Below, piece by piece: positions 1 through 64,000 of a stretch of 64,000 nt of DNA. The DNA lies in assembly GCF_001194135.2 (NCBI RefSeq), contig NC_068994.1, positions 8,671,448 to 8,735,447 on the forward strand. Direction: 5' to 3'. Made by a program: the position numbers and the translations under genes. The notes under the pieces are model-generated. The model worked only from the letters and a program-made list of their open reading frames with translations, made no database searches and had not been told where the DNA came from. Position 1 is the stretch's first letter. Every line of letters begins with the position of its first letter. The DNA is from Octopus bimaculoides. Lineage: Eukaryota.

Positions 1-64
1 TATATAGACATATTTGTATATACCTTGCCTATCACTCTCTCTCTTTCCCTGTCTCTCTTTCTCA

Positions 65-110
<46 letters not shown>

Positions 111-1488
111 ACATACACATACACAGAAACGTGCATGTGTGCATATATGGTTGGAAGTATATACGTAGAAATGGATTTATTTGAACTTTTACAGTAAGCA
201 AAATACAATTCAAGTTTATTGTAGGAAACGAATTGGAAGTCAATGATACTAAAGGAACATTTAAAGAAAGAAAGAAAGAAGAAGAGTGGAAGAAGTATAT
301 CAGCGAAGGAGGTAGTTTATAACGACCGATTTATTTTGAGTGTGGTTGCTGGTAGACACCGTATATATCTAAATATTCAGATCGAACACAGACAATTATA
401 GTGGCTACGTTTAAATCTGAGGCGTTTAACATAAGATTTTTGCGGTGTGTGGTATTAGTTATAGATGTGTGAGTGTATGTAAGTCGAAAATATTAAAAAT
501 TCATTGAAATGGGAAATGATTGGTACTACCAAACCTTATAAAATAGGGGACGAAAGCTGCAATTTTTGCCGGGACGAATTATACCAAATATTTACTTCGT
601 AAAATAAATTAGTTAACAATAGACTAGAAAGAAGTTTAATTGCTTACACAATGTTTTCTTTTTCAAAAATTCAAATAATACAATGCATTAATTAATCGGA
701 ATAAACTTCTTTTCTCTAAACATAGCTTTAATAACTATAATAATAAAGTAACAAATAAAAAATATAAGAACAGAATTCAATTCATAAGATTATATATAAT
801 ATAACAAAAAAAAACACTTTACAGCAATAATAATAATAATAATAATAATAAGTTAGAACAGTAAAATACAACTGTCTATTTCTTTTAATTACCACGTGGT
901 TCTTACTATCTAGTAATTATCCACTACTACTATTAATGAATTTCACAAATACCCAAATAAAATAATCAACTCTGCAATCCGTGAGAAAGTCATGTGACTA
1001 TAAAGTAAAATCAATAAAAAAGACAAACAAAGAATAGTTTTCTATAAATAACCATTCTGCAGTTAGTCAAACTCAAGAAACACTGCTACTGCTGCTGCAG
1101 GATTTTTCGCGAACAATCTGGTGAGGAAAGCATTTCATGGTTTACTATTACTACTAAGCGTAATTCAAACTAATAGCGGAGGAAAATTCCCCTTTGAACA
1201 GTGTCATAATTATGTACCCTGAAGTGAAGAGATCGTACTAATAATGCCTAAATCGTTCCATATAAATATGCAACAGTATGCAGTTAATGCGATCGAAACA
1301 CGTGCCGGATCATTATTATGAATAAAGTAACTGGCAAAATGCAATGACATGCGCACACACACACACACACACACACACGCACATATATAAATATATACAC
1401 ACGCAAATGTAATGACACATGCACACACACTCACAAATGCAGTGACATTTGTATACAAACACGAACACACCTACATACGCACAGACAT

Positions 1489-1527
<39 letters not shown>

Positions 1528-1547
1528 CACACAAATATACAACTACA

Positions 1548-1692
1548 ACGGGCTTCTTTCAGTTTCCGTTTCAGGCATACATTCACATTGATTTAGTTGG
1601 CACGGGGCTGAACTTGAAGACATATGACCAGAGAGCTCTCGCAGTGAGACTGTGCCTAAGACAACATGGTTGAGAAGCAATTTTCCCAAGTG
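1548..1692 (-). mobile_element. Degenerate tRNA-derived SINE remnant, family D (microsatellite-bearing)
   Basis: ACGGGCTTCTTTCAGTTTCCG is the reverse complement of CGGAAACTGAAAGAAGCCCGT in the family D copy at 39285-39305; a degenerate head follows near 1650-1690. Confidence 0.6.
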
Positions 1693-2382
1693 AAAAGCCT
1701 GCGTATGATAGACAGAAAGATATAAGGGACAGATATTAGTCTCATATCATGGCTTCGTGGAAATCTAATGGAATTCGCTTAATGCTATTTTCAACGAGCA
1801 TTGAAAATGGCTATATCTAGCGTTGTAGATATTAGAATAAAATAACTGTACATAATAGACGTTATGTTTGTGCGTGTGTCTATATGTATATATGTGAATA
1901 AACAGATGTTTATTTTTATCTATGGTTGGTGTATATTTTATGTATGTTCACTTTCGTTTTGTGCTGAGTTATTTGTATTGCTTCTACCTGAAACCCCTCA
2001 ATTTATTATCATAGGATGACGTTCTGTAGAATATAATTTCATTATCTTGTATTGTTCTTCTATCTGGTTTCATTATGTAGCTATGTGGTGTGCGTTGAAA
2101 TTGCACCTTATTATAAGTGTCTGCTGAGCTGATAGAAACGTGGTGTAATTTTATAGGATATATTATACAGAATGCTGCAGTGGAAGTTGAGAAGTTTACA
2201 ACTTTCACATTTACTATTGGATTCAGAAATAACATTTGTCATTAATAGATTGTTTTAGGATTTATAAGCTTTTAGTCTGTTATTGAAATACATTGAAATT
2301 CATATACATCTATGGAAGCATTGAAACAACACGTTCACAAGTAGAAAATCTTATCAACAAACACACTATTTAGAAAAGCATG

Positions 2383-2951
2383 TATGGGATCTTTTTTAAA
2401 ACAGGGGCCACATTTTTCATTAACGAAACACTTTGAAACTTGGAACACTGGTAGAATGTGTCATATAAAACCTCTTTTTCTATTAGTCTTCTTAAAAAAA
2501 AAAGAAATCCATAAATTATTCCATGTTAAAGTTGTGTTTCTGCAATTTCAACCAATTACTGACGTCCATTCAGCCGATATACATTAAGTGCCGACTACAT
2601 AAATAAACGATTCTGAAACAATTAACCCTAACCCTAAGGTTAGGGTTAGGGTTAAAGCAAATTTAAAATGAAAAGAGCAAATAAAACGAAGGTATGGAGA
2701 TTAAATACGCTTTACATCGCTTAATCAGCCAAAGGAGTAAATGTAAACAACTGAATACTTGTCAGTGATTGGTTGAAATTATCGAAATAAGACAATTTTT
2801 TACATGAAATAAATTCGAATACAAAAATATTTTTCTGTTCTATAACACAAAATAGATAAGTATACGAAGTTTGAAAGTCTTTCGGTACCAAAAACACTAC
2901 GTAAAACATTAATGAAAAATGTGGCCCCCGTTTTAAAATAGATCCCATGTA
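2383..2951. mobile_element. MITE with ~40-bp terminal inverted repeats (Tc1/mariner-like)
   Basis: Left TGTATGGGATCTTTTTTAAAACAGGGGCCACATTTTTCATTAA matches the reverse complement of the right end, TACATGGGATCTATTTTAAAACGGGGGCCACATTTTTCATTAA. No coding capacity. Confidence 0.75.
2622..2655. repeat. Short inverted telomere-type repeat (CCCTAA)2-(TTAGGG)2 inside the MITE
   Basis: TTAACCCTAACCCTAAGGTTAGGGTTAGGGTTAA read directly. Confidence 0.8.
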
Positions 2952-3002
2952 TGTACCCCTCCACAAACGAAGCACTTTTTTCTTTTATAATTCTTCAGGA
3001 AA

Positions 3003-3185
3003 TACAAAGGAGTACTGAAAAGTTTCTGGCTTTGGGGCCACGAGGGTCGGTTATGATTTTACTCAAGGTATTCCCCTCTCAGATTGACATTTATTGCAGC
3101 GGTTGTTCCGTTTTTCTAAGCCCTGTAAAAGAACACAAAAGGCTGGTCCTTCCGAGTTCCAGGAGCTTTTCAGAAACCCCTCGTA
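3003..3185. mobile_element. Mariner-derived MITE (~180 bp)
   Basis: Left TACAAAGGAGTACTGAAAAGTTTCTGG versus right-end reverse complement TACGAGGGGTTTCTGAAAAGCTCCTGG; TA at both ends. Confidence 0.7.
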
Positions 3186-3944
3186 TAACTGTCACGAACC
3201 AACAGTGGCTATTCTAAAATTCTTATCGGTCAATCAATACATATACTTCACGACAAATAAAAGGTATTGATGATATGAGGTATTACACTTATTAAAAGCA
3301 AAATAAATTCGCTCATAATGTGAAGGTTGTGAACCAAATGCACATTAACTACAAAGAGATAGAAACGCTGCTGAACGATCTACACGTCAAGTACTAAAGA
3401 TATTGCAGTGAGCTCTAAACCAATTATGTGTACTATAACAGTTCTTGTTTATTGCGATCTTTCTCAAAATGGCAATGTGTATGTATGCGTATATGTGATT
3501 ATATGTATTGTAAATGTGCTTGTAAACATGTGTACGTATGTGCATATGAATACGTGTGTGTGTTTGTGTGTGCGTATTATGCAAATAAAATATAATATGA
3601 AACGAGCTAAATCAACAACTAAAACAAACGGAGCGTATTAGGTTTACGCTCAGGAAATAGGAAGAAAAAAAATAGAAGGAAAAGTCTTTTACGTTTCGTG
3701 TAAACATTCTTCTGAAAGACACAAAAGAATAGACAAGGCGAAAATGAAAAAAAGGAAAAAAACAGAAAACTTAGAAAAGAGCGCACGTGTTCAGGCATGT
3801 TGGTAGAGTAGAGAGGGATGGAATGTGAGACAAAATATATATAAGGAAATGAAAGTTAGTAAAGTTGGTGAAGTCATGGCAGATTAGTGTGACAAAGATC
3901 AACAACAGAGAACAGTAAGATCCAAGACTGATCATAAATAAACA

Positions 3945-3979
<35 letters not shown>

Positions 3980-4330
3980 ATGTATCTATGTATATATGTA
4001 TATATTTATATATATTTATATAGTTGAAAGTTAAAGAAAAACAAAAGACGAAGACAGGTGAATGAACAACAAGGAAGTGTATTAGTTTGACGCTCGGGAA
4101 AAATGAAAAAAAGACTTTTACGTTTCGAGTCTACGCTTTTCAACAGAAACCAATAAGAGGAAATAAACAAAGAGAGAATGAAAAAAATCGTGTAGAGTTC
4201 AGCGGTCCAGCATGGCGAATGATTGGGAAAAAAAAGAGGTTGAAAGAAAGGGACAATATTAAAAAAGAGGTTAAATAAAAGGCAGAAAATAATAGTGCTA
4301 GTGATCCCAACAAGAGAAGGTGCACGTGCG

Positions 4331-4690
4331 TGGACTAAACCTTTCATATCCCACCAAACAAATAGCAACACCGTACGTGGGTGAATACCTTCTTTAGCCT
4401 GGCGTGCCGGTGTTTCTCTTTTACCTACCTACAGTCCTCGGTGCTTGGCATTTTTATAAGAGAACCCATTTCTAGTCATCAGTCATTATTCGGTCCAAAA
4501 TAGGTTCATTCGTGAGAGGTGACAGCAAAGAAGAGCATATATTCATACTCTGCGCGCGATTAGACTTGGAAAACATGAGGAACCAAATATACTGACTTTT
4601 CCGATGGGACGAAAGTTTCGATGAATGGTTGAATGACCAAATCCAAGCTTCTTTGCTAGTTCCTCAACTGTTACTGATTATCATATGGGC
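4331..4690 (-). mobile_element. Mariner transposase remnant (pseudogene)
   Basis: Minus-strand translation with frameshifts and stops: TVEELAKKLGFGHSTIHRN...RAQSMNICSSLLSPLTNEPILDRIMTDD*KWVLY...GIHPRTVLLFVWWDMKGLVH. This carries the mariner HTH, the TGDEKW-like motif and the 'HPRKVLLSVWWD' motif. Confidence 0.9.
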
Positions 4691-4929
4691 GTTAAACTCG
4701 AATCTATCTCAAAGCCATCATTAGGTTTTTGTCTTAAAATAGCTATAAAATCTACAACAGATATTGAGCACGCCTTTCTCATTCGTCTTAAATTAACGTA
4801 TATATGCATTTGTGGTGTGTGTGTGTGTCTGTGCTTGAGTGTGTGACTTTGTATGTACGCACCATACAAACAAAGACTTATACATACACATACCCAAAAG
4901 AGAGAATTGTCGTCATCGGTGTCTTACAG

Positions 4930-5070
4930 TTTGGAGTTTCTTTAGCAACGAAGAACAGAAACTCGAGGAAATAAATGTGCCGTCGGAAAGCAGCATCTAC
5001 ATCAAAGACGTAAAGAACTTCGCTTCCGTGTGTTCTGCACCTGTTCGTATGTATTCAAATCCAAATACAG
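4930..5070 (+). CDS. Candidate internal exon (141 nt, phase 1-1), product unknown
   Basis: Acceptor gtcttacag| and donor CAG|gtatgc; open frame VWSFFSNEEQKLEEINVPSESSIYIKDVKNFASVCSAPVRMYSNPNT; non-repetitive island between microsatellites. No family recognised. Confidence 0.3.
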
Positions 5071-5124
5071 GTATGCATACACACTTACATACACACACGC
5101 GCACACACATATATACAGATATAC

Positions 5125-5273
5125 GTGTGCCTGTGTGCTTATTTCAATATATGTGTGTGTGTGTGTGTGTGTTTATATATATCTATACATATGTTTATGT
5201 ATATATATGTATATATATATATATATGTACACACACATATATATGCACACATACACACAGACAAACACACACA

Positions 5274-5366
<93 letters not shown>

Positions 5367-5395
5367 GTGTATGCATATATGTAAATGTATATGAA
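5125..5395. repeat. Compound (TA)n/(CA)n/(TG)n microsatellite
   Basis: About 40 uninterrupted TG units at 5277-5360, flanked by TA and CA runs. Confidence 0.95.
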
Positions 5396-5699
5396 CCATT
5401 TTCCCTTAGACTATGTTTCTGTTTACAGACTGGCATTCTGAAAATGCCATTGAATATTTAATTTTTTCCCACACAAAAAGACAAAAAACAAACGTGTAAT
5501 ATGTCTACACATAATCAATTCATGTCGACATGCAATGAAGATATGAAAATCCTAACTGCAAAAATCGATATTTAATCTGAATTTGTTAATATTCATTATC
5601 ATTTATCTCTAAGAAATACATTCATTATGAGTCTGGTATACACCATTTCATCACAGATAATTCATTCTATTGAAATCCTACAGCTGTACATTGGTTGGT

Positions 5700-5960
5700 C
5701 GGTCTCTATTCACATGAGTATTTGACGTTCTGTCTTCTCCGTCTAAGCTACATGAAGCCCTACCCAACTATTTAAGAGCTCTTCTTTTGTCTCGCTGGAC
5801 CTCTGTAATCTTTATACGTTTCGCGTTTTATCCCGTCTACGAAAGCTATTCATAACCCTTTTCCTGTTATATTATTCCCTTATTACTTCTCATGTACACA
5901 AATTTTCTCTTATTCTTACTATTAGACTACTGTATTTCTTCGTTTCCTTCAGGGCTCTTC
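5700..5960 (-). mobile_element. Possible highly decayed CR1/L2-type LINE ORF2 3' remnant
   Basis: Minus strand gives a frameshifted 'LK*LG..SLERRR'-like segment typical of CR1/L2 RT C-termini. Weak. Confidence 0.25.
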
Positions 5961-6217
5961 ATTCTCTCCGATCTCAGTGTAATGATACAAGGCGTATGCA
6001 CATGTTGAGCGCAAGGATATTTAATTGTTACCTAATCTCTTCTCTCTGTTTCTGCGTGTCCTATACATACGTAGGTTACAAACGTGCAGTCATCTATCTA
6101 TCTATCTATCCATCCATCTAGCTATCTGTCTGTCTCTCTGTATATATATATATATTCATTCACCAATACATACACACACACACATACCTATATGTATATA
6201 TATGTGTGTGTATATAC

Positions 6218-6261
<44 letters not shown>

Positions 6262-6515
6262 NNNNNNNNNNNNNNNNNNNNNNNNNNNNNNNNNNNNNNN
6301 NNNNNNNNNNNNNNNNNNNNNNNNNNNNNNNNNNNNNNNNNNNNNNNNNNNNNNNNNNNNNNNNNNNNNNNNNNNNNNNNNNNNNNNNNNNNNNNNNNNN
6401 NNNNNNNNNNNNNNNNNNNNNNNNNNNNNNNNNNNNNNNNNNNNNNNNNNNNNNNNNNNNNNNNNNNNNNNNNNNNNNNNNNNNNNNNNNNNNNNNNNNN
6501 NNNNNNNNNNNNNNN

Positions 6516-6550
<35 letters not shown>

Positions 6551-6632
6551 TTACAGAGAGTACTGACTAGCACCGCTTTTGCTAAAAAAAATAGTTAAAA
6601 CAACTCAAAATTCACAAAACCACTATGATAAC

Positions 6633-7035
6633 GACTGACATTACGGAGGTAAATCCCTACCTTACGTAGTCGGATCGCAATTTTGAATTTTGAGGTAGAC
6701 CGTCTTAATCCCCACCAGCGACTCCTAACGCCTTGGGTTAAACTCAACTTGCTCTGTCAGTCTTATAAGAAAAACAGTTGGAAATAGGTCCTGATTTTCA
6801 AGCGGTAAAAGTGCAAACGACAAATTAAAAAGGGTGGCTTAGTAGCAATTAGAGCCTAAAGGCAAAACTAATAGAGGTCAGACATGTTTTCCAGGGTCTT
6901 AATAATAAGACTGACAGGAAGTTGAGTTTAACTTTAGGGGTTAAAAGTCACTGATGAGGATTAATATGGCCTACATCAAAATCCGAAATCGCGATTCGAA
7001 TATGTACGTTGGGACCTTACCTCCCTTTGTCAGAC
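6633..7035. mobile_element. Foldback/MITE-like element with ~150-bp inverted arms and ~100-bp spacer
   Basis: TTAAACTCAACTTGCTCTGTCAGTCTTAT (~6738-6766) pairs with ATAAGACTGACAGGAAGTTGAGTTTAA (~6905-6931). TCGCAATTTTGAATTTTGAGGTAGACC matches the reverse complement of GGCCTACATCAAAATCCGAAATCGCGA. Outer arms carry CTGACA...GGAGGTAA on both sides. Confidence 0.8.
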
Positions 7036-7831
7036 AGTAAGACGGCTTTTGTGGCTTTTGTGAAGATGTAAATATTTAAAATGTTCGAAAGGAAGCGAAG
7101 ACTTGGCGGACTTCATTCGTGGCAGACGATCTGAAAAGAGGATTCTCTGAAGAAGTCAAGTAATATTCTAAATGCATAATTCTCAGCATATATATACACA
7201 TATATACACGTGCATATATATTTGCATTAAGCTACCGATTAAACTTAGATATATACACGATCATAAATTAGAACAAACCGAAACACACACACACACACAC
7301 ACGCATTCGCGTAAACACATACATACATATATACATACACACACACATACTCTTACAAACATACTCAAACATATACATACATACATACTGCAAGACGGTC
7401 TGACCACGTACAATCTTACAAATGCGTACATACACACACGCCCGCACGTAAATGAATACTGTGTTTAGTTAAACAGCTATAAGCACTTTATGGGGAAAAA
7501 AATGTGACATTGAAACATTTTCGAAACGCACCACGAATCACATCTGCAGACAAGACTTTAGAGCATGCTGCGTGTAGCTAATCAGAACAGTGTGTGTTTA
7601 TGTGCCTATATTTATACATAGATGCATCGGTAGATATATGCATACATACATGCATACCTACATACACATATACGTATATGCATGAGCACATACATATATA
7701 TGTATATATATACATATATATATATATATATNNNNNNNNNNNNNNNNNNNNNNNNNNNNNNNNNNNNNNNNNNNNNNNNNNNNNNNNNNNNNNNNNNNNN
7801 NNNNNNNNNNNNNNNNNNNNNNNNNNNNNNN

Positions 7832-7871
<40 letters not shown>

Positions 7872-8299
7872 TATATGAGCATGAGTTTATATAATGAAAG
7901 CTATTCATTAAGAAGCAACCTGAAAATAGTTTTGTATGATTTCTGTTGTATTTTTTTTTCCGTAACTACAAATGATGTCAAAAAACAAAAGAATAAATTA
8001 ATAGTAAGATAGGAGCACAACGGATAGGATGTGGGTTGTTATACAATAGATCTTTGAGTAGAATAGAAAATAGAGAGAGAAAGTGAAATAGAGAGGGAGA
8101 AAGAAAGAGAGATAGGGAGAGATAGAGAGAGAGGTGGGAAGAGGGAGAGTAGGATTGAAAGAATACATGAATGAGAACAGGATGTGTGTCTCATTCTTAA
8201 CTGAAGCACATGAACTTTAACAGAAAATTCTGTAAAGGAAGGAAATAAAAATAAACGAAAGAAATAAAATAAAATAATAGAGAATGACGTCGATAGGAA

Positions 8300-8560
8300 G
8301 AAGGCTTGTGGATTCAGTAATTAATATCAGTTGTCGTGGTTTCTTTCTTAATGAATAATAATCGTTCGATTCTACTATTCTTCTCTGTAGTTTGTCGAGC
8401 TTGCATGAAAAGATGTTGCAATAACTCATTATGGGATGGTTTCTGTGTTGAAACGTTTTTAAGTATTGGTGTGTTGTGTAGATGACAAGAAATTTATAGG
8501 GAGTTTTCTCATTTAAAATGAATCTCTTTCTGTCGTCATTGATAAATGTCAGATCGATAT
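8300..8560 (-). mobile_element. Possible decayed CR1/Jockey-type LINE RT C-terminal remnant
   Basis: ORF-track peptide HPIMSYCNIFSCKLDKLQRRIV resembles the 'RP.MEYC..IW...LD.VQ.R.V' motif of these RTs. Confidence 0.3.
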
Positions 8561-8826
8561 GGATCATAAAATTATCGAGCAAGATCAGTTGAATCGAAAC
8601 TTGTTCGAATTTATAAGAAGATTACAGGAATTAACAATCTCAAGAGGTTAAGACTTAACTTTCAAACATAATGGAAACACAGATAAAGGCCATGGTCCTA
8701 AATGTTAGATCTTTTTCTGCTCACAGGAACATAACTTTTACGCATATATCTATAAAACAGAAACCTATGTGTATATGTAAATATATGTATGTGCATGTAT
8801 ATATATGCTTGTGTGTGTCTTTATGT

Positions 8827-8873
<47 letters not shown>

Positions 8874-8915
8874 AATATATGAATATATACACTAACATAT
8901 ATACACACATCTAAT

Positions 8916-8960
<45 letters not shown>

Positions 8961-8963
<3 letters not shown>

Positions 8964-9045
8964 AGCAGGGGCGTGACTCTCTGGTAAGAAGGTTGCTTCC
9001 CAACCACCTGGTTCCAGGTTCTGTCGCACTGCGTTGTACCTTGCA
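8961..9045 (+). mobile_element. SINE family D head (tRNA-like, 3'-truncated)
   Basis: GGAGCAGGGGCGTGACTCTCTGGTAAGAAGGTTGCTTCCCAACCACCTGGTTCCAGGTTC with degenerate A and B boxes; same head at 13440-13535, 17690, 20289 and 63953. Confidence 0.7.
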
Positions 9046-9077
9046 ATATTATTATTATTTCATTATTATTATCAATT

Positions 9078-9427
9078 AAGTGGCGAGCTTGGCAGAATTC
9101 GTTAGCACCCTGGACGAAATGTTTAGCGGTATTTCGCTCGTCGCTAAGTTCTGAGTTCAAATTCTGCCGAGGCCGTCTTTGGCCTTCATCCTTTCGGGGT
9201 CGATACGATCAACATAATCCCTTACAAAGGATTATTATTATTAATAATGAAGCGGGCTGGCAGAATCGTTAGCACGCTGGACGAAATGCTTAGCCGTATT
9301 TCACCGATCGCTACGTTCTGAGTTCAAATTCCTCTGAGGTCGACTTTGCCTTTCATCCTTTCGCAGTCGATAAATTGAGTTCCAGTTGCACACTGGAATT
9401 TCAGGCCTTGTTCCTAGAGTAGAAACG

Positions 9428-9463
<36 letters not shown>

Positions 9464-9840
9464 AATAATAAAATTATAATAATGTGGTGAGCTTGTTAAA
9501 TCGTTAGCACGATCGTTTCGGAGTGGATAGATTAAGTACCAGTGAAACACTGGCGTCGATAGAATCGAGTATACCCCTCCCAGTAAATTTCCTTGTGTCT
9601 ATCGTAGAAAAGACTACTACTACTACTACCATTAAGGCGTTGAGCTGGCAGAATCGTTAGCACGCCGGGCGAAGTACTTAGCGGTATTTTGTCTGTCTTT
9701 ACGTTCTGAGGTCAAATTCTGCCGAGGGCAAATTTGCCTTTCATCATTTCGGGTTCGATAAAATCAATTCTAGTTGAGTACTGGCATCGACGTAATCGAC
9801 TATCACCCTCCCTAAATTTCAACTCTTGTCCCTAAAGCAG
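9078..9840 (+). mobile_element. Four head-to-tail family A SINE copies (~9078-9215, 9250-9429, 9483-9612, 9634-9840) separated by (ATT)n/(CTA)n tails
   Basis: Repeated head GGCGAGCTGGCAGAATCGTTAGCACG, B box CTGAGTTCAAATTC, body GCCTTTCATCCTTTCGGGGTCGATA, tail GGCCTTGT.CCTAGAGTAGAAA. Confidence 0.9.
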
Positions 9841-10937
9841 ACATGATTATTTCCATTATATTAGTATTTCTTTTCTTTCTCTTACGGTTTATGAGAACCA
9901 TATTTCTTCAAACGTAAAGAGGATATATAAAACAACGCAGTCCTACCTATCCCTACAAACACGGTGTGGTCGTCACGTTTGGAATGAATATGGAGATGCG
10001 TCAGCTCAATCAGGTTTGACCTGCACCTAACCACGAGCAACAATGCCAACAACACTAAAGCAACATGAGAAACTTACACATATTACTCATATATATATCT
10101 CAGCGGCTACAGAGAAAACAAATCAAATGAAACGAAATTATTTACGAAAAATGGACTGTTGACCTTTTTATCTCTGGTAGCATGACTTGCTCTTCCGTCC
10201 CTTTTCGATCGACTGCAGACTTGAAAAATTCCTGACAATAATTTCTTCAATAAATATTTTACTAAGTGAGAGTGAATGTCAACTCATTTTAAATGATTCG
10301 ACAGCAGTTCCCATCATTGTTACATTAACTGATTTACAACACACGATTGCTTGACTCTGTGGTTGTTGATTTGTTGAGCTACGTCTAGCAATGAGATGAT
10401 TGGTTTACGTTTAGGTTGCTTAGTAAGATTGATTCATTGTTTTCACAAAAAAAAAAAGGGAATAATTTCTGCTTAATGATATTCTGTAAGCTAGAAGTAT
10501 TGCTGCTGAATAAATGATTAAATATTTGTAGGATTGCTAGAGTACTTTATATGCAGACTAATGCAAAACTATGCAACTATACGCAAACATGTTATTTTCT
10601 CTCTCTCTCTTCCAGGATTTTTCGCTATTTATTGTTCTTGTATAACCCGAGCCTGCCTTGATCAACCATTTCTTATGGTTCACACTCATCCACATTTTAA
10701 GAGAATCTAGAATCAGCAGATCTAATGTGTCTTTTCTAAGACAGCAGTATATGTAGTGATTCCGCTGGTATTGTAAAAATAAAATAAAATAAAATAGCAA
10801 TATGGCCTCAAAAAACGCTTGCTTCGTCATAATATTGATATATATTCCTGGTTGAAATGAAAATAGCAAACATTTCATATTGTCGAAACCCGATTTGACA
10901 TTCTAATTATTATTTTTCTTTAATATTAACATATTCT

Positions 10938-11550
10938 AAGGTGGCAGAGGGCAGAATCGTTAATGCATCACAAAAAATGGTTACCAGGATTTCAAAGGCG
11001 GCGAACTGGCAGAAACGTTAGAACGATGGGCGAAATGCTTAGCAGTATTTCGTTCTGAGTTCAAATTCCGCCGAGGTCGACTTTACCTTTCATCCTTTCT
11101 GGGTCGATAAATTAAGTACTAGTTACGCACTGGGGTCGATGTAATCGACTTAATCCCTTTGTCTGTCCTTGTTTGTCGCCTCTATGTTTAGCCCCTTGTG
11201 GGCAACAAAGAAATAAGAATTTCATTCGTTCTTACGTTCTGAGTTCAAATTCCGCCGAGGTTAACTTTACCATTTTCGGAGTTGAAAAATAAGCACCGTT
11301 TGAGCACTGAGGTCTATGTCATCAACTTATACCCCACCTAAAATTGGTGTCCTTATGCCACAATCTCACATATTGCAAAGTGGCAAGCTAGCAGAATCGG
11401 TTCCTCGCAGGGAAAATGCTGAGCAGTCTTACGACATTCTTTATGTTCTGAGTTCAAATACCACCGAGGGCATCTTGATTTTAAGTACCTGCTGATCATT
11501 GGAATTGGTGTAATCAATTTGCTCCCTCCCACGAAATTACACGGTTTATT
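10938..11550 (+). mobile_element. Nested family A SINE cluster (younger copy 10994-11217 inside an older copy, plus a third copy ~11377-11550)
   Basis: An old head at 10938 is interrupted after GGATTTC by a near-consensus copy ending TGGGCAACAAAGAAATAAGAA; the old body resumes at TTTCATTCGTTCTTACGTTCTGAGTTC. Confidence 0.85.
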
Positions 11551-12081
11551 GCAAAGATAAAAAGCAATAACAATATTTACATATTGTGAGGTGAGTAGGT
11601 ATGATATTACAAAAGTTTTAGTTTACGAAATCCACACAATTAAACCAGTAACGTTTGAAACTCAGAACATAAAGAAATATCATATTCTACCGATTCCACT
11701 TCCTACATATTTACATTCGAGACGGTGCATTGTATTGAAATGCCATAACACTGGCCATAATTGAATTGAAAAGTAATGAAAAGTAAATTTATATGAAACT
11801 AAATAAAAGCACAACTAAAAGAGGTAGGAGCATTAAAAAAATCTGTTATATGTTTATGTGTGTGTAAGTATGTATATGAATATGTCAGTGTGTGTGTGTG
11901 TGTGTCAATGCATATATGCGTGTGCGAGCGTATGTGTATACGTATGCATGTATGTATATATATATAAATCTATAATTATTAATATATGATAAACGTTTAT
12001 ATTTGTATATATACATACATGTATGTATACACACATATATATATATATATTTATCTATGCATATATATAAGCATATATATA

Positions 12082-12117
<36 letters not shown>

Positions 12118-12465
12118 CACGCATTATCCAAGTTACGTAATGATCGAAGTACATAAAAGGAAAATATATTTCCGAAAGAAATCAATAAATATAAATTATA
12201 TACNNNNNNNNNNNNNNNNNNNNNNNNNNNNNNNNNNNNNNNNNNNNNNNNNNNNNNNNNNNNNNNNNNNNNNNNNNNNNNNNNNNNNNNNNNNNNNNNN
12301 NNNNNNNNNNNNNNNNNNNNNNNNNNNNNNNNNNNNNNNNNNNNNNNNNNNNNNNNNNNNNNNNNNNNNNNNNNNNNNNNNNNNNNNNNNNNNNNNNNNN
12401 NNTATATAAATATATATATATATATATATAATATTACATACATATATCTATACATACACAGGCTC

Positions 12466-12504
<39 letters not shown>

Positions 12505-13110
12505 GCTTGAATGTATTGACTTAAAAAATAACTCAGTGAGTCTTAGAAATTATAGAGCCTGTCATGGGAGGAAATTTACAAAATATCATTAAAATGAATG
12601 CTGCAAAAATGTATAATATTGTATAACATATAAATTACGAAAGAATATAAGAAATTTAATATAAAGCAAACAAGCAAACTAACGACGTCAAAAATAAAAT
12701 GAATCCGATTTATTTCATAGAAAATTACTGAAGATATATTTATAAATCTTCGCTTTTCAGCAAGGGAAAACGAAAAGGACCACTCTATACATATATCTAA
12801 ATATATAATATCATATTATATAATACATATTTATTCTTATATTATAAAACAAAGCATCGTCTTCGGAAAAAATAGAGACCATTATACAATTCAAGGAAAT
12901 AAGTTTTTACATTATAAATAAAGATAAGATTTTTTTTATTGTTCTCTAAAAGTACATATACATACCTCCATAAATATATACATGCATACACACACACACA
13001 TATACACACACACATACGCACACACATATATATATTCGTGCCGACATACATACACATATACATGCATATACACAGCCCTGTATAGACACTATACAAATGT
13101 AGATATATAC

Positions 13111-13160
<50 letters not shown>

Positions 13161-24269: not shown

Positions 24270-24874
24270 AAGGCAGACGGTCTGAAATTTGGGGGAGGGT
24301 GATAGTCAATTACATCAACCCCGATACTGAACAAGTACTTAATTTATCGACCACGAAAGTATGACAGGCAAAGCTGACCTCTGCGGAACTTGAAACCAGA
24401 ACGTAGTGACGAGCGAAATCTGCTAAACATTTCGTCCAGCGTGCTAACGATTCCTTTCTACTCTAGGCTCGAGGCCCGAAATTTTTGGGGAGGAGGCAGT
24501 TGATTAGATCGACCGCAGTATGCAACTGGTACTTAATTTATCGACACCGAAAGGCAAAATCGCCCTTGGCGGAATTTGAACTCAGAACGTAGCAGCAAAC
24601 GGAATACCGCTAAGCATTTCACCCGGCGTACTAACGTTTCTTATTTTTTTATTGCCCACAAGGGGCTAAACATAGAGGGGACAACCAAGGACAGACAAAA
24701 GGATTAAGTCGATGACATCGACCCCAGTGCGTAACTGGTACTTAATTTATTGACCCCGAAAGGATGAAAGGCAAAGTCGACCTCGGCGGAGTTTGAACTC
24801 AAAACGTAACTGCAGACGAAATACTGCTTAGCATTTCGCCCGGCGTGCTAACGTTTCTGCCAGCTCGCCGCCTT
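24270..24874 (-). mobile_element. Family A SINE dimer (24453-24874) followed by a third, older monomer (24270-24452)
   Basis: Minus-strand junction GGGCAATAAAAAAATAAGAAACGTTAGTACGCC matches the 13679-14108 dimer; second junction GAGTAGAAAGGAATCGTTAGCACGC. Confidence 0.9.
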
Positions 24875-24920
24875 GGGACGATACATATTAATGGAATGAT
24901 ATTGAGGGTTACCAATGTTT

Positions 24921-25055
24921 ACGTACCTAGGAAAAGAAGACAGGCGAACAGACGGCGAAAACCGAAGTAGTCAGCAAAATATTGTATGGTTCAGTTTGTT
25001 ACTTACCTATGAAATATAAAAGAAAGAATGAAAGAAAGATTAAAATTAGGGTTAA
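24921..25055 (-). promoter_or_regulatory. Recursive-splice-like site (AG|GTAAGT at 25007/25006) with an 80-nt RS-exon-like segment ending at AG|GTACGT (24927/24926)
   Basis: Minus strand: CCCTAAT (branch-like) - TCTTTCTTTCATTCTTTCTTTTATATTTCATAG|GTAAGT ... CTGTCTTCTTTTCCTAG|GTACGT; stop codons in all three frames of the 80 nt. Confidence 0.6.
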
Positions 25056-25489
25056 AATTGTGTTATTTTTACAAAACGCAGTAAATACTGAAAATTGCCA
25101 AAATGTTAAGTGAAAAAAAGAAAAACACGTAAAATAGAAGACACAAATATGTTGAAAAAACGAAGTAGCCAGAAGAATTGAAAAGAAACATCGTGGAGCA
25201 AAGTAGCAAAAAATAGATGTGACTTCTCAAGAAAGCAATGCAAATAAGTGTATTGGAAAGAGAAAAACACATTACCGACACCTATATGAGAAAGTTAAAA
25301 ATAAAAGGAGAGTTAAAATTAGAAACGAAAGTATTATAAAAAAATGTGCGGTGGTGCATCAGCATGGCCGCAGCTCTGAGCTGAAACTTTGAAATGAAAA
25401 ATACATTACAATACAATACAAGTTCATTACACATAATGCCAGATGAGAAAACAATTAGAAAATGTTACATACTCACACACACGCACATC

Positions 25490-25670
25490 TATCTATCTAT
25501 TTATCTATCTATGTATCTACCTAACTATTTCCCTATCTATCTATCTATCTCTCTATCGATTTCTCTGTCTATGTATCTATCTATCTATTTCCCTGTCTAT
25601 GTATCTATCTATCTATTTCCCTGTCTATGTATCTATCTATCTATTTCCCTGTCTATGTATGTATGTATCT
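25490..25670. repeat. (TATC)n-derived minisatellite, ~28-bp unit TTTCCCTGTCTATGTATCTATCTATCTA
   Basis: Unit repeated about 3-4 times. Confidence 0.85.
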
Positions 25671-26096
25671 ATGCACACACATATATGTGTGTGTAAGAGT
25701 GTATCAATAGATCGTTTTCATGTGTACGTACATGTACGTATGTATGTGTTGTTCACTGTGTGCATGTGTGTGTGTGTATGTGTATACACACTCGAGTAGA
25801 TATTTGAAGAAAAACATTTGAAAATATACATCTAAATATCTATTAAAACATATGTAAATAAATATTAAGATACACTACGTGAAACCGCAGTATATATACG
25901 GGGTAACAGAATTGAATATCTTTTAAAACTTCCTTTGTATGCATTAAAACATAAAAGAAGTACTTAACGACCCTTTGACTCCAAAACTGGAGCAGTTTAA
26001 GACTTCAGACATTCACAGTTATTCCTAGACGAGGATTTATAAGCACGCTGTTTCCATGTACACATCATCTGCAATTTCATGTCTTCCTTTTCAAGA

Positions 26097-26129
<33 letters not shown>

Positions 26130-26139
26130 NNNNNNNNNN

Positions 26140-26173
<34 letters not shown>

Positions 26174-26397
26174 TCGTTTTGTATTCTCCTACAAGATTCA
26201 TGCTAGCCCAGACAAATAGAAATAGCATATGAGAAAATATAAATACCATTTTCTTCACTGAAAAGCATGACTTTAACTTTAGGCTGAATTATTGACACAG
26301 TCATAATAGATATATATCTACGTAGATAGATTTTGTTTTTATCCATCTCTGCCTATAACTGCATACGCATGTGGATATGTACAGATATATACATAAG

Positions 26398-26433
<36 letters not shown>

Positions 26434-26501
26434 TATGCGTGCGAATGCAATACACTGTATCTTACTATGGAGAAAATATCCGCATATATATATATATATA
26501 C

Positions 26502-26554
<53 letters not shown>

Positions 26555-26763
26555 NNNNNNNNNNNNNNNNNNNNNNNNNNNNNNNNNNNNNNNNNNNNNN
26601 NNNNNNNNNNNNNNNNNNNNNNNNNNNNNNNNNNNNNNNNNNNNNNNNNNNNNNNNNNNNNNNNNNNNNNNNNNNNNNNNNNNNNNNNNNNNNNNNNNNN
26701 NNNNNNNNNNNNNNNNNNNNNNNNNNNNNNNNNNNNNNNNNNNNNNNNNNNNNNNNNNNNNNN

Positions 26764-27058
26764 ATGAGGTAATGAGTTCGATTCCCGGGCCGGGCTGCGT
26801 GTTATGTTCTTGAGCAAAACACTTTATTTCACGTTGCTCCAGTTCACTTAGCCGTAGAAATGAGTTGCGACGTCAGCGGGCCCAAGCTGTATCCGCCTTT
26901 GCCTTTCCCATGGATAGCATCTTGCAAGGAGAGGCTGGTATGCCTGGGTGACTGGTGGTGTTCCATAAACGAACTTGCCCAAGCTTGTGTCTCGGAGGGG
27001 AACTTTCTAAGTACAATCCCATGGCCATTCATGAGCGTAGGGGGTCTTTACCGCTTTT
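26764..27058 (+). mobile_element. tRNA-derived SINE, family C, with a CORE-like central domain
   Basis: B box GAGTTCGATTCCC followed by GTGTTATGTTCTTGAGCAAAACACTTTATTTCAC, resembling the CORE-SINE TGTG.CCTTGGGCAAG.CACTT motif. Confidence 0.75.
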
Positions 27059-27089
<31 letters not shown>

Positions 27090-28177
27090 TTCGTTTGCAT
27101 ATCTGGTTTCTAAGATTCTTTGTGAAATCGTTAATCTATACACGTTTTCTCTCTCTCCCTTTATATATACGTGTGTGTGTGTGTTTGTGTGTGTACGAAA
27201 CAAAACTGCAATATATTATGCTTATAAATCTCTTATGGACACATGTTAAACAATAGTGATAGACAAGTGTTGCTTTAGCGGAGTAAGTGATTCTTTTATG
27301 GAACTTCGGTTGTTGTAACAGGTGTTCGGTTCGTTGTATTAAGTAAAGCGAATATTAGTACACACACAGACTTATACACATACACATCTACTGGTATATC
27401 CTCTTTCAATATATTATTGTCTATTTTTTTAAGTAGCATAGATTGTCGGCTGCAACCTAGCAAACGCCGTTTCACTACTATCTATTAAATAAATTTGTTG
27501 GTAAGATCTTATTGGTTGCTCGCTGCATGTCTTCAATTTACTATGCGGCTTTCGTTTATTCTTTTTCATCATCTATATTTCTGAAAGCTAATTGTCTGGC
27601 TAGTGACTACATGAGAGACTATGTTTTCTACCTGAAGCATTTACATCAATGAAGAGCCATTTTACCTATTTAAGAACACAGAAAATCATTTATATTACTC
27701 TTCGTTTATTCCTTGAGCTGTCAAAACTCTTCGCCATTTACAAATTTCTACCATATCTCCTGAAAACCACATACAATCGAGCCGTTATATAACTATAACT
27801 ATATATATATGAGGGGGCAAAAATTCTATCAATTTCTGTTCACTTTTTCTTCCTCTGTGTCTCCTTAGTCTTGTGGTTTGAATGAGTTATTATTTTACTT
27901 CAATTTGAGAAGAAAATCAAGAAAAGAACGTTATAGAAACGAGAAAACTGAAGAAAACTCCTCGAGGATTACAAAATCTCTCCAGTAACTTATTCTCGTC
28001 AAAATGAGTGGAATTCTGTTAGCAACAAAACGAGAATTTGACATTTCAGGAAATAAACGAAAATTGAAAATATAGCATTTTTTGTATGTCTTAAATTTCT
28101 AATACGTCTCCGTTCCTGTTATATTGGTAAATCTTTACGTGTTGAAAACCTGAGACTTTGCACAAATAAATGGATTA

Positions 28178-29170
28178 CACTAGGTAACAAAAGTTTTGTT
28201 ACTATTAGACGAAATGGTGTTCATAGGTAATTTGGGAGCGCTGATTCCGAATCTGCAATCATTTTTGCTCTAGCACGTAACGTTTTTGCGCTGTTATTAC
28301 TATGCTGGTATCAAAATTACAACAATGTGAAAATTCATGACAGTAATCCTGACTTTTCGTTTGTTAAACCCAAGTCTCTAACTAAATCATTTAACCTAAG
28401 TTGACTTAACAATTGGGAAACATTTTTTGAAGATCCTGGTTCATCACAGTGATCTTCAGTATCACTCGGCACACCTTCAATTGAAGTAGATGCAATACTT
28501 TCTTCACTTAAACTATCTTTGTCAAAAGATAAAGAAGATTCTGGAATTGGAATATTTTCAGGAGCATGAACAACTGGTTTTAATGTTAGAGGGCAATCTG
28601 GATAAACAATCTTGGATTTGTTCTTCTTAGAGAAACCTGTGATGTTAGTTAAGCAGAAATAACAATCGATAGAGTGATTTATTGGTTCACGCCATATGAT
28701 TGGTACTGCAAATGGTATGCTTTACCGTTTACCATTCAGCCACTGGGTTAGTGCTATGTAGCAGATTTTGCAAGAAACATGAGGCACCCACAGTTTATCT
28801 TGGTCCCCAACTTTGCACCCAAATTAAATCTTGTACACATTTTAAAATTTCTTTGTAAGCTTATTTCTCTGATCTCTTGGCGTAAATTTTCCACACACGG
28901 AACAAAAGCTGTCCGGGTGATGACCACAAACTTTTCTGCTCATTATAAATACATACAGTAATAACTTAAATCAACACTCAAAGAAGCCTGTCAGTAAACT
29001 AAAATATAATATTAATCAACTGTAAATTTCTCAAAATAAAATCATTGAAATTATTATGGAATGTACTGAAGCTATGGCTATCAGGATACAATTTTTTCCA
29101 AGTCTAAATTTCAAATGTTGATCACTTTTTTAATAAGTAACGAAACTTACTGCTAAACTACTTTTCAAAA
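28178..29170 (-). mobile_element. Internally deleted Chapaev3-like (CMC superfamily) DNA transposon; transposase pseudogene 28943-28335
   Basis: MSRKVCGHHPDSFCSVCGKF...FGCKVGDQDKLWVPHVSCKICY...W.NGKR*SIPFAVPIIWREPINHSIDCYFCLTNITGF...LNDLVRDLGL with three internal stops. One terminus TTA|CACTAGGTAACAAAA fits CAC ends and a TWA TSD. The other end was not resolved; the subfamily name is recalled from knowledge of the family, not from a search. Confidence 0.75.
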
Positions 29171-29261
29171 AGCTGGTTATCAAGAAAAGGGAGTCTGGGT
29201 GGTTTACTATAATCTAATATCAATGGCGTAATGTGAGGAGAACTTTACTATAAATCCGACT

Positions 29262-29570
29262 TCGGTGGAGTTTGAACTCAGAACACAGCGACGGGGCGAA
29301 ATGCTGCTAAGGAATCTGCCAGCTCACCGCTTTAATCTACCCCAAAATAATCTTTTCTACTCTAGGCACAAGGCCCGAAAGTATTTTTTCTTTGGGGGGG
29401 GGGTCGATTAGATCGATCCCATTACGCAACTGGTACTTAATTTATCTATCCTGAAAGGATGAAAGGCAAAGTCGACCTCTGAGGAATTTGAACTCAGAAC
29501 ATAGCGACGGGGCGAAATACCACTAAGCATTTCGCCCGGTGTGCTAGCGATTCAGCCAGCTTGCTGCATT
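29262..29570 (-). mobile_element. Two family A SINEs: partial (29262-29333) and full-length (29353-29570) with ~19-bp TSD
   Basis: TAATCTACCCCAAAATAAT (29334-29352) and TAATCTATCCTAAAATAAT (29571-29589) flank the full copy. Confidence 0.85.
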
Positions 29571-29659
29571 AATCTATCCTAAAATAATGACAAAAATTCA
29601 AATCTCGCAGGGGGAAGACGAAAAAGAAAAAGGGAGGAAAAGAGAAGAGGTGGGGGAGT

Positions 29660-29842
29660 GATGATGATGAGGGGGAAGTAGATTTTGATAATGATGACGA
29701 CGTAGGTCGTGACAACGAGGAGGACGGCTGTTGTAATGCTACTGCTGTTACTGATGACAACGATGATGATGATGGTCATGATGGTGATGACGATGGTGAT
29801 GATGGTCATGATGGTGATGGTGACAACGATGATGTTGATGCT
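29660..29842. repeat. Degenerate (GAT/GGT/GAC)n trinucleotide array
   Basis: Direct reading. Confidence 0.85.
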
Positions 29843-30570
29843 GCAGAGGAAAGAGTAGCGAGAAAGAAGGGAATGAGGTAGAGGAATAGTGATGAAGTTT
29901 TATTAATATGTAATCAAACACCTACGTGGTAAGCAAACGTCACTTGCTGTAAGTTCACACACGCGAATGTGAACATAACGGAACATTTAAAAGCAACAAC
30001 AACAATATTTACGAAAACAGAAAGCAAAAAAAAAAAAAAAAANNNNNNNNNNNNNNNNNNNNNNNNNNNNNNNNNNNNNNNNNNNNNNNNNNNNNNNNNN
30101 NNNNNNNNNNNNNNNNNNNNNNNNNNNNNNNNNNNNNNNNNNNNNNNNNNNNNNNNNNNNNNNNNNNNNNNNNNNNNNNNNNNNNNNNNNNNNNNNNNNN
30201 NNNNNNNNNNNNNNNNNNNNNNNNNNNNNNNNNNNNNNNNNNNNNNNNNNNNNNNNNNNNNNNNNNNNNNNNNNNNNNNNNNNNNNNNNNNNNNNNNNNN
30301 NNNNNNNNNNNNNNNNNNNNNNNNNNNNNNNNNNNNNNNNNNNNNNNNNNNNNNNNNNNNNNNNNNNNNNNNNNNNNNNNNNNNNNNNNNNNNNNNNNNN
30401 NNNNNNNNNNNNNNNNNNNNNNNNNNNNNNNNNNNNNNNNNNNNNNNNNNNNNNNNNNNNNNNNNNNNNNNNNNNNNNNNNNNNNNNNNNNNNNNTATAT
30501 ATATATATATATATATATGTGTATGTGTATATTACATATATATATATATATGTGTGTGTATGTGTATATT

Positions 30571-30613
<43 letters not shown>

Positions 30614-30678
30614 TGTGTGCGTGCATGTGTGTATGTATATATATATATATATCGATGTGTGCGTGTATATATATATAC

Positions 30679-30719
<41 letters not shown>

Positions 30720-31249
30720 TGTGTGTGTGTGTGTGTATGTATGTATATGTACATATACCTACACAGATGTACAGAATTGAAGGAATATATAAACAGATGA
30801 CCTACTAGATAACAAAGATCAAAAGATAACCACTATGAATAACGAATGAAAGCGGTTGATACTAAATATTTTGCAGGCTAAAAGTAATATAAATAAACGA
30901 TAATGTTTCCCCAATGAAAGAGACTGCGAAAATGAATGTGGTACAAGAGATAGGTGAGAAATTGGGTATATTTACTTGTAAATAAGTAAGTTAAAGATGA
31001 AAGACTAACCGGTATTTGTAAGAACAACTATTGATAGTAAACAGTTTGTATGATAATAAATATACAAATAAATAATGTTTTGGTGAATGAAAGACGTTGG
31101 AGTGACTAAAACATTAAAAAAAGCAGCTAGTGTCAGACCGAACGCTATATCGTTCGATTTGTATAGAAAAGGTATCTACGAAATTTCAGTGAAGTTGGTT
31201 CCTACAATCTTGAAAGTGAAGGAAACCTCACAGATGCTTGATTAACGTG

Positions 31250-31760
31250 GGTATCAAAAGAAAGTGCCCACATACACTTGAGAATGAATAACGTTTATGA
31301 TAATGCGTGTTAATAAGGAAAGTTTCAGGTGAGATTAAGATATATAATGGCTTTCGTTTTTTAACATTGGGGTATATCCCTTGATAAAGTGGATATCAAA
31401 GGAAAATGCCCTTTTGCACAGGATAATCAATAACGCTTATAATAATGCATGTTTATAAGGACTCTCTCTGTTGGTATTGATATATATAGTGTTTTTTTTT
31501 AATATTAGCGTATTACCCAAATGAAAATAGATATCAAAAGAAAATGCTCTTTACCTTTGGAAAATGAATAACATTTATAATAATGCATGTTGATAAGGAC
31601 TTTTTCCGGTGATATTAACATTTTTTAATAATATTTTTTTAAAACATTGCTGTATGTGCCTATTGAAAGTGTATATCGGAAGTAAAACGCCCTCTTGCAA
31701 TTGTCGATAAATAACTACGATATTAATGTATGATAATTAGTATGTTTATCGAGATATCAA
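31250..31760. repeat. Degenerate tandem repeat, ~140-bp unit, about 4 copies
   Basis: GATATCAAAAGAAAATGC...AATAAC.TTTATAATAATGCATGTT.ATAAGGA recurs at about 31252, 31392, 31531 and 31671. Confidence 0.8.
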
Positions 31761-33051
31761 TAGATATGATTTTTGTCCGATTCAAATACGAACATTTACG
31801 GGAATGAGAATCTTAATGAATCCAGGATTTTAAACTGTGATTGAAAAACAAACAAAATAAAATCGATAAAAAATTTCGAAAAATGAAAAAAAAAAAAAAA
31901 TCATAGTTACTTGAATTCCCGAGTGTAGAACGCAAATGCTCAAAAATTTCCAGGTAATTCCAAGAAAGGAAACAAAGTTATGAGGAGTTATGTGCGGTGC
32001 TTAAAGCGCAATTCCCGCCAGTTCTAAGTTTACGTAGACAGGATTTGAATTCAGGAAGTGACTAAACAATATAACGTATTTTGTGTTTTGCAGATTTTTT
32101 GTCGCCAACTTCTTAAATAATCTCACTTTGAAGAACTTCTATCTTTTATCTACGTTAGTTAATATTTGATATTATTGTGCAAATCTTTGTATTGCTTAGT
32201 TGCGTCAGTTTACAATCTGAGTTCAAATCATGCCGAAGTCTACCTGATCGAGTTTTGCCTTTTTCTATATTTCATGTATTGAGCGTCAGTATTAAATGAT
32301 TATTCGGTCTAATCAAGCTTACAGATTATAAGAAATATTATAACGAAGAACAAAAATGCCGTGAGGTACATAATTTGAGTTCTTCGCCTTGAGTTCAAAT
32401 CCTGCCACACTTACTGTTACTGATTTAATGAATTAAACACCACACAGTGAGGAATTAATGTTGATGTCATTGACTGATATGTGCGAAAGAAGCAATATTC
32501 GTTTAATATCTATATGGTACTTAAAGCAAACACATCGTTGAAATCTTTATTAAAAACAGTATTCGTTCAGAGATAGCATCTCTTATAGATGTAATGTTTA
32601 AAGCAGTAGACGAAAATAGTCTAGTGGTATTTGCGAAATTGCTAAATGAGCATATCTGTCTCTTAAAAATTTCATTAGTAGCAAATGTTCACTGTCAACC
32701 ATATGTTTAAAACAAAATTCGCCGCTATTAATACAGCAAGACTATGATTAAGAGATCACCATGTTGCTATTAGCCGGCAAGCTGAATAAAATTTCGTTAT
32801 GTGCGACAATCTGCTCCGAATTTTCTAATTTCTTTCTCCGGATGAAATATTTATGTGCTTTCATGAAGCTAGCTTCTGAAACCAAAATTTCTAACGTAAG
32901 CAGAACAAAAAAGATTTGGGGAATATAGACTCTATTACTTGACTGTTATTTTCTTATATCGACGCTAAAATCAGTTGAATCATTAATTACTGATTGTATT
33001 TCTTTAAACATTCGTTGCTCATAGCTGAATTTTATTCTATTATAAAAACTA

Positions 33052-33442
33052 CGTGAAAGGTGGTGAACTGGCAGAATCGTTAACTCGTCGGGCGAAATTC
33101 CAAGGGGTATTTCTTCTGCCGCATGGTTCTGAGTTCAAATTCCGCTGAGGTCGACTTCGCCTGTCATCATTTCGGGGTCGATAAATTAAGTACCAGTCAA
33201 GTATTGAAGTTAATGTGATCGACTTACCCCTCCCCACAAATTTCAGGCCTTGTAGCTTAAGCGGAAGGAATTATTAAAATTAGGTTAAAGTTGGCAGGCC
33301 GGCAGAAGCCTTAGCACGCCGGACGAAATTCCTAGCGGTATTTCATCTGCCGAAACAGTCGATAAAATAAGTACCAGTTGTGTAGAGGGGTCAATGTAAT
33401 CGACTATTCTCTTTCCCCAAATTCCAGGCCTTGTGCCTATAG
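33052..33442 (+). mobile_element. Two tandem family A SINEs with tail 2 (second internally deleted)
   Basis: AAGGTGGTGAACTGGCAGAATCG...CAGGCCTTGTAGC; GGCAGAAGCCTTAGCACGCCGG...CAGGCCTTGTGCCTATAG. Confidence 0.85.
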
Positions 33443-33777
33443 CTGAGCGTTTTAAAATTACGTCAATTTCCTTAAATTTAAAGAAGAAAAAATGAAATTT
33501 CAATAAAACTTCAGGTAAACTAAGCGCGGGCATATTATTGAATGAAATGTCAGTGATGATGTATATAAAACTGTAGGTGATATATATACAATATATACAC
33601 GTATGTACTACCCCCCTCACGCACGTATACACACACTCACACATGTAGATCTATGTATCTACACGTATTTGTTATATTGTTTCGCATACTGATGCTCACA
33701 ACGTAGTATTAATTCTAGATCAATTTCAGCTTAAGTATAGTTAATATTACAAGTTCCTATAATCTTAGTCTGCATTC

Positions 33778-33893
<116 letters not shown>

Positions 33894-34522
33894 GAAAAGC
33901 GTGTATACATATGTATGCACATATGTATGCACAAATGTATTCTAAAATCAAACACACGTACACACACACACATATATTTATACATATATATTTATACATG
34001 ATTTTAGTACTTTTGATATTTGTATATTTATAATTTTACTAAGAATATACAATTCATCGGATTGTATTTCAACTAACGATTAGAAGACTTAATACTATCA
34101 CCATCATCATGTTACTTTATATTGCGGCCTCATATGCCCCGACCATCTGTTCTACATTATTTAACCATTGCCTACTGAACAAAAAACAAAAAAAAAAAAA
34201 AATGCTTCACTTAATATTATTATTTCTTTTCTATATATTGTTTTTTTTTTTCTTCTGTTAACTACGCCAATCTCAATCCCATGCCCTTCCAGTTACGTAT
34301 ATTTTCAATTTGCTTCGTTTTTCGTATCGCTTATGTTTTGTGAATATAATTTATCGTAATCATATTTTATATTTCAATGACAGTTATAAATGATGTATAA
34401 GTTTCCGACGTCCACCAGCTGCGTCTCTACCTATCAGCATCTTTGGATTTATAGTATCAATCGATCAATCTATAGGGAATGTTTGTTTTCTCATAAAAGA
34501 ATACAATAAACTATGTGCGTGT

Positions 34523-34567
<45 letters not shown>

Positions 34568-34914
34568 CGTATCTATACATGTATATGTATATATGCATAT
34601 ATATATGTATATGTGTATATATATGTACGTATGTATATATGTATAAATGTATGTATGTATATATATATGTATATACATATGTATTTATATATGTGTGTGT
34701 GTATATAAGTATATATATGTAAGTATATATACGTATATATACATATATATACACCCCTATATATATGCATATATAATTGTGTATATATATATATATGTAG
34801 GAATATATGTAAGTATATATGTATATTATATATAGGATTATATGCATGTATATATATATATATATTATATAGGATTATATGTATATATATATATATATAT
34901 TATATAAACACACA

Positions 34915-34979
<65 letters not shown>

Positions 34980-35344
34980 GATCGAATAATAGTCGCTTCC
35001 ATTTATCTCTATATGAATAGATATTTACTCCAACACGCATACTTATGTACGTACAGTACTATTGCGTATACAAATATATAAACACATTCATGCTTACTGA
35101 CCTAAATAAATACACATATGCATGCATTCATATAGTTATGCGTATATATCTCTGATGTGCGTGTGTGTGTTTGAGAGAGTGTATATTTGAATATAGAGAA
35201 AGATGTAAACAGAAGGATGCACATGCACACGGACACTCATTTGCACATTTGATACGCTAATATACGTACAAATATACAAACAAATATATATAGACCTCCA
35301 AGCATCTAAAAATACGTCTGTCTTTGTATTTCGACTTATCTATC

Positions 35345-35625
35345 TATCTAGCTGTCTGTATGTCAGTCCATTTCTATGTTTATCTATCTATCTATCTATC
35401 TGTATGTCAGTCCATTTCTATGTTTATCTATCTATCTATCTGTATGTCAGTCCATTTCTATGTTTATCTATCTATCTATCTGTATGTCAGTCCATTTCTA
35501 TGTTTATCTATCTATCNNNNNNNNNNTTTATCTATCTATCTATCTGTATGTCAGTCCATTTCTATGTTTATCTATCTATCTATCTGTATGTCAGTCCATT
35601 TTTATGTTTATCTATCTATCTATCT
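35345..35625. repeat. Minisatellite, 40-bp unit TCTGTATGTCAGTCCATTTCTATGTTTATCTATCTATCTA, about 6 copies
   Basis: Near-identical units either side of a 10-N gap. Confidence 0.95.
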
Positions 35626-35857
35626 ATCTATCTATCTCTCTAGCTGTCTGTCTATCTATCTGTGTCTGTCTCTCTCTATGTTTATCTCTCTCTCTCTCTA
35701 GCCGTCTGTCTGTCTGTCTATCTCTATGTTTAGACATCTATCTATCTCTCTAGCTGTCTGTCTCTCTCTCTATCTATCTATCCGTATAAATCTATCTTTT
35801 TGTGTGAACGTGTTTTTATTTCGTATAATGCAAGTTGTTCTACTGTTGACAACTTAC

Positions 35858-35946
35858 CTGACAACTAATGACATGAAAGCTGCCTTTCCTCCAGTCGAGT
35901 CCTTACCAAGAACGGATACGAATGCATGAAGCTCTTCTGAAGACAT
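35858..35946 (-). CDS. Candidate first coding exon of an unidentified minus-strand gene (MSSEELHAFVSVLGKDSTGGKAAFMSLVV, phase 2)
   Basis: ATG at 35946 with G at -3 and an in-frame upstream TGA; 29 codons of non-repetitive sequence; perfect donor CAG|GTAAGT at 35858/35857. Confidence 0.45.
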
Positions 35947-36009
35947 ATCTGCTACGTTCAACGTTCAAGTTCCTTAACTTTTACGACTCTCACATAAAAG
36001 AGGTTGAAT

Positions 36010-36220
36010 ATTCCGCCGGAATTTACCCCACTTCATAGTCCCTTAATACGTTTTGCCGGATTAAATATGTTGCCAGAATTTACCACTAAGCTTTATGAAT
36101 CTTATTCGCTATTTATTTTAACATGAAATATAAAATATTCAATGTGAGAATTAGGTGTGACCAATACTACCAACCTAAAAAGGTCATATGTACTAACTAG
36201 TTTTCTCTCGCGGATAGTTT
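36010..36220 (-). promoter_or_regulatory. Candidate promoter upstream of the 35946 ATG
   Basis: Three copies of GCC(G/A)GA(A)TT at about 36014, 36054 and 36071, two extending to GCCRGAATTTACC; TCTCGCG at ~36206; CpG-containing patch in AT-rich context. Confidence 0.25.
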
Positions 36221-36406
36221 ATTAAAAACATTAGAAAATGAATGTTTCTGTATGATTGAGCTAACGATAAATCTACGCCAATTTATATACATTCACGTGT
36301 ATANNNNNNNNNNNNNNNNNNNNNNNNNNNNNNNNNNNNNNNNNNNNNNNNNNNNNNNNNNNNNNNNNNNNNNNNNNNNNNNNNNNNNNNNNNNNNNNNN
36401 NNNNNN

Positions 36407-36438
<32 letters not shown>

Positions 36439-37145
36439 CGTGTGTAATATATATATTATGATATTGATACGTACGTATGTATGTGCGTGTGTGTATGTGT
36501 TTGTGAGTGTGTTTGTATATCAATAAACACTGATATCCAATTTCTATAAAAAATATATATATAATGATATAACTGATGTACGTTATTCATAGACAAAAAG
36601 ATATAAAAAATAAATCTGAAGGAAACATAATACGAAATATATTTTTATACATCAAAAAATATTATGCGTATATATATATATATATATATGTGTGTATCTT
36701 TTGTGTGAAATCTATAAGAGAGAGAGAGGGAGAAGGAGACAAGGAGAGAGAGGAGGGAAGGAGAGAGAAGGAGGGAAGGAGAGAGAAGGAGAGAGAGAGA
36801 GAGAAAGAGAGAGAGAGCAAACCTACAATCCAAGGAAATGGATAATGAAATAGGAATGAGAAATGAAAAATAAGTATTTAATGGTAGATTACTGACTGAT
36901 ATTGTGATTCTTCCGAGACGAAAACGATTTACTCTGTTATTTTAGCTCAAATATCCACAGGATATTTTTGGCAATGATATATTGGATTAGTTTTCCTTTC
37001 CTTCTTTCCACTTCAAACAAACCGAAGGAGTAACCTTCGTAGACGCTCTATCTACTAGAAATGGAAGCTACATCTCTTTCAGTTCACATCCTTTCCGTTT
37101 TAGGAAAATACAGTTTTTGATACAGCATGTTTTGATAATATAAGG

Positions 37146-51490: not shown

Positions 51491-54134
51491 TGAGAAATAA
51501 AATTTATTTCTGTATCTTACAATACATCTCAACGCTTCTAAAAAAGAACAAACTTTGTTTACTTTCATCGTAAAGTTGTTGAATTTAACGTTAGCGTCTT
51601 ATGAAGCTTAATTTATAAGTTCTAAAATTGCAGAAGGATTCGTTCCTGGGCAGTTTAGTTTAANNNNNNNNNNNNNNNNNNNNNNNNNNNNNNNNNNNNN
51701 NNNNNNNNNNNNNNNNNNNNNNNNNNNNNNNNNNNNNNNNNNNNNNNNNNNNNNNNNNNNNNNNNNNNNNNNNNNNNNNNNNNNNNNNNNNNNNNNNNNN
51801 NNNNNNNNNNNNNNNNNNNNNNNNNNNNNNNNNNNNNNNNNNNNNNNNNNNNNNNNNNNNNNNNNNNNNNNNNNNNNNNNNNNNNNNNNNNNNNNNNNNN
51901 NNNNNNNNNNNNNNNNNNNNNNNNNNNNNNNNNNNNNNNNNNNNNNNNNNNNNNNNNNNNNNNNNNNNNNNNNNNNNNNNNNNNNNNNNNNNNNNNNNNN
52001 NNNNNNNNNNNNNNNNNNNNNNNNNNNNNNNNNNNNNNNNNNNNNNNNNNNNNNNNNNNNNNNNNNNNNNNNNNNNNNNNNNNNNNNNNNNNNNNNNNNN
52101 NNNNNNNNNNNNNNNNNNNNNNNNNNNNNNNNNNNNNNNNNNNNNNNNNNNNNNNNNNNNNNNNNNNNNNNNNNNNNNNNNNNNNNNNNNNNNNNNNNNN
52201 NNNNNNNNNNNNNNNNNNNNNNNNNNNNNNNNNNNNNNNNNNNNNNNNNNNNNNNNNNNNNNNNNNNNNNNNNNNNNNNNNNNNNNNNNNNNNNNNNNNN
52301 NNNNNNNNNNNNNNNNNNNNNNNNNNNNNNNNNNNNNNNNNNNNNNNNNNNNNNNNNNNNNNNNNNNNNNNNNNNNNNNNNNNNNNNNNNNNNNNNNNNA
52401 TATATATATATATATATGTATACATACACTTAAAGCAATTCATACATACATAGGTACATACATACCTGTATATATACATACCTACCTACATATATAACTG
52501 CATATATGCAAACATACGTACTTACATACATACATACATACATACATGCCTATATACCCACCTACATACATGCATGCATATACCTACCTACCTACATACA
52601 TGCATATACCTTCCTACCTACATACATACATGCATATATATATATGCATAGATACATACACACATGAATATATACATACATGATACATACATACATACGT
52701 GCACACATAGACGAAGCTCTCTAACTCCAATGTTTGTTTGAAAGGGTACGAGTTATCATCAAACTGCACACACATGTACACACTTTCACACGCACTAACC
52801 TGAGTGTAAGTCTATTTTATGTCCACACACACATAAGCACACAAGCACACATACACAAACGCACATACTCTCACACACATACTCGCATACACACGCATAC
52901 ACACACACAAAAACATTCATAGACACACAAATTTCGATAGCACATAAATAGCAATCTTGCACATGTGTGGTGATTTGTTTGAACAATTACACAATATATT
53001 AAGTTTTATATTGTCATAAGAGTATCGTGGTCGCCATTTTGTCTGAAAAGTTGTCATATCCTTGTGATATGTTACTTCGAGGTCGCATGTCACAGTTTTG
53101 TTTACTGAGTTATTATTGCGAAAGTAATTTTGTATCTGTAAGTTCAGACGAGTATACCTCAGAATATACTTATTTGAGTAAGTGTGTGTATTAAGTATGA
53201 ATGAAATACCTTATGTATGTATGTATGTATGTATGTATGTATGTATGTGTGTCTTTCTGTTTGTCTGTCTATCTGTGTATATATATATATANNNNNNNNN
53301 NNNNNNNNNNNNNNNNNNNNNNNNNNNNNNNNNNNNNNNNNNNNNNNNNNNNNNNNNNNNNNNNNNNNNNNNNNNNNNNNNNNNNNNNNNNNNNNNNNNN
53401 NNNNNNNNNNNNNNNNNNNNNNNNNNNNNNNNNNNNNNNNNNNNNNNNNNNNNNNNNNNNNNNNNNNNNNNNNNNNNNNNNNNNNNNNNNNNNNNNNNNN
53501 NNNNNNNNNNNNNNNNNNNNNNNNNNNNNNNNNNNNNNNNNNNNNNNNNNNNNNNNNNNNNNNNNNNNNNNNNNNNNNNNNNNNNNNNNNNNNNNNNNNN
53601 NNNNNNNNNNNNNNNNNNNNNNNNNNNNNNNNNNNNNNNNNNNNNNNNNNNNNNNNNNNNNNNNNNNNNNNNNNNNNNNNNNNNNNNNNNNNNNNNNNNN
53701 NNNNNNNNNNNNNNNNNNNNNNNNNNNNNNNNNNNNNNNNNNNNNNNNNNNNNNNNNNNNNNNNNNNNNNNNNNNNNNNNNNNNNNNNNNNNNNNNNNNN
53801 NNNNNNNNNNNNNNNNNNNNNNNNNNNNNNNNNNNNNNNNNNNNNNNNNNNNNNNNNNNNNNNNNNNNNNNNNNNNNNNNNNNNNNNNNNNNNNNNNNNN
53901 NNNNNNNNNNNNNNNNNNNNNNNNNNNNNNNNNNNNNNNNNNNNNNNNNNNNNNNNNNNNNNNNNNNNNNNNNNNNNNNNNNNNNNNNNNNNNNNNNNNN
54001 NNNNNNNNNNNNNNNATTGTAACTTTACCTATAAAATTTACAATATTCGTAAATAAATGGCCAAAAAATTACAGAATTTAAAAAACATTTTATGCAAACT
54101 AAAAAGAATGTCAAAATCACTTATGATAAGAAAT

Positions 54135-54202
54135 ATAATAATAATAATGATAATAATAATAATAATAATTATTATTATTATTATTATCATTATTATTATT
54201 AT
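54135..54202. repeat. Perfect 68-bp AT-rich palindrome, (AAT)n/(ATT)n
   Basis: Base-by-base pairing about centre 54168/54169, including the mirrored interruption G54149/C54188. Confidence 0.9.
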
Positions 54203-54203
54203 C

Positions 54204-54500
54204 GTTTTCCGAATCACCTTCACTCGCACTAGACTCGTGCACACTCTCACTTGTAGATGCGATCGCCGATTCACAAGCACTCGTAGGCGGATTTGTAGAT
54301 TTCTTTTTAAAAAATATGTTTTAGAGTTGTTTGCTTAGAAGAAGCTTTTTTGTTCTTTTTTGCTCCCCATAGATGTTTGGGTAACACATAGAATCATTTG
54401 CTATGGTAGTAGAAATTTTTGCACTGCGTTCTGCAACTGGATCTTGTACTTGACGAAGAAAAGTCGTAAACCCATGTCTTGTGAAGCGGATCCTCGTAAA
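54204..54500 (-). mobile_element. Tigger/pogo transposase C-terminal remnant
   Basis: Minus-strand QDPVAERSAKISTTIANDSMCYPNIYGEQK...SKQTTLKH.FFKK matches the Tigger C-terminal pattern DPN.ER..KV...IQ....CY..IY.EKK....QT.LD.FF.K. Confidence 0.75.
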
Positions 54501-55571
54501 GTGAGGTATAACTGATTATATATATATATATATATTCAGTAAGCTGTAAAATAAGATAGCTCTATGCCTCTGCTATGAGTTAGTTATTGCTTTTATAATT
54601 GTAGAAAAGAAACTTATACATAAAATTATGTGGTCGAAGAGACATCGGAGATTCTTCATGNNNNNNNNNNNNNNNNNNNNNNNNNNNNNNNNNNNNNNNN
54701 NNNNNNNNNNNNNNNNNNNNNNNNNNNNNNNNNNNNNNNNNNNNNNNNNNNNNNNNNNNNNNNNNNNNNNNNNNNNNNNNNNNNNNNNNNNNNNNNNNNN
54801 NNNNNNNNNNNNNNNNNNNNNNNNNNNNNNNNNNNNNNNNNNNNNNNNNNNNNNNNNNNNNNNNNNNNNNNNNNNNNNNNNNNNNNNNNNNNNNNNNNNN
54901 NNNNNNNNNNNNNNNNNNNNNNNNNNNNNNNNNNNNNNNNNNNNNNNNNNNNNNNNNNNNNNNNNNNNNNNNNNNNNNNNNNNNNNNNNNNNNNNNNNNN
55001 NNNNNNNNNNNNNNNNNNNNNNNNNNNNNNNNNNNNNNNNNNNNNNNNNNNNNNNNNNNNNNNNNNNNNNNNNNNNNNNNNNNNNNNNNNNNNNNNNNNN
55101 NNNNNNNNNNNNNNNNNNNNNNNNNNNNNNNNNNNNNNNNNNNNNNNNNNNNNNNNNNNNNNNNNNNNNNNNNNNNNNNNNNNNNNNNNNNNNNNNNNNN
55201 NNNNNNNNNNNNNNNNNNNNNNNNNNNNNNNNNNNNNNNNNNNNNNNNNNNNNNNNNNNNNNNNNNNNNNNNNNNNNNNNNNNNNNNNNNNNNNNNNNNN
55301 NNNNNNNNNNNNNNNNNNNNNNNNNNNNNNNNNNNNNNNNNNNNNNNNNNNNNNNNNNNNNNNNNNNNNNNNNNNNNNNNNNNNNNNNNNNNNNNNNNNN
55401 NGAGTATGTGTATGTGTAAATGTATATTTATATGTGTGAATGTATAGGGTATGTATTCTATGTGTATGAAATCAAGAAATCAGTATAGGCTGACACACTG
55501 CCAACGAATAGATATCAATGATGCTTTGTAATGCTATTAAATCCGGGAGGCATATCAAAAAATATACATGG

Positions 55572-55607
<36 letters not shown>

Positions 55608-56284
55608 ATAAACGAAAAGTGAAAAATTCATATAAATAAACATCGTTTTCTCTCTCTCTCCAGAATTAACCAGCGCAAAGCGCCGGGAGGCTATTTTGCT
55701 GCTGATAATTGGTTACAGAAGAGAGCGAAGATAGTAATAACAGCGTTTGAAAAAAAAAAGACAGAACGTGTGAAGAAAATGGAGGTTTAGAATGACTGCG
55801 AGAGAGAGAAAGAGAGAGAGAGAGGGAGAGAGAGGGAGAGAAAGAGAGCTGCATAAAAAAATACTGAGAAATGGCTATATAGAGGAATAATGGGAGCGTA
55901 GAGTGTTGAAAAAGATGGAGGGTGTGAACGAAATTCATGTATGACTGTATATACATATATACATATATATGAATATATGGCTGTATATATTCATAGTGTG
56001 TGTATATGCATGAATATCTATCTATATATGTATATATATGTTTGTGTGTGTGTATATAAACGTGTTTGTATGTATGTATATATGTGTGCATTTAGGGCAA
56101 AGTAGTGTGTATAACTGAGAAAGTTAAGGGACACGCGCTAAAATAATGGGGTAAAATAAAATTGGGGGCACGTGAAGGGCAGCGTAGAGGTACACAAGTC
56201 ATTTTTCGAGGAAAGAGGTCGAAATTATAGATAGTATTAGATTTTCATTCGCAGTCACACCCCACAGACACACACACGCACATG

Positions 56285-56326
<42 letters not shown>

Positions 56327-57402
56327 CACACATTTACACACACACACGTATATAGATATGTGTATTCGTCAGTGCTTGTAAGCGTGAGGGCATGTGTTGG
56401 AATTATAGAGCTGTTATATTTCTGATGCTCTGCTGAACTATATCGGACCCCACACATATACACAAACACATACATTTGTATATACGTACGTATGTCTGTG
56501 TATTCATGTACAAAGACATGCTGGAAGTCAACATGTGACCGAGTAAGGCCATTTCCCATATTCATCAAGTCCACACAACTGTTCTATGACTCAAAGAGTT
56601 TATATAGATATACATACATATATACATGTACATGATTATGTAATACCGCAGAGTATCGAAAGTTTGCGCAGGAAATCAGATATGAAAAAGGAGCGTTCAA
56701 TAGGCCTGTATATATGTGCGATTCTGCATGAGGTCGTATGTATTACAAAGTAGATAATTATTTCTTCATAGCATTTGGCAGGATTGGAATGAATTTTGAA
56801 TTCGAAATTAAGGAAATGAAATTAAGGAAATGGTACATAATATGGACATATCTAACTGTTTTTGCTGGGTGTGTTTACTTATTACAAAGTTCTCAAGAGA
56901 TTTCTATTCGTTGGTTATCATTTATAGAACAGATCATTAGAAGTTCATAAATAGAGAGATGACAGATAAAACTCTTAATGTTTCCATACGAAAAAAACAA
57001 AAACAACAAACAAACCGCTTCCAGGTATTCTAAATGTGAAAATGTGTTATAGTGTCAATGGTTTCAGTTTTTTTTAACTGGAAACATATTCAAAAGCCGT
57101 TTCCGACATTTACTTTGAGGAATTGACTATAGTGTTCCGTTCATATTTCATAGAAATAGCCATTTGATACGTAGCCATCTATACATGAAACTGACGCCTT
57201 CACATTATTAACAGCAATGAGATCTAATACAGAATGGTATCTAATACGGCAACTACCATAACTTTGTAAGTACTGGCGTCATATGACAATCAGAGATGAT
57301 GCTCCAGCATGGTCTAAATAAAGAATCACAAAAGCAATTACCAAATATAAGCATATGATATTTGGTGCGTGTGCATGCGTGTTTATATATATATACGCTT
57401 AC

Positions 57403-57630
57403 TCTTTTACTCGTTTCCGTCATTTGACTCTGGCCATGCCGGAGCACCGCTTTTAGTCAAGCAAATCGACCCCAAGACTCATTCTTTGATAGCCTAGTAC
57501 TTATTCCATCGGTCTCTTTTGCCGAACCACTGGGTTACGTGGATGTAAACGCACCAACATCGGTTGCCAAGCGATGTTGGGGGGGGGGACAAACACAGAC
57601 ACACACACATATACACACATACATATATAT
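57403..57630 (-). mobile_element. Family D SINE 3' half; its internal microsatellite opens into an assembly gap
   Basis: CTCTTTTACTCGTTTCCGTCATTTGACTCTGGCCATGCCGGAGCACCGC...CAAGCGATGTTGGGGGGGGGACAAACACAG is the reverse complement of the 39212-39522 family. Confidence 0.9.
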
Positions 57631-59954
57631 NNNNNNNNNNNNNNNNNNNNNNNNNNNNNNNNNNNNNNNNNNNNNNNNNNNNNNNNNNNNNNNNNNNNNN
57701 NNNNNNNNNNNNNNNNNNNNNNNNNNNNNNNNNNNNNNNNNNNNNNNNNNNNNNNNNNNNNNNNNNNNNNNNNNNNNNNNNNNNNNNNNNNNNNNNNNNN
57801 NNGTAAGCAAGCTATTTACTACACAGCCACTACTGCGCCTGTTTACACATGTTTACACTATATTTTCAATGTATATACTACGTCGATTTGTGCATCGGAG
57901 AATATGGCATATGAAATATCAAAATTTTAGAAATCACACTTACGGTTAGTAAAAAGAAAAGTTTAGGTAATTAATTTTGAAAAAAAAAAAAAGTAAAGAA
58001 AGGAAAAATATTTGGCAGTCATATTACTTTAGTGCCAGGAAGAACACGAAACCATGTTAAGATATATGAAATCAATTCTATCCTCAAATACGCAAACGTA
58101 CCTTGAGAAATAGTGAGGTAGATGGGAAAATGAGTGAGAGTGAGAGAGACAGAGAGTTGGAGCGACATAGTGTGTGTTGGTGGGTGTCATATAGCCGAAT
58201 AAAATGGATGAAAGAAAAATCAGTATGTTATAAAAATGATTACAAACGAAAATAGGTTTCTTTGTTTATTAAAGATGAAAAAGAACATGAGACGTAACAT
58301 CAGTGCTTAGTTATGCACATGCATATGCACACACACACACACAGACACTCACGCAAATGTACGCACAGACATGCGCAGTCACACACACACACATACATGT
58401 ATACATACAGTCACACATAAATTCATGCTTACATACGTAGAAAATAAAATCTCAATCAAAGAAGAGTTGACGCTCCGTTCTTCATGTCAGATACACGGCC
58501 CGATTCTTTTCTCCAATAAACTGAGCCCTTACGAAGGCATCAAATAGCCAAAAAAATGGAGGTAAACTAGGCATGAAAATCTGTATTGGCTACGAAGTTT
58601 ATTTGATATAATGGCATTAAAATCCGCACTAAATATTGCAAGACGTTGTTACACAAAATAATCCCTTCACCTACCGTAGAGTTAAGTTTGACCTTTGGTA
58701 CGGTGAAAGGTTTTAGCATACGGAATAGTTTCGACTTTTGCTCTACTGAATGAGGGTTGATCTTGGGTTAGGCATCACCACTATCACTGTAACTAGCAAC
58801 ACAACCGCATCGTTAAGCCTTTACAATAACAAGAATCGCAACATGCAGATTTGAGGCCATTGTTTCCTCACATTGTTTCCTCGAATATTAAATGCTATAC
58901 GTATGTCGTTAAAAAGATAATGATGGGATATGGGAGTTAGCTTCGAAAATAATGTGTATCGTTAACAATTAGTGAATGAAATAGAAACAATGGGAGACAT
59001 TCGATATTTTATCGAGTTATGAGGTGTGGAAAGTATAAGATTATAATCACATGTCTGATTCTAATTTAGTATTTTGTTGAAACGGTAGTTATAGCTTGGT
59101 AACGAATACATTGTCCAAACTGAATAAGAAGTCGAAAATAATTTTTATTGTTGCTGCCTTGCATAAAGAATACACGTTGCGGTAGAGACAGAGAAATGTA
59201 ATGAACTCGAAGAGACCAGCAGCGTTTTTCTTTATGACATAATCCAACGAGATTTATGGTATTTACACACCGCATGAAAATAACAGATTTTTAACTCGCA
59301 TATCGTAAATGCATTAAGACACGCACTCTCCACCAATAACTAAGTTGCCCACATGAGAATCATTCATAAGTTCCATACATCATTGCTAATAGAAATCCGC
59401 TTAAAATGATATGATATTGGTAAATAAAGCTATCAAACGCGTGTCAATTTCGTAACATATGTTGCTTTTCGGAGATTTCTGTACACATTATGGATTTAGA
59501 TATTTATGGAAGAAATTTTATGATTTTCTTATCATGTAATATTTATACGTGCTTACAGATATTTCGAAGTAGATATGGGTAAATAGTGCTTCCACAGAAG
59601 TTTTTTTTACAACGTAGTAACAAGAGATTCAATACAAAAATAACAAAATCGCTATGCTACCATGAACGTTTGGATGCAGCCCCGGTGTGCTGCACCTTGG
59701 GCAAGAGTCTTCTCTTCTACCAGACTAATGACTTCTCTTTTACCAGACCAATGAATCTATCTATCTATCTATCTATCTGTCTGTCTCTCTGTCTATCTAT
59801 CTATCTATCTTCACACACACACATACACACATAGTAGAATAAGAAAAATAAATTTCTTGGTAAAGTATTATATATTCTTCTGATGCCCTCTTTAATATGA
59901 AAATATACTGTACCTATTAGTAACTGATTCTTGTATATATCGGCTCTCCTAACC

Positions 59955-60110
59955 ATTTAGACCCTCTGATGAAGCCTAGAAGCACACTCAACATCCAAGC
60001 TCTATCTACCCATCCCTACAGAAGACTGAAGAGATGGAACTAGCATGGAGGATATCGTGGCCTCTTGGCAGAAACAGCCGTAAGGAACTGATCTTTTAAT
60101 CTTTTACTCT
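59955..60110 (+). mobile_element. Possible second Penelope-type terminal fragment with degenerate hammerhead cores
   Basis: CTGATGA (59966), CTGAAGA (60026) and GAAACAGCCGTA (60071); pairing only partial. Confidence 0.3.
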
Positions 60111-60486
60111 TTTATGTGAAACTATTATTACTATTCCGTTTATATATTTGTGTAGCACACAAATATATGGTCGTAATAATAATAATAATATTTATACATA
60201 AAAGTTGAACGCATATGTGGCCTACTAAAAGATGCATACATTCATATTCATTTATACATACACACGTAGGTACGTAATACATATGTAATGTATGTATGTC
60301 ATTATACAGTTATATTTCAATATTTCTTGTCAATAGAGAAAAAGCTGGTTTCTAACCTAGATCTAAGGTCTCTTCATTGGAATTTTCATGTATGTATGTT
60401 TGCATGTATGTATGTATGTATGTATGTATGTATGTATGGCTGTATATATGTATGTATGTATGTGTGTATGTATGTATTAGCCTACT

Positions 60487-60521
<35 letters not shown>

Positions 60522-61032
60522 GTATACATTCATGAGTGTGTGCTGTACCTGACCATGTGTGAGTGCATTTAAGAGAGAGGAAGAGGAGAGAAAGGTTGAA
60601 GTAAAAAGAAAAGAGGATGAATGGAAAATAAGTTGTGAGATAAAGTTAAGGGAAAATAAATGAAATAAAAACAGAAGGAAAAACGTGTAAGAGATAGAAC
60701 GATAGCAACATAGAGATATTTTGATGAGAACGATGAAAATAACAGAGAATGAGTGAGAAAGAGAGGGAGAGACAGAGACAGAAGGATGGACAGACTGACA
60801 GAGAGAGACGTAGAGAGAGAGAGAGAGAGATAGACAGAGAGGAAAATATGAGAAGCTGGGAGAAAGAGGAAAAAAACTGCGAAGATGGTGAGGGAGAGAG
60901 TGTAAGGTAAAGTAAATGAGCGAATTTTTTTACATTGTTTGTGACAAATTTCTCGAAATGAAACAACATATAACGACAGACACACACATTACACAGTCAC
61001 ACACGCATAGGCAGACGCGTACCAATACAAAC

Positions 61033-61082
<50 letters not shown>

Positions 61083-61194
61083 CACGCATAAGCACGTACT
61101 CACTCACACATAAGCACGTACTCACATACACTCTTCAGAACATATGCTTTTTAATGAAATGCGTTATATATTTTTTTATATTTTATTTTATATT

Positions 61195-61195
61195 G

Positions 61196-61255
<60 letters not shown>

Positions 61256-61258
61256 TAT
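61195..61258. repeat. (TAT)n microsatellite
   Basis: About 20 units; source of the poly-Y ORF artefact. Confidence 0.95.
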
Positions 61259-61654
61259 TAATATTTTTTGTATCAAAGTTCGAAACACAGCCGAAACTTC
61301 ACCGAAAGTTGCGAATCAACACGAACAACAACAACAATAACAACGTCTCACACTCCTCCTCTTGCGACTCTTCTCATGTATCATCATCATCAACAACAAC
61401 AACAAAAACAATACTACTAATATTACCACTGATATTACTACTAAGGGCGGGGATGAGTATGATGGTGATGATGCTGATGCTGATGATGCTTAAGGTCATG
61501 TTCGTCATGACATCGCTAAAGATATTTTTGCCAGCTTTGAGATCAAAGAACGAATAATATGATATTTAAATAAAAAATGGAATCATCAATCACCGTGTGC
61601 AAAACAAAGAGGAAATCCTCACACATACACACGTTGACACGCACATACACACTG

Positions 61655-61686
<32 letters not shown>

Positions 61687-61801
61687 TTTGATAGATATTT
61701 ATATATATATATATATTTATATTTATATTCACATGTCTTAGTAATACCGACATAAAAAATCCAGTGTGTGTCTATATGTAAATATATATATATATATGTG
61801 T

Positions 61802-61838
<37 letters not shown>

Positions 61839-61993
61839 TATGTATGTATGTATGTATGTATGTATGTATGTATGTATGTATGTATGTATGTGTGTGTGTA
61901 TGTATATGTATATATGTATGGATATATACAGAGAGGGAGGGATGGAGGGAGAAATACGCACCGGTATACAGTGTTATCTAGCTAGCTAGACAG

Positions 61994-62045
<52 letters not shown>

Positions 62046-62380
62046 GTTGATAGATAGATTGATAGCTAGATAGTTAGGAAGATAGATAGATAAATAGATA
62101 AATAGAGGGTTAGATAAAGAGGTTAGATAGGCAGATACATGGATAGAAAGATACATGTATAGAAAGATATAGAAACAGATACACACAAACGCACATATAT
62201 ACAAAGGTAGATGAATAGATTTGTTGGTAACTAAATAGTAGAATAGATCTATGCATTGAGACATATATATATATATATATATATATATAGCCAAGTTTTA
62301 GAACAATAAATATCAAAAAATGTCAAAGGTGTAGAAAATTAAGTACGATAACAAATATACGTACATACAAACGTACACAC

Positions 62381-62441
<61 letters not shown>

Positions 62442-63208
62442 NNNNNNNNNNNNNNNNNNNNNNNNNNNNNNNNNNNNNNNNNNNNNNNNNNNNNNNNNNN
62501 NNNNNNNNNNNNNNNNNNNNNNNNNNNNNNNNNNNNNNNNNNNNNNNNNNNNNNNNNNNNNNNNNNNNNNNNNNNNNNNNNNNNNNNNNNNNNNNNNNNN
62601 NNNNNNNNNNNNNNNNNNNNNNNNNNNNNNNNNNNNNNNNNNNNNNNNNNNNNNNNNNNNNNNNNNNNNNNNNNNNNNNNNNNNNNNNNNNNNNNNNNNN
62701 NNNNNNNNNNNNNNNNNNNNNNNNNNNNNNNNNNNNNNNNNNNNNNNNNNNNNNNNNNNNNNNNNNNNNNNNNNNNNNNNNNNNNNNNNNNNNNNNNNNN
62801 NNNNNNNNNNNNNNNNNNNNNNNNNNNNNNNNNNNNNNNNNNNNNNNNNNNNNNNNNNNNNNNNNNNNNNNNNNNNNNNNNNNNNNNNNNNNNNNNNNNN
62901 NNNNNNNNNNNNNNNNNNNNNNNNNNNNNNNNNNNNNNNNNNNNNNNNNNNNNNNNNNNNNNNNNNNNNNNNNNNNNNNNNNNNNNNNNNNNNNNNNNNN
63001 NNNNNNNNNNNNNNNNNNNNNNNNNNNNNNNNNNNNNNNNNNNNNNNNNNNNNNNNNNNNNNNNNNNNNNNNNNNNNNNNNNNNNNNNNNNNNNNNNNNN
63101 NNNNNNNNNNNNNNNNNNNNNNNNNNNNNNNNNNNNNNNNNNNNNNNNNNNNNNNNNNNNNNNNNNNNNNNNNNNNNNNNNNNNNNNNNNNNNNNNAAAC
63201 GTACACAC

Positions 63209-63260
<52 letters not shown>

Positions 63261-63952
63261 GGGCTGCAGCAATATATTTGAAAATAAGAGAGAGCCGCTG
63301 AAGGAGACGGAAACAGGAAACTCAGTGTAGCCACGGTGTCGGGGGTAGATAGTCTCTCTGCTCTCGTTACACGAGTTAACTGCACACATTTTATGCATAT
63401 TAAGTTCATTTTCTCGCAACTTTGAAAATGAAAGCATACATATATATGCGTGTGTGTGCTTGTGTGTGTGAGTGTATGTGTGTCTCCGCGCGTTTGCTTT
63501 TGTGGGCACGCACTTATATATGCATTTAACAATGCGCTCAAAGGTATGCACATCATATTGTAAATGACCATATAGATAAATATTAATATTCAAATGAATA
63601 AGATAATATCTATTTATTTCTCGTGAACTGTAGGGAGATGCATACATTTCAGTTCTTTATACTTCCGTATTACGATAGAAATTTGCATTGCCATATAAAA
63701 GGTGTTGGTAGACTAATGTTTAGCGAATAATTCACATGAAAAACTGTAGATTTTTATCTTCAGTGAACACGGAAAAATTAAAGCTTTTGTATTGTGACTC
63801 GAATGCACTACACGGCGGATACGTACAAATGACTGCGAACTTCCTAATAACTACGTTTCTTTAGTTTGTCACACGTTGCAACTAGCTGATGAATGTGTTC
63901 ATTCACACGAAACTTCAAAGTCAGGAGAATTTTATTCAATTTATTTGTTAAG

Positions 63953-64000
63953 CGCAGTCTTAGTTGTGTGGTAAGAAACTATCTTCCCAACCACATTGTT
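63953..64000 (+). mobile_element. SINE family D head cut by the window edge
   Basis: CGCAGTCTTAGTTGTGTGGTAAGAAACTATCTTCCCAACCACAT. Confidence 0.6.

What the first reader, a model, noticed from the sequence alone, without database searches (positions are those of the whole stretch)
24921..25055. Recursive-splice (ratchet)-type site with a poison RS-exon on the minus strand
Seen: minus strand reads CCCTAAT (branch-point-like), a ~30-nt pyrimidine tract, TAG, then immediately the perfect donor GTAAGT. Exactly 80 nt further on is a second pyrimidine tract with TAG|GTACGT. The 80-nt segment has stops in all frames; joined to the phase-2 exon at 35858 it reads AGG-TAA. Known: AG|GT ratchet points split long Drosophila introns, and vertebrate recursive sites are followed by PTC-containing RS-exons with a competing downstream 5' splice site. 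Inference: this may be recursive splicing in a long cephalopod intron, possibly two ratchet points in tandem. I am not aware of recursive splicing being characterised in molluscs.
Basis: partly seen in the sequence, partly recalled or inferred. Interest (0 to 1): 0.75.

Follow-up and report, generated by a model that had tools for sequence, protein, structure and literature searches.

The report
Unproven recursive-splice-like motif pair
Two back-to-back acceptor/donor splice-signal look-alikes lie 80 bases apart on the minus strand of a repeat-rich stretch with no detectable gene; they have the shape of a recursive splice site and are rarer than chance easily gives, but nothing shows this strand is transcribed or spliced.

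Summary
On the minus strand it reads CCCTAAT, a roughly 35-nt tract that is 83% pyrimidine, then TAG|GTAAGT with the G of GT at 25006. Eighty nt further on there is CTGAC, a second pyrimidine tract and TAG|GTACGT with the G at 24926. The 80-nt piece has stops in all three frames.

These are the two best composite acceptor+donor sites among the 260 AGGT in the window, counting both strands. Composition-preserving shuffles give about 0.1 such site per window and never gave an adjacent pair. The pair is not an 80-nt duplication.

Everything the interpretation needs beyond the motif is missing or untestable:
- The "phase-2 exon at 35858" has no protein homologue.
- No non-repeat ORF on either strand of the 64 kb matches any known protein.
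- No cephalopod DNA or RNA was reachable, so neither conservation nor transcription could be checked.

The first pyrimidine tract is a (CTTT)5 microsatellite remnant. Three SINE-like repeats begin 32-47 nt after the second site. Both acceptors are TAG and lack the fly TT at -5/-6.

My estimates are about 0.45 chance look-alike, 0.28 true recursive site, 0.12 ordinary unannotated exon and 0.12 relic. Interest is modest.

The parts
25045..25051 (-). Branch-point-like CCCTAAT (candidate A at 25046, 39 nt before the G of the AG at 25007). TTTTAAC and TTTTAAT nearby are equally good candidates.
   Evidence: motif match only. This motif is frequent in AT-rich DNA.
25009..25044 (-). Pyrimidine tract 1 (about 83% Y, interrupted by six A). 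Its core is a (CTTT)5 microsatellite remnant. The AG-free zone runs from 25087 to 25009.
   Evidence: TRF array 25019-25039, period 4
25001..25008 (-). Composite site 1, AG|GTAAGT (preceded by T at 25009). The acceptor AG is at 25008-25007 and the consensus donor GTAAGT at 25006-25001. Combined PWM score 13.2, rank 2 of 260.
24927..25006 (-). The 80-nt segment between the two junctions, with stops in all three frames and length 80 = 3n+2. It can be read as a cryptic RS-exon, as an ordinary non-coding exon, or as a minimal intron (GTAAGT...CTGAC...Y-tract-TAG).
24970..24974 (-). Branch-point-like CTGAC (A at 24971, 44 nt before the G of the AG at 24927)
   Evidence: motif match only
24929..24950 (-). 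Pyrimidine tract 2 (85% Y). It gives the strongest 3'ss-type score of all AGGT contexts in the window (8.2) and contains an 11-nt duplication.
   Evidence: TRF 24938-24959
24921..24928 (-). Composite site 2, AG|GTACGT (preceded by T at 24929). The donor has one mismatch to consensus at +4 and is weaker than site 1 (PWM 8.07 against 10.26). Combined score 14.7, rank 1 of 260.
24290..24889 (-). Context: three head-to-tail copies of a roughly 175-nt interspersed SINE-like repeat (at least 20 copies in the window). They begin 32-47 nt after the second donor.
25467..25698 (.). Context: a compound GATA/CTAT-type microsatellite that bounds the unique pyrimidine-rich block on the other side
35858..35946 (-). 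No protein homologue was found, so its status as an exon is unsupported.

Best explanation
Most likely this is a non-functional pair of splice-site look-alikes. A T-rich, about 570-nt unique island lies between a microsatellite and a cluster of SINE-like repeats. Part of the island is built from a (CTTT)n microsatellite remnant and a small local duplication. It happens to contain two TAG|GT(A/C... )GT junctions 80 nt apart. On this reading nothing is spliced here, either because the minus strand is not part of a pre-mRNA or because the sites are ignored decoys. Shown: the motifs exist, they are statistically unusual, and they are not a duplication. Inferred: that they have no function. That inference rests on the absence of any detectable gene, on the junk-like surroundings, and on the low prior for such motifs in large genomes.
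For: No gene context was found. The proposed upstream exon has no homologue in 5.8 billion clusters, no exact ORF on record, and only a chance hit to a bacterial FN3-repeat protein among 1.84 billion representatives. 80 minus-strand and 91 plus-strand non-repeat ORFs (>=41 and >=37 aa) gave no hit at E<=0.001. The minus-strand set gave none against PDB at E<=0.1. No Rfam family or tRNA was found. PPT1 is a (CTTT)5 array and PPT2 carries an 11-nt duplication, which are ordinary ways to make pyrimidine tracts. SINE-like copies were inserted 32-47 nt from site 2. Both acceptors are TAG with C at -5, whereas 99.5% of fly ratchet points have TT at -5/-6 (bioRxiv 10.1101/006163). In vertebrate-sized genomes RP-type motifs are no commoner on the sense strand of long introns than on the antisense strand (ratios 0.9-1.5, PMC2773006), so most matches there are chance. 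The apparent minus-strand excess of composite sites (23 of the top 30) drops to 19 of 30 after repeat masking.
Against: The two sites are the best two of 260 in the window and they are adjacent. Shuffles give 0.09-0.12 such sites per window, the second-best reached 13.2 in 0.7% of shuffles, no shuffle produced a pair, and 0 of 20,000 local shuffles gave two. No 80-nt duplication explains the pairing (34% identity at offset 80 once the motif columns are removed, against 30 +/- 4% background). The arrangement also matches several secondary features of real recursive sites: a downstream donor less than 100 nt away, a stronger ratchet-point donor, long AG-free zones and branch-point-like motifs. 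The gene screen is weak. It cannot see short exons, UTR exons or lncRNA exons, and it had no positive control.
Confidence: 0.45

Rival explanations
1. A genuine recursive splice site (ratchet point) with an 80-nt cryptic RS-exon in a long intron of a minus-strand gene. The exon-definition complex would recognise acceptor 1 (branch point at about 25046, PPT1, AG 25008-25007) together with the donor at 24926. The upstream exon would be ligated to 25006, which regenerates (C)AG|GTAAGT. This stronger donor would then outcompete GTACGT, so the 80 nt leave with the rest of the intron and the outcome is '0-nt'. If that step failed, an out-of-frame, stop-containing exon would be included. In a tandem variant the second AG|GT would also act as a ratchet point; I put that at about 0.08 of the total. 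Every step here is inferred from motifs.
For: The acceptor and donor are juxtaposed at AG|GT. A second donor lies 80 nt downstream, as at most fly and vertebrate RS sites (PMC6224609, PMC8605326). The ratchet-point donor scores 10.26 against 8.07 for the RS-exon donor. The segment is out of frame and full of stops. The pair is statistically rare. The site is 10.85 kb downstream of the strongest donor-like site in the window (35859), within the segment sizes seen in flies (2.6-63.6 kb, bioRxiv 10.1101/006163). Non-insect invertebrates such as sea urchin show an 8-fold sense-strand enrichment of RP motifs (PMC2773006).
Against: There is no evidence of a host gene or of minus-strand transcription. 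The acceptors are TAG, PPT1 is interrupted, and there is no TT at -5/-6. The strong PPT2-TAG in front of the second donor is not required by the model and stays a coincidence unless tandem ratchets exist. A SINE cluster sits right next to the site. Whether molluscs use recursive splicing at all is unknown.
Confidence: 0.28
2. An ordinary expressed exon of an unannotated transcript (5' UTR, lncRNA or alternative poison exon), 25006-24927, that uses acceptor 1 and the GTACGT donor. Its GTAAGT start would make it a 'putative RS-exon' in the sense of Blazquez et al. A much less likely mirror reading is that the 80 nt are a minimal intron (GTAAGT...CTGAC...TAG) inside a non-coding exon.
For: The flanks are the right shape for an exon: an acceptor with an AG-free zone and a usable donor. 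In humans 1.7-4.9% of annotated exons regenerate a 5' splice site at their start (PMC6224609). Non-coding exons would be invisible to every homology screen run here.
Against: The segment has no open frame. There is no transcript evidence. The exon would have to begin with a perfect donor and also end in a strong acceptor-like tract, which I estimate to be a rare combination. The sequence upstream of 25007 is T-rich, low-complexity and non-coding, which argues against the intron reading.
Confidence: 0.12
3. A relic: a fragment of a decayed gene copy or of a low-copy transposable element that once carried real splice sites, now inert.
For: The window is dominated by interspersed and tandem repeats and by degenerate ORF fragments that look TE-like. 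A relic would explain clustered splice signals without any present function.
Against: The 24890-25460 block has no second copy in the window. It shows no ORF similarity to anything, although only exact ORF look-ups were run for this block. The TE assignments elsewhere in the window are from memory and were not confirmed by Pfam or PDB.
Confidence: 0.12

Closest known systems
Drosophila intronic ratchet points with cryptic RS-exons (Ubx, kuz, Bx, luna; Hatton 1998, Burnette 2005, Duff 2015, Joseph 2018/2021, Pai 2018)
   Same: Both have a tandem acceptor|donor at AG|GTAAGT and a short, out-of-frame, stop-containing downstream segment closed by a weaker donor (80 nt here, about 50 nt typical). 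The distance from the candidate upstream donor (10.85 kb) is within the known range of segment sizes.
   Different: Fly sites sit in demonstrated introns longer than 11 kb, are ultraconserved, and are supported by junction reads, saw-tooth coverage and lariats. None of that is available here. Fly sites have TT at -5/-6 (99.5%) and mostly CAG; here both sites have T at -6, C at -5 and TAG. A second full acceptor|donor composite at the end of the RS-exon is not a described feature of fly sites.
Vertebrate recursive sites with RS-exons (Sibley 2015: about 10 high-confidence sites in long neuronal genes; Blazquez 2018)
   Same: The logic matches: exon definition of an RS-exon, then competition between the regenerated 5' splice site and the RS-exon 5' splice site, with the included exon carrying a premature stop. 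The setting is also a large, repeat-rich genome.
   Different: Vertebrate sites lie in known long genes and are conserved. In vertebrates the motif shows no sense-strand enrichment (PMC2773006), so a motif match alone has low predictive value there.
Pseudoexons / decoy splice sites in long introns and intergenic DNA
   Same: These are good-looking acceptor and donor pairs 50-200 nt apart with no open frame, often next to repeats and built from low-complexity pyrimidine tracts.
   Different: Ordinary pseudoexons do not usually begin with a perfect GTAAGT and also end in a strong acceptor-like tract. That combination is what makes this pair statistically unusual.

Membership tests
Recursive splice site / ratchet point | [quoted passage not shown] | tested here: met
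   Site 1 is TAG|GTAAGT (25008-25001) and site 2 is TAG|GTACGT (24928-21). They are ranks 2 and 1 of 260 AGGT by combined PWM.
Recursive splice site / ratchet point | Located on the sense strand inside a long (more than about 10 kb) intron of a transcribed gene | tested here: inconclusive
   No exon could be established on either strand. The candidate exon at 35946-35858 has no homologue. 171 non-repeat ORFs gave no hit and the 80 minus-strand ORFs gave none against PDB. The screen is blind to short or non-coding exons and had no positive control.
Recursive splice site / ratchet point | A downstream 5' splice site within about 100 nt that defines a cryptic RS-exon | tested here: met
   GTACGT lies 80 nt downstream with PWM 8.07. 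A donor of at least 8 falls in a 30-150 nt window by chance in about 8% of cases.
Recursive splice site / ratchet point | The ratchet-point donor is stronger than the RS-exon donor (splice-donor competition) | tested here: met
   The scores are 10.26 against 8.07 with a human-derived PWM. No octopus-specific matrix was available.
Recursive splice site / ratchet point | The RS-exon is out of frame and/or carries premature stops | tested here: met
   The segment is 80 nt (3n+2) with stops in all three frames. This has low diagnostic value in DNA of about 35% GC.
Recursive splice site / ratchet point | A prominent uninterrupted pyrimidine tract with TT at -5/-6 (fly hallmark, 196 of 197 sites) and usually CAG | tested here: not met
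   Both sites have T at -6, C at -5 and TAG, and PPT1 is interrupted by A residues (bioRxiv 10.1101/006163). The hallmark may be specific to flies.
Recursive splice site / ratchet point | Evolutionary conservation of the AG|GT core above its flanks | not testable with these tools
   No cephalopod DNA is held in the collections. A locus 24-mer and a 34-mer from the abundant repeat both gave 0 hits in the metagenome contigs.
Recursive splice site / ratchet point | Splicing intermediates: exon-to-RP junction reads, saw-tooth intronic coverage, recursive lariats | not testable with these tools
   No RNA data are available.
Ordinary cassette / poison exon | Presence in spliced transcripts; an open frame or a regulated NMD isoform | not testable with these tools
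   The flanking signals are present. There is no open frame and no transcript data.
Interspersed repeat / TE-derived sequence | Further copies of the same sequence elsewhere | tested here: not met
   The block 24890-25460 is unique within the window at word size 9 and E<=1. The rest of the genome could not be searched.

The most novel reading that the evidence does not exclude
The pair is a working recursive splice site in a long cephalopod intron, possibly with two ratchet points in tandem. That would be the first recursive splicing documented in a mollusc, or in any lophotrochozoan. The tandem form would be an arrangement not described in flies or vertebrates. I estimate the tandem form alone at about 0.08.
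Probability: 0.28. Interest if true: 0.6.

Novelty: new member of a known kind. Interest (0 to 1): 0.3.

Why it matters
Cephalopods independently evolved very large genomes with long neuronal genes. If this site were real, it would show that they remove long introns stepwise, as flies and vertebrates do. That would extend recursive splicing to a third major animal branch and give a first test locus. It would bear on whether the mechanism is ancestral to bilaterians or arises wherever introns grow long. If it is a look-alike, it mainly illustrates that a motif match, even a statistically unusual one, cannot stand in for RNA evidence.

Tried and rejected
1. Homology support for the 35946-35858 exon. 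The word-indexed search found nothing and the exact ORF is not on record. The full HMMER scan gave one hit (E = 3e-6) to a 3604-aa bacterial-type FN3-repeat protein, which I rejected as a repeat-driven chance match.
2. Exon screen of the whole window. Concatenated non-repeat ORFs gave no hits on either strand, and the minus-strand set gave none against PDB.
3. Positive control with TE-like ORF fragments against Pfam and PDB. This gave nothing. My TE labels therefore remain unverified, and the sensitivity of the exon screens for short fragments is unproven.
4. Reaching the locus through ORFs called on public assemblies. Ten local ORFs are not in the collection.
5. Cross-species or paralogous DNA. 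A locus 24-mer and a repeat 34-mer both gave 0 hits in the metagenome contigs.
6. Tandem duplication as the cause of the pair. A local alignment looked significant (35 against 20.8 +/- 3.8), but the signal is the motif itself. Offset-80 identity without the motif columns is at background, and TRF finds no 80-nt period.
7. Local T-richness as the sole cause. Rejected by the local shuffles.
8. Minus-strand excess of composite sites as a sign of the sense strand. It is not robust to repeat masking.
9. ncRNA or snoRNA as a marker of a host gene. There are no hits at gathering thresholds, and the sub-threshold hits all lie on microsatellites.
10. A CpG island or CpG depletion as a promoter or gene-body signal. 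CpG o/e is about 0.94 across the window and nothing is distinctive at 36 kb.
11. One literature query was badly formed and uninformative.

Full report
**Observation.**
- CCCTAAT lies at 25051-25045. It is followed by a roughly 36-nt tract that is 83% pyrimidine, then TAG|GTAAGT with the junction between 25007 and 25006.
- Exactly 80 nt later there is a CTGAC (24974-24970), a second tract that is 85% pyrimidine, and TAG|GTACGT with the junction between 24927 and 24926.
- The 80-nt segment has stop codons in all three frames.
- Fused to ...GTCAG at 35858 it reads AGG-TAA. This adds nothing, because the donor at 35858 is itself GTAAGT.

**Is it more than chance?**
- The octamer AGGTAAGT is not unusual. 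It occurs twice on each strand, against about 1.25 expected per strand from base composition (my hand calculation).
- The composite is unusual. I scored all 260 AGGT on both strands with a 3'ss matrix (-20..-3) plus a 5'ss matrix (+1..+6). The two sites rank first (24928, score 14.7) and second (25008, score 13.2). The only other site above 12 is at 19314 on the plus strand.
- Locally dinucleotide-preserving shuffles give 0.09-0.12 sites >=13 per window, and the second-best score reached 13.2 in 0.7% of shuffles.
- With a looser definition, shuffles give 0.6-0.8 sites per window and gave no same-strand pair within 150 nt in 900 trials.
- The 511-nt pyrimidine-rich block around the sites (66% Y) was shuffled on its own. 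It gives a site >=13 in 0.16% of trials and gave two in none of 20,000.
- The pair is not a tandem duplication. Without the motif columns, identity at offset 80 is 34% against a background of 30 +/- 4%, and TRF finds no 80-nt period.
- Three cautions apply. I chose the thresholds after seeing the sites. Shuffling destroys microsatellites, and PPT1 is a (CTTT)5 remnant while PPT2 holds an 11-nt duplication. The only real-sequence control is the rest of this window.
- Depending on which null is used, I put the chance of such a pair per 64-kb window between about 5e-5 and 5e-3.
- If only the published architecture is required (one composite site plus any decent donor 30-150 nt downstream), the downstream donor costs only about 8%. 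The whole arrangement is then expected in a few per cent of windows.

**Surroundings.**
- The sites sit in a roughly 570-nt unique island.
- Downstream on the minus strand, three head-to-tail copies of a roughly 175-nt interspersed repeat begin 32-47 nt after the second donor (24889-24290). The repeat has at least 20 copies in the window, in both orientations.
- Upstream lies a compound CTAT/GATA-type microsatellite (25467-25698).
- The window is 33% GC, has 20 assembly gaps totalling 4,924 N, and is full of TG/TA/CT microsatellites.
- I believe from memory that the repeat is the abundant octopus SINE. No tool confirmed the organism.

**Is there a gene for this to be an intron of?**
It carries the best donor score in the window (12.85).
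- Its peptide shares no words with any of 5.8 billion protein clusters, and the ORF is not on record.
- A full HMMER scan of 1.84 billion representatives returned only a 3604-aa FN3-repeat protein that matches through its repeats. I dismissed that hit.
- I then concatenated every non-repeat, non-low-complexity ORF: 80 on the minus strand (>=41 aa) and 91 on the plus strand (>=37 aa). Neither set gave a hit at E<=0.001, and the minus-strand set gave none against PDB at E<=0.1.
- Rfam and ARAGORN found nothing real. CpG o/e is about 0.94 throughout, with no island at 36 kb.
- A minus-strand excess of composite AG|GT sites (23 of the top 30; shuffle p about 0.003) falls to 19 of 30 after masking repeats.
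- The window therefore shows no detectable coding exon on either strand. This is compatible with a very long intron and equally with intergenic DNA.
- The screen cannot see short, UTR or lncRNA exons. My intended positive control failed: TE-like ORF fragments gave nothing against Pfam or PDB.

**How it would work if real.**
- The literature model is as follows (PMC8605326, PMC6224609, PMC6110457, bioRxiv 10.1101/006163). The acceptor of a ratchet point is recognised together with a donor less than 100 nt downstream, as a cryptic RS-exon. The upstream exon is ligated to the RS-exon, which regenerates a donor at the junction. That donor is usually the stronger of the two and wins, so the RS-exon is discarded with the rest of the intron.
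- This candidate fits the model in four ways. Acceptor and donor are juxtaposed. The RS-exon is 80 nt. The donor scores are 10.26 at the ratchet point and 8.07 at the RS-exon. The content is out of frame and full of stops.
- It departs from fly sites in having TAG acceptors with C at -5. In flies, 196 of 197 ratchet points have TT at -5/-6.
- The strong acceptor-like tract in front of the second donor is not required by the model.
- The same four signals can also be read as an ordinary 80-nt non-coding exon, or as a minimal 80-nt intron. By rough likelihoods both are less probable than either chance or recursion.

**Weighing the explanations.**
- In vertebrate-sized genomes RP motifs are about as common on the antisense strand of long introns as on the sense strand (ratios 0.9-1.5). 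In sea urchin and insects the ratio is 4- to more than 20-fold (PMC2773006).
- No mollusc has been examined, and no paper in the library treats recursive splicing in molluscs or cephalopods.
- The prior for octopus is therefore uncertain, no host gene was demonstrated, and the surroundings look like junk. Against that stands the real statistical oddity of the adjacent pair.
- My estimates are chance look-alike 0.45, genuine recursive site 0.28 (of which tandem ratchets about 0.08), ordinary unannotated exon or intron boundary 0.12, and relic of a decayed gene or TE 0.12.

**Verdict.** The interpretation cannot be decided with the tools at hand. If true, it would be a new member of a known kind (the first in a mollusc), not a new mechanism. 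The decisive data are the locus annotation, strand-specific total RNA-seq junction and lariat reads at 25006 and 24926, alignment to other octopus genomes, and a genome-wide sense/antisense count of the motif in long octopus introns.

Noticed in passing
window 24290-24889 (and about 20 further copies, e.g. 9061-9851, 10994-11345, 13669-15242, 29346-29573, 33056-33466, 37167-37351): A roughly 175-nt interspersed SINE-like repeat occurs in both orientations at 70-90% identity, including three head-to-tail copies right beside the finding. ARAGORN and Rfam do not recognise a tRNA head in it. Its identity as the octopus SINE is from memory only.
   Followed up: partly
window 35858-36084 (-): An ATG ORF of 29 codons ends in CAG|GTAAGT, the best donor score in the window. 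It is preceded by a 24-nt direct repeat 57 nt apart (36004-36027 and 36061-36084). It has no protein homologue, so it could be an unannotated first exon, another ratchet-like site (the upstream tract is 65% Y), or chance.
   Followed up: partly
window 25283 (-) and ORF 25281-25069 (-): A third pyrimidine-tract + TAG|GT (CATATAG|GTGTCG) lies 275 nt upstream of site 1. A 70-aa F/L-rich ORF starts exactly at it and stops 62 nt before 25007. This gives three TAGGT in a 511-nt block where shuffles give a mean of 0.73 AGGT. The ORF is probably a by-product of T-richness.
   Followed up: partly
window 19314 (+): CTCTCTCTCGCATCTAG|GTAATT is the only other composite acceptor/donor-like site scoring above 12. 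It is built on a CT microsatellite.
   Followed up: no
window 28338-28970 (-), 40638-41236 (+), 19448-20255 (+), 4546-4677 (-): These frame-shifted ORF fragments look, from memory, like transposon proteins: a CxxC/'WREPxNHxxDCYFC' N-terminal module, a Tc1/mariner-type transposase, and a LINE reverse-transcriptase C-terminus. Pfam and PDB sequence searches did not confirm any of them.
   Followed up: partly
whole window, e.g. 5089-5391, 13000-13200, 30507-30775, 34523-34959, 40219-40474: 147 sub-threshold Rfam matches (mir-297, mir-466, mir-3149 and others) all fall on TG/TA-type microsatellites. They are artefacts of low complexity, and none reaches its gathering score.
   Followed up: yes
whole window: The window has 20 runs of N totalling 4,924 nt, mostly inside microsatellites. 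CpG o/e is about 0.94, so CpG is not depleted. This indicates a draft, short-read-type assembly of apparently unmethylated DNA.
   Followed up: partly
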